Program-made: the position numbers and the translations under genes
Notes under the pieces: generated by a model
Database searches by the model: none
Told to the model about the DNA's origin: nothing
What the model saw: the letters and a program-made list of their open reading frames with translations, nothing else
Shown here: positions 1-64,000 of the stretch, piece by piece
Layout of the letters: each line of letters begins with the position of its first letter
Numbering within the stretch: the stretch's first letter is position 1
Assembly: GCA_048939625.1 (NCBI GenBank)
Contig: JBHLPH010000010.1
Coordinates: 9,943 to 73,942 of the forward strand
DNA from: Promethearchaeota archaeon
Lineage (GTDB): Archaea; Asgardarchaeota; Hermodarchaeia; Hermodarchaeales; Hermodarchaeaceae
Direction: 5' to 3'
Length of the DNA: 64,000 bases

Positions 1-558
1 CCTACTCCAACAACCACAGAACCCTCTGAAACCCCTGAAGCTGCGGATATTGAAATTATTGAAGAAGAGCTACCTATCGAGGAAGCTTCATCAATAGAAG
101 AGTTTGTTGACGAAAGCACTGAACCAGTCCCCGAACCAACTCCTGCACCTACTCCAGAATCAGTTCCGAAAGAAGTTCCTTCCGAAGAGGAAAAACCTGC
201 TCCTGAAGAACCGAAGGCGAAGCCCAAGGCCAAATCCAAAGAGGAACCTGAAAAAGCCCCAGAGAAACCGAAGGCGAAGCCCAAGGCAAAGAAGAAAGAA
301 GTAGAAAAAGCGAAGCCGAAGGCGAAGAAGGAAAAAGCCGAGACGAAGCCTAAGGCGAAACCGAAGGCGAAGAAAAAGGCTGAACCCAAAGAAAAGGCAA
401 AGAAAGAGAAAAAAGCCGAATCTAAGGCAGCCAAGAAAGAAGAAAAACCAAAAGCGAAAGCCATGACCAGCAAAGCTGCTGAGAAGGAAAAGAAGTCGAA
501 ATCCAAGGAAACCAAAGCAAAGGCTTCAAAATCCAAGAAGGAGTCTTCGAAGAAGTGA
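1..558 (+). CDS. rps3: C-terminal low-complexity tail of 30S ribosomal protein uS3 (partial)
   Basis: Frame 1 open from the window start to TGA 556-558; Pro/Glu-rich then Lys/Ala-rich (KPKAKPKAK repeats). uS3 identity inferred only from position directly upstream of uL29. Confidence 0.7.
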   Translation, partial: PTPTTTEPSETPEAADIEIIEEELPIEEASSIEEFVDESTEPVPEPTPAPTPESVPKEVPSEEEKPAPEEPKAKPKAKSKEEPEKAPEKPKAKPKAKKKEVEKAKPKAKKEKAETKPKAKPKAKKKAEPKEKAKKEKKAESKAAKKEEKPKAKAMTSKAAEKEKKSKSKETKAKASKSKKESSKK

Positions 559-578
559 GATGAGGAGGCGAGTGGGGT

Positions 579-812
579 ATGGCATTACTGAAAATGAAAG
601 AAATTCGGAGTATGACTGTTGAAGAACGAGATCGAAAGCTCGATGAACTCAGGGCTGAACTTGCCAAACAACGCGCTGCAATGTTATCTGGCGCTGGAAT
701 GGAAAATCCAGGGGTCATTCGGGGTATTCGAAAAAACATTGCTCGGATTCTTACTGTAAACAATGAAGAAGCGCGGAAAGCTGCTGCTGAAGGTCTAGGA
801 GGTGGCGAATAG
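579..812 (+). CDS. rpl29: 50S ribosomal protein uL29
   Basis: EIRSM...ELRAEL...NPG.IRGIRKNIARILT; S10-cluster order. Confidence 0.95.
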   Translation: MALLKMKEIRSMTVEERDRKLDELRAELAKQRAAMLSGAGMENPGVIRGIRKNIARILTVNNEEARKAAAEGLGGGE

Positions 813-814
813 CA

Positions 815-1096
815 ATGCAGTATACCTCTCGGTTAGCACTTCGCCCCCTCATTGGTCTATCTGCTATAGTAAAGCAGGCAACAAATCCTACACTCCACCG
901 AATTACCGGTGTCATTGTGGATGACACTCAGAATATGCTGACACTCTTTGATGGTCATCGAACCCGCCACGTTCCCAAGACCTCAAGTCTGTTTGAACTG
1001 TCTTTACCAAATGGTGAGACAGTCGAAATTCCCGGGAAGGCTCTTTTAGGGCATCCCGCAGAACGCTTAAGGAGGGCGAAAAAACTACAATGGTAG
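815..1096 (+). CDS. rnp1: RNase P protein Rpp29/Pop4
   Basis: LIGL...GVIVDDTQNML...VPK...FE...G..L.GHPAERL; between uL29 and uS17. Confidence 0.88.
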   Translation: MQYTSRLALRPLIGLSAIVKQATNPTLHRITGVIVDDTQNMLTLFDGHRTRHVPKTSSLFELSLPNGETVEIPGKALLGHPAERLRRAKKLQW

Positions 1097-1434
1097 CTCG
1101 AAATATCGGCTTAAAAGTCACTCCACCCGAACAGGAATGTGAAGATCCTAATTGTCCATTTCACGGAACTCTGCCTGTTCGTGGTCGGGTCCTTGAAGGC
1201 GTGGTAGCCAGTACAAGGATGAAAGGCACCATAACGGTTCGCCGTGAGTACCTCCGATTTATCAAGAAATACAAACGATACGCACGCAGTCACTCAATGA
1301 CAGCGGCCCATCATCCCCCTTGTATTCCTCTTGAGGTAGGAGATACTGTTCGAATCGCCGAATGTCGACAAATCAGTAAGACGGTATCCCATGTCGTTGT
1401 CGAACGAATCAAAACCAAGGAGGCAACCGAATAA
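1090..1434 (+). CDS. rps17: 30S ribosomal protein uS17
   Basis: CEDPNCPFHG.L.VRG, KYKRY, IAECRQISKT. Confidence 0.97.
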   Translation: MVARNIGLKVTPPEQECEDPNCPFHGTLPVRGRVLEGVVASTRMKGTITVRREYLRFIKKYKRYARSHSMTAAHHPPCIPLEVGDTVRIAECRQISKTVSHVVVERIKTKEATE

Positions 1435-1856
1435 TGGTCAAACGAGGAAAGAAGACCGCAGGCGTAGCTCGAACACGAATTAGTCGCGGGCTTCCCACTG
1501 GCGCCCGCCTCATCGTCGCAGACAACAGCGGTGCCCGAATCGTCGAAATTATCTCAGTCATTGGCTGGCATGGACGCCTTCGCCGACAACCCGCAGCTAG
1601 CGTTGCGGACATGGTCGTGGTCTCCTGTAAAGCAGGAACCCCCAAAATGCGACGCCAAGTCCTTCGCGGGATTATCGTCCGACAACGCCGACCATATCGC
1701 CGAAAAGGTGGGCAATGGATTCGCTTTGAAGACAATGCCATCGTCATCACCTCAGAAACAGGTGATCCCCAAGGGTCAGAAATCCGTGGACCCATTGCTA
1801 GAGAAGCCGCTGAACGCTGGCCCCGAATTGCCAGCGTAGCAAGCATCATCGTTTAG
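1434..1856 (+). CDS. rpl14: 50S ribosomal protein uL14
   Basis: ADNSGA, RFEDNA, GSEIRGPIAREAAERWP. Confidence 0.97.
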   Translation: MVKRGKKTAGVARTRISRGLPTGARLIVADNSGARIVEIISVIGWHGRLRRQPAASVADMVVVSCKAGTPKMRRQVLRGIIVRQRRPYRRKGGQWIRFEDNAIVITSETGDPQGSEIRGPIAREAAERWPRIASVASIIV

Positions 1857-1869
1857 GAGTCGAACAAAA

Positions 1870-2256
1870 ATGACCTCACGAAAACCCAAGAAACAACGTA
1901 AAGCCCGATACACCGCACCTTGGCATCGTCGCCACAAACACCTCACAGCGAAGCTTGCTCCTGAACTAGTGGATAAACACGGCATCAAACGAATTCCAGT
2001 TCATACAGGAGACACCGTCTATATTACTCGTGGAGCGTTCCGTGATTCCGAAGGCGATGTCCTTGAAATCGATATGAAGAACCTCAAACTGAGCATCGAA
2101 AACATCACCATCGAAAAAGTGGATGGCTCAGCGGTTCCTTTTCCCATTCGCCCCGAGAACGTCATGATCACCAAACTCAACATCGACAAGACTCGTCAAG
2201 CCGTCATTGATCGTAAAGCGGCAGCACGAGCAGAACTCGAAAGCAAGGAGGATTAG
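1870..2256 (+). CDS. rpl24: 50S ribosomal protein uL24
   Basis: SRKPKKQRK..Y.AP.H; KOW GDTVYITRG; PENVMITKL. Confidence 0.96.
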   Translation: MTSRKPKKQRKARYTAPWHRRHKHLTAKLAPELVDKHGIKRIPVHTGDTVYITRGAFRDSEGDVLEIDMKNLKLSIENITIEKVDGSAVPFPIRPENVMITKLNIDKTRQAVIDRKAAARAELESKED

Positions 2257-2260
2257 AACC

Positions 2261-3001
2261 ATGGCAAAAGGTCCAAGAAAACACATGAAACGATTGGCTG
2301 CACCTGGTCACTGGCAAATCAAACGGAAAGTTCGTCCCTTCACTATACGTGCCAACCCAGGATCCCACGCACTACACGAAGGCATCCCGTTAGGTGTAAT
2401 CATCCGTGATATGCTTAACCTAACCACAACCCTCGCTGAAACTCGACGTGTCCTCGCTCAAGGTCATGTGAAAGTCGATGGAAAAATTCGCAAAGACTAC
2501 AAATATCCCGTTGGGCTCATGGATGTCATTCAGATTCCGACATCGAAAACACGAGTACGTGTCGTCCCAGATTCTCAACACCTTCTGCAACTCTATAATA
2601 TTGCAAAGAAAGAACAGGACATCAAACCCTGTAAAATTACAAGCAAGAACACGGTGGCAAAAGGGAATATTCAACTCCATCTCCATGATGGTCGAACAAT
2701 CTTACTCGAAGTGAAAGATCCCAAGGCTAAGCCCAAGATACCCTACAAACCAGGTGACACCGTGCTCATCAAAGTCCCCGATCAGACCATTCAGGAACAT
2801 ATCCCACTCAAGGAAGGTATCATCGCTGTTATCACAGGTGGCGATCATACAGGAAACGTGGGTAAACTTACGAAAATCGACACAGAAAACCGCTTGGGTA
2901 CCATCAAAACCGCCGGTGACAAATCCATTCTCACCGCGATTCGGTACGTATTCCCCCTCGGTAAAGATGCACCTTTGATTTCCATTCCGGAGGCTGGCTA
3001 A
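2261..3001 (+). CDS. rps4e: 30S ribosomal protein eS4
   Basis: GPRKHMKRLAAP, VDGKIRKDYKYPVGLMDV, QLHLHDGR; ATG 2261 follows a GGAGG SD. Confidence 0.96.
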   Translation: MAKGPRKHMKRLAAPGHWQIKRKVRPFTIRANPGSHALHEGIPLGVIIRDMLNLTTTLAETRRVLAQGHVKVDGKIRKDYKYPVGLMDVIQIPTSKTRVRVVPDSQHLLQLYNIAKKEQDIKPCKITSKNTVAKGNIQLHLHDGRTILLEVKDPKAKPKIPYKPGDTVLIKVPDQTIQEHIPLKEGIIAVITGGDHTGNVGKLTKIDTENRLGTIKTAGDKSILTAIRYVFPLGKDAPLISIPEAG

Positions 3002-3003
3002 TC

Positions 3004-3660
3004 ATGTCAACAGCAAAGAAAACATCATCATCAAAAAGCACAACAAAGCGGACAACATCAGCGAAAGCTACAACTGAAGCTTCAGCTGCCAAGCCAGCAA
3101 AACCTGCCCCCAAACAGAAAGCGAAAAAAGACAACGTAATGCGACAAATCTTCATTTCCAAAGTTGTTGTCAACATGTCCCTGGGAACCGCGGGCGAACC
3201 CCTAGCAAAAGCTAAAACAATTCTCGAAGAATTGACGGGACAAAAACCCACAGAAGTGCTAGCAAAACGCACCAATCGGGATTTTGGCCTCCGACAAGGC
3301 GAACCCATGGGATGCAAAGTTACCCTACGCGGAGAAAAAGCAAAGGAATTCGCTAAACGCGCCTTAGATGTCTCTGATTTCCAAATTCCAATCAGCGCGA
3401 TAGATCACGCAGGCAACGTCAGTTTCGGAATCTCCGAACACATACAGATACCTGGCGTCAAATACGACCCGAACCTAGGTATCTTCGGCATGGATGTCTG
3501 TATCTGCACCGAACGCCCCGGATTCCGCATAAATCGTCGACGTCGGGCACGCCACAAGGTTCCACGCCGTCATCGGATTACACCCGATGAAGCCATGACT
3601 GTACTCTCATCTGAGTTGGGAATTCAATTTACCCGACCAGAACTGGAGGATGAATACTAA
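3004..3660 (+). CDS. rpl5: 50S ribosomal protein uL5 with Lys/Thr/Ala-rich N-terminal extension
   Basis: KVVVN, LEELTGQKP, GCKVTLRG, YDPNLGIFGMDV. Confidence 0.97.
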   Translation: MSTAKKTSSSKSTTKRTTSAKATTEASAAKPAKPAPKQKAKKDNVMRQIFISKVVVNMSLGTAGEPLAKAKTILEELTGQKPTEVLAKRTNRDFGLRQGEPMGCKVTLRGEKAKEFAKRALDVSDFQIPISAIDHAGNVSFGISEHIQIPGVKYDPNLGIFGMDVCICTERPGFRINRRRRARHKVPRRHRITPDEAMTVLSSELGIQFTRPELEDEY

Positions 3661-3809
3661 TGTCAAAAGAGAAGAAACAGGGTAAAGGTCACCGCACGTG
3701 CAAACGCTGCGGAACCCACCGTGCAATCATTCGAAGCTTCAATATTGGATTATGCAGACGATGCTTCCGAGAAGTAGCCGAAGAGCTCGGATTTCGGAAA
3801 TTCAGCTAG
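3660..3809 (+). CDS. rps14: 30S ribosomal protein uS14, zinc-binding type (49 aa, below the ORF-track cut-off)
   Basis: Manual translation [49 protein letters not shown]; ATG overlaps the uL5 stop. Confidence 0.96.
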
Positions 3810-3816
3810 AGGTGAA

Positions 3817-4215
3817 ATGGTAATGACTGTAAAGAATCCATTAGCAGATGCGTTTTCAACCATCATGAATCACGAAGCCCTTCGAAAATCCGAGGTTATC
3901 ATCGCCCCTGCATCAAAGAAAATTGGGGCCGCCTTGCGCATTATGCAACGCATGGGCTATGTCGGTGAATTCGAATTCATCGATGATGGAAAAGCCGGAA
4001 TGCTCCGAGTGGAACTGTTAGGTCGGATTAACCAATGTGGTGTAATTAGTCCACATCATCCAGTCAAACGAACTGCCTTCGAGGAATGGGAGAAGCGCTT
4101 TCTGCCTTCCCGAGCATTTGGGTTTCTCATCGTTTCAACACCCAAAGGCTTCATGACACATCGTGAAGCCATTGAACAAGGTCATGGAGGACGCCTCATC
4201 GCTTACGTTTACTAA
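3817..4215 (+). CDS. rps8: 30S ribosomal protein uS8
   Basis: [40 protein letters not shown]. Confidence 0.97.
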
Positions 4216-4235
4216 CCTCTGGAGCGGATTAAGAA

Positions 4236-4799
4236 ATGCCACCAAAAACAACTCACTTTGAAAGAACGACTCCAATCCTGGAAGGCACCGAAGTCAGTAT
4301 TGAGAATAAACGTGTGACCGTGAAAGGTGAAAAGGGTGAGCTCGTCCGTGACTTCAGTCACGCTGATGTTGAAATCAAAAAGTCGCGTAACGACATCGTC
4401 GTCTCTGTAGAATATCCACGAAGTCGTCAAATCGCATTAGTTGGCACCGTTCTGTCACATATCAAAAACATGATGCTTGGTGTAACCTATGGGGTCACCT
4501 ACAAGATGAAAGTGGTCTTTGCTCACTTTCCCCCCTCAGTGAAAGTAGAAGGCGATCGGCTCATCATCGAAAACTTCTACGGCGAAAAAGCCCCACGCCG
4601 CGCCAAAATTCCGCCTGGAGTGACCGTGACCGTTCAAGGTGATGATGTCATCTTAGAAGGCATTGATATTGAACTCGTCGGACAAACTGCCGCCAACATC
4701 CAGCGTTCCACGAAACTCCGACGAAAAGATCCCCGCAAGTTCCATGATGGAATTTACGTATTCGAAAAACAACTAGGTGAACGTCACTGGAAGATTTAG
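4236..4799 (+). CDS. rpl6: 50S ribosomal protein uL6
   Basis: VKGEKGEL, AHFP, NFYGEK, VGQTAANI, KDPRKFHDGIY. Confidence 0.97.
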   Translation: MPPKTTHFERTTPILEGTEVSIENKRVTVKGEKGELVRDFSHADVEIKKSRNDIVVSVEYPRSRQIALVGTVLSHIKNMMLGVTYGVTYKMKVVFAHFPPSVKVEGDRLIIENFYGEKAPRRAKIPPGVTVTVQGDDVILEGIDIELVGQTAANIQRSTKLRRKDPRKFHDGIYVFEKQLGERHWKI

Positions 4800-4820
4800 C
4801 CGAAACGGATGTGACCAGCT

Positions 4821-5267
4821 ATGAGTAAGAGTAAACGAATCAAAAAACTTCAACGTGAACTCAACAAGAAGCGTTTACACAATCAGCGTAAGCCTAAATT
4901 CCGTCGTCCGGAGAGTTGGCGATATAAGCGCCTAGATACCGGTTGGCGGCGACCTAAGGGAATTGACTCCACGATTCGGAAACGTGAGAAGAGTCAGCCC
5001 AAAATGCCTACCATCGGCTATCGCAGCCCTACCAAGCTTCGAGATTATCATCCGTCTGGCTATAAAGAAGTCATCGTTCACAATCTTCAGGAAATGGAAG
5101 GATTACATCCCAAAATCCATGTGGTTCGCATTGCCCACCGAGTGGGTGATCGAAAGCGCTTAGCCATCATTGACCGCGCAGATGATCTTGGTCTCCGTGT
5201 ACTGAATCCCCAACTGAAATCCGAGGTTCGCGAACTCCTTGACCTCGAAACTGAGGAGATCCTCTAG
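4821..5267 (+). CDS. rpl32e: 50S ribosomal protein eL32
   Basis: KPKFRR.E, WRRPKGIDS, PTIGYRSP, HPSG. Confidence 0.96.
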   Translation: MSKSKRIKKLQRELNKKRLHNQRKPKFRRPESWRYKRLDTGWRRPKGIDSTIRKREKSQPKMPTIGYRSPTKLRDYHPSGYKEVIVHNLQEMEGLHPKIHVVRIAHRVGDRKRLAIIDRADDLGLRVLNPQLKSEVRELLDLETEEIL

Positions 5268-5281
5268 AAGGTGAAGAAGAA

Positions 5282-5731
5282 ATGAATGTCAGTACCCAAC
5301 GTGAATTGGCTGCTCGAATCCTCAAAGTCGGAGTTAACCGGGTCTGGATAGATCCAGACCGGCTTGATGATGTAGCGTTAGCTATACGTCGTGATGACAT
5401 CCGGAAATTAATCCACGAAGGCGCTATCCGCAAGGTTCCAATTCAAGGTGTCAGCCGAGGACGAGCTAAGGTCGTCCATGAAAAACAAAAACGTGGCCTT
5501 CGCTCAGGTCCCGGCAGTCGAAAAGGTAAGCGAACTGCCCGACTCTCAAGCAAAGAAAGTTGGATGATTAAAATCCGGGCAATACGCCTACACCTCAAAA
5601 AACTACGAGCTAGACGCATTATCAAACCACGGGATTACCGACGATTATACCGGCTCTCAAAGGGAGGAGTATTCCCCTCAATCCGACGAGTCGACATGTA
5701 CATTCAAGAAAATAAAATGAAGAGGCGATAA
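5282..5731 (+). CDS. rpl19e: 50S ribosomal protein eL19
   Basis: QRELAARIL, RVWIDP, GPGSRKG, LYRLSKGG.F. Confidence 0.96.
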   Translation: MNVSTQRELAARILKVGVNRVWIDPDRLDDVALAIRRDDIRKLIHEGAIRKVPIQGVSRGRAKVVHEKQKRGLRSGPGSRKGKRTARLSSKESWMIKIRAIRLHLKKLRARRIIKPRDYRRLYRLSKGGVFPSIRRVDMYIQENKMKRR

Positions 5732-5734
5732 AAT

Positions 5735-6343
5735 ATGGCACACGGACCACGATACAAAGTTCCCTTTAGACGGCGCCGAGAAAGCAAAACCGATTATCAT
5801 GCACGACGACGCATGGTCGGTTCTGGACGACACCGGCTAGTTGTCCGAAAGACAAGTACACGAATTATTGTCCAAGTAATGGAAGCCCTACCGGAAGGAG
5901 ACCGCTGCATAGCTGTAGCTGACTCGCGGCAACTCAAAAAATTTGGGTGGCGGGCAGGAGTAAAAAATCTTCCAGCAGCTTATCTTACCGGTTTCCTCGC
6001 CGGTCATCTAGCTCTGAAATCGGGAACGAATGCAGCGATAGCCGATATTGGGTTAACTCAACCCATCCCTGGCTCTCGGGTGTTCTCGGCAGTTAAGGGT
6101 GCAATTGATGCTGGGCTCGCTGTTCCATGCTCGGATAAAATGTTTCCCAAAGACAAACGCATTCGAGGCGAGCACATTGCCAACTACGCCAAGGACTTGA
6201 GTGAAAATCAACCATCCAGCTTCCAACGGCAATTCGGAAAAGTGTCTAAGGGACGAGTAGAGCTCACTCAACTCCCCAACATGTACGATACAACCAAGAA
6301 GAGTATTGAATCGAATTTCACTCGCGGGAGGTCAACGAAATGA
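5735..6343 (+). CDS. rpl18: 50S ribosomal protein uL18
   Basis: [36 protein letters not shown]. Confidence 0.97.
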
Positions 6344-6999
6344 GTCGCTCTCGTCCACAACGTCCACGACAATTCGAAATCGATGAATGGGAACCAGTCA
6401 CCAAAGTCGGACGTCAAGTAAAAGCTGGTGAAATTACCTCTCTGGAGGACCTATTCCAACTCGCTTTACCCATTAAAGAACCTGAAATTATTGACGTCCT
6501 CCTCCCTAATCTGCAAGAAGAAGTCATTGACATCAACTTGGTGCAAAAGCAAACCGATGCCGGGGAGAAATCCCGATTTAAAGCCACAGTTATAGTAGGC
6601 AATGAAAACGGGTTTGTGGGTATTGGTGAAAGTAAAGCTCCAGAAATTGGTCCTGCCATCCGCAAAGCCATCCTTCGGGCGAAGCTAAACCTTATCTCGG
6701 TTCGCCGTGGATGTGGAAGTTGGGAATGTGGCTGTAACGATCCCCACTCGGTTCCATTTGAGGTAGATGGAAAAACCGGAAGTGTTCGGCTCAAACTTAT
6801 CCCTGCACCCAAGGGTGTTGGATTGGTAACGGCTGACACCATTAAAGTCGTCTTACGACTTGCCGGCATTAATGATGTGTGGTCTCGAACCCGCGGGCAT
6901 ACCCGAACAACCCTTAACTTCGCCCATTCAGTCTTTCGAGCACTGAAAAAAACCAATCAAATTATGACACCACAAGATTGGACACGGAGAGACGAATAA
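6340..6999 (+). CDS. rps5: 30S ribosomal protein uS5
   Basis: [37 protein letters not shown]. Confidence 0.97.
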
Positions 7000-7000
7000 C

Positions 7001-7495
7001 ATGGCAACAGAGGCAAACAAGACTCATCCACTGCTTGCAGTCATTCGGATACGTAGTAGCATTGGATTACGTCAAGAAACCAAGGATACCCTTTCGTTGT
7101 TAAGCCTGTCCCGGGTTAATCATGCTGTAATTCTCGATAAGCGCCCGACCTTTCTAGGAATGCTCCAACAAGCCAAGGATGCACTTACCTGGGGTGAAAT
7201 TGATGCCCCCACATTATCCCGTCTACTTCGAAAGCGAGGTCGATTACTTGGTGATAAACCGGTTACAGATGAGTATGTGGCAAAGCATTCTCAATACAAG
7301 ACCATTGATGAATATGCCAAAGCCCTTGTCTCGAAAAAAGAGGAAACCTTAGCACTTCCAAAATTGAAGAAAGTCTTTCGGCTTCATCCACCTTCCAAGG
7401 GCTTTCATGGAAGTCTTAAACGCACAATTCAACAAAAAGGAGAACTAGGATATCGCGGTGAGGATATCAACGCCCTCCTCAAACGAATGTCATAA
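7001..7495 (+). CDS. rpl30: 50S ribosomal protein uL30
   Basis: AVIRIR, TWGE, RLHPPSKGF, GELGYRG.DIN.LL.RM. Confidence 0.95.
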   Translation: MATEANKTHPLLAVIRIRSSIGLRQETKDTLSLLSLSRVNHAVILDKRPTFLGMLQQAKDALTWGEIDAPTLSRLLRKRGRLLGDKPVTDEYVAKHSQYKTIDEYAKALVSKKEETLALPKLKKVFRLHPPSKGFHGSLKRTIQQKGELGYRGEDINALLKRMS

Positions 7496-7527
7496 GAGGA
7501 CTGATACGGAAACAGGAAGGACAAATT

Positions 7528-8067
7528 ATGGCTGAAGATGACGATCGCCGAAAGCGCAAACGCTGGTGGGACGATGAATCCACCGATGCTCAATTCGAAG
7601 CTCTTCAACGCATGTTCGAAGAAATCATGAAAATGTTCTCTGATGTAAATCCTGAAGACATGTTTGGACCCGATGCCCAACATCAGCTTGAAGAGATTAT
7701 GAAACAATTGGAAAAGAACCCCATGGTATGGGGCTTTTCTGCTGGCATCGGCCCAGACGGCAAGATGCGCTTAAATCCCTTTGGCAACTTAAAACCCGAA
7801 GGTGCTCCTCCTGCCGTTCGCTCTGAACGCGAACCCCTCATTGATGTCCAGGAACAAGAAGACAGCATCATAATCATCGCCGAACTTCCTGGCGTCAAAC
7901 ATGATGAAATCAATATCAAAGTAACAGATTATGCGGTAACTCTTCAGGTTGAATCCAAGGATCGGAAATATGCGAAAAACATCGATCTTCCAGCTCCAAT
8001 TGATATCGACCAAGTTACCTCGAATTATAACAACGGCATCCTTGAAATTCAACTTCAAAAACGGTGA
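7528..8067 (+). CDS. hsp20: Archaeal small heat shock protein Hsp20
   Basis: GFS..IGPDGK...FGN, REPLIDV, AELPGV, NYNNGILEI alpha-crystallin motifs. Confidence 0.92.
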   Translation: MAEDDDRRKRKRWWDDESTDAQFEALQRMFEEIMKMFSDVNPEDMFGPDAQHQLEEIMKQLEKNPMVWGFSAGIGPDGKMRLNPFGNLKPEGAPPAVRSEREPLIDVQEQEDSIIIIAELPGVKHDEINIKVTDYAVTLQVESKDRKYAKNIDLPAPIDIDQVTSNYNNGILEIQLQKR

Positions 8068-8074
8068 AATGAAT

Positions 8075-8773
8075 ATGGCACAACGGAAACCCAAGAAGGT
8101 CCGGAAACGTCGTGGCTACCGTCAGCATGGATATGGACGAATAGGTCAACACCGCAAAGGTGGCCAACGGGGTGGTAAAGGTAAAACCGGTGGCAAGAAA
8201 CATGACTGGACCTACGTCACCGCCCATGATCCCAATCGCTTTGGAAAACATGGGTTCCATCGTCAAGACGAGCTCCGTCAATCACACACGACTATTAATG
8301 TTGGAGACATTGTCCGAAATCTCTCCCACTTCACAGAGGGCAAGGCCTCCACTAAAGCTGCTCCTATCTCTATCGATCTAGCTGCTCATGGTTATGATAA
8401 AGTGCTTGGTGCAGGTCGAATCAGTATTCCCCTCACTATTTCTGCCCCGCTTTTCACTCACCGAGCCGCGGAAAAAATTAAGGCTGCGGGAGGGAAAATC
8501 AAAGGGACTGTGCAGGATCCAACCAAACACACGGCGCCTTCTTTGCGAGAACCTCCGAAACCTTCACCAAAACCAAAAACCGCACGCGTTACTAAACCTA
8601 AAGTTAAACCCAAGAAAGCAATCAAGGCTAAGTCCAAGTCTGCAACCAAAACGAAACCGAAATCTAAGGCAAAGACTACAACGAAAAAAGCTGCTTCAAA
8701 AGCGAAGTCTAAATCAGCTTCGAAACCAAAAGCGAAACGAGCGACAGCTACAAAAGGAAAAGCGAAGACCTGA
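8075..8773 (+). CDS. rpl15: 50S ribosomal protein uL15 with ~80-aa Lys/Ala-rich C-terminal tail
   Basis: HGYG..GQHR.GG.RGG.G, FGKHGF, KVLG.G, KI.AAGG; ATG 8075 follows a GGTGA SD. Confidence 0.95.
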   Translation: MAQRKPKKVRKRRGYRQHGYGRIGQHRKGGQRGGKGKTGGKKHDWTYVTAHDPNRFGKHGFHRQDELRQSHTTINVGDIVRNLSHFTEGKASTKAAPISIDLAAHGYDKVLGAGRISIPLTISAPLFTHRAAEKIKAAGGKIKGTVQDPTKHTAPSLREPPKPSPKPKTARVTKPKVKPKKAIKAKSKSATKTKPKSKAKTTTKKAASKAKSKSASKPKAKRATATKGKAKT

Positions 8774-8854
8774 ACCAAAACATAATTAAACTGCAATTAC
8801 CTCCGCAGTTCAACTTCGACACGGATTTATTTAGAATATTGTGGGGCAAAAGGC

Positions 8855-10390
8855 ATGAGTCGATTTCTCAACGCGCTGCGTCCATTGATTCGTATCATGC
8901 CTGAGGTCAAGGCACCTGACCGGAAGGTTTCCTTCCGGGAAAAAGTAATCTGGACAGCTGTAATCCTCGTTCTCTATCTGATCATGGCTAGCCTGCCACT
9001 TTATGGAATTAGTCTACAACTAGGATTTGACTACTTTTTCTGGCTCCGGACTATCCTTGCCTCTTCACGTGGAACCCTCATGGAACTCGGTATCGGTCCC
9101 ATTGTGACTGCCGGGCTCATCATGCAGCTCCTCGTGGGCTCCCAGCTCATCCGCGTCGACATGTCCGATCCTTATCAGCGTTCGCTCTACACAGGCGCCC
9201 AGAAAGTCCTCGCCGTCTTAATGACCGCATTCCAAGCTTTCGCCTACATTTTCGCAGGCGCCTATGGGCAAGTTCCTTCGCAATTAAGGTACGATCAGGC
9301 TGTTCTCGTCTTTATCCAACTTATGTTCGCTGGCATCGTCGTTATCATGATGGATGAAGCTATCCAGAAAGGCTGGGGACTTGGGAGTGGTGTTAGCCTC
9401 TTCATCATGGCCAACGTTTGTACCCAAATCCTCTGGGGAATGTTTTCAATAGCACCTGCACAAAATTTGGATCTTCCCAGTGCTCCGCTTGGATTTACGG
9501 GCATCATCCCATATTGGATTCAGAACTTGGGTGGCTGGTCTGTCAATGATTGGAATCTGGGGGTCGTCTTCAATCCAGATACTAATCCTGCTGGTTTCAT
9601 CGCTGACCCTGTTACTATCTGGTTCAGACCGCAAAATCCCCGCTCTAGCATGCTCGGTCTCTTTACTACATTCATCACCTTCGTCCTCGTCATCTACATG
9701 GAATCCTACCGTGTGAATATTCCGCTTCAATACGCCCGCTATCGTGGATTCCGTGGGCAGTATCCCATCAAACTCCTTTACGTCTCCAATATCCCCGTTA
9801 TCTTTACTCAAGCCCTGTATGCCAACATCCTCTTCATCACCCAAATCCTATGGGTTCAACTCCCGTGGCTCCAAACCTCCTTTTGGTTTAACCTCATCGC
9901 TAGCTATACGGCAGCCCCTGGTGGAGGAAACTACTTGGTTCCCGATCCATACTGTTTCGTTTGGTTCCTCACACCCCCCATTGGCATCCTTTCCCTCCTT
10001 GACACTGGTGGATGGATCCGTGCCATCGGTTATGCCCTCCTCCTCATCGTCTTCTGTGCAGGTTTCGCCCGACTTTGGATTGATGTCTCCGGCATCTCAC
10101 CACGAGATGTCTCTCGCCAACTCATCGGCGCTGGCATGCAAGTACCTGGCTTCCGCCGTTCACCCCAAGTCATCGAAAAAATCCTCAATCGCTACATTCC
10201 TACGGTAGCCCTCCTCGGTGGCATCATTGTAGGTGGACTCGCCGCGTTCGCCGACTTTCTCGGCGCTCTCACCACTGGTATCGGAATACTTCTTGCTGTA
10301 GGCATTATGCGGCAATACTTCGAGTTGCTTGCGAAGGAGCAATTGGGTGAGATGCATCCAATGATGCGTGGTCTCCTTGGCGTTGGATAA
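8855..10390 (+). CDS. secY: Preprotein translocase SecY/Sec61alpha
   Basis: GTLMELGIGPIVTAG, KGWGLGSGVSLFI, PIKLLYVSNIP, GTGILL-like GIGILLAV. Confidence 0.97.
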   Translation: MSRFLNALRPLIRIMPEVKAPDRKVSFREKVIWTAVILVLYLIMASLPLYGISLQLGFDYFFWLRTILASSRGTLMELGIGPIVTAGLIMQLLVGSQLIRVDMSDPYQRSLYTGAQKVLAVLMTAFQAFAYIFAGAYGQVPSQLRYDQAVLVFIQLMFAGIVVIMMDEAIQKGWGLGSGVSLFIMANVCTQILWGMFSIAPAQNLDLPSAPLGFTGIIPYWIQNLGGWSVNDWNLGVVFNPDTNPAGFIADPVTIWFRPQNPRSSMLGLFTTFITFVLVIYMESYRVNIPLQYARYRGFRGQYPIKLLYVSNIPVIFTQALYANILFITQILWVQLPWLQTSFWFNLIASYTAAPGGGNYLVPDPYCFVWFLTPPIGILSLLDTGGWIRAIGYALLLIVFCAGFARLWIDVSGISPRDVSRQLIGAGMQVPGFRRSPQVIEKILNRYIPTVALLGGIIVGGLAAFADFLGALTTGIGILLAVGIMRQYFELLAKEQLGEMHPMMRGLLGVG

Positions 10391-10441
10391 CCTAGGGAAT
10401 TTTCCATGTATGGATATTAGGTCTGGACCTGTTGTGGGCTC

Positions 10442-10455
10442 GAAAAGCTCTTAAG
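10442..10455 (+). promoter_or_regulatory. Putative BRE-TATA promoter of the adk-EMC3-cmk unit
   Basis: GAAAAGCTCTTAAG; near-identical GAAAGGCTCTTAAG at 19036 upstream of mvk and GAAAAAGCTTTAAA at 24227 upstream of L7Ae. Confidence 0.55.
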
Positions 10456-10497
10456 GTTGTGACAGTGAGTGTGCCCGTTCAGGTGGAGGTCTGTTGA

Positions 10498-11085
10498 TTG
10501 CAAGTGCGTAAGGTCGTTGTAGTCAGTGGCGTGCCCGGTGTTGGCAAAACCACCGTGGTGACCGATGCGATTCGTAAGGTTGAGAACCGTCTCAACGTTT
10601 CACTAATAACCTATGGTTCTGTGATGTTTGAGATTGCGCAAAAGAAGCGACTTGTCGAGAATCGTGATGAACTACGAAGATTGCCTGTGAAAAAACAGCG
10701 TGAGGTTCAAAAACTCGCTGGCGAGCGTATCGCAGCAATGAGTAAAACTCAAGTCGTAATCGTCGATACCCATACTTTAATTCAAACTGCTGATGGTGGA
10801 TTTCTAATAGGGTTACCAAAATGGGTAGCAGAAGCCATCCGTCCTGCCTCCATTGTGCTCGTAGAAGCCGATCCAAAGAACATTGCTTCTCGACGCGCTA
10901 AGGATCCGACCCGTACACGGGATGAGCAGTTGATCGACAACATTGCAGCACATCAGTTGTTATGTCGTTCAGCGGCAGTGGCGGTAGGAACTCTAACAGG
11001 GGCAACCGTAATGATTCTTAAGAACATAGAGGGTAAATCTGAGGAAGCAGCGACCGCCTTTGCCGAGTTACTGTTAAAAGTGTGA
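10498..11085 (+). CDS. adkA: Archaeal adenylate kinase
   Basis: GVPGVGKTT P-loop, IVDTH, GLP, RR..D.TR.RD; follows secY. Confidence 0.95.
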   Translation: MQVRKVVVVSGVPGVGKTTVVTDAIRKVENRLNVSLITYGSVMFEIAQKKRLVENRDELRRLPVKKQREVQKLAGERIAAMSKTQVVIVDTHTLIQTADGGFLIGLPKWVAEAIRPASIVLVEADPKNIASRRAKDPTRTRDEQLIDNIAAHQLLCRSAAVAVGTLTGATVMILKNIEGKSEEAATAFAELLLKV

Positions 11086-11735
11086 TAGCCGTGCAGAGTA
11101 TTTTCATCGATATTGCTGTAGCCATTCGCAATGCCTTAGGTCCATGGGCGTATCCGCCTCTATCGTCAGTTGTAGTGCTGCTGGTTAGCATCATTATTTC
11201 CCTGACTTCAAACCTAGTCAATCGACATTTCATCGATTATGATCGCTTGAAACGGTCACGGGAAGAGATTAACAAGTACAATGAAATGAAGAAAAAGGTC
11301 AAAGAGGAGACTGATCCCAAAGCCCGGCGAAAATTGGAACTCAAGATTAAACGTCGCGAACGGTATATTATGAAATTACAAGGTGATGTAAGCAAGCAGT
11401 CATTCATTCCTATGCTGGTTACAATTATCCCTTTCATGTTGGTGTATACCATCATGAACGGCGTCTTTGTTGATCCTGGCCTGGCATTTCCTTCTGCTGC
11501 GGTTCCTGCTCCTGTGATTTGGTCTCCTCTTAACTTCGGTCAGCTTCTAGGACCCTTTGGTCTGGGTTTCGGATGGCAATATGGGCAATGGGTCGATACA
11601 GGGCTGTATTTCCCTGGAGTGCCCCTCGGTGGAATGGGATTACTCTACATCTATTGGTATATCATTTGTAGCTTCACAATGAACCTCATTATTCAGAAAT
11701 TCCTTGGCACAACCATGACCACCGGCTTATCGTAA
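11082..11735 (+). CDS. EMC3/TMCO1 (DUF106, Oxa1-superfamily) membrane insertase
   Basis: TM, coiled coil, TM, then WYIICS; conserved position after adk. Confidence 0.85.
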   Translation: MIAVQSIFIDIAVAIRNALGPWAYPPLSSVVVLLVSIIISLTSNLVNRHFIDYDRLKRSREEINKYNEMKKKVKEETDPKARRKLELKIKRRERYIMKLQGDVSKQSFIPMLVTIIPFMLVYTIMNGVFVDPGLAFPSAAVPAPVIWSPLNFGQLLGPFGLGFGWQYGQWVDTGLYFPGVPLGGMGLLYIYWYIICSFTMNLIIQKFLGTTMTTGLS

Positions 11736-11753
11736 TCTCGGACGTGTATTGTC

Positions 11754-12308
11754 GTGGACTTGTCAATTGCGGTCAGTGGCATGCACGGAGCAGGCACTAC
11801 CACGGTTGCCACCGCCCTCGCTGAGGCCTTTAATCTCCGATACATCTCCGCTGGAATGATTTTTCGCCAACTCGCAAAAGAAAAAGGAATCTCCTTGGCG
11901 GAATTAAGTAAAATCGCTGAAGATAATCCTCAAATCGATCAAGAAATTGATGATCGAACCCAACACGAAGCAGAAGCTGGCAACGTAGTTATTGATGCCT
12001 ATATTGCTGGTTGGGTTGCCCGAAGGCACGCTGATATTGCCATCTACCTTCACGCACCATTGGAGATTCGTGCTCTCCGCATTGCAGAACGGGAATCTCG
12101 GAATTACGAAGAAATCCTAGAAGAAACGCAAATTCGCGAAAATAGTGAAAGAAGCCGGTTCCGGGAGTTTTATGGCATAGATGTCACAGACACCCGGCTT
12201 TTTGATCTCGTACTTAACACCGAGCACTTCAACGCTGTTGCTACGATAAGTATTTGTACCGCAGCTGTAAAGGCGTATCTTGCGTCCTCCGGGACGACAA
12301 CCGAATGA
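11754..12308 (+). CDS. cmk: Cytidylate kinase
   Basis: SG..GAGTTT, SAG.IFR, D.EID, YGID..D...FDL.LNT. Confidence 0.93.
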   Translation: MDLSIAVSGMHGAGTTTVATALAEAFNLRYISAGMIFRQLAKEKGISLAELSKIAEDNPQIDQEIDDRTQHEAEAGNVVIDAYIAGWVARRHADIAIYLHAPLEIRALRIAERESRNYEEILEETQIRENSERSRFREFYGIDVTDTRLFDLVLNTEHFNAVATISICTAAVKAYLASSGTTTE

Positions 12309-12360
12309 TGTTGTGGTGGCAACACCCAGCTGACTGTCAACCGGTGGAGGAAACATCCCC

Positions 12361-12636
12361 ATGAGTCTAGTTGAAGTTGGAAGAGTTTGCGTGAAAACGC
12401 GCGGTCGAGAGACCGGAAAGAAATGTGTTGTTGTTGAACGTGTGGACAAAAATTTCGTCCTTGTATCCGGACCCCAAGAAATTTCTGGAGTCCGTCGTCG
12501 CCGAGTGAACGTCGACCATTTGGATCCGACGAAAAAGAAAGTCGACATCAAAGCTGGTGCAGAAGACGCTGCCATTGTGAAGGCTATCAAGGACGCTAAA
12601 CTTACACCGTTCATGAAAGAAGCTGGAAAAGAATAA
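12361..12636 (+). CDS. rpl14e: 50S ribosomal protein eL14
   Basis: EVGRVCVKT.GRE.G, VRRRRVNV.HL.P. Confidence 0.96.
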   Translation: MSLVEVGRVCVKTRGRETGKKCVVVERVDKNFVLVSGPQEISGVRRRRVNVDHLDPTKKKVDIKAGAEDAAIVKAIKDAKLTPFMKEAGKE

Positions 12637-12670
12637 CACACCGCTCCCTGTACGGGAGTTGAGGAGGACA

Positions 12671-13730
12671 TTGGATCTGACAAAATCGCGGCTGCCTGCA
12701 GATAAGAAACGGAAATTAGTAACGCGAGCTGAAGACACCACAAACCCTACTTATGGTCGGATTCCTGCGAAGCGAACTATCCTGGAATTATTCCAGGATG
12801 GCATCATTAACCTGGATAGCTTGGCTTAAGGGGTTTCAACCCTTTCCAAACCCAGAAAAACCACCAGGACCGACCAGTCACGAAGTAGTGTCTTGGATCA
12901 AACGCATTCTAGCCATATCTCGTGCAGGCCATTCGGGAACATTGGATCCCCAAGTCACAGGTGTACTCCCAGTTATGTTAGGGAATGCCACAAAAATTGC
13001 CAATGCCCTGCTAACGTCAGGTAAAGAATACATTTGCATAATGCGCCTTCATCGGCAAGAAGAACCTCAGAAGGTTCGGGAAGCTGCCACAGAATTCGTT
13101 GGGACAATTTATCAACGTCCGCCTGTCCGTTCTTCAGTAAAGCGACGTGTACGCACACGTCACATCTATTATCTGGATATCCTTGAAATCGAGGACCAAA
13201 ACGTACTCTTTCGTGTTGGATGCCAAGCTGGCACCTATATTCGGAAACTCGTTTATGATCTTGGTGAAGTTCTCGGCAGTGGAGCCCATATGGCTGAACT
13301 CCGACGAACACGCACGGGACCATTCAAAGAAGACAATACGTTAGCAACCTTGTATGATGTTAAGGATGCCTATCAGTTTTGGCACGAAGACAAGGATGAT
13401 CGGCTACTCCGGCAATATCTACAACCTCTCGAAAATGGCGTCCAACATCTACCCCAAATTATAATTCGAGACACAGCAGTGGATGCCATATGTCACGGTG
13501 CGAACCTAGCGGTTACCGGAGTGTTACAGCTTCATGACGATATCGAACCAGGTGATTACGTTGCGCTGATGACCTTGAAGGGTGAGTTGGTCGCCCTCGG
13601 AATTGCTCAACAAAAGAGTCAGCAAATATTACAAGCTTCATCAGGGATTGTAGCAGATACCAAGCGGGTTGTGTTAGCAGCAGGAACCTATCCATCCAGT
13701 TGGCGAAAAAAAACTAAAGACACTGGCTAA
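12671..13730 (+). CDS. cbf5: H/ACA pseudouridine synthase Cbf5; join(12671..12817,12858..13730), 339 aa after splicing
   Basis: Exon 1 (TTG after GAGGAGG) encodes ...TTNPTYG.IP..R...GIINLD. Exon 2, in another frame, encodes KPPGPTSHEV...GHSGTLDP...GTYIRKL and a PUA domain. Confidence 0.93.
12818..12857 (+). other. 40-nt archaeal-type (BHB/BHL) mRNA intron in cbf5
   Basis: Central helix CUGG(12812-15)/CCAG(12852-55); bulges AUA(12816-18) and AAA(12856-58); internal hairpin; in-frame TAA at 12827; removal restores the frame. Confidence 0.85.
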
Positions 13731-13755
13731 CAAACACCTTTTAGGAAAAATATAA

Positions 13756-13871
13756 TGGCGCCGCGGACGAGATTCGAACTCGTGCGACCCGAGAGTCACA
13801 GGCTATATGAGCATCGCCAAATTAGTGACGAGATTCCAGGCCTGCGCCGTAAACCACTTGGCTACCGCGGC
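13756..13871 (-). tRNA. tRNA-Ser(GGA) with a 29-nt intron at 37/38 (13805-13833) and encoded CCA
   Basis: Acceptor GCCGCGG/CCGCGGC, anticodon arm CAGGC-CTGGAA[intron]A-GCCTG, long variable arm, T-loop TTCGAAT, G73-CCA. Confidence 0.95.
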
Positions 13872-14035
13872 TCGCGAGTTCCTTCAGAAGCGTGCTTATT
13901 AAAGATTTAGTTACAACTTCCTTTCTTTGTGTGCTAGAATTACCTCAAAAGGATTCGGACTTTGGCAACACATTTAAAAGCGGTTCTGTATTTCGATTGC
14001 GATAGCTCAGAGCTAGTGCTACTTGAGGTGCTAAC

Positions 14036-14491
14036 TTGTCGTCGTCATATCGATACATAATCCGAGTTGCTCGTACCGACCTCGATGGAAGCCTAAAACT
14101 TGACAGAGCTTTAAGCAATGTCAAAGGAGTTGGTCGAAGGCTAGCCCGTGCCATAGTTGAGGCTGCAGGGCTTAATCCAGATCAACGGACAGGATATATC
14201 ACCGACCAGGATGTTGCCAAAATCGAGGAAGTACTTGAAGCTCCTGGAAAATTTGGTATTCCTTTCTGGATGCTGAATCGTCAAAAGGATATGGCTTCTG
14301 GGCAAAATAAGCATCTCATTGGCGCAGACCTTGACTTTCAACTGAAAATGGACATTGACCACATGATGAAGACAAAGAGCTGGAAGGGTATCCGACATGG
14401 ACTCGGATTAAAGGTTAGAGGCCAACGAACACGCTGTACCGGGCGCAGAGGACGAACAGTCGGTGTCACCCGGAAACGACGGGCTCCCTAG
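14036..14491 (+). CDS. rps13: 30S ribosomal protein uS13
   Basis: KGVGRR, WMLNRQKD, RH..GLKVRGQRT. Confidence 0.97.
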   Translation: MSSSYRYIIRVARTDLDGSLKLDRALSNVKGVGRRLARAIVEAAGLNPDQRTGYITDQDVAKIEEVLEAPGKFGIPFWMLNRQKDMASGQNKHLIGADLDFQLKMDIDHMMKTKSWKGIRHGLGLKVRGQRTRCTGRRGRTVGVTRKRRAP

Positions 14492-14501
14492 GTGACGAAA
14501 T

Positions 14502-15230
14502 ATGGGCGGAATACGCAAACCAAAGAAGAAATACGTTGCACCCGGACATCCCTGGCAGAAGACTCGGTTAGCCGAAGAACTAATTTATGTAGGTGAATAT
14601 GGTCTCCGCAATAAACGGGAGCTCTGGAAACACCGAACCCAGCTGACCCATTTCCGTGGCACAGCCCGTGATCTTGTGGCCCTTTCCATGGAAGAAAGGG
14701 ACGTTCGTGAAACTCAACTTCTAAACCGATTGGCTCGACTAGCTCTTATTGATGAGAATTCCCAATTGGATGATGTTCTCAATCTGACGATTCGTGACGT
14801 CTTAGAACGCCGATTGCAGACGCAGGTGCTACGTCAGGGCTTGGCAAAGACAATGCACCATGCAAGGCAGTTAATCGTTCACGGTCATATCATACTTGAT
14901 CAACATCGTGTTACTTCTCCCGGTATGCTCCTTTATCGTGATCAAGAAAAAGCGCTCAAATATGCTACAAAAAGTCCCTACACTAATCCTCTGCATCCAG
15001 AAATTCCAAAAGGCGAAACAGTTGCTCCAGCTCCTGAAGTCCGGGAACCAGTTTCGAAAGAAAAAATTGAAGTAAAAATCCCTCAAGTCCGTGAAATCAA
15101 AGAAGTTGAACTTGAAGAAGAGGTCGACTTAGACGAAGACCTTGCTGAAGAGGAAAACGTTCAGGAAGAAACTGAAAAACCGCCTGCAAAGGACCAGAAA
15201 GGTGCAGCCAAAGAAAAAGAAACAAAATAA
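14502..15230 (+). CDS. rps4: 30S ribosomal protein uS4 with acidic C-terminal tail
   Basis: HPW, YGLRNKRELW, LERRLQT, ARQLIVHGHI. Confidence 0.97.
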   Translation: MGGIRKPKKKYVAPGHPWQKTRLAEELIYVGEYGLRNKRELWKHRTQLTHFRGTARDLVALSMEERDVRETQLLNRLARLALIDENSQLDDVLNLTIRDVLERRLQTQVLRQGLAKTMHHARQLIVHGHIILDQHRVTSPGMLLYRDQEKALKYATKSPYTNPLHPEIPKGETVAPAPEVREPVSKEKIEVKIPQVREIKEVELEEEVDLDEDLAEEENVQEETEKPPAKDQKGAAKEKETK

Positions 15231-15259
15231 TTGAGTTGGAAACAGAAAGGTGATGGGAA

Positions 15260-15928
15260 ATGGCAAAAGACGAGGAAAAGAAACCGGAACCGGAAAAAGC
15301 CCCTGAAGAAAAACCTAAGAAAACTCCCAAAGCGAAAGAAGCACCTAAGAAAAAAGCAGAAACCAAAGAGGCACCCGCTGAACCCACTACAGCAGAGGAA
15401 CCTTCTAAAGAGAAAAAGCCCGTCAAAGCGAAGAAAAAAGCCAAACCCGAAGCGGAAGAGGAAGAAAAGAAACCAACTCGTCGCACTCGAACCCGTTCAC
15501 CACGTTCAGGTGGGCGCGCTCGCACCCCCACCCCTGTTGATAGTAAGGAAAAATGGGGCGTGGCTCATATTTACAGTTCCTACAACGATACAATTGTTCA
15601 TATCACCGATATTACGGGTGCAGAAACGATTGCCCGTGCTTCCGGTGGCATGATAGTCCGCGCGGATCGAGACGAAAGTTCTCCCTATGCAGCAATGCAA
15701 GCCGCTTTTCGTGCCGCTCGCGCAGCTATGGACAAAGATGTCACTCGAGTCAATATTAAGGTCCGAGCTCCCGGTGGGCATGGTCCCAAAACTCCTGGGC
15801 CTGGGGCTCAAGCAGCCATCCGCGCACTAGCACGTGCTGGTCTTCGAATAGGTCGAATTGAAGAAGTAACCCCCGTACCTCATGACGGAACACGCCGTCC
15901 TGGAGGTCGGAGAGGTCGCAGAGTATAA
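15260..15928 (+). CDS. rps11: 30S ribosomal protein uS11 with ~95-aa Lys/Glu/Pro N-terminal extension
   Basis: [48 protein letters not shown]. Confidence 0.97.
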
Positions 15929-15968
15929 TGGTGATTATCACTGGGCATCAACAAGAGGTGAACTGAAA

Positions 15969-16913
15969 ATGAAGATAACCATCCTTGAAAAAACCGAAGA
16001 CACCCTCAAGCTTCAAGTGGAAGGAGTTCAACCTGGTTTAATGAATGCCCTGCGCCGCATCATTATAGCTGAAACTCCATCGATGGCAATTGAAGAAGTT
16101 GTGATTCTTGAAAACCAGTCGCCACTCTTCGATGAAATCATTGCACACCGTCTTGGTCTTGTCCCTCTTCGGACGAATTATGATACCTATGTTTTGCCAT
16201 CTGAATGCACCTGTCAAGGCGCTGGTTGTCACCTCTGTCAGGCAGGCTTTACCATGGAGGTTGAAGCACCTGAAGATGGCTATCTAGCCACAACAGGAGA
16301 CCTCAAACCCCAAGACCCGGACACGGTACCAGTAAGTGATAAGATTCCCATTGCCAAAATGGCGAAAGGACAGCGCATTGTTGTCGAAGCATATGCTCGG
16401 TTGGGGGTTGGGCTTGATCATGCCAAATGGCAACCCGTATCTACCATGGCCTACAAAATGATCCCTCACGTGGAGGTCGATCCTAAGAAGTGTGATGGAT
16501 GTAAAGAATGCATCGAAGCCTGCTTTCGAAAGGTTTTCGAAATGCAAAACGACAAAGCTGTTGTCGTTGATGAAATGAATTGTACCATATGTAATCTCTG
16601 TGTGGAAACTTGTGATGTTCAAGCCATTAAAGTAACATACGAAGAAAACAGCTTCATCGTGACGATTGAATCCACTGGAGCAGCACCGCCTGAGCAAATT
16701 GTTGAGAAAGGCTTTGACGTATTTCGCGCAAAATATGAGAATCTTATTAAACTACTTCCAGGTCGTGCACCAAAAACCTCTACGAAACCAAAGAAGACAA
16801 AGAAAGCAGCTGCCACCAAACCCAAAATCACTAAAAAAACACCCGCAAAGAAAAAGACCACTAAGGCTAAGTCGACCACGAAATCGAAAGCCAAGAGCAA
16901 GAAATCCAAATGA
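15969..16913 (+). CDS. rpoD: RNA polymerase subunit D (Rpo3) with ferredoxin-like domain and Lys-rich tail
   Basis: NALRR, DEIIAHRLGLVP, HAKWQP, two CxxCxxCxxxC motifs; ATG 15969 follows GAGGTGA. Confidence 0.96.
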   Translation: MKITILEKTEDTLKLQVEGVQPGLMNALRRIIIAETPSMAIEEVVILENQSPLFDEIIAHRLGLVPLRTNYDTYVLPSECTCQGAGCHLCQAGFTMEVEAPEDGYLATTGDLKPQDPDTVPVSDKIPIAKMAKGQRIVVEAYARLGVGLDHAKWQPVSTMAYKMIPHVEVDPKKCDGCKECIEACFRKVFEMQNDKAVVVDEMNCTICNLCVETCDVQAIKVTYEENSFIVTIESTGAAPPEQIVEKGFDVFRAKYENLIKLLPGRAPKTSTKPKKTKKAAATKPKITKKTPAKKKTTKAKSTTKSKAKSKKSK

Positions 16914-16925
16914 GTGTGAGTCACG

Positions 16926-17285
16926 GTGAACTTAAAAACAACCAATGAAACTCGACAACAACTTATCATTAAACTGAAGCGTCAATCACGAAACCCAGGA
17001 GGGCGTATTTGGCGAACATTATACAAGGATTTGCAATCCGCTCGCCGGAAACGAATTACTGTGAATGTAAGTGATCTTCAACGATACCATAGCCGGGGAT
17101 ATACTATGGTTGTGCCTGGTAAAGTTCTTGGTGATGGAGTAATCGAAGATAAGTTAAATGTCGCAGCAGTTAGCTTCTCTGAACAAGCCCGTACAAAAAT
17201 TGAGGGCAAGGGTGGTCAATGTCTTACAATTGAAGAACTAATGGAAAAGAACCCGACGGGTAAGAATGCTCGAATCATCAGCTAA
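16926..17285 (+). CDS. rpl18e: 50S ribosomal protein eL18
   Basis: VVPGKVLGDG, FS..A..KI, NP.G. Confidence 0.95.
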   Translation: MNLKTTNETRQQLIIKLKRQSRNPGGRIWRTLYKDLQSARRKRITVNVSDLQRYHSRGYTMVVPGKVLGDGVIEDKLNVAAVSFSEQARTKIEGKGGQCLTIEELMEKNPTGKNARIIS

Positions 17286-17298
17286 GGAGAAATAACAA

Positions 17299-17775
17299 AT
17301 GGTAAAACAATCCACTAAATCAAGCAATGAGGCACCAATCTCAATCGACCCACTCCTAGTTGATGCAAATAACGCTGTTGCTGGCCGATTAGCCACCCTT
17401 GTTGCTAAGCAACTCTTACAAGGCGAACATGTTGTTGTAATTAATGCCGAAAAAGCCGTGCTTTCAGGAAATCGCTCAAGTCTAATTTTACAATATAAAG
17501 AAGCCTTGGGTCGTCGAACCAGATCAGCACCCTGGAAGGGACCATTACATCCCCGACAACCCGATCGCTTACTGCGACGAATAATCCGCGGGATGGTTCC
17601 ATGGAAAAAAGACCGAGGACGAAAAGCTATGAAACGGCTGCGCGTTTATACTGGCACTCCAGAAGGGCTGAAAACGAAACGTTACATCGACATGTCCGAA
17701 TTTGAAAGGACAGGGCGTCGAACAATTTACTTAGGTGAAATCGCCCGCGAACTTGGATGGAAGGGATCCGCATGA
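17299..17775 (+). CDS. rpl13: 50S ribosomal protein uL13
   Basis: GRLA..VAK.LL.G, NAEKA, GP.HPR.PD, RGMVP. Confidence 0.96.
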   Translation: MVKQSTKSSNEAPISIDPLLVDANNAVAGRLATLVAKQLLQGEHVVVINAEKAVLSGNRSSLILQYKEALGRRTRSAPWKGPLHPRQPDRLLRRIIRGMVPWKKDRGRKAMKRLRVYTGTPEGLKTKRYIDMSEFERTGRRTIYLGEIARELGWKGSA

Positions 17776-18173
17776 AAATAACTGTAAGCTCAGGAAAACG
17801 AAAAACCGCCATTGCCCGTGCCACGGTACGTGAAGGCACTGGACGAATCCATGTTAACAAAACCTCACTGGAAACTTTTACTCCGTTAATGGCCCGCCAA
17901 ATTATCGAAGAACCGCTCTTAATCGCAGGAACCGATATTACTTCAAAAATTGACATCCGGGTTAATGTACGGGGTGGGGGGACAATGGGACAGGCCCAAG
18001 CCTCTCGAATCGCTATCGCTCGCGGACTTGTGGATTTCACGAAGAGCGCTGATCTTCGGAAGCAGTTTGTTGAATATGATCGAACACTCATGGCTGGCGA
18101 TTCGCGTCGAAAAGAAAAGAAGAAATTTGGTGGTCCCGGCGCTAGAGCCAAGAGACAGAAAAGTTATCGTTAG
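17772..18173 (+). CDS. rps9: 30S ribosomal protein uS9
   Basis: [36 protein letters not shown]. Confidence 0.97.
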
Positions 18174-18187
18174 AGGAGAAAGATTAC

Positions 18188-18388
18188 GTGATAATTCCAA
18201 TTCGTTGTTTCACTTGTGGTCGGCTCGTTGCAGATAAGTGGGAAGAATATAGCCGCCGTGTACGTCAAGGGGAAGACCCTGCAGCGGTCTTAGACTCGAT
18301 GGGATTGAAACGCTACTGCTGCCGGAGAATGCTTCTAAGCCATGTTGATATCATCGATGCGGTTCTTCAATTTGCGGAGCGGACATGA
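18188..18388 (+). CDS. rpoN: RNA polymerase subunit N (Rpo10)
   Basis: [20 protein letters not shown]. Confidence 0.97.
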
Positions 18389-19005
18389 CCATGACAGAAG
18401 ATCTACTTGTTGCCCTTGACCAATATCTTGCCGCTGGAATCCACATTGGCACTCAGGTAAAAACGGTTACAATGGAACCCTACATTTACCGGGTACGTCA
18501 GGACGGACTCTATGTTCTTGATATTCGTAAATTTGATGAAAGGGTACGGGTTGCTGCACGAATGCTCGCTCGAGTCGAACCAGCTTCAGTAGCTGTTGTC
18601 GGTGCTCGGCAATATGCCCAAAAACCCATTAACACCTTTTGTACGGTCATTGGTGCAACCCCGCTCTCTGGGCGGTTCATTCCTGGAACTTTTACAAATC
18701 CCCGGCTTCCCCAATATACCGAACCTTCTCTTATCTTTGTGACAGATCCACGAGCTGACGCCCAAGCCGTCCGTGAAGGCGCAAAAATCCGGGTTCCCGT
18801 TGTAGCATTGGTCGACACCGACAACTCTCTCCAATACATTGACCTTGCTATTCCCTGCAATAACAAAGGACGAAAATCTCTCTCTCTGACCTATTGGCTC
18901 CTTGCCCGCCAAGTACTACGCGAACGTGGACAATTAGCACCAGAAGTCGAGTTTCCATTCAAAGTCGAAGACTTCGAGGCAACTTTGCGTCGCACTGAAG
19001 CCTAG
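18385..19005 (+). CDS. rps2: 30S ribosomal protein uS2
   Basis: [31 protein letters not shown]. Confidence 0.97.
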
Positions 19006-19136
19006 CACACTCCCTCTTGTTTTCATCGAGTCATGGAAAGGCTCTTAAGCATTCAACTCAGAATCGACTCGTAATTCCCTACCACACATGAGGTCATCCC
19101 CTCATTCCAGCATGAAATAGCTGGAGGCAAATTTCC

Positions 19137-20075
19137 ATGGGTAAAGGCTCAGGCTTTGGTAAAACAATTCTTTTTGGTGAACACTTCGTTGTTTATGGAT
19201 TTCCCGCGATCGCAGCGGCAATCGGATCCACAACGACCGCGATTGTACGAAGAACACCCGAGCCAGGATGGTCATTAAAGGATAATCGTCCTGCAGTTCC
19301 TGGGTATAAGAAAAAGAAAAAAGATGAACAAAAGGCGTCCATTGAGAATATTCTTCGGTTCGCTGACATCAATCTCGATGAAGCAGGGATTACAATCACC
19401 TTAGGCGGAAAATTAGTTTGTGCGAGTGGCATTGGAGCAAGTGCGGCTAGCTGTACAGCTATTGCCCGTGCACTCAACGATGAATTTCGCTTAGGCTGGG
19501 ATGACAACCAAGTAAATGCTTGTGCTTTTGAAGGCGAAAAAGGCTATCACGGAACCCCAAGTGGTATCGATAATACAGCAGCCACCTTTGGCGGCATTGT
19601 TTGGTATAAACGCGATCCCAGTGGTGGTGCTCCAACAATTGAGACCATCAAAATGAAAGCACCGACCGACATCGTAATTGCTAGCACTGGGATCACGGCT
19701 AGTACTAAGGAAGTAGTTGCAGATGTCCGCCAAATGAAAGACGAGAAAGGTAACTGGTTTAATCAAATCACCGAGGACTATCTTGACATTGTAAACACAG
19801 CTAGACAAGCCCTAATTGATAATGACCTCCAGCTTGTTGGTCTGTTGATGAACCAGAACCATAATCTTCTCATTGAAATTGGAGTCTCGTGCGTGGAATT
19901 AGAGGAGCTTGTGGGTGTGTCCCGTCAAGCAGGAGCATGGGGCGCAAAATTGACGGGAACAGGGCGGGGAGGAAATATGGTTGCTTTAACCCCAGGTCGA
20001 GAGTTGCAAAACAACATCTTTGGCGCAGTCAAACAACGTGGGTTCTCGGCTTGGCGGTACCAGATTGGCGTATAA
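19137..20075 (+). CDS. mvk: Mevalonate kinase
   Basis: GK.ILFGEH.VVYG.PAIA, SGIGASAA, HGTPSGID, GAKLTG.G.GG (GHMP motifs). Confidence 0.93.
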   Translation: MGKGSGFGKTILFGEHFVVYGFPAIAAAIGSTTTAIVRRTPEPGWSLKDNRPAVPGYKKKKKDEQKASIENILRFADINLDEAGITITLGGKLVCASGIGASAASCTAIARALNDEFRLGWDDNQVNACAFEGEKGYHGTPSGIDNTAATFGGIVWYKRDPSGGAPTIETIKMKAPTDIVIASTGITASTKEVVADVRQMKDEKGNWFNQITEDYLDIVNTARQALIDNDLQLVGLLMNQNHNLLIEIGVSCVELEELVGVSRQAGAWGAKLTGTGRGGNMVALTPGRELQNNIFGAVKQRGFSAWRYQIGV

Positions 20076-20096
20076 AAAATTATGAGGTGAAAGGTA

Positions 20097-21404
20097 ATGG
20101 GTTTACGTGACCATTTAGCGAAACTTGACAAAGAAGGCACCCTTCTTAAAATAGCTAAACCGGTGTCTAAACGCCTTGAAGCCAGTGGTATTCTCAAGGC
20201 GGTAGAACCTCGACCGGTTCTCTTTGAAAATGTCAAAGATTCAGATTACCGGATAATGGGAAACCTGTTTTGTAGTAAAGAAAGTGTAGCTAACTATCTA
20301 GGAATTTCAACCAACGAGATAATTCCTACCCTAAGCAAAGCCATTGAAGAGCGGTCAGTTCCTGAAGAAATTCAAGATGCTCCCTGCCAAGAGGTCGTTG
20401 AAACGGATGTTGACCTTGATAAAATTCCTATCATCTTTCATAACGAACGTGATGGGGGACCTTATATCTCTTCAGCTGTCGTCGTCGTTACTCATCCTAA
20501 ATTTGGTCAGAATCTTGACTTCCATCGTGCAATGCAAATCAAAAAAGATATGATGAGCACTCGGGTCGTTGCCAAACGCAATTTTCATACATTCTTAGAA
20601 GACATTGGCGAAGTCAATGTCGCCTTTTGTATTGGCAATGCACCAAACGTTCTTGTTGCTGCGGCCACAAGTGTAGAAATCGGAATAAATGAATTAGAAA
20701 TCGCAAATGCCCTTGAACCAATACGCGTTGTCAAGGCTAAGACCTCTGATTTACTCATACCGGCTGATTGCGAGTGGGTAATTGAGGGCAAGGTGTATCG
20801 GGATAAACGTCATGACGAAGGACCTTTCATTGATTTAACTGAGACTTATGATGTAATCCGTAACGAGCCGATATTCGAAGTCAGCTGTATCACGCATCGA
20901 AAGGACGCAATCTGGCAGGCCCTTCTCCCTGGTGCTTTTGAACATAAACTACTCATGGGCATGCCCCGAGAGCCAACAATCTTCCGAAAAATCAACGAGA
21001 AAGGGGTTCGTTGTCTTGACGTGAATATCAACCCAGGTGGTTGCAGCTGGCTACACGCCATCGTGAAAATTGACAAACAGCGAGAAGAGGATGGCAAATT
21101 AGCAATTCAAGGCGCATTCGAAGGACATACCAGCTGTAAACATGTGTTCGTCGTTGACAAAGACATTGACATCTATGATCCCTTCGATGTTGAATGGGCG
21201 ATGGCAACCCGATTCCAAGGCGATGTCGATATGGTGGTTAAAGACAAAGAACGAGGAAGTAGTTTGGATCCGAGTGCAGAACCTGGCACCTATCTGACTA
21301 CTAAGATCGGGTTTGACCTGACTCATCCTTTGAAGACTGAAGGTAAAAACTTCGCTAAAGCTAGTTTTCCAAAAGTAGACCTCTCCAAATTCCTGAGGGA
21401 GTGA
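20097..21404 (+). CDS. UbiD-family decarboxylase, probable anhydromevalonate phosphate decarboxylase
   Basis: DGGPYI, EGPF.D.T.TYD, VVD.DID, SSLDPS; flanked by mvk and both PMDh subunits. Confidence 0.85.
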   Translation: MGLRDHLAKLDKEGTLLKIAKPVSKRLEASGILKAVEPRPVLFENVKDSDYRIMGNLFCSKESVANYLGISTNEIIPTLSKAIEERSVPEEIQDAPCQEVVETDVDLDKIPIIFHNERDGGPYISSAVVVVTHPKFGQNLDFHRAMQIKKDMMSTRVVAKRNFHTFLEDIGEVNVAFCIGNAPNVLVAAATSVEIGINELEIANALEPIRVVKAKTSDLLIPADCEWVIEGKVYRDKRHDEGPFIDLTETYDVIRNEPIFEVSCITHRKDAIWQALLPGAFEHKLLMGMPREPTIFRKINEKGVRCLDVNINPGGCSWLHAIVKIDKQREEDGKLAIQGAFEGHTSCKHVFVVDKDIDIYDPFDVEWAMATRFQGDVDMVVKDKERGSSLDPSAEPGTYLTTKIGFDLTHPLKTEGKNFAKASFPKVDLSKFLRE

Positions 21405-22603
21405 AAGATAGAATGAAGTTATCTACCCTGCAAATGGAGATGCTCAATGGAAAGCATGGGCTTGCGAGCCAAAAGAGCATGGAAATCCTCAATGCACTTG
21501 GCGAAATTTTTGGTGCCAAGACGATGGTGCCTGTTACCTCCGTTCAAATTGCTGGCGTCAGTTATGCAAATCTCGGCGAGCCAGGTCTCGATTGGCTTGC
21601 GCAGATGGCGGAAGATGGACGGGTTCGTGTACTAACCACTCTAAATCCGGCAGGTATGGACTTGGAGAACTGGAAGGTCTTAGGTATTGATCCTGAATTT
21701 GCGAAAAACCAGGAACGTGTTGTCAACGCTTTTGCCAAGATGGGTATCATTACAACATGTACATGTACACCCTATTTAGTGGGCAATCTTCCTCATTTTG
21801 GTGAACACATTGCTTGGGCTGAGAGTAGTGCAGTTTGTTTTGCCAATTCAGTAATTGGCGCAAAAACAAATCGTGAAGGTGGACCTAGCGCCTTAGCTGC
21901 GGCGCTCACTGGGTACACTCCGAAGTATGGGTATCACTTAGAAGAAAATCGTCACGCTCATATTAGCTTCAAGATTGAACCTAAAATCGAAGGCACCGCC
22001 CAGTTTGGTACACTAGGAAAGGCTATTGGAGATATCTTAGATTCAAAAACTGAATGGACAATTCCTTACATTACTGGAATTCCCTCCGCGAATACGGATG
22101 AGCTTAAATCCTTCTGTGCTTCAATTGCAACATATGGGGGGACTGCCCTCTTCCATATGGAGGGCTTGACACCGAATAAAACCAAAACACCAAAAGAAAC
22201 CATCACCATCACAGCTGCTCAGTTAAAGGATGCAGAAGAGGAACTCAACGAGGCTGATGCAGCAATTGATTTTGTAAGTATTGGCTGTCCTCATGCCTCA
22301 TTACGCGAAATTCGGTATATCGCTGAACTGGTTGAGAGCAAACAAGTGAAGAAGGAAACTTGGATTACTACTGCGCGCCCTACCAAACAAGTTGCTGACC
22401 GTATGGGCTATACCCAAATCATTGAAGCCGCTGGCATCAAATTTGCTTGCGATACATGTTGTGTTGTAGCTCCAATTAAGGGACGGTTCACCGGGTTATG
22501 TACCGATTCAGCGAAAGGTTGCTACTATGGCCGTGGACGCAATAAATTCCAGACCAAACATTGTACCCTGGAAGAATGTATCGAGGAGGCGTTAACGGAA
22601 TGA
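21401..22603 (+). CDS. Aconitase X large subunit, probable phosphomevalonate dehydratase large subunit
   Basis: TCTCTPY, AWAESSA, GAKTNREGG, IGCPH.S, DTC.VV.P, TDSAK. Confidence 0.88.
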   Translation: MKDRMKLSTLQMEMLNGKHGLASQKSMEILNALGEIFGAKTMVPVTSVQIAGVSYANLGEPGLDWLAQMAEDGRVRVLTTLNPAGMDLENWKVLGIDPEFAKNQERVVNAFAKMGIITTCTCTPYLVGNLPHFGEHIAWAESSAVCFANSVIGAKTNREGGPSALAAALTGYTPKYGYHLEENRHAHISFKIEPKIEGTAQFGTLGKAIGDILDSKTEWTIPYITGIPSANTDELKSFCASIATYGGTALFHMEGLTPNKTKTPKETITITAAQLKDAEEELNEADAAIDFVSIGCPHASLREIRYIAELVESKQVKKETWITTARPTKQVADRMGYTQIIEAAGIKFACDTCCVVAPIKGRFTGLCTDSAKGCYYGRGRNKFQTKHCTLEECIEEALTE

Positions 22604-22995
22604 CCATGAAATTCGAGGGTCGAAAAATATCTCCTGGCAAAGCAAGCGGGGAAGCCTTAGTCACCACTCAAGGCATCTCCTTCTACGGCGGAGTTGACCC
22701 AGAAACCGGAGTTGTCGTTGAAAAAGACCATGAGCTAGAAGGTCAATCCATCACAGGCAAGGTTCTCATCTTTCCCAGCGGAAAAGGATCAACTGTTGGA
22801 TCCTATGTACTCTACCAATTAGCAAAGACCGGTAAGGGACCCGTAGCCATTATTAACCAAGAAACCGAAACTATTGTAGCTGTTGGCTGTATTATCAGTG
22901 AGATACCTGCAATCGATAAAATCCCAATCAACAAAATCTCAACGGGTCAACAACTTCGCGTTGATGCGACGAACGGATTGGTCGAAGTCATCTAA
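22600..22995 (+). CDS. Aconitase X swivel (DUF126) subunit, probable phosphomevalonate dehydratase small subunit
   Basis: ISFYGGVDP.TG, GKGSTVGSY. Confidence 0.88.
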   Translation: MTMKFEGRKISPGKASGEALVTTQGISFYGGVDPETGVVVEKDHELEGQSITGKVLIFPSGKGSTVGSYVLYQLAKTGKGPVAIINQETETIVAVGCIISEIPAIDKIPINKISTGQQLRVDATNGLVEVI

Positions 22996-23052
22996 TCTAC
23001 TATAACTAATCCGAATCAATAGAACGCCATTGCCACCTCGGAGGGACAATCC

Positions 23053-24201
23053 TTGGCAAAAACACGATCTAAAACAGAATCGAAACAAAAAGAGAAACTC
23101 ACCGAAAGTCGAAAACTGGATCATATCCGCATTTGCCTAGAGCGCGAAGTAGAATCCAGTATCCCTACCGGCTTTGATGATATTACGCTCATCCATAATG
23201 CTGTCCCAGAACTGAATCTCGAGGATGTTGATATCCAAACCTCCTTCCTTGGGCACAAACTTCAAGCTCCCATCATGATAACGGCTATGACTGGAGGACA
23301 TCAAGAAGCACTCCCAATTAACAAACACATTGCTCAGGCTGTGGAAAAATTGGGGTTAGCGATGGGTGTTGGTAGCCAGCGTGCTGCCATCGAAGACATC
23401 TCCTTGGCTGATTCTTTTACTATCACTCGAGAAGTCGCCCCAACGGCATTTCTTGTCGGTAATATTGGAGCGCCTCAACTCTCACTTGGCTGGGGCGTTG
23501 ACGAAGTCCAAAAAGCAATTGACATGATCAAGGCAAATGCCGTAGCCATTCATTTCAATGCCACGCAGGAAGCGGTGCAACCGGAAGGTGAGGCCAATTT
23601 TGCTGGAGTGCTTCAATCGATAAAAACTCTCAGTGCTGAGATATCGACCCCGGTTATTGCAAAAGAAACTGGGGCTGGGCTGAGTCAGAGTACAGCCACG
23701 GTCTTGATGGCTGCTGGGGTAAAAGCACTGGATGTTGCGGGTTTAGGGGGCACTAGCTGGCCAGCTGTAGAAGTGGAACGCGCCAAACCAGGGGATGTCT
23801 TGAAAGCGACACTGGGTCGATGGTTCACCAACTGGGGAATTCCAACAGCTGTAGCTACCTTTGAAGTAGCATATGCAGTAAAGAAGCGGGTTCCCATTAT
23901 CGCTTCGGGTGGGATACGTACGGGTATAGATGTTGCGAAAGCAATTGCTATTGGAGCGAACCTAGTGGGAGTGGCTCTTCCAGCTTTATCCCCCGCTATT
24001 CTCGATGCGAAAGCAGTGCAATTGTACTTAGAGAGTCTTATTCAGGGATTAAAAGCTGCGATGTTTCTTGTTGGTGCAGCCAATCTTAAAGAGCTCTCGC
24101 AAGCGCCTTTGGTGATTTCAGGACGTACCAGGGAGTGGCTTGAATATCGCGTTTATGAGGACCTCGTTGAATTCAAAGCTGACCGGCGTATTCGCAAGTA
24201 A
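23053..24201 (+). CDS. fni: Type 2 isopentenyl-diphosphate isomerase
   Basis: RK.DHI, AMTGG, GVGSQR, QPEG, KETG.G, GGTSW, WGIPT, SGGIRTG.D. Confidence 0.95.
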   Translation: MAKTRSKTESKQKEKLTESRKLDHIRICLEREVESSIPTGFDDITLIHNAVPELNLEDVDIQTSFLGHKLQAPIMITAMTGGHQEALPINKHIAQAVEKLGLAMGVGSQRAAIEDISLADSFTITREVAPTAFLVGNIGAPQLSLGWGVDEVQKAIDMIKANAVAIHFNATQEAVQPEGEANFAGVLQSIKTLSAEISTPVIAKETGAGLSQSTATVLMAAGVKALDVAGLGGTSWPAVEVERAKPGDVLKATLGRWFTNWGIPTAVATFEVAYAVKKRVPIIASGGIRTGIDVAKAIAIGANLVGVALPALSPAILDAKAVQLYLESLIQGLKAAMFLVGAANLKELSQAPLVISGRTREWLEYRVYEDLVEFKADRRIRK

Positions 24202-24311
24202 TTTTCGTCTATTGGGGCTGTGAGAAGAAAAAGCTTTAAATGCCGTGTTGTTTGCTACTCTGTCGCCACAGCCACGGGTCGTTTAATTACTGGCTGCTGG
24301 CCTCGACAAGA

Positions 24312-24333
24312 CCCGATGAATACCCATGAGGTG
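24312..24333 (+). promoter_or_regulatory. K-turn in the L7Ae 5' UTR overlapping the Shine-Dalgarno
   Basis: CC-GAU-GA-AU[ACCC]AU-GA-GG geometry; SD GAGGUG at 24328-33. Confidence 0.7.
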
Positions 24334-24339
24334 TTCTTG

Positions 24340-24708
24340 TTGTCAAAACCACATGTCAAATTTACTGCACCCAAAGAATTGCAAGACATTGCATATGAAA
24401 TAATTGAGATTGCTCGGGATACTGGTAAGGTTCGAAAAGGGACCAACGAAACTACCAAAGCCGTTGAACGAGCAATTGCGAAATTCGTTGTTGTTGCTGA
24501 AGATGTAGATCCTCCGGAAATCATCTTTCATCTTCCTGTTATGTGTGAAGAAAAGAACATACCCTACATCTACGTCGCCAGTAAAAACAAGGTAGGGACC
24601 TCCCTCGGTATCGATGTTCCTTCGGCCTCTGCTGCAATAATTGATGCGGGTGATGCACAGAAACTCATCGATGACCTCGCGAAAAAATTGAAAGACCTTC
24701 AAAAATAA
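24340..24708 (+). CDS. rpl7ae: 50S ribosomal protein L7Ae (eL8)
   Basis: [28 protein letters not shown]; TTG start 6 nt after GAGGTG. Confidence 0.96.
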
Positions 24709-24733
24709 ACACCATCCAATAGGTGACAAATAA

Positions 24734-24949
24734 ATGAGTTCAGAAGACGCGGGCATTCCAGCCGAAGTAGTTCAGGTCGTAGGACGAACTGGACTCACAG
24801 GAGAAATCATTCAGGTACGTGTCCGTGTATTAGAAGGTCGTGATCAAGGACGCATTCTTACTCGGAACGTCAAAGGCCCAATTCGTGAAGGCGATATTCT
24901 CGTTCTTCGTGAAACTGAACGCGAGGCACGGAAAATCCGAACTCCCTAG
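24734..24949 (+). CDS. rps28e: 30S ribosomal protein eS28
   Basis: GRTG..G, RNVKGP.REGDIL.L.ETEREA. Confidence 0.97.
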
Positions 24950-24972
24950 AATTAGGTAAGCTGGGAAAATAA

Positions 24973-25350
24973 ATGGTCAAAAAATACACATGCACTTTCT
25001 GTGGCACGGATGTAGAGCCAGGCACAGGATCGGTCTTTGTAAAAAATGATGGAACCCTATTTTACCTGTGTTCAAGTAAGTGCCGACGTAATCAACTAAT
25101 TTTGAAACGAACGGCACGACGTCTTAAGTGGACAGAAGTTTATGAGGAGCGGATTCGTCGCCGGTCCCAAGCCACGAAAAGGAAAAAGGCGAAATCCAAG
25201 CCTAAAGCTAAAGCCAAGGTTAAGAAAGAGACGAAAGCGCCTGCAAAGAAGAAAGCCGCACCAAAATCCAAGTCTAAGAAAGAAACAAAAGCTCCATCTG
25301 AGAAACCAGCGAAAAAATCCAAACCCAAATCTAAATCCAAGAAAGAATAA
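24973..25350 (+). CDS. rpl24e: 50S ribosomal protein eL24 with Lys-rich tail
   Basis: C.FCG..VEPGTG, CSSKC, R.LKWT. Confidence 0.95.
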   Translation: MVKKYTCTFCGTDVEPGTGSVFVKNDGTLFYLCSSKCRRNQLILKRTARRLKWTEVYEERIRRRSQATKRKKAKSKPKAKAKVKKETKAPAKKKAAPKSKSKKETKAPSEKPAKKSKPKSKSKKE

Positions 25351-25406
25351 CTTCAAGACCGCTTTCCGCTAGTTTGGTGCTTCTTTTCCTAAGATCCGAG
25401 GACGTA

Positions 25407-26075
25407 TTAGGTCTTATCACGGTCTAAATCCATGTTTCCCAAGATTGCATTCGCCAGATTATTCAAATCTTGTTCTGTCCAATCTGGACATTCGTCAATG
25501 AGTAATTCAGCGATCTCTGATTTGTAGGTGTCTCGATTCATGTATTCTAGTGCGTATTCCTGGCAGATCTGTCGAATTTGTTCAGTTGCAATCACAGGCG
25601 TTTCCACCCATTTAGTGATATAAGCCTCAATCGCCTCTCGCCCATCCTGTTCGAGGTTGAGTTGGGCTTCTTCTTGCCAGAGTGCTATTTCCTTTTTTGC
25701 ATTGATGGGCTCATCAGAAGCATGGGCAACATTGACTCCTCCAACAATACCATATTTGCCACGAAGGCTCTCTGGATCGGCTTTTTCTACAAACGTAGCT
25801 CCCAAGACTTCTCGAAGCCGGGACACGATATTTTCACCTTCTAAGACCGTAGCGACGACATTACCCACTTCGATGAATTGCAGCAACCAGGGGTAGAAGA
25901 ACTTTCCCTCATGAATCGCATAATGCTTCTCGGCAAGATGGTGCGAGACTGGGATCTCAAGAAATCCTTTGAACACTACATCAGGGAGAGCACTGAGGAT
26001 TTGTTCAAAGACCGCAGCACCTACTCCTCTCCGCATTGTAGAATCCGGTTTGAGGATAAGAAGAGTCTGTTCCAT
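25407..26075 (-). CDS. ndk: Nucleoside diphosphate kinase with C-terminal extension
   Basis: TLLILKPD, HY..H.GK.F, LRG, NVAHASD catalytic His; start placed at MEQTL. Confidence 0.88.
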   Translation of the reverse strand: MEQTLLILKPDSTMRRGVGAAVFEQILSALPDVVFKGFLEIPVSHHLAEKHYAIHEGKFFYPWLLQFIEVGNVVATVLEGENIVSRLREVLGATFVEKADPESLRGKYGIVGGVNVAHASDEPINAKKEIALWQEEAQLNLEQDGREAIEAYITKWVETPVIATEQIRQICQEYALEYMNRDTYKSEIAELLIDECPDWTEQDLNNLANAILGNMDLDRDKT

Positions 26076-26230
26076 TTCAAACGCCTCGTGAAGGCACAAA
26101 TCAGTTTACACACAAAAACCTTCCCTCAGCTAAAAATCTGGTTGGGCTTTTAGTTCCAGTGACATAAGCCTTAAATATCGTAGACCAGTCGATGCCAATG
26201 ACAGCCCTATGTTGTTGTTCTTGAAGGACG

Positions 26231-28021
26231 GTGTCGAGGATGCCGATTCGCCAACCTATTGTTACCATGTTGGGTCATATCGACACAGGCAAGACCAGTC
26301 TCCTTGATAAAATTCGCGGTACTGGCGTCCAGGCACGTGAAGCAGGAGGTATCACTCAACAAATCGGGGCAAGCTTCTTTCCCCTATCTACGGTAAGTGA
26401 ACTCGTTGGTCCACTGATGAAATCGCTCAAACGGGAAATCAATCTTCCTGGATTACTTATCATCGATACTCCCGGGCATGCAGCTTTTTTTAATCTGCGT
26501 AAACGCGGGGGAGCTGTAGCTGATATTGCTATTCTGGTAGTAGATATTGTCGACGGTCTACAACCACAAACCTATGAGTCAATCCGAATTCTCCGAGCAC
26601 GAAAAACTCCCTTTCTGATTGCCCTGAACAAAGTGGATAGGTTACCGGGATGGAAACCCCAAAATACGTGGGTCATTTCTCAATCGATTACTAGCCAATC
26701 TGAGTACGTCAAGAGCGAGCTTGATAACAAAATCTACGAAGTTATGGGAGAATTATCGCGGGAAAATATCCAATCTGATCGGTATGATCGTATCACCGAC
26801 TTTGCAAAAACAGTGGCCATTGTACCAACCAGTGCAAAGACCGGTGAAGGGCTGTCTGAATTACTACTCGTCCTTGTTGGGTTAGCTCAACAATATCTCG
26901 AGGCGCAATTGCAAACAACAGAAGGCCCAGCGAAAGGGGTTGTGCTTGAAGTTAAAGAAGAACCGGGACTTGGCGTAACCGTTGATACAATCATCTATGA
27001 TGGCGTTCTCAAACACGGTGACACAATTATTGTAGGCGGACTCCAAAAACCCATTGTCACCCATGTCCGTGCCCTTTTGATGCCTAAACCACTTGATGAA
27101 ATCCGGGATCCCCGTGAACGATTCTCGCCCGTAAAAGAAGTTGTAGCAGCTGCTGGTATTAAAATTGCAGCTCCTGAATTGGAAACCGCTATTGCAGGTG
27201 GAGGTCTGTTCGTCGCGAAGACAGAAGAGGAAATCGCCACCATCAAAGAGCGCATAATTCAAGATATGGAAGCTGTGCGTTTTGAAACCGATAAAATCGG
27301 TGTTCTCCTCAAAGCAGATACTCTAGGCTCGCTAGAAGCCCTAATCGAATACCTCAAAGAACGGGAAATCCCAATTCGTCGAGCAGATATCGGGGATATC
27401 TCAAAAAAGGAAGTTAAGGCCATCTCAACAGTCTATGAACACGATCCCTTTGTAGGGGTTATTCTCGCTTTCAATGTCCGTCCCCTACCTGATGCCGCTA
27501 GTGAAGCCGACACCTTGGGAGTTCCCATCTTCCAAAGTCAAATCATCTACGACCTAGTTGATCAATACGAGAATTGGGTAGCAGATAAGCGGCAGAAACT
27601 TGAAGAGGCCATGCTTGAGGAGCTCATCTTCCCCGGCAAATTCGAAATCCTTCCCGGTTATATTTTCCGCCAAAGCAATCCCGCGGTTGTTGGAGTTAAA
27701 GTAATTGCCGGACGAATTAGTGCGAAAAGCAACCTCATCACTCCTGAGAATCGGCGCATCGGCTCAATCCAACAAATTCAAGATAAAGGTGAAACTATAC
27801 CTGTTGCCCGGATAGGCGCTGAAGTTGCGGTTTCAATTCGTGGAGCCACTGTCGGGCGACAAATAGACGAAGGCGACATCCTCTATATTGACCTGCCCGA
27901 AGGAATGGTAATCCGACTCAACCAAGAATTCAAGGATCAACTCTCTGCAGATGAACAGGAATTATTGCAAGAATTCCTAGAACTCAAAAGAAAACATGTG
28001 CAACCATTTTGGGGCGTCTGA
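26231..28021 (+). CDS. infB: Translation initiation factor aIF5B (IF-2)
   Basis: RQPIV..LGH.D.GKT, GGITQQIGA, IDTPGH, NKVD, ADTLGSLEAL. Confidence 0.97.
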   Translation: MSRMPIRQPIVTMLGHIDTGKTSLLDKIRGTGVQAREAGGITQQIGASFFPLSTVSELVGPLMKSLKREINLPGLLIIDTPGHAAFFNLRKRGGAVADIAILVVDIVDGLQPQTYESIRILRARKTPFLIALNKVDRLPGWKPQNTWVISQSITSQSEYVKSELDNKIYEVMGELSRENIQSDRYDRITDFAKTVAIVPTSAKTGEGLSELLLVLVGLAQQYLEAQLQTTEGPAKGVVLEVKEEPGLGVTVDTIIYDGVLKHGDTIIVGGLQKPIVTHVRALLMPKPLDEIRDPRERFSPVKEVVAAAGIKIAAPELETAIAGGGLFVAKTEEEIATIKERIIQDMEAVRFETDKIGVLLKADTLGSLEALIEYLKEREIPIRRADIGDISKKEVKAISTVYEHDPFVGVILAFNVRPLPDAASEADTLGVPIFQSQIIYDLVDQYENWVADKRQKLEEAMLEELIFPGKFEILPGYIFRQSNPAVVGVKVIAGRISAKSNLITPENRRIGSIQQIQDKGETIPVARIGAEVAVSIRGATVGRQIDEGDILYIDLPEGMVIRLNQEFKDQLSADEQELLQEFLELKRKHVQPFWGV

Positions 28022-28167
28022 TTTTTTCCCAACTAGTAGATGCTTCTCATCAATCCCTCATTTGACGGTAAGATTCATAAGCCCATATCCCATGCTACGC
28101 ATTAATCTTAGCACACCTCTCTAAGTGGAAGCGATACTCAACGCATAGAATATCTTGAGGTCAAAAT

Positions 28168-28563
28168 ATGACGCGAATTCGATTAGTCATCGGTGATCCC
28201 CAAACAGGAAAGACAATTCAACTAGAACTCAGTGAACAACGTAGTCGCATCCTACAAGGCAAAGTCATTGGCGAAATCGTCGATGGCGATTCCCTAGGAT
28301 TTGGTGGTTACCAATTCAAAATTACAGGCGGCAGTGATGGTACAGGTACACCAATGCGCCCCGATGTACATGGTGCTGTCCGAAAACGCCCTCTCCTATC
28401 AGGTGGCATCGGGTATAAACCCAAAACCTCAGGAGAGCGTCGACGTCGCCGAGTTCGTGGAAACGAAATCACTGATGAAATCGTTCAAGTAAATGCAAAA
28501 GTAATCACTCAAGGACCCAAACCCATCCTTGAATTAATCGAACAAAGCTCCGCCTCCTCATAA
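28168..28563 (+). CDS. rps6e: 30S ribosomal protein eS6
   Basis: DP.TG, ITGGSD..G.PM, GERRRRRVRG. Confidence 0.95.
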   Translation: MTRIRLVIGDPQTGKTIQLELSEQRSRILQGKVIGEIVDGDSLGFGGYQFKITGGSDGTGTPMRPDVHGAVRKRPLLSGGIGYKPKTSGERRRRRVRGNEITDEIVQVNAKVITQGPKPILELIEQSSASS

Positions 28564-28603
28564 GAATTATACACAGAAGCAGCACAAGAGATGACGATCC
28601 AAT

Positions 28604-29863
28604 ATGCCTCCCCGGAAAACAATGCCCAAACAGGCAGAAGTCAATATAGGATTAGTGGGCCATGTTGATCACGGAAAAACCACCTTAGCCAAGGCCCTTT
28701 CTGGGGAATGGACGGATCGCCATTCAGAAGAAATTCGCCGAGGAATCTCGATTAAATTAGGCTACGCTGATGTCACCTTCTATAAATGTACAAAATGCCG
28801 TGGACCAGCAGCCTATTCAACCTCCTCCAAATGTGCGAAGTGTGGAGGGACCGCTGAACCACTCCGACGAATATCACTTGTAGATGCACCTGGTCATGAA
28901 GTCTTGATGGCTACGATGATTTCGGGTGCGGCTTTAATGGATGGTGCATTGCTTCTTATTGCCGCTGATGAGAAATGCCCCCAACCCCAAACAAGAGAGC
29001 ACCTTGCTGCTCTCGAAATCATCGGTGTTGACAAAATTATAATCGCCCAAAACAAGGTAGAAGTTGTCTCCGAAAAAGAGGCTTTAGCAAATTACAAAGA
29101 AATCAAGCGATTCGTGACTGGTTCTATTGCTGAAAACGCCCCAATAATCCCAATCTCTGCTATGTTTGGTACCAACATCGATTTCCTCATCCAAACCATC
29201 GAAGAAGTCATTCCGACTCCGAAACGGGATTTACAGAAACCCGGATTATTCTATGTAGCTCGATCCTTTGATATTAACAAACCAGGGACACGACCAAAGG
29301 AATTACACGGAGGAGTAATTGGTGGAACCATCATTCAAGGCAAAGTCTCCGTAGGCGATGATCTTGAAATCCAACCCGGTATTCCTGTAAGGAAAGATAA
29401 GGGCGGGCTTTCATTTGAACCAATTCACACCACAGTCAAAAGCATTCAAACTGGAACGGGTATAGCCCTAAAAATAGCCCATCCTAGCGGACTTATCGGA
29501 ATGGGAACCAACCTTGACCCCTCCGTAACTCGCGCTGACGCCTTAATTGGGAACCTCGCTGGACCCGTCGGTCAGCTTCCCCCAATAGTTGAGGAAGTAA
29601 CACTAGAATCCCACCTACTGAAACGAGTTGTCGGATCAGTTGAACAGACTGCGGTACAACACATTAAGCAAAACGAAACTCTAATGCTAATTGTGGGATC
29701 CTCGGCAACAGTAGGAGAAGTCAAAAAGATAGGCTCGAAAAACCGGATTACATTTGTACTCCGAAAACCCGTTGCAGTCATTTCTAATCAACGAGTAGCG
29801 ATTAGTCGCCAAATCGAAATGCGGTGGCGATTAATTGGATGGGGCACCGTCATTGCTAATTAA
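28604..29863 (+). CDS. eif2g: Translation initiation factor aIF2 gamma
   Basis: NIGLVGHVDHGKTTL, HSEE..RGISIKLGYA, DAPGHE, PQPQTREH, WRLIGWG. Confidence 0.97.
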   Translation: MPPRKTMPKQAEVNIGLVGHVDHGKTTLAKALSGEWTDRHSEEIRRGISIKLGYADVTFYKCTKCRGPAAYSTSSKCAKCGGTAEPLRRISLVDAPGHEVLMATMISGAALMDGALLLIAADEKCPQPQTREHLAALEIIGVDKIIIAQNKVEVVSEKEALANYKEIKRFVTGSIAENAPIIPISAMFGTNIDFLIQTIEEVIPTPKRDLQKPGLFYVARSFDINKPGTRPKELHGGVIGGTIIQGKVSVGDDLEIQPGIPVRKDKGGLSFEPIHTTVKSIQTGTGIALKIAHPSGLIGMGTNLDPSVTRADALIGNLAGPVGQLPPIVEEVTLESHLLKRVVGSVEQTAVQHIKQNETLMLIVGSSATVGEVKKIGSKNRITFVLRKPVAVISNQRVAISRQIEMRWRLIGWGTVIAN

Positions 29864-30278
29864 TTCGAATACTCCTCGGGGCATCCAAGTCTTATTGGAT
29901 ACTAACTTTCTTCTGCTCCCTTTCCAACGCCAAATCGACATTTATGAGGAAATTCCCCGCCTATTAGGTGGTCAGGTGCAATTTCTTATTCTCCCTCAAA
30001 TCCTAACTGAATTAAAATGGTTGAAAACAAAAGCATCAGCTAAGGATAAAATTGCAGTAAAGAGTACAATGACAATGATTTCTCAACATTGCCAAATTGT
30101 CGAAAACCTTCCTCCCGCCATTCAGGATTTGGATGCTGATTCAGCCCTATTACGTTTAGCCCAAGAAACCGGTGCCATTGTTGCCACAAATGATAGCGAA
30201 TTGCGACGAAAACTGGTGAATCAGGGTTCTCGCGCCATATTTTTACGAAAACTAGCTGTACTAGCGCTTACTGAGTAG
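29835..30278 (+). CDS. PIN-domain (Fcf1/Utp24-like) nuclease
   Basis: LLDTNFL, EL, ADS, VATND.ELR; conserved position after aIF2 gamma; start uncertain. Confidence 0.85.
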   Translation: MDGAPSLLINSNTPRGIQVLLDTNFLLLPFQRQIDIYEEIPRLLGGQVQFLILPQILTELKWLKTKASAKDKIAVKSTMTMISQHCQIVENLPPAIQDLDADSALLRLAQETGAIVATNDSELRRKLVNQGSRAIFLRKLAVLALTE

Positions 30279-30365
30279 GATTGCTCCCAAAATCAGCTTC
30301 AATTCCATAAAATAGAAAAGCTTATCAGCCCGACTTGTAATCCGTCCGAAATCGGAGGCAAGACT

Positions 30366-30974
30366 ATCTACCAAGCTGTTACCATTAAAGGGCATGTGCG
30401 CATTCCGCCGAACCGATTCAGCGAAGACCTCTATGAGGTCGCCGAGGAAATTCTCCGCGAACAATACGAAGGCATCATTGATGTTGACCTCGGATTCATC
30501 ATCGCTGTCACAAATGTCGAAGATATCGGCGTGGGCAAAATCATTCCTGGTGACGGTGCCACCTACCACGATGTTAAACTCACAATTCTAACCTTTGAAC
30601 CAAAGGTCAATTTCCTTACTCAAGGTGAAGTTGTTGAAGTAGTAGATTTTGGCGCATTCATTCGCCTCGGACCTCTTGATGGGCTCTGCCACGTAAGTCA
30701 AATCACCGACGACTTCTTCTCCTACGATCCTCGAAGTGCTGCCCTGGTGGGGAAAGAAACCGGTCGAGTAATCTCTGAAGGCGATTTAGTTCGAACACGA
30801 ATTGTAGCCGTAAGTATCGATGGTGGCGCGCGAAGTGGAAAACTGGGCTTGACAATGCGACAGCCTTTTCTTGGCAAGTTCGAGTGGATTAAAGAAGAAA
30901 TTGCCAAATTAAAAGAATCCAAGCGAAAAGCAGAGAAAAAGAAAGAAGGTAAGGACAAACCGAAGGATAAATAA
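30366..30974 (+). CDS. rpoE1: RNA polymerase subunit E' (Rpo7); probable ATC start at 30366
   Basis: VRIPP, G.I..GDGA, FGAF.R.GP.DGL.H.SQI.DD, LTMRQP.LGK..W; GGAGG 7 nt before ATC-TAC. Confidence 0.93.
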   Translation: MYQAVTIKGHVRIPPNRFSEDLYEVAEEILREQYEGIIDVDLGFIIAVTNVEDIGVGKIIPGDGATYHDVKLTILTFEPKVNFLTQGEVVEVVDFGAFIRLGPLDGLCHVSQITDDFFSYDPRSAALVGKETGRVISEGDLVRTRIVAVSIDGGARSGKLGLTMRQPFLGKFEWIKEEIAKLKESKRKAEKKKEGKDKPKDK

Positions 30975-31018
30975 CAGCTGTTCCTTGTTCTCCATCCGAT
31001 TAACAGAGAGTGATGTAA

Positions 31019-31207
31019 ATGGCAAAGCGAAAAGCGTGTAAAGTCTGTCATGTCATGACCACCAAGTCCCACTGCCCAGTCTGTAAAAGCACCAATCTTT
31101 CTGAAAGCTTTTCCGGGCTCGTACTGATTTTTGATCCGGAGCATTCGATGATCGCAAAGAAGCTTAACATCACGAAAGATGGAGAATACGCTCTCCAAGT
31201 CCGTTAG
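31019..31207 (+). CDS. spt4: Transcription elongation factor Spt4 (RpoE'')
   Basis: ACKVC...CPVC, S..F.G...I.DPE.S.IA, G.YAL.VR. Confidence 0.95.
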   Translation: MAKRKACKVCHVMTTKSHCPVCKSTNLSESFSGLVLIFDPEHSMIAKKLNITKDGEYALQVR

Positions 31208-31216
31208 GTGAAGTAG

Positions 31217-31780
31217 TTGGCTGCCACGCAGCTGCGACAATGTACTTTAGTTCTCCCAAAACATCTCCGTGAATCCCTAAAAGGCCCCAAGGGTAAACTC
31301 TTTTCACGAAAAGACTTAGGCGCAGCGAAAGATGCCTGTACCTATATTCGCAAACACAAACTAAGTCCAGTCATTGCAGTCGGTGACCTTGTATCGATTA
31401 ATCTCATGAAAGTTGATTGCCAAGCCACTCTGTCAATTATAGATGGGAAAACCAAGCGAAATGATTCTATCGAGTATGGTATTCCGACAGATGTAACTTT
31501 CACCGCGACCAACGCTGCTACAGAAATTCGACCTGAGGTGTGGATAGCTATTGAACTTGCTCTTGCAGCAGGACAAACTGGGAAAACTGCGAAACTCTTA
31601 ATAGAGGGCGAAGAGGACCTAACGGCACTACCCGCAGTGGCTCTTGCACCCAATGGGTCTGCCGTTGTTTATGGACTTCCTGATCAAGGCATCGTTGTTA
31701 TCAAAGTAGCCTCAGAGCATAAACAGGCGGTTCACACAATACTGCAAAAAATGGTGCAAAAAAATGAAAATCAAGATTGA
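31217..31780 (+). CDS. GTP-dependent dephospho-CoA kinase (DUF359)
   Basis: VGD.V, IIDGKTKR, GEEDL.ALP, YG.P..G; position between spt4 and eS24. Confidence 0.88.
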   Translation: MAATQLRQCTLVLPKHLRESLKGPKGKLFSRKDLGAAKDACTYIRKHKLSPVIAVGDLVSINLMKVDCQATLSIIDGKTKRNDSIEYGIPTDVTFTATNAATEIRPEVWIAIELALAAGQTGKTAKLLIEGEEDLTALPAVALAPNGSAVVYGLPDQGIVVIKVASEHKQAVHTILQKMVQKNENQD

Positions 31781-32306
31781 AGAAAAACAGGAGAACCCCC
31801 TCCTCAACCGACAGGACATCTCATTCCAAGTTGACCATTCTGGGGTAGCAACCCCTCCACGTATTGATGTCCGAGCTAAACTTGCTGCCATGCTGAACTG
31901 CAAGGAAGATCAGCTTTACATCGTGAAATTGAATGGCCTGTACGGGCAATCCGTCGCCCATGGTTATGCCCATCTTTATCCCTCAAAGGAAGTTGCCCTC
32001 TTACAAGAACAGAAACATTTGATTAAGCGGCATGCTACCAAAGAAGAAGCTGCTACTCCAGCAATGGAAATCCCCGAGCCTGCTCCAAAGGAAACACCGG
32101 AAGAAGAAAAACCTGAGCCAAAAGCAGAGAAACCAGTAAAAGAAAAAGAGCCAAAAAAGCCTCCTGCAAAAGAAGCCCCGAAGGAAGAGCAAAAGAAAGA
32201 GGAACCCAAGGCCGCTCCCCCTAAAAAGGCCGCTCCTCCTAAAGAGAAGCCGAAGCCTAAAGAGAAGAAGGCAGAAAAGCCTTCTGGGGAGAAGACCACT
32301 TCATAA
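31764..32306 (+). CDS. rps24e: 30S ribosomal protein eS24 with Lys/Glu/Pro-rich tail
   Basis: NPLLNR, H.G..TP.R, GYA.LY. Confidence 0.93.
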   Translation: MKIKIEEKQENPLLNRQDISFQVDHSGVATPPRIDVRAKLAAMLNCKEDQLYIVKLNGLYGQSVAHGYAHLYPSKEVALLQEQKHLIKRHATKEEAATPAMEIPEPAPKETPEEEKPEPKAEKPVKEKEPKKPPAKEAPKEEQKKEEPKAAPPKKAAPPKEKPKPKEKKAEKPSGEKTTS

Positions 32307-32332
32307 TCAAAAATCCCGAAAGGTGAACTCTG

Positions 32333-32515
32333 ATGACAAAAACCCATGAATATTACTCAGTTGGAAAGGATGGGAAACTCGAACGCAAACGAAGGTCCTG
32401 CCCCCGATGTGGTGAAGGGTCCTTCATGGCCGAACATAGCAACCGATTCCACTGTGGTAGCTGTGGCTTCACGGAATTTAAACACTCCAAGAAGGAAAAG
32501 GAGAAAGAAACTTAG
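32333..32515 (+). CDS. rps27ae: 30S ribosomal protein eS31 (S27ae)
   Basis: CPRCG.G.FMAEH..R.HCG.CG.T. Confidence 0.96.
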
Positions 32516-32600
32516 ACAATCCGACCCAATAATCATTTCGTGGGTCATTACCGTTACATCCAATAGGAATCAACTTGCTATTAGGTCTGGATAAATCACA

Positions 32601-33587
32601 ATGGCTGTTCTTGGGATTGAAAGTACCGCACATACACTTGGCATTGGAATTGTCGATACTTCTGGGCAAATACTAGCGGATATCAAATCAGTATACACGC
32701 CTCAAGAAGGCGGTATCCACCCTCGAGAGGCTGCTGAACACCACCAGAGAAATGTGCTAGCTGTGTTGCAGGAAGCATTTGAGCAATCTGGCCTTCTCTC
32801 CACCCAACTTAAAGGTATTGCATTTTCTCAAGGTCCAGGTCTGCCACCTGCCCTCCGTATTGGCGCTGTCCTTGCCCGAAGTCTTGCAAGAAGCTTGGAT
32901 GTCCCACTTCTCGGGGTCAACCATTGTGTTGCCCATATTGAGCAAGCCCGATTCTTTACAGAAGCAAAGCACCCGCTTGTAATTTATCTGTCAGGTGGAA
33001 ATACTCAGATAACCACCCTTGCGGCTCACCGATATCGAATTTTCGGAGAAACCCTCGATATTGCTCTCGGTAACATGCTTGATATGTTCGCTCGAGAAGC
33101 CAATCTCGCACATCCCGGTGGTCCCAAAATCGAACAATTAGCTAAACAAGCAAAGAATGGATACCATGTCTTACCATATACAGTGAAGGGCATGGATCTA
33201 GCCTTCTCTGGACTCTTAACTGCAGCAAAGCATCTGCTTGAAAATGGAGTTCCTCTCGAAGAAGCCTGTTATAGTCTTCAAGAAACGGCTTTTTCCATGG
33301 TTGCAGAGGTATCCGAACGAGCTTTAGCCCATACTCAACGTAATGAAATGATCGTGACGGGTGGAGTAGCTGCTAATTCACGCCTTAAAGAAATGCTACA
33401 AATCGTTGCAGAAGAACACTCAGCTCAATTCGCTTCAGTTCCTCCTAAATACGCAGGTGATAACGGTACAATGATTGCCTATAATGGTCTGCTCCTATTA
33501 CAATCGGGAGGACAGACCTCGTTCTCTGAAAGCATGATTTTACCTAAATGGCGATTAGATCAAGTCGATATTCCATGGGAGGCATGA
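32601..33587 (+). CDS. kae1: KEOPS t6A transferase Kae1
   Basis: LGIESTAH, GIHPREAA.HH, VNHCVAHIE, SGGNTQ, GETLDI, GDNG.MIA. Confidence 0.96.
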   Translation: MAVLGIESTAHTLGIGIVDTSGQILADIKSVYTPQEGGIHPREAAEHHQRNVLAVLQEAFEQSGLLSTQLKGIAFSQGPGLPPALRIGAVLARSLARSLDVPLLGVNHCVAHIEQARFFTEAKHPLVIYLSGGNTQITTLAAHRYRIFGETLDIALGNMLDMFAREANLAHPGGPKIEQLAKQAKNGYHVLPYTVKGMDLAFSGLLTAAKHLLENGVPLEEACYSLQETAFSMVAEVSERALAHTQRNEMIVTGGVAANSRLKEMLQIVAEEHSAQFASVPPKYAGDNGTMIAYNGLLLLQSGGQTSFSESMILPKWRLDQVDIPWEA

Positions 33588-33594
33588 AATCTCG

Positions 33595-34236
33595 ATGTCC
33601 AAATTAATCGCTAAAGGCGCGGAAGCATCCCTTTATCTCGAGACCTTTTATGGACATGCAGTTATTCGCAAACACCGTCGTCCCAAACCGTATCGGCTTC
33701 CCCAACTTGATTCCAAACTCCGCGGTGAACGTACCATTCGTGAAGCTCGCCTGCTTTCTGCAGCGCGTCAAATTGGTGTAGCCACGCCCGTACTCTATCA
33801 GATTGATGTGGACTCAGCAACCATTATCATGGAATATATTGATGGCGACCGAGTGAAGGAAATGATTCCCGGAATCCCACCAGCTAAGCGACGCACACTA
33901 TTCCAAAAGATTGGTCAATCCGTGGGGACTTTACACCGCAATGAAATTGCTCATGGTGACTTGACCACCTCTAATATACTCATGCGCAATCCGCAGTGCA
34001 TTTATTTCATTGATTTTGGTTTAGCCATGAACACACAAAATATTGAAGATTTTGGAACGGATATCCATTTGCTGCATCGAGCACTTCTTAGTACTCATTA
34101 TCCCCACTGGGAAGACTGTTATAGGGCATTTCAAGAAGGGTACCGCACTACCTTCGGAGAAAGCAGTGATGATGTTTTCCGCAAGGTAGAAGCGATTGAA
34201 AGTCGAGGACGATACATTACTGAGAGAATCCGGTGA
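33595..34236 (+). CDS. bud32: KEOPS kinase Bud32
   Basis: KGAEA, K.YR...LD, HGDLTTSN, IDFGL, RGRY. Confidence 0.95.
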   Translation: MSKLIAKGAEASLYLETFYGHAVIRKHRRPKPYRLPQLDSKLRGERTIREARLLSAARQIGVATPVLYQIDVDSATIIMEYIDGDRVKEMIPGIPPAKRRTLFQKIGQSVGTLHRNEIAHGDLTTSNILMRNPQCIYFIDFGLAMNTQNIEDFGTDIHLLHRALLSTHYPHWEDCYRAFQEGYRTTFGESSDDVFRKVEAIESRGRYITERIR

Positions 34237-34241
34237 ATTGC

Positions 34242-34820
34242 ATGCCACAACCTCTCCTCCTGTTTGTAACCGGGAACAAAAATAAATTCGCAGAAGCACA
34301 AAAAATCACAAATCGTGCTGGTATTCGTATTAAACAGTTTCATGAGCGTCCAACCGAAATCCAATCCAGCTCTTTGCACGACATTGCCTACCACAGTTGC
34401 CAAGAAGTCCTCAAACAAGTTCAACAGCCTCTGTTTGTCGAAGATGCTGGTATGTTCATTAATCGGTTCAATGGCTTTCCGGGACCCTACTCGTCCTATG
34501 TTTTGAAAACACTCGGTAATCCAGGACTTCTAAAACTCATGGAGAGAGAGAAGAACCGGGTCGCTGCTTTTCGCAGCGTGATTGCTTATGGAGAACCTAA
34601 TCGTGAAATCCAGCTATTCGAAGGAGAAACTCGAGGTACCATTTCCCATAGACTTCGTGGAACCGAATGGGGATTTGATCCGATTTTTGTTCCCGATGAA
34701 GGGGATGGCTCCACTTATGCCGAGATGCCTGATGACATGAAAAACCGTATTTCTCATCGAGCCAAATCCTTAGCCAAGTTTGTCCAATGGTACCTGAAGT
34801 ATGGTCCACAGACCACATAA
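34242..34820 (+). CDS. rdgB: Non-canonical purine NTP pyrophosphatase (Ham1/RdgB)
   Basis: TGN..KF.E, EDAG, GFPGPY, GFDPIF.P, KN.ISHR. Confidence 0.94.
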   Translation: MPQPLLLFVTGNKNKFAEAQKITNRAGIRIKQFHERPTEIQSSSLHDIAYHSCQEVLKQVQQPLFVEDAGMFINRFNGFPGPYSSYVLKTLGNPGLLKLMEREKNRVAAFRSVIAYGEPNREIQLFEGETRGTISHRLRGTEWGFDPIFVPDEGDGSTYAEMPDDMKNRISHRAKSLAKFVQWYLKYGPQTT

Positions 34821-34825
34821 CAGGG

Positions 34826-36101
34826 ATTTTCTTCGTGTACTTTTAAAGCCATTTTAGTGAAACAAATAATGTTGAAATGAATATTCATAAGGGGTATAAG
34901 ACTGAGTTAAAGCTGAATGAAAGGCAAAAAGAGTTATGCAGAAGACATGCAGGTTGTGCTCGGTTTGCATATAATTGGGGATTACTTAGAAAAATTACTG
35001 AATACAAAGAAACCGGTTCTCAGATTAGTGCGATTGATCTTCACAAAGAGTTGAATCAACTCAAGAAAACACATTACAAGTGGATGTATGAGGTTTCAAA
35101 ATGCGCTCCCCAAGAAGCGCTACGAAATCTTGACAAAGCATTTATGCAATTTTTTCAACGCATTCAAAGGGATGAGAAGCCTGGGTTTCCAAAATTTAAA
35201 TCGAGAAAACGGGGCATCGGCTCTTTTAGATTAACAGGGGTGATTCGAGTTTTTCAAGATTCAATTCAATTACCTCGACTTGGGAGGCTTCGGCTAAAGG
35301 AATCTGGATACCTACCCCCTGAATCGCAATGTATTCATATTCTCTCAGCAACTATTTCAGAAAAAGCGGGTCGCTGGTTTGTATCACTTCAGGTGCAGGA
35401 AGATATACTTGTAAAACAAAATTTCGGTCCCGTTGTTGGTATAGATGTTGGAGTTTGTTCATTGGTTACAATTTCTGATAGAACTGTTGTTGAAAATCCA
35501 AAAGCTCTGAATCGATTTGAGAGAAAAATAAAACGAAATCAAAAGGAGTTAGCTAGAAGAAAGCATGGGAGTAAAAATTGGGAAAAGACTCTTCACAGAT
35601 TAAGGAAAACCTATTCACGAATCACACGGATTCGAAAGGATGCAATTCACAAAGTAACGACTAAATTGGCGAAAACCAAGTCAATTGTAGTTATTGAGGA
35701 TCTTAATGTGGAAGGCATGCGTAAGAATCGTCGTCTATCGAAATCAATCTCTGATGCAGGATTCTCCGAGATTCGTCGTCAATTGGAGTATAAAACAAAA
35801 TGGTATGGATCAAAACTCAAGTTAGCACCTAGGTTTTATCCATCATCCAAAAGATGTTCACGGTGTGGCTTGATTAAGAATAAACTCTCTTTGTCAACAA
35901 GAATTTATCAATGCAAAAACTGCGGATTAGAAATTGATCGTGATCTAAATGCAAGTTTTAATTTAGAATTAGTCGCCGTGAGTCCCACGGAGACGATAAA
36001 TGCCTGTTTTGAGATGGAAGGTTACAGCCGTCTGGCAGTGCCATCAATGATGCAGGAACCGAGAAGGAGTTCAAATGAACTCTAAAGGAATCGGGGGACG
36101 G
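34826..36101 (+). mobile_element. Stand-alone tnpB insertion element (IS607/IS1341-like, no transposase gene); ends approximate
   Basis: AT-richer segment between rdgB and uS15; GGAT at both junctions (34824-27, 36100-03); hairpins at 35972-35994 and 36067-36082. Confidence 0.65.
34877..36085 (+). CDS. tnpB: RNA-guided endonuclease TnpB
   Basis: N-terminal HTH (GCARFAYN); RuvC residues GIDVG, IEDL, DRDLNA; zinc finger CSRCG...CKNCG. Confidence 0.95.
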   Translation: MNIHKGYKTELKLNERQKELCRRHAGCARFAYNWGLLRKITEYKETGSQISAIDLHKELNQLKKTHYKWMYEVSKCAPQEALRNLDKAFMQFFQRIQRDEKPGFPKFKSRKRGIGSFRLTGVIRVFQDSIQLPRLGRLRLKESGYLPPESQCIHILSATISEKAGRWFVSLQVQEDILVKQNFGPVVGIDVGVCSLVTISDRTVVENPKALNRFERKIKRNQKELARRKHGSKNWEKTLHRLRKTYSRITRIRKDAIHKVTTKLAKTKSIVVIEDLNVEGMRKNRRLSKSISDAGFSEIRRQLEYKTKWYGSKLKLAPRFYPSSKRCSRCGLIKNKLSLSTRIYQCKNCGLEIDRDLNASFNLELVAVSPTETINACFEMEGYSRLAVPSMMQEPRRSSNEL

Positions 36102-36194
36102 ATACAATTAAATAGCGTTGTCTATTCCTGCTCTCCGGTGCTCTGCACCTAAAGCTCCTGTTCATGCAGGTTACTCATCAAATTGGTGTATTGA

Positions 36195-36650
36195 ATGGCT
36201 CGAATGCATTCACCCCGAAAGGGCAGGTCTCATTCCAAACGCCCAATCCGGCTGGAAACCCCTGATTGGTGTCAACGGACACCAGAGGAGGTTGAAGAGC
36301 TAGTTGTGAAATTAGCAAAGGAAGGTCATCAACCATCCATGATTGGGCTTAAACTACGGGATCAATATGGTATTCCACTCACTAAGGCTATTACCGGAAA
36401 AACCATCACACAGATTCTCAACGAGAATGAGCAAGCACTTCGGGTTCCTGAAGATCTCTTCCACCTCATTAATCGGGCCGTTACCCTTCGACGACACCTT
36501 GAAGAGTCGAAAAAGGACCTACACTCTCGATACGGGCTTCGGCTAATTGAGAGTAAAATTCGACGCCTAGTGAAATATTACCGTCGACGAGGTGTTCTCC
36601 CTCAAGACTGGAAATACACACCAGAGCAAGCCGCGCTCCTCATTCGCTAG
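36195..36650 (+). CDS. rps15: 30S ribosomal protein uS15
   Basis: MARMH...[28 protein letters not shown]. Confidence 0.97.
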
Positions 36651-36676
36651 GCGTAGAGGATTGTTGGCTGATTTCC

Positions 36677-38173
36677 TTGACAAAAGATTTAGACCGCCTT
36701 TTAGAAGTTGCAGATTCGGCAGCCGGTCGAATCAATGACTGGATTGAAGCAAACGAACCTGTTTTTATCACATCACACCTTGATGCTGATGGTATTTCCG
36801 CTGCTGGCATCATCGCCTCAGCTCTACATCGTCGAAATGCATCATTTCAGCTTCGAATCACTCGCCAGCTTGACCAACTCTTTTTGTCTGAATTACGTAC
36901 TAATGGTTCTAAACGACTCATTTTCTGTGATTTAGGTAGTGGACAACTGCCGCTAATAGAGAAAGAATTGAATGATGCAGAGATACTAATCTTAGATCAT
37001 CATCCTCCACACAAAAAGAAACCTGCATCCAATATCCGGCAAGTCAACCCACACGAGTCAGGTTTTGATGCAACCTATGAGATATCAGGCGCAGGTGTCG
37101 CTTATCTTGTTGCCCGACATCTTGGCAACTCAAATGAAGATTTAGCTGGATTAGCAGTCGTTGGGGCGCTAGGCGATATTCAAGATAGAGGAAAACAGCA
37201 TGATTTCGTAGGTCTGAATCGCGAAATTATTGTCGAAGATGCTATTGCTAGCGGTGTCATCGACCGCTCCATTGATATGCGTATTTTCGGACGCGAAACT
37301 CGTCCTATTCATGTTGCCCTCCAATATAGTAGTGATCCCTATATTCCTGGAATTAGTAACGACCCTGAAGGGGCCTTGAATTTCCTTGCTGACCTCGATA
37401 TTGACCTGCGAGATGGTGATGAATGGCGAACTATAGCATCTCTCTCAAAGGAAGAAAAACGTAAACTCAACTCTGAACTTGTCACTTATATGCTCAAACA
37501 GAATATCCCTCCACGAGAAGCCCAATCGCTTATCGGTGTTGTCTTTACTCTTACCCGTGAAGAAAAAGGGAGCTATCTCCGAGACGCTCGGATGTTCTCC
37601 ACACTACTCAACGCAACAGGGCGGTCTAATCAAGGAGGAATCGGCGTCGCAATCTGTATGGGTGACAGACAAGACCTCCTCCGGAAAGCTGAAACTATTC
37701 TGAAAGAATACCGCGAACAACTGGCTTTAGGCCTCCAATGGCTAACAGATGATGCTGACGCTGTAACGAAGATGCAACTGATACAGACATTCCATGCCAA
37801 AAATCGTGTTCCAGATACAATTGTCGGATCCATCGCAGGCATGGCTCTAAACTCGCGAATTCTTGACTGGTCCAAACCAGTCATCGCCTTTGTGTATTCC
37901 CGAGATGGCCGAGTTAAAGTATCAGGACGAACGACACGCCGAATCGTTGAAGCAGGAGCTGATCTTGGCCAAGCCATGAAACAGGCAACAGAGGAAATCG
38001 GTAGTGGCTCAGAGGGAGGTGGTCACAACATCGCCGCTGGTGCTACCATTCCGCGCGGTCAAGAAGAGCAGTTTCTAAAAATTATCGAAAGGATTCTCCG
38101 AAAACAATTGGGTCGAATGAAAGAGCTCAGTGTTCAACCTGATGAGAATGCGAATGAGGAAACAATTAAATAG
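36677..38173 (+). CDS. RecJ/GAN-like DHH-DHHA1 phosphoesterase
   Basis: HLDADG, DLGSG, LDHH, GALGD.Q, GGGH..AAGA; position between uS15 and eS1. Confidence 0.9.
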   Translation: MTKDLDRLLEVADSAAGRINDWIEANEPVFITSHLDADGISAAGIIASALHRRNASFQLRITRQLDQLFLSELRTNGSKRLIFCDLGSGQLPLIEKELNDAEILILDHHPPHKKKPASNIRQVNPHESGFDATYEISGAGVAYLVARHLGNSNEDLAGLAVVGALGDIQDRGKQHDFVGLNREIIVEDAIASGVIDRSIDMRIFGRETRPIHVALQYSSDPYIPGISNDPEGALNFLADLDIDLRDGDEWRTIASLSKEEKRKLNSELVTYMLKQNIPPREAQSLIGVVFTLTREEKGSYLRDARMFSTLLNATGRSNQGGIGVAICMGDRQDLLRKAETILKEYREQLALGLQWLTDDADAVTKMQLIQTFHAKNRVPDTIVGSIAGMALNSRILDWSKPVIAFVYSRDGRVKVSGRTTRRIVEAGADLGQAMKQATEEIGSGSEGGGHNIAAGATIPRGQEEQFLKIIERILRKQLGRMKELSVQPDENANEETIK

Positions 38174-38236
38174 CCGCGGCAAGGTTTTGCCCTTCACACT
38201 TCCCAAAAAAGACTAGACTTTGAAAGGTAACTAATT

Positions 38237-38830
38237 ATGAGCCGACAATCCCGAGTTCGTGACAAATGGCGTGAAAAACGCTGGTACATGATGGTAGCCC
38301 CCTCATCCTTCGGAAACGTGGAAATCGGAGAAACTCCTGCTGCCAATGCGAAGGTTTTGGTTGGGCGAAGGGTCGAAACCACGCTCTATGCCATTTCAGG
38401 AGATTTTAATCAGATTCACATCAAGCTGTATTTTCAAATCAATGAAGTAAAAGGTGACAAAGCCTACACCTACTTTGCTGGTCATGATTTTACACGGGAT
38501 TATCTTCGAAGTCTAGTTCGCCGAGGAAGTAGTCGAATCGATGGCATCTTCGACGTAAAGACCAAAGATGGCTATGAAATTCGTGTCTACGCCATCGCCT
38601 TCCCGATGCGACGAGCCAAAACCACCCAACAATCAGCGATTCGTGAAGTCATGCAAAAAATCATCACTAAACGTGCCAAGCAACTCAACTTCGATGCCTT
38701 CATTCAGGAATGTGTTCTCGGCAAAATCGGCAGCGACATCTATAATAAAGCTAAAACCATCTTCCCGTTACGGAAGAGCGAGATTCGGAAAAGTAAGCTT
38801 CTCGCTCCACCCGCCGCTGCTGCGAGCTAG
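38237..38830 (+). CDS. rps3ae: 30S ribosomal protein eS1 (S3ae)
   Basis: DKW..K.WY, GR.VE.TL, RSLVRR, TKDGY, IFPLR..EIRK. Confidence 0.96.
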   Translation: MSRQSRVRDKWREKRWYMMVAPSSFGNVEIGETPAANAKVLVGRRVETTLYAISGDFNQIHIKLYFQINEVKGDKAYTYFAGHDFTRDYLRSLVRRGSSRIDGIFDVKTKDGYEIRVYAIAFPMRRAKTTQQSAIREVMQKIITKRAKQLNFDAFIQECVLGKIGSDIYNKAKTIFPLRKSEIRKSKLLAPPAAAAS

Positions 38831-39096
38831 CCTCTCCTGATTTTTACCTAATGGGTTTCTTTGCAGTACATTTAAGGTGATATTACCTCCTTTAAGCGCG
38901 CGCATGTTATGGAGATATTAGCAGGTTTTTATACAAGCTTAGTTTCAGTAATCCTGCTTAAGTAAGGGGTTTGAAAGCTGGGGTTAAGCTTGAATTTAAC
39001 TTCGAAAATTGAACCGACTTAAAACGGTTTTCTACAAAAGCGAACCGGTAAGGCTTATTAGCGATAGAAGCGCGTACTAGCGAGGGTCTGGCTAGT

Positions 39097-39381
39097 ATGT
39101 TTGCTCGAACACTCCAGCGGCAGGGTTTTTGGAAAGCTCGAAACGTAGAGAATGAATCAGGGCGCCGAATTTTCTTAAAACACGATTTGTATCTCGGCGG
39201 CATCTATGTTGAAGTCATGAATCGCGTCGCGGTTCTCCGCATTACCGAGTTAGGCATTGTCAGGGTCTTCAAACGGGCGAAGGCTCTCAGAACCTTTCTT
39301 GCTGAACTCGAAGCCATGAAAGGTCGTATTGCAGTGGAATCTCCTTCCCTTCATTCCCTTGTTCAACTCTCCAGTGATTAG
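39097..39381 (+). CDS. Small hypothetical protein
   Basis: 94-aa ORF with an SD-like GAGGG, AT-rich upstream region and globular composition; no recognisable motif. Confidence 0.55.
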   Translation: MFARTLQRQGFWKARNVENESGRRIFLKHDLYLGGIYVEVMNRVAVLRITELGIVRVFKRAKALRTFLAELEAMKGRIAVESPSLHSLVQLSSD

Positions 39382-39515
39382 ACTTCCTCATTCGTTTCTT
39401 TACTTCGAACTAGATCCATGAATGGGTCCTGTTCTACTTACTCTTAGTTAGTCAGAAAGCTTTTGTAACGCGGATAATGGGCTATGCAGGAGAATAACTC
39501 CTTTCCACCTGTTTC

Positions 39516-41102
39516 ATGCTGACTATTAAGTCCGTGATTCTGATGTCCACACAATTTCGGGAACGCAATGTGATCCAAAAGGACTGGCGCAAAGTTCAAC
39601 TTCGTATCGCGTTGTGTTATCCAAATGCTTATCGTGTTGGCATGACCAGTCTTGCGACCCATATGCTATACGCCCTATTCAACTCACGTCCTGAGGTGGC
39701 TTGTGAACGCGTTTTTTATGTTCCTGGTGAGGTGCCTCGATCGTTAGAATCTGGGCAACCGCTTTCTAAATTTGATATCATTGCTTTTTCGCTTCAGTTT
39801 GAAACTGATTATGTCCATGTTGTTGAAATGCTAATCCGCTCTGACATTCCACCCCTAGCCATTAATCGGCAACAACCAAGGATTATTGTGGGGGGACCTT
39901 GTGCGACATCAAACCCCTTTCCTCTTCTACCCTTCATTGATGTTGTTCAAATCGGAGACATTGAACCAGTCTTTTCACAATTGCTTGAGGCTCTGCTTGT
40001 AGCCAAAAGCCGGACGGAATTAAACGAGAAGTTAGGTAATCATTTCTTGGTTGCTGAAAGGAATCATGGTTCACGAGCCTTTGTTTCCGATTTAGATTCC
40101 GCTTTTCATCCGACTTGCCAGATTCTTCCTGAAGCACCTTATCCTTCGGAACTTGAGCCCACATTTGGTCAAAGCTTGTTGGTAGAGATTTCTAGAGGGT
40201 GTGATCGGCGGTGTAATTTCTGCATGACAACATACCACTGTGTTCGACGCCGAGAGCGTTCAGTGGGCATCCTCAAAGAAATAATCAATGAGGGCACTCG
40301 GTGTTCACAGGTGGATAAGATTGCGCTCTTAGCTTCCGGTTTTACTGATCATTCCGAGTTGCTTCCTCTATTGACCAATATCATTAGCGATGGACATCAG
40401 CTTTCGGTTCCCTCTTTGCGGGCTGATCTGAAAGACCCTGACATTTTACCTCTTATTTTTCAGGGAGGACAACGCACTCTCACCTTTGCTCCTGAAGCGG
40501 GTTCTAAGCGACTTCGAACTCTTATTGGTAAGTCCATTTCAGATGACACTTTTTTACAGACGTTCCAATCCGCCATTGAAGTAGGCTTTTCCCAATTCAA
40601 ACTCTACTTCATGATTGGGCTACCCACTGAGTCCGATAATGATATCCAAGCAATTCATGACTTTTGTAAACGGCTTCTAATGCTGACTGACAAAAAGCAC
40701 CGAATTCATGTTAGCGTTGCACCGTTCATTCCCAAACCCCACACACCTTACCAGTGGATAGGTCTTACTCCACTCAAAACGCTGAAGAGGCGCCTTAATC
40801 TTCTTAGAAATCTGCGTCGATATGGACGAATTCAATTAGATCTGCCAAATCCGCGGTGGAGCGTTATACAGGCAGTTCTTTCAAGAGGATCAAGTGATTT
40901 AGCAAGGCTACTCTTAGACGTAGCACTGAAAGGAAAAACCACAGCTGGAACATGGTTCCAAGCAGCCAAGCAGCTGGGATTGAATCTAGAAACCCTTGCA
41001 ACTGCGGATTATCCCCCTGATGCTACCTTTGCATGGAACCGAATTGATGTAGGTGTCAATCGTAAACTTTTATTGCAACGGTTTGCCAAACTTGAACAGT
41101 AA
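39516..41102 (+). CDS. Radical SAM protein with B12-binding-like N-terminal domain
   Basis: EISRGCDRRCNFC (CxxxCxxC), PSLR.D, APEAGS.RLR, KLYFMIGLPTE, FIPKPHTP. Confidence 0.88.
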   Translation: MLTIKSVILMSTQFRERNVIQKDWRKVQLRIALCYPNAYRVGMTSLATHMLYALFNSRPEVACERVFYVPGEVPRSLESGQPLSKFDIIAFSLQFETDYVHVVEMLIRSDIPPLAINRQQPRIIVGGPCATSNPFPLLPFIDVVQIGDIEPVFSQLLEALLVAKSRTELNEKLGNHFLVAERNHGSRAFVSDLDSAFHPTCQILPEAPYPSELEPTFGQSLLVEISRGCDRRCNFCMTTYHCVRRRERSVGILKEIINEGTRCSQVDKIALLASGFTDHSELLPLLTNIISDGHQLSVPSLRADLKDPDILPLIFQGGQRTLTFAPEAGSKRLRTLIGKSISDDTFLQTFQSAIEVGFSQFKLYFMIGLPTESDNDIQAIHDFCKRLLMLTDKKHRIHVSVAPFIPKPHTPYQWIGLTPLKTLKRRLNLLRNLRRYGRIQLDLPNPRWSVIQAVLSRGSSDLARLLLDVALKGKTTAGTWFQAAKQLGLNLETLATADYPPDATFAWNRIDVGVNRKLLLQRFAKLEQ

Positions 41103-41131
41103 ACTTACAGAAGCTAGCTGGGGCTAATCAA

Positions 41132-41575
41132 ATGGGATCAAAACGAAAACCATCCAAAAAAGAAACTTCAGAGATTCCACTCAAGCTAGAAAAAGAGGTG
41201 AAGGGTGCAACTGATTCTGAATGCGAGGATTTGACCGAACGAATTCTCGAGCATCTTCCAAACCTAGCCAATGAGATGAAGACATCAGAAGCTGAAGTTC
41301 AAATTGATGGTGTGCGATGGGAAGAAACTGACCGCACTCGTCAGCCCGTTCGAGGCGGTGAGGACCGCTTTTCAGGTTATTCTCCGGATGTTATTGATTT
41401 TCTTAGGCGTTGTGCGACAGATGATGAAGCATTAGAAATTATCTCTTTCTTAGAGAAACGGGGAGAAATCAATTCAAATCATGCTGAAGAACTCCGGAAA
41501 CAATTACAGAATCAAGGTCTTCGCAGTTTCGGAACGAAGAAATCTTGGGGCCATTACGAACGGGAAAGCTCATAA
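41132..41575 (+). CDS. DUF2095-like archaeal protein
   Basis: P.VIDFLRRC.T..EALEII..LEKRGEI...GLRSFG..K..G.Y. Confidence 0.75.
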   Translation: MGSKRKPSKKETSEIPLKLEKEVKGATDSECEDLTERILEHLPNLANEMKTSEAEVQIDGVRWEETDRTRQPVRGGEDRFSGYSPDVIDFLRRCATDDEALEIISFLEKRGEINSNHAEELRKQLQNQGLRSFGTKKSWGHYERESS

Positions 41576-42784
41576 CTAATGGGTGGCCCCTGCAGCAACA
41601 ATCCGGATCACATCATCACGTTGTAATTCATAGGTTTCCGCTAATCGTTTTTTGGTTCGCGCATCGATAGCATGGATAAAGGTATCGCCTAACTCGGTAT
41701 GAATCCTATAGGCCAGCTGTCGAGCGGTAGTACCCTTTGGAACTAAGTAAACATCAGGAAGCACGTTTCCATCATGGTCTGCGAGTTTTCCCGCGTCCTC
41801 AACGGGATATACAGGAATGAGCTCTAAGACATCGAATACAACGGTATTCAGTACCTGTTGTACACCAGTTGATCCATACTTATCTAAAATTTCTACTTGT
41901 AACCGGTGTAGCTGGGATTGTTCTTTCTCCCCTAAGACGCCAGGTGTGATGATATCGAATCTTGGTGCACCAGGTTGGTAAGCGATGATGCCTTTTTCAC
42001 TCAGACTTCGGAGCACAAACTCAGCTTCTGCACTACATGGAATGACAATCTCATCGGTGTTCTGCTGCAAGGTTTCCAAATATTTGGCTGCGTGCTCACG
42101 ATCTATCTTATTGGCGGCAATAATCATCGGTTTTGCTCGACGCCGAAGGAACTGTACAAATCGCTCCAAATCACTCTCCGACCATGAGGTTGGATTGGCG
42201 GTAGATAGGTCTGAATCCTTGATTGCGGCTTTGATGGCTAATTCAGTGATTTGTAATCCAGAAAGTTTCTCTCCTAGGAGGCTGCTGATTTTTAATTTCT
42301 CAGTTTCAGCTCTTCGTGAAAGTCGTCGCCAGTCTCGTTGTAAGATTTGCACGAGCCACATGTTGATTTCTCGTTCTAGAAACGCAACATCTTCTTGGGG
42401 ATCCCAACTACCGGGTTCCACATCACGTCCCTCGGCATCCAGTGATCCCGAAGTATCAACAACATGAATGAAGGCGTCTGCACGGCTCAGCTCATTTAAA
42501 AACTCATTTCCTCGCCCCCTCCCAAGATGAGCATCCGGAACGAGTCCAGCCACATCTAGCATATCAACAGGGATTAACCTCACACCATCTCGGCATACGG
42601 AATTCTTTGGATTACACGTGACTTCGAATTCTTGACATAAACAATCTACGCGCACATAGGCCGTGCCAGGATTGGGTTCAATGGTAGTGAAGGGATACGC
42701 TCCAACTTTCGCTGCGGTTCGACACGCTGCGTTTAAGAATGTGCTTTTTCCGGATGATGGTTTACCCACAATTCCTACCAACAA
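41576..42784 (-). CDS. ychF: Obg-family ATPase/GTPase YchF with TGS domain
   Basis: GKPSSGKST, YPFTTIEPN, DVAGL, ANKID, LA..IHT. Confidence 0.92.
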   Translation of the reverse strand: MLVGIVGKPSSGKSTFLNAACRTAAKVGAYPFTTIEPNPGTAYVRVDCLCQEFEVTCNPKNSVCRDGVRLIPVDMLDVAGLVPDAHLGRGRGNEFLNELSRADAFIHVVDTSGSLDAEGRDVEPGSWDPQEDVAFLEREINMWLVQILQRDWRRLSRRAETEKLKISSLLGEKLSGLQITELAIKAAIKDSDLSTANPTSWSESDLERFVQFLRRRAKPMIIAANKIDREHAAKYLETLQQNTDEIVIPCSAEAEFVLRSLSEKGIIAYQPGAPRFDIITPGVLGEKEQSQLHRLQVEILDKYGSTGVQQVLNTVVFDVLELIPVYPVEDAGKLADHDGNVLPDVYLVPKGTTARQLAYRIHTELGDTFIHAIDARTKKRLAETYELQRDDVIRIVAAGATH

Positions 42785-42902
42785 GACAGGTTACCTCCAT
42801 GCTCTAATAATAACGATAACAAATAAATCACAGCGATTGATGCATTCGCAGATAACAATACTTTCATCCTATGGAAAAAGTAGTGTGGGATACACAAAGT
42901 AG

Positions 42903-43844
42903 GTGAGAAAATTGACAACAGGTCGTATCTTAGTTGCTGATCCAATACATAACGATGCAGTCAAGCAGTTACAGGATGCTGGTTTTAACCTTGACTTGAA
43001 AACAGAAATTACTCCTGAGGAACTGCTGAAATCAATTAGTGATTATGCTGGGCTTGTGGTGCGGAGTCGAACCAAAGTCACCAAAGAAGTAATTGCTGCT
43101 GGGACATCCTTGAAGGTAATCGCACGTGCAGGGGTGGGATTAGATAATGTTGATCGTGAAGCGGCACAGGAGAAAGGCATCCATGTCATCAATTCGCCGG
43201 AAGGTCCTTCGGTTAGTGTTGCTGAGCTAGTATTCGCCTTAGCACTTAATGTACTGCGAAAGATTGCCTTTGGTGATTCAGGTATTCGACGTGGTGAGTG
43301 GTTGAAGAAGCAAAGTAAAGGTGGCGAAATGCGTGGACGACGAATTGGTATTTGGGGATTTGGCCTCATCGGTGAAGAAGTAGCCAAACGGGCGTTGGCT
43401 TTTGGAATGGAGGTATATGGCTTTGATTTAGTTTCTCAACGAATCGAAGTAATGAAACAACTGGGAGTCCACTATGTTCCAGTTGAAGAGTTGCTTTCAG
43501 TTTCTGATGTACTCACCGTACATGTCCCACTTACCCCCAAAACTCGGGGACTAATTGGAAAGAAGGAGCTGGAAGCATTGCCTCAAGGGGCGATATTAAT
43601 TAACACCGCTCGTGGGGGAATTGTTGACGAAGAAGCCCTTTACCAAAGTTTGGTTGCAGGTCATTTGGGCGGAGCAGGCATTGATGTGTTCACCTATGAA
43701 CCACCATTCGGGAATGACCTGTTAGAAAAACTCGTTGCACTGCCAAATGTAGTATCCACTCCCCATATTGGTGCTCAAACCATGGAGGCGTCACGAGCAA
43801 ATTCAATGATAATCGCCAAGAAACTGATGTCGTTACTGAAGTAG
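42903..43844 (+). CDS. D-3-phosphoglycerate / D-2-hydroxyacid dehydrogenase (SerA-like, no ACT domain)
   Basis: RAGVGLDN, G.G.IG, HVPLT, INTARG, DVF..EP, TPHIGAQT. Confidence 0.88.
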   Translation: MRKLTTGRILVADPIHNDAVKQLQDAGFNLDLKTEITPEELLKSISDYAGLVVRSRTKVTKEVIAAGTSLKVIARAGVGLDNVDREAAQEKGIHVINSPEGPSVSVAELVFALALNVLRKIAFGDSGIRRGEWLKKQSKGGEMRGRRIGIWGFGLIGEEVAKRALAFGMEVYGFDLVSQRIEVMKQLGVHYVPVEELLSVSDVLTVHVPLTPKTRGLIGKKELEALPQGAILINTARGGIVDEEALYQSLVAGHLGGAGIDVFTYEPPFGNDLLEKLVALPNVVSTPHIGAQTMEASRANSMIIAKKLMSLLK

Positions 43845-43909
43845 TAGCATAACAATTTTATAGGCAATGGCGGTTCGCTATCCCTTATTACGCGGAGGCG
43901 TCTACATCA

Positions 43910-44485
43910 ATGTACAAGCATATCAGCGAGTTATATGCCAGCCACGATAAAGATTTCAAAGCCCTTATCCGTTCCCGGTTAATTGAGTGGCGGAAAGAAG
44001 CGGCAACGACTCGCATTGACAGACCAACGCGCCTTGATCGAGCCCGACAAATCGGGTATCGTGCCAAACAGGGCTTCATTGTCGTACGCCAACGTATTCC
44101 TCGCGGCTCTCGACGGAAACAAAGGCCAATAATGGGGCGTAAGCCCAAGAAAATGGGAACGGTGAAAATCACTCCCAGTCGTAGTCGTCAATGGATTGCC
44201 GAGGAACGAACTGCTCGTAAATATCCAAACATGCGTATTTTAGGTTCATATTACATCGCCGAAGATGGTAAGAACCTCTGGTACGAAATTGTTCTTGTAG
44301 ACCCTACCCATCCTGCAATTCAAGCAGATTCGCGAATTAACTGGGTTTGTGATCCTACCCACAAAGGCAGAGTGTTTCGGGGTCTTACGCCTGCAGGAAA
44401 AACCTCTCGCGGACTCCGTCATCGTGGCACTGGAGCAGAGAAACTCCGTCCCAGTATTGGCAAATATGGCCGGCGTGGAAAATAA
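43910..44485 (+). CDS. rpl15e: 50S ribosomal protein eL15
   Basis: RPTRLDRAR..GY.AKQG, AEER, DP.HP, RGLT.AG. Confidence 0.97.
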   Translation: MYKHISELYASHDKDFKALIRSRLIEWRKEAATTRIDRPTRLDRARQIGYRAKQGFIVVRQRIPRGSRRKQRPIMGRKPKKMGTVKITPSRSRQWIAEERTARKYPNMRILGSYYIAEDGKNLWYEIVLVDPTHPAIQADSRINWVCDPTHKGRVFRGLTPAGKTSRGLRHRGTGAEKLRPSIGKYGRRGK

Positions 44486-44513
44486 CAACCACAGGTTGGA
44501 GTGTGGGTAATCC

Positions 44514-44972
44514 GTGGCCGCATCTGAAAGCGGACCGGTTCGTCTGGAAATGCAAGCTTCTGTTCATGCAACAGAAGATGAAGCTAAAGTTCGACAAGCC
44601 ATAGAGAACCTTTTTCCTGGCGATGTGCGCAACACGCTTGAATTTAACATCACAACCCTCCGGGGCCATTATCACAATCCGATTATTCGTATCGTTACTC
44701 AACTCACAGAGCCGCTACTCATTGAACAAACACTTACGGCAATTGGACAGCAACTGCCTTCTGAGGACTGCAGGGAAATAGAAGCTACCTTAGCCTCGCG
44801 GATAAACCAGAAAGGCCAACTGTTTCTCCGGCTTAATAAACAGGAGGCTTATCAAGGACGCGTTCGATTAATAAATCGTGGTGACTCAATTCGCTTGGTT
44901 GTTCGGTTTTCCGGACGGAAACTCTCTCAAAAAACATTTGAAAATCTGTGTCGGCGGTTTAACCTCATCTAG
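44514..44972 (+). CDS. Predicted RNA-binding protein of the exosome superoperon (COG1325-like)
   Basis: VHATEDE.KV, GHY.NPI, LFLRL.KQ; position between eL15 and Rpp30. Confidence 0.8.
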   Translation: MAASESGPVRLEMQASVHATEDEAKVRQAIENLFPGDVRNTLEFNITTLRGHYHNPIIRIVTQLTEPLLIEQTLTAIGQQLPSEDCREIEATLASRINQKGQLFLRLNKQEAYQGRVRLINRGDSIRLVVRFSGRKLSQKTFENLCRRFNLI

Positions 44973-44984
44973 GATTGGAAGAGA

Positions 44985-45659
44985 ATGCGTACATATGATC
45001 TCCACATTCGTTTCAACCCAAACAAAAACGAAGAGGAGTTCAGGCGTATCAAAGAAATGGCTATGAAATTAGGATTTAGAGGAATCGCCGTTGAATCTCC
45101 AACGAGAGGCAGGTTTGAAGAGAACGCTTCTCCATTTGAGGTTCTCCATCGAATAACCCTTGCTCCTCGGAGTGCAGCCCGTCTTCGGATGCGGGCAAAG
45201 AAACACGCACAAGAGACTGACCTTCTTGTCATTCGTGGGCGCTCTAAGCCAATTTGGCATGTTGCGGCTGAAATTCCCACTATTCACATGGTAATGCTGA
45301 ATGATGTTGAGGATTACATGACAGTTGATTCCAAAGTCGCACGAATAATGGCGAATCACAACAAACCTGTGGAATTGTGTCTTCACAATCTTCTGACACT
45401 AACCGGCTCCATTCGGTCTAGGTTAATGCGCGTTATGAATACGGCCATTGATTATTTAGAACGGGCGAACTGCCCTTTGGTTCTTACTTCTGGAGCTAGT
45501 TCTCTCTACGAACTTCGTGCTCCTAAAGAACTGGAAGCACTCGGTTATTTGGCATCTGTTTCTGAAAAAACCGCTAAGAATGCCATACATGAAATGCCAT
45601 CAACTCTTGTAGATTCGCTTGGCATTTCTCGGGATACAAAGTCGGGGAGGGACCAATAA
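44985..45659 (+). CDS. rnp3: RNase P protein Rpp30
   Basis: YDLH N-terminus, SGA....LRAP; superoperon position. Confidence 0.82.
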   Translation: MRTYDLHIRFNPNKNEEEFRRIKEMAMKLGFRGIAVESPTRGRFEENASPFEVLHRITLAPRSAARLRMRAKKHAQETDLLVIRGRSKPIWHVAAEIPTIHMVMLNDVEDYMTVDSKVARIMANHNKPVELCLHNLLTLTGSIRSRLMRVMNTAIDYLERANCPLVLTSGASSLYELRAPKELEALGYLASVSEKTAKNAIHEMPSTLVDSLGISRDTKSGRDQ

Positions 45660-45661
45660 TC

Positions 45662-46018
45662 GTGCAACCGCGTCAAAGGTATTTGGCTCTCCGGATTTAT
45701 TCCTCAGAGAACCTCCCCTCAGAAGCAGACTTTCGAAATGCGATTTGGCAGCAGTTAACCCAGTTATACGGGGAGTTGGGAGTAAGTCTGATTGGATTTT
45801 GGTTAACCTCATATCATCCTGACGAAACCAGTGCAATCCTCCGTTGCCAACACACACAAGTTCGACCCCTCCGAGCCGCTCTTGCAACGCTTACCCACGT
45901 CAATTCCAAACCATTACTAATTCATGTTGTAGCTGTCAGTGGTACCATCCGAAAAGCAGTTTCGCATCTGCCTGAACTCGAAACAGGCAAAGTCATCAGA
46001 GCCCGAAAACATCGCTAG
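45662..46018 (+). CDS. rnp2: RNase P protein Pop5
   Basis: R.RYL, LYGE.G, ILRC, VSGTIRKA. Confidence 0.9.
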   Translation: MQPRQRYLALRIYSSENLPSEADFRNAIWQQLTQLYGELGVSLIGFWLTSYHPDETSAILRCQHTQVRPLRAALATLTHVNSKPLLIHVVAVSGTIRKAVSHLPELETGKVIRARKHR

Positions 46019-46106
46019 CACAAGAACTAATTCGTATACTGAGAATTTTATTGAGCTTCAGGTTTCCAGCCAAAACAGATAAAACGCGCCCTGCCGACAC
46101 CTTTCC

Positions 46107-46179
46107 GGGGTTCAGTGAAGCCCCGCCGCTCCAAACTGAGCCTTGTGCTATGACGATCTCGCGACGAGCCGAGAGCCCC
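46107..46179 (+). ncRNA. Candidate box C/D guide sRNA
   Basis: Terminal stem GGGGUUC/GAGCCCC enclosing GUGAAGC (C), 14 nt, CUGA (D'), AUGACGA (C'), 12 nt, CCGA (D); U-rich run downstream. Confidence 0.6.
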
Positions 46180-46191
46180 CGCCTTTTCGTT

Positions 46192-46629
46192 TTATACAGG
46201 CATAGTATTAATCTCGACAGATATCAGGAATCCTTCCCATAACTGATATGCTTTCATTCGAAACCTCAGTTTTTTCAATCCATCTATGACCCAAACACAC
46301 GGGTTATATTGCATGAATTCCAAGTCGCTAGCGGAGGGTTCAGGGGGTGCGGGATGGGAATGATATATACCCACTTGTTCGAGTCCTTCCTCCGCTGCAG
46401 CCGAGAGGATGGAGAATTGGTGTTCAGGGTCGATTTCAAATGCAGCCATCGACTGTGCGATATTTTTTGTTTCGGCAACCCGAACAACCTTGGCGGTTAA
46501 GCCATTGTCAGTATAGGTTCCAAGAAGTAGAGCACATCCTTCTTTGGGGAAAGCCCGGCGGCGAATGCCATAGAGCTGCCGTCTTTGTAGTGTGGTGAAC
46601 TGGATTCGCGCAATCCGGGGTGTAATCAT
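46192..46629 (-). CDS. JAMM/MPN+ metalloprotease (M67 family)
   Basis: P.E.C.LL.G and YHSHP......SASD (E-HxH-x7-SxxD); start placed at ATG 46629. Confidence 0.9.
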   Translation of the reverse strand: MITPRIARIQFTTLQRRQLYGIRRRAFPKEGCALLLGTYTDNGLTAKVVRVAETKNIAQSMAAFEIDPEHQFSILSAAAEEGLEQVGIYHSHPAPPEPSASDLEFMQYNPCVWVIDGLKKLRFRMKAYQLWEGFLISVEINTMPV

Positions 46630-46714
46630 TGGTGAACCCCCAGCCAAAGACTTAAAAGCCTCTCACCTTTTGAGTCTTCGCATCTAAGCCGCCTGAGCGA
46701 GGTTGCTCCCAGGG

Positions 46715-47095
46715 ATGTCCAAAGATAAAGATCGAGATCGCCAATATATGCGTCGCAGTATGATAATTAGTGCTGTAGCTATTATTATCTTCAGTCTTCT
46801 CATTTTCTTAATGATTACCCGCTGGGGTCCCTTTGGACCATTTCTAGACCTGCTTGGTCCCGTTGGCACTGGAGTGATTGCTATTTTACTCCTTGTTCTC
46901 ATTTTTCTTGGGCTGGTCATTCTGTTCGGCAATCTACGCGAATTTTATGGTGAAACGGCCGGATGGTTTGAACTCATCATCTTTCTTATCATTGTAGTTG
47001 TGATTGCCTTTGTTGGCTTCAGCTGGTTGCATGCTCTATTAACTGGGCTCCTTTGTATCGGCATCATATACTATCTTCACACTGCTCAAGATTAA
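46715..47095 (+). CDS. Small multi-pass membrane protein
   Basis: About four hydrophobic segments; no family recognised. Confidence 0.65.
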   Translation: MSKDKDRDRQYMRRSMIISAVAIIIFSLLIFLMITRWGPFGPFLDLLGPVGTGVIAILLLVLIFLGLVILFGNLREFYGETAGWFELIIFLIIVVVIAFVGFSWLHALLTGLLCIGIIYYLHTAQD

Positions 47096-47229
47096 CTATA
47101 GCATCTCCCTTCCAGAAACTTGATACAACTAATAACAAGATTTTAAAGGCGTTGCTACTAATCGGCAAACCTGCAAGACCAACGAAAAGTAAGAGGGCTT
47201 TCAAACAACTCCCTTCTTATTAGGCGTTT

Positions 47230-47952
47230 ATGGAGGACCCCTCATTGTTCGGTAACACCCAAAGCTATGATATTGCCCTGACTACATTTAGTCCAGAGGG
47301 ACGCCTATTTCAGGTTGAATACGCCTTTGAGGCGGTTCGAAAGGGTACGCCGATTTTGGGGATTCGCAGCACTGATGGCGCGATTTTAACTGCTCTACTC
47401 AGAAAGCATCCGCTTCAAGAACCACACCATAATGATAAAATCTACATGATCGATGAATCAATTGGCACCGCCATTGCAGGATTATCAGGCGATGCGCGAA
47501 CACTTGTTCGGTATGCTCGTGAGCTTGCTCAAATCAACCGATTAACCTTCGATGAACCCATCCACGTGAAAACGCTTAGTAAGAAACTCAGTGATCACAT
47601 TCAATCTTACACCCAACAGGGTGGAACGCGACCATATGGCGTTTCGATGCTCTTTATTGGCGTTGATACTACTCCCCAACTCTACCTAAACACACCCATC
47701 GGGGCCTTTTGGAGCTATAAAGCTCAGGCGGTTGGGATGGACGCCGATCAAATGAACGCTAAACTTGAACAAGTGTATTCTCCTAACCTCACAACAGATG
47801 CTGCTCTCCAGTTGGCAGTTCGAATCCTTAAGGAAACGGCTTCCTCTCCTTTACAACCCGAAGGACTTGTGGCAGCAAAAGTAACGACCGCTGAAAAAAG
47901 ATTCGTCAAATTAGAAATAGAGGAAGTACAACAACTGCTGGATTCGGTTTAA
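47230..47952 (+). CDS. psmA: Proteasome alpha subunit
   Basis: YD...TTFSPEGRLFQVEYA.EA, GL.GD, YTQ.GG.RPYGVS. Confidence 0.94.
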   Translation: MEDPSLFGNTQSYDIALTTFSPEGRLFQVEYAFEAVRKGTPILGIRSTDGAILTALLRKHPLQEPHHNDKIYMIDESIGTAIAGLSGDARTLVRYARELAQINRLTFDEPIHVKTLSKKLSDHIQSYTQQGGTRPYGVSMLFIGVDTTPQLYLNTPIGAFWSYKAQAVGMDADQMNAKLEQVYSPNLTTDAALQLAVRILKETASSPLQPEGLVAAKVTTAEKRFVKLEIEEVQQLLDSV

Positions 47953-47969
47953 AGAACAATGAGGTTTTT

Positions 47970-48713
47970 ATGATGTCTGGAATGGGTGGAATTCGTGGCG
48001 ATAAACGGGTTGATTTAGGCGATGCGGCGTTGGCACGATTAGATTCACATGGGCATCGCTTCGAGATAATCGTTGATCCGAAACTAGCCTGGAGTTTTAA
48101 ACAAGGAGAGGCAGTCGAATTTCGTGAAATTCTCCGTGGTGATACCATTTTCGAAGACGCACTTCGAAGCAAAAAGGCCCCTACAGAATCATTAGAAGAG
48201 GCGTTCGGAACCACTGACGAACGTGAAATAGCCCGAATCATTCTTGAAAAAGGCTCACTCCAGCTCACAACTGAACAACGCCGCGAGATGGTTGAGAAAC
48301 GGCGACGTCAAGTAATTGACATCATTGTGCGGAACTCAATTAATCCTAAGACCGGTTTACCCCATCCACCTGCGCGAATCGAATCAGCTATGGATGAGGC
48401 TAGTGTAGTAATTGATTCTACTCAGACAGCTGAAGAACAAGCTCGCGATGTTGTCAAGGCATTACAACCCATTATTCCAATTCGAATGGAAGTTCAACAA
48501 ATTGCTGTAAAGATTCCGCCCGACTTTGCCCCCAAAGCCTATGGCATCGTAGAGCGTCAAGCTCATATCGCAAAGGATGAGTGGCAAAAGGACGGGTCTT
48601 GGATCGCAATTGTTGAAGTCCCTGCTGGACTCCGTGGAGACCTCATTGATGCACTCAACAATCTTACGCGTGGTCGTGCTGAAATCAAGATACTAAAAAA
48701 GGAAACACTATAG
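47970..48713 (+). CDS. sbds: Ribosome maturation factor SBDS/Sdo1
   Basis: RFEI, FGTTD, I...G.LQLT.EQR, NP.T..PHPP.RIE.AM. Confidence 0.95.
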   Translation: MMSGMGGIRGDKRVDLGDAALARLDSHGHRFEIIVDPKLAWSFKQGEAVEFREILRGDTIFEDALRSKKAPTESLEEAFGTTDEREIARIILEKGSLQLTTEQRREMVEKRRRQVIDIIVRNSINPKTGLPHPPARIESAMDEASVVIDSTQTAEEQARDVVKALQPIIPIRMEVQQIAVKIPPDFAPKAYGIVERQAHIAKDEWQKDGSWIAIVEVPAGLRGDLIDALNNLTRGRAEIKILKKETL

Positions 48714-48728
48714 GAGGCTTTACCGAAC

Positions 48729-49439
48729 GTGTCAATCCACTTTGAACAACAAGATATTGTCGTTCCTGGGCAGCTCCTTGCTGAAGGCGATTTTCGCAAC
48801 GGGGAGGGAGCTTTCAAGGAACAAGAGAAAGTCTTTGCCTCTGTTATTGGTGTGGCGAAGATGAAAGGTAAAACGGTATATGTTGTTCCCTTGAAAGGGC
48901 AATACATACCCAAGGTTCGTGACATCATAATTGGAACGATTGTGGAAGTAACCCTGAATGGCTGGCTTATCGACTTCCATAGCCCCTATCCTGCCATGCT
49001 TCCAGTGATGCACGCACTATCCCGACGTGATGCAGTTCACGCAAAAGAAAATCTTCGGAAATATTACGATATTGGAGAAACTGTCGTAGCAGAAATCATT
49101 GCTGCAGATCGAACACGAGATCCCCTGATAACCACACTTGGTCGTGGGCTAGGAAAAGTCCGAGGGGGTATTCTGATGCATATTATCCCAACGCGGGTTC
49201 CACGGCTGATAGGGCGTAAGGGATCCATGATTAATATGCTAAAATCAGACCTTCAAGTCGATATCGTTGTAGGGCAAAACGGGATTGTCTGGCTAAAAGG
49301 GAACCCAAACCGGATGTCAATCGCTATTGAGGCGATTCATCAAATCGAACGCGAAGCTCACACCAGTGGGCTCACTGATCGCATTCGTGACTTCATAAAT
49401 GAGAAGCTTGCTGAATTAAACGGTGAGAAAAATGAGTGA
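48729..49439 (+). CDS. rrp4: Exosome subunit Rrp4
   Basis: VVPG, YIP...D..IG, VPRLIGRKGSM, GQNG..W, EAHTSGLT. Confidence 0.95.
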   Translation: MSIHFEQQDIVVPGQLLAEGDFRNGEGAFKEQEKVFASVIGVAKMKGKTVYVVPLKGQYIPKVRDIIIGTIVEVTLNGWLIDFHSPYPAMLPVMHALSRRDAVHAKENLRKYYDIGETVVAEIIAADRTRDPLITTLGRGLGKVRGGILMHIIPTRVPRLIGRKGSMINMLKSDLQVDIVVGQNGIVWLKGNPNRMSIAIEAIHQIEREAHTSGLTDRIRDFINEKLAELNGEKNE

Positions 49440-50343
49440 TAAAAAAGCGGAAGCAGAACAACCATTGATAGACGCTAAGGGGCTACGGACTGATGGTCGC
49501 AAGTTCAACGAGCTCCGACCAATCCGATTAGAAGTAGGATATCTTAGTCGCGCTGATGGATCTGCTTACATTGAACATGGCCGAAACAAAATCGTTGCTG
49601 CAGTATACGGCCCTCGCGAACTGCATCCACGACATCTTGCTCAATCCGATCGAGCTCTCCTCCGAGTGATTTATCGGATGGCAACCTTTTCGGTTTCTGA
49701 TCGAAAACGTCCTGCTCCCAGTCGTCGAGAACATGAAATCTCTATGGTTCTTCGTCAAGCCCTTGAACCTATGTTGTTCCTGAAGATGTATCCTCGCGCT
49801 GTGATTGATGTCTTCATCATGGTCTTAGAAGCAGATGGCGGTTCACGGTGTGCAAGTGCCACTGTTGCCTCACTAGCCCTTGCCGATGCAGGAATACCCA
49901 TGCGAGGCTTGGTCGCTGGTTGCGCCGCTGGGAAAATTGATGGCAAGGTGGTAGTAGACCTGAACGATATCGAAGATAAAATCGGGGACGCTGATGTGCC
50001 TTTGGTAATGGCTCCCGATCGGGGTGATGTTACTCTCTTGCAAATGGACGGAAAACTTACATCCAAAGAATTCGCTGAAGCGCTTCGAATGGCGGAAGAG
50101 GGAATTGCACAAATACAAGATATGCAACGGGCAGTCCTTCTAGATAAATATGCGAAAATTCGGGAAACAATTGGAGATGAAGACGAAGAGGCACCTAAAG
50201 AAAAGGAACCCGAAGAAAAACCGAAGCCTACCAAAAAGAGAGCCAAACGCACTAAAACTGAAAAAACCGAGACAAAGCCTAAGACCACGAAAAAGAGTAA
50301 ACGCTCCAAATCTAAGGACGAAGACCAAGAAGCAAAGGAGTGA
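49432..50343 (+). CDS. rrp41: Exosome subunit Rrp41 with Lys/Glu-rich tail
   Basis: R.DGR...ELRP, ADGSA, VYGPRE, SRRE.EIS, ADGG.R, LQMDG. Confidence 0.95.
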   Translation: MSDKKAEAEQPLIDAKGLRTDGRKFNELRPIRLEVGYLSRADGSAYIEHGRNKIVAAVYGPRELHPRHLAQSDRALLRVIYRMATFSVSDRKRPAPSRREHEISMVLRQALEPMLFLKMYPRAVIDVFIMVLEADGGSRCASATVASLALADAGIPMRGLVAGCAAGKIDGKVVVDLNDIEDKIGDADVPLVMAPDRGDVTLLQMDGKLTSKEFAEALRMAEEGIAQIQDMQRAVLLDKYAKIRETIGDEDEEAPKEKEPEEKPKPTKKRAKRTKTEKTETKPKTTKKSKRSKSKDEDQEAKE

Positions 50344-50349
50344 GTAAAA

Positions 50350-51144
50350 ATGGATATTGTTACTGATATCGAACGAGAACAGATTCTTAACCTTCTCCGA
50401 GAAGGAAAACGCATTGATGGTCGAGGATTCGATGATATTCGTCCCATCAAAATAACACAGAACATTATCACAAAAGCCGAGGGATCCGCTGAAGCTTGGC
50501 TAGGAGAGAGCCGCGTACTGGCAGGTGTAAAAATACAGGTTGGAAAACCATTTCCCGATACTCCCGATGAAGGAGTAGTCATTACATCGTCAGAGCTGTC
50601 TCCAATCGCGTCCCCAACCTTTGAATTGGGACCTCCGGATGAGCAGTCCATTGAATTAGCTCGGGTTGTAGATCGAGGCATTCGTCATTCTAGTGCAATC
50701 AACCGCCAAGATTTGTGCATTCAATCTGGTGATGCAGTCTATATGGTCTTGGTGGATTTGTATGTACTTGCAGATCATGGCAATCTCATTGACGTGGCTA
50801 CTCTTGCTGCCGTGGCAGCTTTACTCGACACTAAAATGCCAACGGTTAAACTCACTGAAAATGGTGAACCCGAGATTCAAGAAGAGACCACAAATCTCAA
50901 AGTAGGACCGCCACCACTAACAATCACTTTTGCAAAAATTGGTAATCACATCATAGCTGATCCAAATCATGAAGAAGAACGGGTTTTGGATGGACGGCTA
51001 TCAATTTCTATTGATGGCGATGATGCAATCTCCTCAATGCAAAAGTGGGGAACCGTTCCATTCTCTATTCAAGAAGCCACCGACTGCGTAGAACGAGCGA
51101 GCAAAATCGTTAAAAAGATGCGTAAACAGCTTCCCAAAAGGTGA
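50350..51144 (+). CDS. rrp42: Exosome subunit Rrp42
   Basis: [36 protein letters not shown]. Confidence 0.95.
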
Positions 51145-51152
51145 ATATTCAC

Positions 51153-51428
51153 ATGGGTCGTACGAAGAAAGCTGGAACAGCAGGTCGATTCGGTGCTCGC
51201 TACGGAGTAACCCTCCGGCAGCGGGTAGCAAAAATCGAATCAAACATGAAGATAAAACACAAATGTCCCAACTGTCAAACCAAGGCGGTTCGCCGAGTCT
51301 CTACAGGTATTTGGAGCTGTCGAAAATGTGGACACATCTTTACAGGTGGAGCATACATGCCCACCACAGATGCACAGAAAGTTCTTCGCTCCTTCCGTGA
51401 ACGCTCGGTCAGCCGGCGATCATCGTGA
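51153..51428 (+). CDS. rpl37ae: 50S ribosomal protein eL43 (L37ae)
   Basis: [22 protein letters not shown]. Confidence 0.96.
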
Positions 51429-51985
51429 TTGCCATCGGTACTACTCGAAAACCGACCCAACGGATTCGGAGTTTCATCAAGGAACTCAGCCATGTTATTC
51501 CTAGTTCAGTGCGTCTTACTCGAGGAAAGCAGGGATTTGCTGAGTTCTGCGAATCGGCACAGGAATACGGAGCTTCACGCCTCCTCCTTGTTGGCGCATT
51601 TCATGGAAATCCAGGCCGAATCGGCTTCTTAAATTACTCTGAAGATGGCTGGAATTTTTATCCACCCACAATCATCATTACCTCCACTCAACTTCTTCGA
51701 GAGAGAAATAATAATCCGCCACGAAAAATCAGAAAACTATTTGTTCTCGCTGATTTACCCAACGACCAATCCAAGGCCCAACTTCTCGCCCAAGCGCTGA
51801 ATGTACCTTGTATTGAACGAGATGCGCTCTCAGGCTTAGAATCTCAGGCAGCAGTGTTACGCGTGGCACTAACACAATATAAGGCACTGGATTTTGTTTC
51901 ACCAGACGAATCTCACCTACTCGGTCCCGCAATGCGGGTGAAACACTTTCTTACACGACCAATAGGAGAAGCTAAACGATGGTAA
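51425..51985 (+). CDS. Brix/Imp4-like ribosome biogenesis protein
   Basis: TTRKP..R.RSF...L, RGK, GNP; superoperon position. Confidence 0.82.
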
Positions 51986-52248
51986 ATCCTTCGCAGTATG
52001 CGCTCACAATCCAAATTCATCCGAAAACCCCCAAAAATCATCAGGCAATCTTGTCCGCGCTCGAACCAGAATTTTCGTCGATAGATTCAAAAAGAGTCAA
52101 GTTTCACAATAAATCCAACAAGAATGAAATTGTGTTTCACCTCACTGCCCAAGATGTAAATGCGCTTCGTGCTGCAGCAACCACACTGATGCGTCTCTAC
52201 ACGGTGGCTGATGGTGTACACCAATTTACGGTGAAGAAAAATGGGTGA
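51979..52248 (+). CDS. pcc1: KEOPS subunit Pcc1
   Basis: AL.PE, A.D..ALRAA....R; between Brix and prefoldin beta. Confidence 0.8.
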   Translation: MVNPSQYALTIQIHPKTPKNHQAILSALEPEFSSIDSKRVKFHNKSNKNEIVFHLTAQDVNALRAAATTLMRLYTVADGVHQFTVKKNG

Positions 52249-52606
52249 AGAGCTTCCACCGCGTGTTCGTCAGCAGCTCGTACGAGTCCAACAAACACGT
52301 GATAGCCTACAATACGTAACTGCCCTACTGCTTCAGGTAAAACAGCAACTGGCTGAAACCAAGAACGCCCAAGAGCAGATCAAGGGGTTGACTGCCAAAA
52401 GCGTAATCTATCAAGCTTCTGGACCAATGCTTTTCAAGACAACCAAAACAAAAGCGAATAAGAATCTAAAAGAGCAAATCGAATCTTTGGAGCTTCGAGT
52501 TAAATCCCTTGAAAAACAAGAAGCCCAATTACGCAAACAGTATGATAGCCTCCAAGAAACCCTCCGAGGAATGCTTGGACAACCCGGTACCGCTCCTGCT
52601 GGCTAA
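52241..52606 (+). CDS. pfdB: Prefoldin beta subunit
   Basis: ELPP..., IY...G..L, E.LELR...LEKQE coiled coil. Confidence 0.88.
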   Translation: MGEELPPRVRQQLVRVQQTRDSLQYVTALLLQVKQQLAETKNAQEQIKGLTAKSVIYQASGPMLFKTTKTKANKNLKEQIESLELRVKSLEKQEAQLRKQYDSLQETLRGMLGQPGTAPAG

Positions 52607-52660
52607 TCGCCCTTGTTGATAATGCCGCCTAAATAAATTTCAAAGACAGCGGGACCTTCC

Positions 52661-53698
52661 TTGAAACAACTGAATCCTTCCCAATTTTGGCAAACCCTAT
52701 TAGAAAAAATACAAGATTCAGTTGCCCTCGTTCTCCACCAGAGTGCTGATCCTGACGCTATAGGAAGTGCAGCTGCGCTAGTCCAGCTTCTTCAAATTGA
52801 TGCAAAGATCGATATCCAAATTTTTGCCGAAAGCCTGAATCGGTCTGCCAACAATTTAGCCACGTTCTTCGATATCGAAATTGCTGCTCCAGAAGATTTG
52901 GAAAAACATTCGACCGTTATTTTACTGGATTTGAATAATTTGGAGCAAATCGGCGTACTTGCACCACATCTATCTACAAAAACCGCAACCGTATTTTGCA
53001 TCGACCACCATGCACCACATAAAGATCTCCCTAAACTTGCAGAATACACGCTCCTTGATGACCAAATTCGATCAACAGCAGAGCTAATTTTAGATCTATG
53101 GACGGTGAGTTCCCATACAATGCCACCGGCTGTAGCAACACAACTAGCTTGTGGGCTTGTATATGATTCACGGCACTTTCACATCGCCATAAAAAGTACT
53201 TTTGAGCATTTTCTTACCCTACTACATCACGGGGCAGATTACACTCAAGTTCTTCAACTCCTATCAACACCACTAGACAAATCTGAACGCGTTGCTCGTT
53301 TGAAAGCGGCCCAACGTGTTGCGGTCTACGATGAATTTAATTTACTCATAGCCGCCACAACCATTCGCTCATACGAAGCTAGTGCCTGTCGGGCACTCAT
53401 TGCCTTGGGAGCTGATATCGCCATCGCCTGCGCTGTAAAAAAAGATGAAGTTCGCCTAAGTGCCCGTTCATCGCTTGCTGTCAATAAGGAACGGGGACTG
53501 GACCTCGCCCGAGATGTGATGGAACCTTTAGGTGAATTGATCGGAGGAGCAGGCGGTGGGCATCCTTCAGCGGCGGGTGCAAATGGAGTCGCCACCAGTG
53601 ATCATGCGTTGGGTCTAGCACTCCAATTACTCCGGAAAACTCTAAAAGCTCATCGTGCCCAATCTCCGCCAGTCTCAGATCAAAGTGCTGACGGGTGA
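52661..53698 (+). CDS. DHH-family phosphoesterase (NrnA-like)
   Basis: H..ADPDA.GS, IDHH, ST.EL, GGGH..AAG. Confidence 0.88.
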   Translation: MKQLNPSQFWQTLLEKIQDSVALVLHQSADPDAIGSAAALVQLLQIDAKIDIQIFAESLNRSANNLATFFDIEIAAPEDLEKHSTVILLDLNNLEQIGVLAPHLSTKTATVFCIDHHAPHKDLPKLAEYTLLDDQIRSTAELILDLWTVSSHTMPPAVATQLACGLVYDSRHFHIAIKSTFEHFLTLLHHGADYTQVLQLLSTPLDKSERVARLKAAQRVAVYDEFNLLIAATTIRSYEASACRALIALGADIAIACAVKKDEVRLSARSSLAVNKERGLDLARDVMEPLGELIGGAGGGHPSAAGANGVATSDHALGLALQLLRKTLKAHRAQSPPVSDQSADG

Positions 53699-53704
53699 CG
53701 AAAT

Positions 53705-54544
53705 GTGAGCATCGAAATTAATCAGCTTTCTTTCACCTACTCTGGTTCTGAGACCAAAGTACTCGAAGATATCTCACTGACTATCCCTCAAGGTACATTC
53801 ATCGGACTCGTTGGACCCAGTGGATGTGGAAAAACCACTCTAGCCCGCTGTTTGAATGGCTTGATTCCTCATTTTCATCCTGGTGAACTTGAAGGTTCTG
53901 TGATAGTCGAAGGACTGAATTCCCAAGAACATCATGCCCATGAGCTTGCACAAAAAGTAGGGCTTGTCTTTCAAAACCCCGAAAATCAATTGGTTGCTCC
54001 TACGGTGGAACGCGAGTTGGCTTTTGGGCCCGAGAATCTCGGAGTTCCTCGAGATGAAATCCGTCAACGCGTGGAAACGCTTCTCAAACAACATAATCTT
54101 GAAGCGCTTCGTGAAAAAGCGCCATATGAGTTATCAGGCGGTGAACAACAACGCGTAGCAATTGCCGCTGTGCTAGCTTTGAAACCCGATATATTGGTCT
54201 TAGATGAACCGACTGCGAATCTTGATCCGTTATCCGCCTTTGAGATTTTACAACTGATTGCCCGCCTCAACCAACAAATGCATCTCACTGTCTTGCTTAT
54301 CGAACATCGTTTGGAATTGGTCTTACCCCACTTACACGAGCTCGTTGTCCTCGATAAAGGCAAGTTAATCGCCCAAGGATCACCAGGGGCAGTCTTCAAC
54401 AATCCTTTAGTCTCCCAAATTGGCGTGGCAGTCCCGGGAACGATTCAGCTCTTAAAGCAAATCAAACATTCTCGGCTGCGGTCTTTAACACCCCTTACCG
54501 TTGATGAAGCTGTTCTAGCTATTACTGAGGAGGTTGGTCGATGA
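53705..54544 (+). CDS. ECF transporter ATPase EcfA
   Basis: GPSGCGKTT, VFQNPENQ, LSGGEQQR, LDEPT.NLDP. Confidence 0.9.
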   Translation: MSIEINQLSFTYSGSETKVLEDISLTIPQGTFIGLVGPSGCGKTTLARCLNGLIPHFHPGELEGSVIVEGLNSQEHHAHELAQKVGLVFQNPENQLVAPTVERELAFGPENLGVPRDEIRQRVETLLKQHNLEALREKAPYELSGGEQQRVAIAAVLALKPDILVLDEPTANLDPLSAFEILQLIARLNQQMHLTVLLIEHRLELVLPHLHELVVLDKGKLIAQGSPGAVFNNPLVSQIGVAVPGTIQLLKQIKHSRLRSLTPLTVDEAVLAITEEVGR

Positions 54545-55368
54545 TCCTCTTTGAGCATGTTGGATTTGAATACGAATCCAATTCCCCCGTTCTGAAAAAT
54601 ATCAATCTCGAGTTGGAACCAGGTCAAGTAATTGGAATCATGGGAGAAAACGGCGCAGGGAAAACGACGCTCGTAAAACAAATCAATGGCCTCCTAAAAC
54701 CCACCTCAGGCGCGGTCTATGTAGACGGAGTCGATACGCGTGAAGTATCAACAGCACAATTAGCCAAGAAAGTTGGGTTTGTATTTCAAAATGCAGACCA
54801 CCAGCTCTTCGCAGATACTTTACAAGCTGAAATCGCCTTTGCCCTCCACAATCTTGAATTTTCGAAAGATGAGATTTCCGAGCGGGTGACTCAGTATCTT
54901 GACCTGTTTGATCTCGCCAAATACAAAGATCAATCACCGTTTCTACTCAGTGGTGGAGAACGAAAGCGTCTTGCTCTCGCTTCGGTACTCTGTGTGGATC
55001 CCAGCATCCTGATTCTAGATGAACCAACGCAAGCACAGGATGCTTTACAAAAAGAAAAGTTGCTGAGCTTCATCGATTCGTTCCGTAAGCCTTCTCATAT
55101 CCTATTATTGGTCACCCATGATGTAGAATTTGCCGTGAAAGCTGTTGATCGGCTAATTATCCTTTCACAGGGTCAGTTAATCGCAGATGGGTCACCCCAA
55201 CAGATTCTAAGTAATCCGCAGATATTAGATCGGTCGCGTCTGTTACCCCCCCAGCTGACGCAATTTGCACACCAATTGGCAAAATACTATCCGCAGTTTC
55301 CAACTGACGTGGCAACGATAGCTGCAGCAGTAGAGGCTGTGAATGAATTAATCAGGAGTCGGAGGTGA
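54541..55368 (+). CDS. ECF transporter ATPase EcfA'
   Basis: GENGAGKTT, FQN.DHQ, PF.LSGGERKR, LDEPT. Confidence 0.9.
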   Translation: MILFEHVGFEYESNSPVLKNINLELEPGQVIGIMGENGAGKTTLVKQINGLLKPTSGAVYVDGVDTREVSTAQLAKKVGFVFQNADHQLFADTLQAEIAFALHNLEFSKDEISERVTQYLDLFDLAKYKDQSPFLLSGGERKRLALASVLCVDPSILILDEPTQAQDALQKEKLLSFIDSFRKPSHILLLVTHDVEFAVKAVDRLIILSQGQLIADGSPQQILSNPQILDRSRLLPPQLTQFAHQLAKYYPQFPTDVATIAAAVEAVNELIRSRR

Positions 55369-55375
55369 GAGAGGC

Positions 55376-56155
55376 ATGGCAGCAATTTTTGAAGCGTTCC
55401 GGTTCAAACAAAAGGACACCTTCATGCACGGGCTCGATCCCCGAACCACTTTCTTTATGGCAATCAGCTTCTCAATCATCGGGATGCTCTATCTCCAAAT
55501 CATTCCACTCCTCCTTATCTGGGTGGCTATGCTACCTTTCATATTCTTAGCCCGATCAACCCGTCAATGGTTCAAAAGCCTCCAAGGTCTTGCTTATCTT
55601 GCCGGCTTTATACTCATCATCAATTCCTTCTTTCTTTCCTTCTCTTTTGCCATCTCAACAGTGCTTCGGCTAGTAGTGCTCATGACAGCGTTCTCACTCT
55701 TCTTTCTCACTGTACATCCTGACGATTTCGCCCTCGCCCTAATTAAAATGCGAATTCCCTATGAGTTTGCTTTTGCCTTCTCCATGGCAGTCCGGTATGT
55801 TCCCACCATTGCAACTGAAACGGAAACCATTCGAGATGCCCAAATGTCTCGTGGACTTGAACTTGAACGGGGGAATATCCTGCAAAAGGTTCGCAACTAC
55901 ATCCCAATTCTTATCCCCATCATAGTCAGTTCAATCCGACGTGCCCTACAAGTTGCTGAAAGCCTTGAGTCACGTGCTTTTGGCTCTACAGCTCAACGAA
56001 CTAGCCTCTATGAACTCAAATTACGAAAACGAGATTATGGAATGATGTTCTTAACTGCAGTAGCTCTTATTTGTGCACTCTATCTAGCCTTAGTAGTTCG
56101 GGTGCAATTTCCATTCCTCCTTCCAGATTGGTTTTTCTGGGCCTTCCCCTTTTAA
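55376..56155 (+). CDS. ECF transporter transmembrane component EcfT
   Basis: LDPR, RYVP, AQMSRG and ESRAF coupling motifs. Confidence 0.9.
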   Translation: MAAIFEAFRFKQKDTFMHGLDPRTTFFMAISFSIIGMLYLQIIPLLLIWVAMLPFIFLARSTRQWFKSLQGLAYLAGFILIINSFFLSFSFAISTVLRLVVLMTAFSLFFLTVHPDDFALALIKMRIPYEFAFAFSMAVRYVPTIATETETIRDAQMSRGLELERGNILQKVRNYIPILIPIIVSSIRRALQVAESLESRAFGSTAQRTSLYELKLRKRDYGMMFLTAVALICALYLALVVRVQFPFLLPDWFFWAFPF

Positions 56156-56180
56156 GATAATATTCAGGTGAAATGATTAG

Positions 56181-56780
56181 ATGGCTCCCCTAATTCTACA
56201 CGATGTGGACATCGACAACACACCCCATCAGGTCGGCATTTTTGGCTGCACTCGAACCACACCGCTACTGCCAACCAAAATCAATACCATCACTCAACAA
56301 GTAATTGAGGACCAGAAAATAACTCTTGTATTAGCAGATGCTGATTTTATCGCAGGAGCTGAACATCTCCTCTTCGCAACAATTCATGCTCTCACTGCTT
56401 TTAGTCGAAAGACCAACCGAGCCACCACCAAACAACTAGAGATTTTAAGATTCGCAGCAGCACAACGTCAAATCTCTCAATCCCTGAAACTCTTAGGGGT
56501 CTCAAAATCCACTCGACGATTTGCTGGAGTATTAGTCACATCAACAGCTGCTCCACTTAAGACTGCATACCAAAAGCTGCTGGAAATTGCACAGGCTACA
56601 GATGATGTGCAGGTACTGGACCTAAAGACCTCTAAAAAAGCCCAAGCAATCCAAAACCTCTTTCAGATCTCTAATGCTGAACTAGCTGCTATCTGCCCAA
56701 TGTCAAAACCTGCGGAGAGACACCAGGCACTCCAAAAACTCGTATTTGATCGATGTGCCCTTCAAGCGATTTCACGCTAA
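56181..56780 (+). CDS. cgi121: KEOPS subunit Cgi121
   Basis: HL.FA...A, N.A...EIL...A..RQI...L...G. Confidence 0.85.
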   Translation: MAPLILHDVDIDNTPHQVGIFGCTRTTPLLPTKINTITQQVIEDQKITLVLADADFIAGAEHLLFATIHALTAFSRKTNRATTKQLEILRFAAAQRQISQSLKLLGVSKSTRRFAGVLVTSTAAPLKTAYQKLLEIAQATDDVQVLDLKTSKKAQAIQNLFQISNAELAAICPMSKPAERHQALQKLVFDRCALQAISR

Positions 56781-57316
56781 GGCCGACGTAATGTTACAAT
56801 CTCATCTTCGCGCAATAACGCAAGCCCGGTAATGGGTCCTAAAATCTCGACCATGATCACCCAATCATATTCTTCCAAATCCACCTTCCCTGGAAACTGA
56901 ATCGCGATTTTATGAAGAAGGGTATCACGATCTAATTTCGTATCACGACGATTGAGGTTAATCCGGAACGAGGCTGTGGGTGCCATCTTCTTTGCCAGTT
57001 CCTTGCTGCCCTTCCGGATTGCTTCAAGGGAACTTTCAACCACAAGATCAATGGGGTGAATCTTTAGTAAATCCCGCACGACCCACGGCATTTTCTTAAC
57101 CAGTTGACCAAGGCGGGTAACGAACGCGTGGGCATCACCTTCGAGTTTCGCAGCTACCAGACACGTAATCCCAGTTAGCTTACACCATTCGAGTACACCT
57201 AACTCAGGTTCATCTTCCATTATGCGGCGGAGCTCTTGACAGCTTTCGGCCTCTTGAAAACGGCGGCACGATAACAGCAGATTGAATTGGTCATTGACTG
57301 ATAGCATATAGCTCAC
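56777..57316 (-). CDS. THUMP-domain protein (Tan1-like)
   Basis: FNLL.SC, K..PID, SFRI...RR, VDL...D...VE.LG. Confidence 0.82.
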   Translation of the reverse strand: MSYMLSVNDQFNLLLSCRRFQEAESCQELRRIMEDEPELGVLEWCKLTGITCLVAAKLEGDAHAFVTRLGQLVKKMPWVVRDLLKIHPIDLVVESSLEAIRKGSKELAKKMAPTASFRINLNRRDTKLDRDTLLHKIAIQFPGKVDLEEYDWVIMVEILGPITGLALLREDEIVTLRRP

Positions 57317-57371
57317 AGGTTAAAACTTTCCGTTTTTAAGTCTTCAGGAACCACTTGCTCCATAACCTTCG

Positions 57372-58016
57372 CTAGTCTGTGAGCACAGAATTTAGCCAAT
57401 TTTCAACATCCGACTGGGGGATGGCGCCTTCACGTAGAATTGATGGAGGCTCAGTCATGAAAGTCACGATGGTTGAATCTGCAGAGTGATGAGTTGGTCC
57501 AGCATCTAAAATGAAATCCACTTGGTCCCCCAATTGAGCCACAACCATGTTGGCTGAACGCGGGCTTGGCATGTTCGATTTGTTCGCGCTGGTCCCAATG
57601 ATGGGAAATCCCGTGGCCTGAATCACTTCTAATGTGATGGGGTGATCAGGCACCCGAATTGCTAGTGAGCCACTCGGACCACTAATACCTGGAGGAAACC
57701 CTTGACTTGTGGGTACAATTACAGTTACGGCGCCGGGCCAAAAGTGAGCAACAAAAGCTTCCGCAAGAGCGGATAAGGTAGTAAGCTCTTGAACCTGAGA
57801 AGTACTGGCTGCGAGGAGTGGCATGCCCAACTTCTCAGATCGTTCTTTGATTGATAAAACTCGACGAACCACTTGGGGGTCTGCAGGGTCACCTGTTAAA
57901 CCATATGCCGTATCTGTAGGAACTACAACGACATGGCCTTCACGAATAAGGACTGCAACCTCCTGGATTAACTCAAAATCCGGATTTTGTGGATCAATCG
58001 TTTGGCGCCTAGTCAT
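57372..58016 (-). CDS. tsaC: Threonylcarbamoyl-AMP synthase, short TsaC/YrdC type
   Basis: PTDT.YGL, K.R, WPG..T, RVPDHP, TSAN.S, ILREGA; 214 aa, no Sua5 C-terminal domain. Confidence 0.9.
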   Translation of the reverse strand: MTRRQTIDPQNPDFELIQEVAVLIREGHVVVVPTDTAYGLTGDPADPQVVRRVLSIKERSEKLGMPLLAASTSQVQELTTLSALAEAFVAHFWPGAVTVIVPTSQGFPPGISGPSGSLAIRVPDHPITLEVIQATGFPIIGTSANKSNMPSPRSANMVVAQLGDQVDFILDAGPTHHSADSTIVTFMTEPPSILREGAIPQSDVENWLNSVLTD

Positions 58017-58080
58017 TTTTCAACTGCCACCACTAATAGAGAAGGGATTCTAGCCTAAAACCCTGTTCGAGGCACGATTA

Positions 58081-59097
58081 TTGCAAGCCATAATTCTAGC
58101 CAGTGGACGTGGAGCACGATTCCGTCCGCTTACTGACACTCTTCCCAAGCCTCTACTACCGCTACTCAACCGACCTCTCCTTGAGCATCTCCTCACAAAC
58201 CTCACGAAAGTAGGCTGCACTGACTTCTACGTCACTGTCGGTTACGCTCACACCCAACTTGAACAATTTCTTACAGCTCTTCAAGATTCCTCTTCAATAG
58301 AATCTGTGTATATACCTGATTGGGAACAAGGACCTCTCACTTCATTCCGCACAGCTCTTCTCTACATCAACTCAAATGAACCATTCCTTCTTGTTCCAGC
58401 CGACCTCTATATCTCTCCACAAAATCTGAAACTACTTACTTCTTCCGATTTACCGATGACCATCCTGTATGATCCACAAACCCCTCTCCCTGGAACTCAG
58501 CTCCAAATAGATTCATCCCACCAAGTTAGCAAAATCGTCCAATCGCTTACCTTTCGGTCAAATCATTACTCCACAATTCCTGCGCTCCGTGGGACTCCTG
58601 AATTTCGCACTTTCAGTATCAAAAATCATCTTGAAACACAATCCACGGTGTTCACCCTCCTACGTCAATGGCTCCGCCTTGGACATCCTTTGCAAGGAGT
58701 GCCAATCCACGACTCACGCTGGTGCGATGTTGACAGTCCACATCAGCTTCTCGATTTGAATCAGCATCTTCTAACCAGAGCGTGGCCCCCTGACCCTGTA
58801 CCCCCAGGCACTTATGTTCCTTCAGATTCCTCTTTAGAGGGACCACTTCACGATACAACCCTCACACTCGGTGAACACTCCAAAATTTTAGGACCCACGC
58901 TTCTTGGTCCCAACGTTGAAGTGGGTGATCATTGTCTAATCCGTGGAGGCACAACTCTTGGTTCGGCAACTCGTATTCAAGCCAATTCTGAATTGGCCCA
59001 CTGTATTACTCTCCCCCATACACACGTGCCATCCAACGTTGATCTGAGCAGGTCGCTTTTAGATGCCCATGGCAATATTTTACATGCCGACGAATGA
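58081..59097 (+). CDS. Sugar-phosphate nucleotidyltransferase-like protein with short left-handed beta-helix
   Basis: ILASG.G.RF.PLT...PKPL; W.DVD.P; hexapeptide-like repeats at the C-terminus. Confidence 0.78.
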   Translation: MQAIILASGRGARFRPLTDTLPKPLLPLLNRPLLEHLLTNLTKVGCTDFYVTVGYAHTQLEQFLTALQDSSSIESVYIPDWEQGPLTSFRTALLYINSNEPFLLVPADLYISPQNLKLLTSSDLPMTILYDPQTPLPGTQLQIDSSHQVSKIVQSLTFRSNHYSTIPALRGTPEFRTFSIKNHLETQSTVFTLLRQWLRLGHPLQGVPIHDSRWCDVDSPHQLLDLNQHLLTRAWPPDPVPPGTYVPSDSSLEGPLHDTTLTLGEHSKILGPTLLGPNVEVGDHCLIRGGTTLGSATRIQANSELAHCITLPHTHVPSNVDLSRSLLDAHGNILHADE

Positions 59098-59103
59098 GGT
59101 GAA

Positions 59104-59733
59104 TTGAGGATGCCATCACGATTTCGACTTCGACGGGTGTTCGGTCCCTTAGTCCGTCTAATGGCTCGTGGTTGCATCCGGCTACGGCTCTCCCCCAACG
59201 CGGTTAGTGTATTAGCCTTCTTTTTTGCCTGCTTAGCCGCTCTGCTCCTCACCCTTTATCATTGGATGGTGGTATACGGAATCTTAGTATTCATTGCTGG
59301 AGTTTTCGACGGAGTAGATGGGGAAGTTGCTCGCCAAACGAATCGGGTCACATTAGCGGGCGGGTTTCTTGATTCTCTGCTAGATCGAATCGCTGATGTA
59401 GTGGTATTGTTACCCTTTTTGTGGTTACCTAATCCGTTTCCCCAGTGGGGACCTAGCTGGTGGTGGGTGACTGCCACTATCACCGGTGTTCTCCTTGTGA
59501 GTTATACCAGAAGTCGCGCTCAAGCGGCCGGCGTCACCGATACTGATGTTGGGCTAGCCGCCCGCTCGGAACGACTTTTCCTCCTGGTGCTCACAAGTCT
59601 GTTTGCTTTTCTGCATCCTCCGCTTCAGTATATCGGCCTGGTCTTGGTGGCAATTCTTAGTCATCTTACAGTAGTGTACCGGGTGGTGTATTATCGAGGT
59701 CAACTCCGGAAAATGGCTACTCCGAAAGTTTAA
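59104..59733 (+). CDS. CDP-alcohol phosphatidyltransferase (archaetidylinositol-phosphate synthase-like)
   Basis: DGVDG..AR...G...D...DR..D motif, plus VSY.R.RA and G...R.ER. Confidence 0.88.
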   Translation: MRMPSRFRLRRVFGPLVRLMARGCIRLRLSPNAVSVLAFFFACLAALLLTLYHWMVVYGILVFIAGVFDGVDGEVARQTNRVTLAGGFLDSLLDRIADVVVLLPFLWLPNPFPQWGPSWWWVTATITGVLLVSYTRSRAQAAGVTDTDVGLAARSERLFLLVLTSLFAFLHPPLQYIGLVLVAILSHLTVVYRVVYYRGQLRKMATPKV

Positions 59734-59763
59734 ACCTACGGAATTGATGGAGCTACGCGTGTC

Positions 59764-60489
59764 ATGCCAGATGATATTTCTGTGTCACACAGTTCAGGAC
59801 CCGAGGCGCTGAGTCAGGCGGTTGCAAAACATCACCTAGTTGTTCTTGTCGATGTCCTTCGGGCAAGTAGCACAATAATAACGGCTCTAGCGCATGAAGC
59901 CTCGAAGATTATTCCTGTGCCCACTGTCGAGGAAGCTCGTGAACTGATTTACCATTATCCGAATGGATTTCTGGCTGGGGAACGTGCGGCGCATCCTCCT
60001 GCAGGGTTTGATTTTGGGAATTCCCCCAGAAGCTTTATGACGACCCGCATCCGGGATCGACCCATCATCTTAACGACTAGTAATTTTACGCGCACTCTTG
60101 GGAAACCCCCAGCCTCCGCAGCCATTCTCGTTGGTGCTTTTCTTAACATTGATCATGTAGCCCGTACTGCGCGTGCTTTATCTGCGCAACTCCAACAACC
60201 GATTTCAATCATTTCTGCAGGCAGTATGCACGGCATTTCTATGGAAGACGATTTTACCTCCTCTCAGATAATCATCCGAATTCAAGATCCCGATGGACCC
60301 CCAGGATATGCTGATATCGGAGACCTAGCCCGAGAACTGCTCGTTAGTCGTCATGGAAACCTGTTAATCCAGGCAGGCTATGAAGATGACATCTATTTTT
60401 GTGCACAGCCGAACCTGTATAGTCTAACCCCAATATTCCATGATGGGGGGTTCATTCCCTACTCGCCTGAACTCCAATTTTCTGACTAG
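59764..60489 (+). CDS. ComB-like (2-phosphosulfolactate phosphatase family) phosphatase
   Basis: DVLRASSTI, GER, FD.GNSP, LTTSN.T, ED. Confidence 0.85.
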   Translation: MPDDISVSHSSGPEALSQAVAKHHLVVLVDVLRASSTIITALAHEASKIIPVPTVEEARELIYHYPNGFLAGERAAHPPAGFDFGNSPRSFMTTRIRDRPIILTTSNFTRTLGKPPASAAILVGAFLNIDHVARTARALSAQLQQPISIISAGSMHGISMEDDFTSSQIIIRIQDPDGPPGYADIGDLARELLVSRHGNLLIQAGYEDDIYFCAQPNLYSLTPIFHDGGFIPYSPELQFSD

Positions 60490-60723
60490 TGTTACAGGTC
60501 AAAGATGGACGGTTCAAATTTCTTGGTTTTTGTCGGCTTTTTTTCTAAACCGAGATTACGAAATCAACAAAATTCTCTATTCCAGTTGCTGTGGTCAAAT
60601 AGGGTATTTATCGTTTAGAAGCCAAGTTCTAAGGGCTACAGAGTTCCGGAAATCGATGACCAAAATAGTAGCGAAAAGCATCTAGCTTTACACCAATTGG
60701 CTAGAGGGAGGTAAGCACGAAAT

Positions 60724-62904
60724 ATGAAGCAATCCCGGACTGCAGCCGGGCTTCATATCCTCTGTCTTACGATAAGTATAATCCTGCTGTTTAATGGATT
60801 TGTCTTGTTGGTTCCATTAGGCTCCTCTAGCCTTCGTGCTACTTCTCACCTCCCCAATAGCTCTCTCAGGTTTTCAACCCCTCAAAGGAGGCTCCTTACA
60901 CCTCATGGGCGTGCTCAGCTTCCTGACAATCAAAGTGAACTTGTTGCCCAATTAACTTGGCAGCAACAGAAAGAATGGGCCAATTTGAATAGTCGCACAG
61001 AATTCAGTATCACCTTTGAACAAGGCCTGTTACGCCACGAGACGATGCAATTTACCAACATTCATCCCGAACCACTCCAAATCGCTGTTGAAGATTATAA
61101 TCCAGCTAATTGCCCCTTCGAGGATTACATTTGGACAGATGAAGAGTCCTATATGAGTTTCTACATTAACGGTTCAGAACCAGTTCGCATCAATGGGTTC
61201 TGGATTTACCTTCGTGGGGAATCACAGGGCATTTTCCGATACCGCGTCTACGGGGCCGAACCAGGAATCCAAGCTACAACTTTTGTCAATACATCCGCAT
61301 CCTTCACAGACTGGGTTGAAGTCCCCATCTCACCGACGCTCGAACCAGGGGAAGAATATTGGTTTTGGGTTGATGCAAATGAAAGTGCATTAGTTCTTGA
61401 TCCCTTGTCTACCTATGCGAATACTTTCTATTTTGGCTTGGGTCGTGCCTTTGGAGCAACGACTGACACGCACATCAATTGGGTTTACTGTCGAGATGAT
61501 GTGAACCCCGATGAAGAAGACGAAGGTGATTGCTATGGACATTTTAATTCCTGGTCTTACCGTACTCGTGATCTGTTCCTCAACGTGTCTATTTTGCCTG
61601 AATCTACAGATCTTTACCCTGTGGACATCGATATGCGCGTTAATGGGAAATCCGTCTCAAATCTGGGACCTCCTTCAGTTGGATTATGGGACAGTGAGGA
61701 CTACGAACCTCCAATTGTACTAAATGGCGATGCTCGCAGCTATCGTGTGGTGGTGGACTGGCCAGATTTCTATCAATGGTCAATTAACTATAATGTCCAA
61801 CTGGAAGGGAATTTTGTCGATTCGGTTTTAGTAATTTCTACACCAACTTCTGTCTATTTGGATGCAAACTGGCTACTCACGATAATCGTTGATTTCCCGA
61901 CAGGAATTACAAATCAGACAATCATACTTGCTCTTCCCTCTAACTGGACACTCCAATTTCTTCATCGAAACACCCTCCTTTATACGGATTGGCATTTGGA
62001 AGACTCTCTGCTTATCATAAATAATGCAGAAGATGGGCTTTGGCACCTCTATTGTATGGCGCCTGTCTCACCACTATCATTCTCCTGGTGGGGGCTCCAT
62101 TTAGGACTCGTTATCCTCGCTTTGATATTATTGGTCCTTTTCATTTTTTACCGCCAACAAATCTTGCTCCCGCGCCAACGGCGTCATCGTCGAGACCTTC
62201 AAGCGCTTGCTGACTCTTTTTATGATATCCATAAAATCCGACGCATCTTGCTAATTCACCAGGAAACGGGACTTTGCTTGTTAGACCCCATCGTTGATCG
62301 AAAAATGAAGGCGAATCTAGTAAGTGCTCTCATCCAAGCTATTACCGCTTTCGGATTAAACCTCACTGAAACCGAAGACTCATCCGATACACTCGATGTC
62401 ACTTCCTCGCTTCAGCAAATCACTTACCGCGACTTCCATATCATCGTCCATGATGGTCAGTATATGCGGAATGCCCTCATCTTCAAACAACCTCCCAGTA
62501 GTCAATTAGGGAAACGCTTAGAGGAATTTACAGAACGGTTCGAGGATCAATATCAGGATACCCTTGAAAACTGGGTCGGACGGCTGAACCTCTTTGATGA
62601 CGCCATCGACCTAGTTGATGAATACCTGTTTATTTCTCTGCGCCTCCCTCACATTGTGCAATCCGAACCCGGGTCTCACCTTTCTCTGTCTGCAACTGAA
62701 CGAGCCTTATGTGCCTTAGCCAAAACCTTGAGAAGGGAGGACGGGACCTTCACTATCTACACCCTCGTTGAAAAATACTTACAAGAAAGAGGCGTTCAAC
62801 GCATCGAAGTCTTCGAAGCGCTCTTCACACTCCGTGAAAAAGGAATTCTCGTTCCAATGCAGACTGAATTTCCTTATGAATTCAGTAACAATGCTTCTAC
62901 ATAA
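60724..62904 (+). CDS. Membrane protein: N-terminal anchor, beta-rich ectodomain, TM helix, cytoplasmic longin-like domain
   Basis: Hydrophobic aa ~10-32 and ~455-477; C-terminal LLIH.ETG.CL...NLVSALI.AI..F...F...FE..Y pattern. Confidence 0.7.
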   Translation: MKQSRTAAGLHILCLTISIILLFNGFVLLVPLGSSSLRATSHLPNSSLRFSTPQRRLLTPHGRAQLPDNQSELVAQLTWQQQKEWANLNSRTEFSITFEQGLLRHETMQFTNIHPEPLQIAVEDYNPANCPFEDYIWTDEESYMSFYINGSEPVRINGFWIYLRGESQGIFRYRVYGAEPGIQATTFVNTSASFTDWVEVPISPTLEPGEEYWFWVDANESALVLDPLSTYANTFYFGLGRAFGATTDTHINWVYCRDDVNPDEEDEGDCYGHFNSWSYRTRDLFLNVSILPESTDLYPVDIDMRVNGKSVSNLGPPSVGLWDSEDYEPPIVLNGDARSYRVVVDWPDFYQWSINYNVQLEGNFVDSVLVISTPTSVYLDANWLLTIIVDFPTGITNQTIILALPSNWTLQFLHRNTLLYTDWHLEDSLLIINNAEDGLWHLYCMAPVSPLSFSWWGLHLGLVILALILLVLFIFYRQQILLPRQRRHRRDLQALADSFYDIHKIRRILLIHQETGLCLLDPIVDRKMKANLVSALIQAITAFGLNLTETEDSSDTLDVTSSLQQITYRDFHIIVHDGQYMRNALIFKQPPSSQLGKRLEEFTERFEDQYQDTLENWVGRLNLFDDAIDLVDEYLFISLRLPHIVQSEPGSHLSLSATERALCALAKTLRREDGTFTIYTLVEKYLQERGVQRIEVFEALFTLREKGILVPMQTEFPYEFSNNAST

Positions 62905-62948
62905 TCGTGGAGCACTTCGAACTACCCAACGTCAACAGCTTGTCTCAA

Positions 62949-63623
62949 CTAGCGTCGCATCCACGTTACTGCACCCAACTCAGTAACGAAAATACAAGGT
63001 AAATCAAACTCGATGGCCAGTTGATATAATGCCAAGGCACACACCTTGCCTCCACCGGTGACATCGACCAGAATAGAATACTCGCGAACCAGATCTTGGG
63101 AGAGACTGTACACCAGTTCATACATTTTCCCTAAATCATGTACAAAAATATCTTCAGGCACTTCATGTAAAATCCGATCCGGGGTCAATCCACTTAAGCG
63201 GCGCCGTGCGGCTTCTTCGACGAAATAGTGGTACTTTTCAGGACGAAGAGCGGTTTCTGCTCGAATCCGTTTCGGTACTGCATGTAAAACACTGGGGTCA
63301 TCGCCAATCGCTCCAATATAGGCTACAGGTGCGTTGACACCTAACACTCGACGTACACTTTGGATTTCATGGGGGACTAATCGGGCGGCTTTTTCTTTCC
63401 CATCTCGGAAGCGTTCAATCAGCCCATTATTTTCCAGATGCTGTAAATTGAAGTAGAGCATAGCATCGGACACTTCATCCACAGGTTTGGACACACGCCG
63501 TGCAATGGCGGCCCGTAACACCAATCCGGTTTGAGGACCATCCAGAAGATGGCGGAGGATAATCTTGCGTGCTTCGACGCCGCCGATGACCCGTTTAACT
63601 TTACCCTCAGACACAGTTGCCAC
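62949..63623 (-). CDS. Winged-HTH plus CARF-like domain putative transcription regulator
   Basis: N-terminal IL..L..GP...LY.NL..LE..GLI wHTH; C-terminal Rossmann-like region with IG.IG.DP and ILVDVTGGGK. Confidence 0.72.
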   Translation of the reverse strand: MATVSEGKVKRVIGGVEARKIILRHLLDGPQTGLVLRAAIARRVSKPVDEVSDAMLYFNLQHLENNGLIERFRDGKEKAARLVPHEIQSVRRVLGVNAPVAYIGAIGDDPSVLHAVPKRIRAETALRPEKYHYFVEEAARRRLSGLTPDRILHEVPEDIFVHDLGKMYELVYSLSQDLVREYSILVDVTGGGKVCALALYQLAIEFDLPCIFVTELGAVTWMRR

Positions 63624-63925
63624 CGATGATGGACGGTTCGCTCTTCCAGTGAAGCTCTCCCTGCAGACAGGTTGCTACATACCAACCCTACAAAGTCCGG
63701 CATATAAATGGCTCGTCCCCACGCCTCTTTGTCTAGACGAGTTTGCGGTTTAATTCAACAACACTATCACTAATAACGTTGATAGAGATGACGCCAAAAC
63801 CTGCCTCAATCTTTAAAAGCAAAATTCGAAGTGCTATGACTGGGAATACAAAGACCAGCCTGGGAAGTATTCCAGCCTGACTTACCCTTTTACCTAAAAA
63901 CCTTCGAAGGAGATGAAGCTATCCA

Positions 63926-64000
63926 ATGGCAACAGAAGAAGAAATGGTCACCGCCAAACCCTTGGTGGTTGACAACGGCACCGGCCTCAGCAAAAACGGC
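63926..64000 (+). CDS. Asgard actin (N-terminal 25 codons, truncated by the window end)
   Basis: MATEEEMVTAKPLVVDNGTGLSKNG contains the actin phosphate-1 motif (cf. LVVDNGSGMCKAG); SD-like GGAGATGA at 63909-16. Confidence 0.85.
   Translation, partial: MATEEEMVTAKPLVVDNGTGLSKNG

What the first reader, a model, noticed from the sequence alone, without database searches (positions are those of the whole stretch)
12671..13730. cbf5 is interrupted by a 40-nt BHB-type mRNA intron at the motif-I D|K junction in a probable Asgard archaeon
Seen: the true Cbf5 N-terminus (TTG 12671 after GAGGAGG; ...GIINLD) runs into TAA at 12827, while KPPGPTSHEV... resumes in another frame at 12858. Removing exactly 12818-12857 restores INLDKPPGPTSH and a 339-aa protein. 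The same boundaries follow independently from RNA geometry: a perfect 4-bp helix CUGG(12812-15)/CCAG(12852-55), 3-nt bulges AU^A and AA^A with cuts after the second bulge base, closing pair G12819-C12851, and an inner hairpin UUGG/CCAA plus AAGGGGU-UUCA-ACCCUUU. The outer helix is imperfect, so the motif is a relaxed HBh'/BHL. Known: tRNA-endonuclease (EndA)-type introns in cbf5 are described in Crenarchaeota (Aeropyrum, Sulfolobus), within the catalytic Asp codon; here GHSGTLDP is uninterrupted. Inference: an independent intron gain at a second site of the same gene, implying enzymatic mRNA splicing in a eukaryote-related lineage and repeated selection for splicing control of Cbf5. I cannot confirm it is unreported.
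Basis: partly seen in the sequence, partly recalled or inferred. Interest (0 to 1): 0.93.

Follow-up and report, generated by a model that had tools for sequence, protein, structure and literature searches.

The report
tRNA-type intron splitting Asgard cbf5
The only gene for the RNA-modifying enzyme Cbf5 in this Asgard (Hermodarchaeota-like) archaeon is broken by a 40-base insert shaped like a tRNA intron, at a different site from the one such archaeal case in print, so its mRNA very probably has to be cut and rejoined by the tRNA-splicing enzymes.

Summary
Window 12818-12857 is a 40-nt insert that breaks the genome's single cbf5. Removing it joins ..GIINLD to KPPGPTSH.., giving a 337-339 aa Cbf5.

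All 14 species of the genus with a cbf5 carry a 40-43 nt insert at this codon boundary. Nine shift the frame and the five in-frame ones contain stops. The sister genus and the other Asgard genomes inspected are uninterrupted here.

The fold is a relaxed bulge-helix-bulge (HBh'): a 4-bp helix CUGG/CCAG, a closed 3-nt 5' bulge, a 6-bp inner helix and a hairpin. It is 93.7% paired, seven pairs show compensatory changes, and 0 of 500 shuffles reach this. The exonic Leu codon CTG in the central helix is the only one of 22 conserved Leu codons that never varies.

The genome encodes a crenarchaeal-type (alpha-beta)2 EndA with the specificity loop, and RtcB. The site lies 30 codons upstream of the published crenarchaeal site, the catalytic Asp codon.

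Splicing is inferred: I obtained no RNA data. "Selection for splicing control of Cbf5" is not supported, because at least two other genes here carry such introns.

This scan already noted the same intron in sister species. I found no paper describing it.

The parts
12661..12667 (+). Shine-Dalgarno-like GAGGAGG upstream of cbf5
   Evidence: The (G/A)AGGAGG block is conserved upstream of the aligned start in 12 of 14 genus members.
12671..12679 (+).
   Evidence: Position 12677 aligns with ATG (1 species), GTG (6) and CTG (7), 9 nt after the SD. TTG at 12671 is present in only 3 species. The start was not determined.
12671..12817 (+). cbf5 exon 1 (DKCLD N-terminal domain, ends ..GIINLD)
   Evidence: for the translation. 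for Pfam PF08068 DKCLD (1.2e-08).
12812..12815 (+). 5' strand (exonic CUGG) of the central 4-bp helix H
   Evidence: H is 100% paired in 14 species; the Leu codon CTG here is the only one of 22 conserved Leu codons that is invariant.
12816..12818 (+). 5' three-nucleotide bulge AU|A, with the predicted cut between 12817 and 12818
   Evidence: RNAfold predicts a closed 3-nt bulge between H and h' in all 14 species.
12818..12857 (+). 40-nt BHB-type (HBh') intron. It contains an in-frame TAA at 12827-12829 and shifts the frame by +1.
12819..12824 (+). 5' strand of inner helix h' (GCUUGG), pairing with 12846-12851. C12820 opposite A12850 is a mismatch in this species.
   Evidence: helix 2 is 88% paired and 3 of its 6 pairs show changes on both sides (C-G, U-A, U-G at 12820/12850; U-A, U-G, C-G at 12821/12849).
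12828..12845 (+). Intron hairpin: AAGGGGU (12828-34), loop UUCA, ACCCUUU (12839-45)
   Evidence: helix 3 is 95% paired and 4 of its 7 pairs show compensatory changes. RNAalifold predicts it independently.
12846..12851 (+). 3' strand of inner helix h' (CCAAAC)
12852..12855 (+). 3' strand (intronic CCAG) of central helix H
   Evidence: the only variants are CCGG and CUAG, and both keep pairing through G-U wobble.
12856..12858 (+). 3' splice-site trinucleotide AA|A, with the predicted cut between 12857 and 12858. No outer helix closes it, so the motif is relaxed.
   Evidence: Column 22/73 can form a single U-A pair in 11 of 14 species but not here (C opposite A).
12858..13730 (+). cbf5 exon 2 (motif I KPPGPTSH, catalytic Asp codon at 12945-12947, TruB_N, TruB_C_2, PUA, stop TAA 13728-13730)
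   Evidence: The first ten codons are invariant at protein level with synonymous variation, so they are translated.

Best explanation
The 40 nt at window 12818-12857 are an archaeal bulge-helix-bulge intron of the relaxed HBh' type inside the cbf5 coding sequence, in phase 0 between the Asp and Lys codons of ..INLD|KPPG..

Proposed mechanism:
1. In the pre-mRNA, exonic CUGG pairs with intronic CCAG to form the 4-bp central helix.
2. A 3-nt bulge (AUA), closed by a 6-bp inner helix, presents the 5' cut site. The 3' cut site lies two nucleotides past the helix, in an unclosed AAA.
3. The (alpha-beta)2 splicing endonuclease, which carries the crenarchaeal-type specificity loop, cuts after the second nucleotide at each site.
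4. RtcB joins the exons. Only then can full-length Cbf5 (337-339 aa) be translated.

The intron was gained in the stem of one Hermodarchaeota-like genus, independently of the classic intron in the catalytic Asp codon.

Shown here: the insert, its conservation, the covarying structure, the exonic synonymous constraint and the presence of the enzymes. Inferred: cleavage, ligation and the exact cut sites.
For: 1. cbf5 is single-copy in this genome and broken by the insert.
2. All 14 genus members with a cbf5 have a 40-43 nt insert at the same codon boundary. Nine are frameshifting and all five in-frame ones carry stops, while the flanking residues G(I/V)INLD and KPPGPTS are invariant.
3. The structure is 93.7% paired. 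Seven pairs have changes on both sides, 0 of 500 shuffles reach the observed values, and slid controls give 26-62% paired.
4. RNAfold gives helix H, the 3-nt bulge and h' as the minimum-energy fold of the minimal substrate in all 14 species.
5. The intron strand of H changes only to wobble-compatible bases.
6. The exonic CTG in H is the one invariant codon among 22 conserved Leu codons. Overall, 8 of 189 conserved degenerate codons are invariant.
7. The exon-2 codons directly after the 3' site evolve like coding sequence.
8. The EndA alpha subunit (186 aa) aligns end to end with A. pernix alpha (3P1Z_B, 4.8e-47). Its loop reads RKPK where A. pernix has EKPR, so the Lys44 equivalent is kept (PMC3241643). 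A beta-like paralogue and RtcB are present.
9. Published work reports this EndA type in Asgard archaea and shows it cleaves relaxed motifs (PMC5829648).
10. At least 15 of the 28 tRNA genes ARAGORN detected in this genome carry introns.
Against: There is no RNA-level evidence.

- No spliced form of this lineage appears among predicted proteins: all relatives at 75% identity or more are called truncated and lack DKCLD.
- A scan of JGI metagenome contigs for the spliced junction found only distant lineages.
- The motif lacks the outer exon helix, so it is not a strict hBHBh' substrate.
- On the 81-nt context, the single-sequence MFE pairs CCUGG with a downstream exonic CCAGG instead (z-score 0.70). 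RNAalifold prefers an exon-internal partner for CUGG.
Confidence: 0.85

Rival explanations
1. Split gene without RNA splicing. The roughly 50-aa DKCLD peptide and a C-terminal protein started at an internal codon (for example the GTG about 10 codons into exon 2, as gene callers assume) are made separately and assemble non-covalently.
For: Automatic gene calls in public data annotate exactly such truncated proteins of 247-310 aa. On a Logan contig the two pieces are called as separate genes.
Against: - Motif I (KPPGPTSH) lies upstream of any start codon in the exon-2 frame, yet it is invariant at protein level with synonymous variation in all species.
- This model does not explain the covarying helix-bulge structure or the frozen exonic CTG codon.
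Confidence: 0.05
2. Translational bypassing. The ribosome hops over the 40-43 nt gap, as in phage T4 gene 60, using the hairpin.
For: A stable hairpin sits in the gap. The gap length is close to the 50-nt T4 case (my own knowledge).
Against: - There are no matched take-off and landing codons: GAU versus GAA before the landing site.
- The codon after take-off is Ser (AGC or AGU), not a stop.
- The conserved features are exactly those of an EndA substrate, namely a 4-bp helix and a 3-nt bulge.
- The genome is rich in BHB introns.
Confidence: 0.03
3. Pseudogene or assembly artefact.
For: The genome is a MAG of 83 contigs, 87.6% complete with 6.3% contamination.
Against: - The same insert is present in 14 independently assembled species and in further Logan, JGI and ENA contigs.
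- Both exons are under purifying selection.
- cbf5 is single-copy here.
Confidence: 0.01

Closest known systems
cbf5 pre-mRNA intron of Crenarchaeota (Desulfurococcales and Sulfolobales; Watanabe 2002 as cited in, and Yokobori 2009 = PMC2738675)
   Same: It is in the same host gene and is a short intron with a BHB or relaxed BHB motif. It occurs in organisms with an (alpha-beta)2 EndA, and it must be removed to make functional Cbf5.
   Different: - Site: the published intron lies between letters 1 and 2 of the catalytic Asp codon. Here that codon (12945-12947) is intact, and the intron lies 30 codons upstream, in phase 0, at the DKCLD/motif I boundary.
- Lineage: this one is in an Asgard genus.
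- Origin: its restriction to one genus points to an independent gain.
- Splicing has been shown experimentally in Crenarchaeota, but not here.
Asp-codon cbf5 introns that I found in other Asgard families and in Bathyarchaeia (loci L117-L125, L030, L129, L131, L064, L084, L094)
   Same: They are in the same phylum and the same gene, and are EndA-type introns of 26-41 nt.
   Different: They sit at the classic G|AY position and mostly fold as textbook hBHBh' with an exon-exon outer helix. The intron in this window lacks the outer helix and sits elsewhere. No genome examined has both.
Archaeal pre-tRNA BHB introns, including relaxed HBh'/BHL forms (Marck and Grosjean 2003, as cited in PMC11291895 and bioRxiv 10.64898/2026.10.13.758758)
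   Same: They share the 4-bp central helix, the 3-nt bulge, the cut after the second bulge nucleotide and an inner intron helix. The same enzymes would act on them.
   Different: The host is an mRNA coding sequence. The exonic half of the motif is a Leu-Asp codon pair rather than a tRNA stem.
HVO_1309 5'-UTR intron of Haloferax volcanii (PMC7714728; PMC10485636)
   Same: It is an EndA-cleaved BHB element in an mRNA.
   Different: It lies in the untranslated leader, not in the coding sequence, and is cut by an alpha2-type EndA.

Membership tests
Archaeal EndA-type (bulge-helix-bulge) intron | Central 4-bp helix with a 3-nt bulge on its 3' side on the 5' strand, closed by an inner helix h' | tested here: met
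   CUGG/CCAG, then the AUA bulge, then a 6-bp h'. H is 100% paired and h' 88% paired in 14 species. This is the MFE fold in all 14.
Archaeal EndA-type (bulge-helix-bulge) intron | Second 3-nt bulge on the opposite strand, closed by an outer helix h (strict hBHBh') | tested here: not met
   After CCAG comes AAA, but at most one U-A pair can close it, and none in this genome (C12811 opposite A12859). It therefore qualifies only as the relaxed HBh' class.
Archaeal EndA-type (bulge-helix-bulge) intron | Cuts after the second nucleotide of each bulge give a functional mature RNA | tested here: met
   Cuts at 12817|12818 and 12857|12858 restore the frame and the conserved INLDKPPGPTSH. The same rule works in all 14 species despite insert lengths of 40-43 nt.
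Archaeal EndA-type (bulge-helix-bulge) intron | Structure maintained by compensatory evolution | tested here: met
   Seven pairs show changes on both sides, and 0 of 500 shuffles reach the observed measures. The exonic CTG codon is frozen.
Archaeal EndA-type (bulge-helix-bulge) intron | Host encodes a splicing endonuclease able to cut relaxed motifs, and an RNA ligase | tested here: met
   Alpha and beta EndA paralogues are present. The alpha subunit keeps the specificity loop and the Lys44 equivalent. RtcB is present.
Archaeal EndA-type (bulge-helix-bulge) intron | Intron absent from mature RNA (spliced junction, excised or circular intron) | not testable with these tools
No spliced form turned up in the protein or metagenome collections.
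Crenarchaeal-type cbf5 intron (orthologous insertion) | [quoted passage not shown] | tested here: not met
   GHSGTLDP is contiguous at 12927-12950. The defining position is taken from PMC2738675.
Cbf5 / TruB-family pseudouridine synthase (host gene) | DKCLD, TruB_N, TruB_C_2 and PUA domains with motif I and the catalytic Asp | tested here: met
   Pfam hits over the curated cut-offs on both exons. The spliced protein is 71-72% identical to the uninterrupted sister-genus Cbf5.

The most novel reading that the evidence does not exclude
Protein-only (EndA plus RtcB) splicing of coding mRNAs is a routine part of gene expression in this Asgard lineage and is not a cbf5 oddity. Across archaea, cbf5 has been colonised independently at two sites.
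Probability: 0.6. Interest if true: 0.85.

Novelty: new member of a known kind. Interest (0 to 1): 0.7.

Why it matters
In print, only one archaeal coding sequence is known to be interrupted by a tRNA-type intron: cbf5 of some Crenarchaeota, at a single site. A Haloferax 5'-UTR case is also known (PMC7714728, PMC10485636).

- This finding adds a second, independently gained site in the same gene, in the archaeal phylum closest to eukaryotes.
- Together with the other broken genes in this genome, it suggests that endonuclease-based mRNA splicing is much commoner in Asgard archaea than the literature shows.
- It has a practical consequence. Gene callers annotate this essential protein as truncated in every public relative, so marker-gene and pangenome analyses of these lineages are affected.
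- In two species Cbf5 would need both RNA splicing and intein splicing.

Tried and rejected
- **Spliced forms among predicted proteins.** The exon-2 search found about 30 clusters at 70% identity or more, all truncated and lacking DKCLD. The exon-1 search for longer proteins found only a 100-aa odd chimera, not a spliced form.
- **Spliced junction in JGI metagenome contigs.** The scan gave three hits, all from distant lineages (50-57% identity) that carry Asp-site introns.
- **Copy or mobile-element origin.** nhmmer with the intron core against the whole genome found only the intron itself.
Both exons supply CUGG, but the intron sequences are unrelated in this genome and in most relatives. Rejected as unsupported.
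- **Single-sequence folding of the 81-nt context.** It is not more stable than shuffles (z-score 0.70), so thermodynamics alone does not identify the motif. The comparative data do.
- **Extra cbf5 intron sites in Asgard.** The 'stops inside' matches checked (G034, G047, G142) were in-frame Asp-site introns. The others (G033, G139, G356, G371) showed no stop within the coding alignment or one at its very edge.
- **Paralogue check.** There is no second cbf5 in the genome, only PUA-domain hits.

Full report
**What is there**

The + strand of window 12550-13800 carries cbf5 downstream of a KOW-domain protein and a cytidylate kinase, and upstream of an intron-containing tRNA-Ser and ribosomal protein S13.
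- One frame reads ..FQDGIINLD and then runs into TAA at 12827.
- A second frame resumes with KPPGPTSHEVVSW.. at 12858 and continues to TAA at 13728-13730.
- The first piece is a DKCLD domain. The second carries TruB_N, TruB_C_2 and PUA.
- Removing 12818-12857 (40 nt) gives INLD|KPPGPTSH, which is contiguous in uninterrupted relatives.
- The genome (G000, 2.31 Mb, 83 contigs, 87.6% complete) has no other cbf5.

**Whose genome**

The closest named records are Candidatus Hermodarchaeota archaeon YT1_028 and Promethearchaeota MAGs (85% identity over exon 2), with one MAG labelled Thorarchaeota at 76%.

**Conservation**

In a search of 60 relatives, every member of the same genus with a cbf5 shows the break at the same residue. 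I fetched the two remaining members as well.
- All 14 species carry an insert of 40 (4 species), 41 (4), 42 (5) or 43 (1) nt exactly between the Asp and Lys codons.
- Nine inserts shift the frame, and all five in-frame ones contain stop codons.
- The flanking residues G(I/V)INLD and KPPGPTS are invariant.
- The four species of the sister genus read GIINID-KPPGP without interruption.
- In a scan of 400 Asgard genomes with the sister-genus protein, only this genus broke at about residue 50 among the 150 best rows shown.
- Among 80 named archaeal loci, only the four from this genus did.
- The simplest history is one gain in the stem of this genus.

**Structure**

- The central helix (12812-15 with 12852-55) is paired in every species. 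Its intron strand varies only to CCGG or CUAG, and both keep pairing through wobble.
- The 5' bulge is always 3 nt.
- The inner helix (12819-24 with 12846-51) has three pairs with changes on both sides. Position 12820/12850, for example, is C-G, U-A, U-G, or C opposite A as here.
- The hairpin has four such pairs.
- Overall 93.7% of cells pair and seven pairs are compensatory. None of 500 shuffles reaches the observed values, and sliding the partners drops pairing to 26-62%.
- RNAalifold independently recovers the inner helix and hairpin.
- RNAfold on the minimal substrate gives helix, 3-nt bulge and inner helix as the optimum in all 14 species.
- No outer exon-exon helix exists. At best a single U-A pair can form, and not in this genome.
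- On the longer 81-nt context the single-sequence fold is unremarkable. The case rests on comparison, not on energy.

**Constraint on the exon**

In a codon alignment of ten complete genes, 189 columns have an invariant, degenerate amino acid. Only 8 of them use one codon throughout. Of 22 invariant Leu columns only one does: the CTG that supplies C, U and G of the central helix. The codons just after the 3' site (K, P, P, G, P, T, S, H) vary synonymously while the protein is invariant, so this stretch is translated. That fits splicing. It does not fit translation starting at the GTG about 10 codons into exon 2, where gene callers place the start.

**Machinery**

- The genome encodes two EndA paralogues.
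- The 186-aa one aligns end to end with the catalytic alpha subunit of Aeropyrum pernix EndA (3P1Z_B, 4.8e-47). It keeps the crenarchaeal specificity loop, reading RKPK where A. pernix has EKPR, so the Lys44 equivalent is present.
- That loop and that lysine confer cleavage of relaxed motifs (PMC3241643).
- The 198-aa paralogue resembles structural beta subunits.
- RtcB is present.
- Published work already assigns (alpha-beta)2 EndA with this loop to Asgard archaea (PMC5829648).
- At least 15 of the 28 tRNA genes that ARAGORN finds in this genome have introns.

**Comparison with the known case**

[quoted passage not shown] Reviews still list cbf5 of Crenarchaeota as the only coding-sequence example, beside a Haloferax 5'-UTR intron. 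Here that Asp codon (12945-12947) is intact and the intron is 30 codons upstream. Full-text searches found no paper on a cbf5 intron in Asgard archaea or at a second site.

1. The classic Asp-codon intron is not limited to Crenarchaeota.
   - I found it in at least five other Asgard families, among them Atabeyarchaeum and Borrarchaeum, and in Bathyarchaeia.
   - The eight Asgard examples I folded are 26-41 nt, and most fold as textbook hBHBh'.
2. Earlier notes of this scan pointed to other broken genes in this same genome.
   - I checked two of them.
   - A 31-nt element with GAGG/CCUC and AA|A, AA|U bulges splits an EF-2 paralogue. Its removal opens a 712-aa frame.
   - A 30-nt element with CAUG/CAUG splits a Rab-like GTPase, whose removal opens a 175-aa frame.
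   - cbf5 is thus one of several targets, and "selection for splicing control of Cbf5" has no support.
3. The lead that the intron derives from the neighbouring tRNA-Ser intron is not borne out here. The intron also has no other copy in the genome.

**Limits**

No RNA data could be obtained. No spliced form of this lineage turned up in the protein or metagenome collections. Cleavage, ligation and the exact cut sites are therefore inferred. The product is identical for 12818-12857 and 12819-12858.

The start codon is uncertain.

This scan has already reported the same intron in sister species. I treated those notes as leads and re-derived the evidence from the sequences.

**Verdict**

This is a real, conserved, structurally constrained EndA-type intron at a new site of cbf5 in an Asgard genus. 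My confidence is about 0.85. It is a new member of a known kind.

Noticed in passing
L117-L125, L030, L129, L131 (Asgard families f7, f12, f15, f17, f18); L064, L084, L094 (Culexmicrobium, Bathyarchaeia): The classic cbf5 intron between letters 1 and 2 of the catalytic Asp codon is present in at least five other Asgard families, including Atabeyarchaeum (CP147780) and Borrarchaeum, and in Bathyarchaeia. In print it is described only for Desulfurococcales and Sulfolobales. The eight Asgard examples I folded are 26-41 nt and most fold as textbook hBHBh'. Some are in-frame with stops.
   Followed up: partly
L115:504-2963 (-) (G010) and L116 (G005): In two species of the same genus, cbf5 also carries an in-frame insert of about 540 aa between TruB_N and TruB_C_2. 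It hits Intein_splicing and LAGLIDADG_3. Cbf5 there would need both RNA splicing and protein splicing.
   Followed up: partly
window 12677-12679: The conserved start position of cbf5, 9 nt after GAGGAGG, is CTG in 7 of 14 species including this one, GTG in 6 and ATG in 1. Four species have no ATG, GTG or TTG near the conserved N-terminus, which suggests CTG initiation.
   Followed up: partly
window 13759-13871 (-): A tRNA-Ser(GGA) gene with a 29-nt intron after position 37. Rfam finds it at 48 bits, but ARAGORN misses it in default mode. With intron mode on, at least 15 of the 28 tRNA genes ARAGORN detects in the genome carry introns.
   Followed up: partly
G000:C28 about 25995-26025 (-): A 31-nt insert in an EF-2 paralogue between ..EEQRRG and ITIKSAN.. 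It has a 4-bp helix GAGG/CCUC, bulges AA|A and AA|U, and an inner hairpin. Removing it (phase 1) opens a 712-aa frame containing DTPGH and NKID.
   Followed up: partly
G000:C12 about 41405-41434 (-): A 30-nt insert in a Rab-like small GTPase. It has an outer helix UCGUAC/GUACGA, a central helix CAUG/CAUG and a 9-bp intron stem. Removing it (phase 2) opens a 175-aa frame containing GDGAVGKT and NKVD.
   Followed up: partly
public protein collections: Every Cbf5 cluster at 75% identity or more to this one (NCBI, JGI, ENA, Logan) is annotated as a 247-310 aa protein without the DKCLD domain. Gene callers systematically truncate this gene at the intron.
   Followed up: yes

Follow-up and report, generated by a model that had tools for sequence, protein, structure and literature searches.

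A predicted winged-helix CARF protein paired with the actin gene as a candidate regulator of actin expression in Asgard archaea

We identified a small protein with a predicted DNA-binding domain and a predicted CRISPR-type (CARF) ligand-sensor domain, the gene of which sits head-to-head with the eukaryote-like actin gene (lokiactin) in a Hermodarchaeote genome in which no CRISPR array was found, and in most of the Asgard lineages that have it. A matching palindromic site is found at the actin promoter in several of these lineages, and stays there even where the two genes have separated, which makes the protein a testable candidate for a dedicated switch of archaeal actin expression. Binding of the protein to this site, the sign of regulation and the response to a ligand are inferred. 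The window analyzed here is a stretch of 64,000 nucleotides from a Promethearchaeota archaeon (contig C19 of genome G000, positions 9943-73942), which ends at the contig end. In the following, the families, genomes, contigs and loci in our sample are denoted by f, G, C and L numbers, respectively.

The original prediction described a 224-aa minus-strand protein with a winged helix-turn-helix (wHTH) followed by a CARF region, separated from an actin ORF by a divergent intergenic region of about 300 nt and without cas genes or CRISPR arrays in the window, and this description was confirmed. The open reading frame is located at 62949-63623 on the minus strand and encodes 224 aa from a GTG codon at 63623. 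However, the homologs and the gene call start three codons later, at GTG 63614, which more likely gives a protein of 221 aa. The sequences YIGAIGDDP (residues 102-110) and ILVDVTGGGKVCALAL (residues 184-199), on which the CARF assignment had been based, are both present. The actin ORF on the plus strand (63927-64000) is only a 25-codon stub because the contig ends there, but its sequence matches the N-terminus of the lokiactin next to the ortholog in a relative (L002). It is preceded by a Shine-Dalgarno-like sequence, GGAGATGA, at 63909-63916, and the intergenic distance is 303-312 nt. The rest of the actin gene was not found in this assembly, and the only other actin-fold genes found were two tandem, distant actin-family ORFs with about 26-28% identity to lokiactin (G000:C45:24297-26424). 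Contigs end inside the lokiactin gene also in many metagenome-assembled genomes of the same genus (L002, L014, L016, L017, L020 and L021). Lokiactin seems to be a recurrent assembly break point, perhaps because co-occurring strains share near-identical sequence.

Sequence-based family searches gave only weak signals. The match to the Pfam PadR family (PF03551) scored 19.9 bits (E 7.5e-4), which is below the gathering threshold of 27, and the match to the NCBIfam Csa3 model (TIGR01884) scored 13.9 bits against a cut-off of 60.2. A sequence-profile search of PDB was marginal, with Can2 as a hit at E 0.57. In contrast, the PADLOC profile PDLC01987 ("CARF_m5--CARF") matched residues 18-222 over profile positions 9-195 of 195 (E 8e-44, 148 bits), and orthologs from Helarchaeota and Baldrarchaeia matched equally well. 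The protein is thus a member of a family that is already catalogued as a minor clade of the CARF superfamily (classification paper, PMC7498327), although public records name the proteins hypothetical, HTH or PadR.

An AlphaFold model built on 22 homologs was confident (pLDDT 91.1, pTM 0.85). In the model, residues 1-95 (63339-63623, minus strand) form a winged helix of the ArsR/PadR kind, with the best structural matches to CzrA (Z 10.9), Phr (Z 10.6) and PadR (5dym, Z 9.7). Residues 97-224 (62952-63335, minus strand) form a Rossmann-like alpha/beta fold with CARF topology and superpose on 15 or more solved CARF domains at Z 11-14.7, including Can2 8bao (Z 14.7, rmsd 1.8 A over 116 residues), VC1899 1xmx (14.4), Can2 7bdv (13.6), Card1 (13.2) and Csm6 (12.7), while Csa3 6wxq scored 10.8. 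The top hits in a Foldseek search were also CARF proteins, namely Can2, Csm6 and Cam1. The loop after strand 4, D187-V-T-G-G-G-K193 (63045-63065, minus strand), conforms to the CARF pattern [DN]-x-[ST]-x-G-x-[KR] and aligns with the N-V-T-G-G-T-K loop of Can2. CARF domains usually also carry a polar Ser/Thr motif at the end of strand 1, where this protein has I-G-A-I-G-D-D-P without any Ser/Thr, and the Thorarchaeota-type forms have T-S.

A two-copy prediction yielded a symmetric homodimer through the GGGK loop, the following helix and the last strands (residues 188, 191-193, 196-204 and 212-222), with the loop located at the two-fold axis. The ipSAE was 0.49 as compared to 0.00 for the best control, a mark that was reached by 20 of 30 solved homodimers and 1 of 23 solved monomers. 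The runs shared at least 92% of the contacts, and the partner pLDDT was at least 87. However, since solved CARF dimers exist, this result may reflect likeness to known structures rather than independent evidence. A ring nuclease or another enzymatic CARF protein with the wHTH as an accessory was also considered, since ring nucleases such as Sso2081 are among the fold matches (Z 11.1). This match is no better than those to non-enzymatic CARF domains, no source of cyclic oligoadenylates was found, and the wHTH is the best conserved part of the protein, for which reasons we consider this alternative very unlikely.

The family is small and restricted to Asgard archaea. Only 63 representatives were identified at E 1e-3 or better among 1.84 billion proteins, and matches were obtained in 126 of 301 sampled genomes of the phylum. 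The genus of the window is placed in Ca. Hermodarchaeota, and the other carriers are labeled Baldrarchaeia, Freyarchaeota/Jordarchaeia, Helarchaeota, Ranarchaeia and Thorarchaeota. The regulator was not found, or was rare, in several large families: f4 (0 of 29 genomes), f13 (0 of 11), f27 (0 of 11), f21 (1 of 21) and f9 (6 of 68), where the few hits in the last two are mostly weak and partial, several covering only the CARF half. In the three such families in which the actin neighborhood was inspected (f4, f21 and f23), unrelated genes are located upstream of lokiactin.

The survey of gene order in relatives, which had been proposed as a test, showed that the pairing with lokiactin is deep. 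The two genes are head-to-head in at least 11 Asgard families, including the Hermod family, Baldr (f14), f20, Frey/Jord (f18), f2, f8, f12, f5, f26 and all eight Thor-type genomes examined, with intergenic regions of 140-600 nt and regulator identities that fall to 25-30%. The genes are tandem in f30, separated by 3-5 kb with another gene between them in Helarchaeota, and unlinked in f7 and f28. In Helarchaeota, an Arf/Ras-like small GTPase gene lies immediately downstream of the regulator and is convergent with it (L003 6692-7207; L004 6682-7197). The Thor-type orthologs (L053-L059 and L062) are about 265 aa long, with one insert in the winged helix and one in the CARF domain, and remain head-to-head with actin. 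The gene on the other flank of the regulator varies between lineages. In the window, this is a gene for a 726-aa single-pass membrane protein (60724-62904, plus strand) with no significant Pfam match, the homolog of which (53% identity) is found beside the regulator only within the same family. It is convergent with the regulator and shares no promoter with it. Thus, it is not part of the conserved unit, and control of this gene by the regulator, as suggested in the original prediction, is unlikely.

Within the Hermod family, comparison of the intergenic regions revealed several conserved segments. A TATA-like box, GCATATAAAT, at 63700-63709 is invariant in 11 genomes of the same family and is inferred from its position to belong to the leftward promoter of the regulator itself. 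The block TTTGCGGTTTAATTCAAC at 63742-63759 is invariant in the genus and may be a second cis element, since a TTTGCG core also appears in the Baldr (f14) and f20 intergenic regions. The candidate operator at 63757-63792 is an inverted repeat, the right half-site of which, TAGAGATGAC (63783-63792), is invariant in the genus together with its adjoining bases. The partner is either AACAACACTA (16-bp gap; 3 mismatches here and 1-2 in relatives) or ATCACTAATA (7-bp gap; 3 mismatches). The candidate operator contains the repeat CTATCA-N10-TGATAG. The arms are 16 bp apart in 10 of 10 genomes of the genus, with the weaker 7-bp reading as an alternative, and the flanks drift while the right arm does not. 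About 20 nt downstream of the candidate operator is the TATA box TTTAAAAG at 63812-63819 (plus strand), assigned by position to the actin promoter; both TATA boxes and the transcription start are assigned by sequence only. A genus-invariant block in the presumed actin leader (63840-63877, plus strand) contains GGAATAC-N17-GTATTCC, which is unique in the genome. No Rfam match was obtained for 63560-64000, and the predicted RNA fold of the actin leader was no better than shuffled sequences (z 0.42), and we therefore make no claim of a riboswitch or leader structure. Finally, at 63901-63916, a perfect 10-bp palindrome, CCTTCGAAGG, which is conserved in the genus, overlaps the Shine-Dalgarno-like sequence, which is also among the segments conserved within the family. 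Metatranscriptome contigs from four runs (three studies) covered only 63862-64000, corresponding to the actin leader and coding start, and essentially nothing of the regulator; contigs give neither a start site nor a level, and no conclusion is drawn from them.

Across families, the only shared element was a motif of the TATAGATGATATC type, located 25-35 nt upstream of the actin TATA box. In a leave-one-family-out test, a 14-mer was recovered at the same position in each left-out family, with shuffle fractions of 0, 0 and 0.0002 (0 to 1 of 5000 shuffles) for three families and 0.016 for the fourth. Read as 10-bp half-sites, ATCATCT[A/C]TA, the element is an inverted pair with a gap of exactly 7 bp, which was identified upstream of actin in 7 of 21 regulator-bearing genomes representing 6 families (f20, f18, f2, f26, two Helarchaeota and f7), as compared to 0 of 24 regulator-less genomes. 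Shuffled sets averaged 0.019 hits, and no other gap from 0 to 21 bp gave more than one. The palindromes in Helarchaeota and f20 are near-perfect. This co-occurrence is phylogenetically non-independent, and a few losses could explain it. No clear repeat with this half-site was found at the Thor-type (f6), f12, f5, f8 or f28 loci, and these lineages may use a diverged site. The copy in the window is weak against the cross-family consensus (3 + 1 mismatches), and at 4 or fewer total mismatches 7 sites per spacing were found in the genome, which is chance level. Its support therefore comes from conservation in the genus and from position, in addition to the finding that CTATCA-N10-TGATAG occurs only once in 2.3 Mb. 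The second copy of the 12-mer lies inside a coding ORF, and no regulon can be called.

One alternative is that the protein controls only its own gene or unrelated targets, with actin as a stable neighbor in a conserved housekeeping block. Local regulators commonly autoregulate, and genes on the other side (CDP-alcohol phosphatidyltransferase, nucleotidyl transferase, Sua5, THUMP and CGI-121) are also syntenic across classes. However, in Helarchaeota and f7, where the regulator gene is elsewhere, the repeat is located at the actin promoter and is missing from the upstream region of the regulator, which is the strongest argument that the element belongs to actin control rather than to autoregulation. 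The contact with actin also persists while the gene flanking the regulator on its other side varies, and we consider this alternative unlikely.

We next examined whether the ligand could be a cyclic oligoadenylate produced by a type III CRISPR system or a related cyclase, as expected for a Csa3-like defense regulator that reprograms transcription during infection. The best structural matches are CARF domains that bind cA4/cA6, and distant CARF paralogs of this family lie 3-4 kb from Cas10-like genes in Frey/Jord-type genomes (G028:C379:6652-11431; G070:C100:2528-7589), suggesting that the actin-linked clade descends from type III-associated CARF proteins. However, no Csm1- or Cmr2-type Cas10, no Cas1 and no CRISPR-like array were found in the whole assembly, which is 87.6% complete. 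Cas10-like matches were obtained in 40 of the 301 genomes, and only about 19 of the 126 regulator carriers have one, such that about 85% lack it. None was found in the Hermod family (0 of 18), f7 (0 of 5), f12 (0 of 3, two of which are closed genomes) or f20 (0 of 3). The locus is of a housekeeping type rather than a defense island. Thus, a CRISPR-made cyclic oligoadenylate is an unlikely general ligand, and a defense role of this kind is very unlikely.

It is also possible, although in our view unlikely, that the CARF domain has become a ligand-free dimerization module in a constitutive actin-promoter factor. The predicted dimer interface is entirely in the CARF domain, no Cas10 was found in this genome or in most carriers, and the CARF half is much less conserved than the wHTH, which is the most conserved part of the family (R19, G29, G33, R37, Y57, N59, L63 and R91). 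Moreover, the canonical Lys/Arg of the loop is replaced by Pro (G-P-P) in the Thor-type forms, and by Pro or other residues in f5 and f26. On the other hand, the D-x-[ST]-x-G-x-[KR] loop is kept in most short forms across distant classes, with D187 and G191 near-invariant, which would not be required for dimerization alone.

Taken together, we favor, with some confidence, the hypothesis that the gene encodes a homodimeric transcription factor, in which the CARF domain provides the dimer interface and a pocket on the two-fold axis, and the main target of which is the lokiactin promoter. The dimer would bind the inverted repeat of half-sites resembling ATCATCT[A/C]TA, about 20-35 nt upstream of the actin TATA box and, in the window, between the two divergent TATA boxes. 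In archaeal promoters, sites upstream of TATA tend to activate, whereas sites over or downstream of it tend to repress, and the position upstream of BRE/TATA therefore favors activation or dual control of actin. The head-to-head layout would also allow feedback on the promoter of the regulator itself, and autorepression is plausible in f2, where the repeat lies within about 50 nt of the regulator start codon. Occupancy of the pocket by a small molecule, in this organism probably not a type III CRISPR cyclic oligoadenylate, would tune binding by changing the relative position of the two winged helices. Of these elements, our analysis establishes the fold (as modeled), the family membership, the conserved gene pairing, and the conserved repeat with its co-occurrence with the regulator, whereas binding of the protein to the repeat, the sign of regulation and the existence of any ligand, an idea that rests on the fold alone, are inferences. 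The interpretation in the original prediction, a transcription factor responsive to a nucleotide second messenger that may control actin or the neighboring membrane gene, is thus only partly supported: the domain order, the location outside a CRISPR locus and the link to actin hold, but nothing shows that the ligand is a nucleotide.

A more speculative and doubtful reading is that a CARF domain taken over from antiviral signaling reads an endogenous, non-CRISPR small molecule and thereby sets transcription of lokiactin in most Asgard classes. This would make it a dedicated, signal-dependent switch for the archaeal forerunner of the eukaryotic actin cytoskeleton, with a defined 27-bp operator of the ATCATCTATA-N7-TATAGATGAT type. 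Work so far on the eukaryote-like cytoskeleton of Asgard archaea has concentrated on the proteins themselves (actin, profilin and gelsolin) rather than on their regulation. The locus offers a concrete candidate regulatory pair, consisting of a single small protein that should express well and a short palindrome at the actin promoter that is conserved across classes and was not found in the regulator-less genomes. It would also be a clear case of a CARF sensor working outside antiviral defense, which raises the question of which cellular metabolite or messenger it reads.

A CARF-fused transcription factor is a known type of system, with Csa3 as the model, and the CARF_m5 clade is catalogued, but its profile carries no description. 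Searches of the literature accessible to us on CARF proteins and actin in Asgard archaea, on lokiactin transcription and on CARF_m5 found nothing relevant, and the reversed domain order, the independence from CRISPR, the deep pairing with lokiactin and the promoter palindrome that tracks the regulator appear undescribed there. Csa3 is a dimeric CARF domain fused to a winged helix, acting as a ligand-tuned transcription regulator, as is proposed for the protein described here, and the CARF domains superpose (6wxq, Z 10.8, rmsd 2.6 A over 115 residues). However, the domain order is CARF-wHTH in Csa3 and wHTH-CARF here, there is no cas neighborhood, and the proposed target is a cytoskeleton gene rather than cas or CRISPR promoters. 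The CARF domains of Can2, Card1 and VC1899 (8bao, 7bdv, 6wxw and 1xmx) are the best fold matches (Z 13-14.7) and share the V-T-G-G-x-K loop followed by the A-L-A helix, but these proteins carry nuclease effector domains and act in type III defense, whereas the protein described here has only a wHTH. The N-terminal 95 residues have the fold of PadR and ArsR-SmtB winged-helix repressors (Z 9.7-10.9), but dimerization is predicted to occur through the CARF domain and not through the PadR/ArsR helices.
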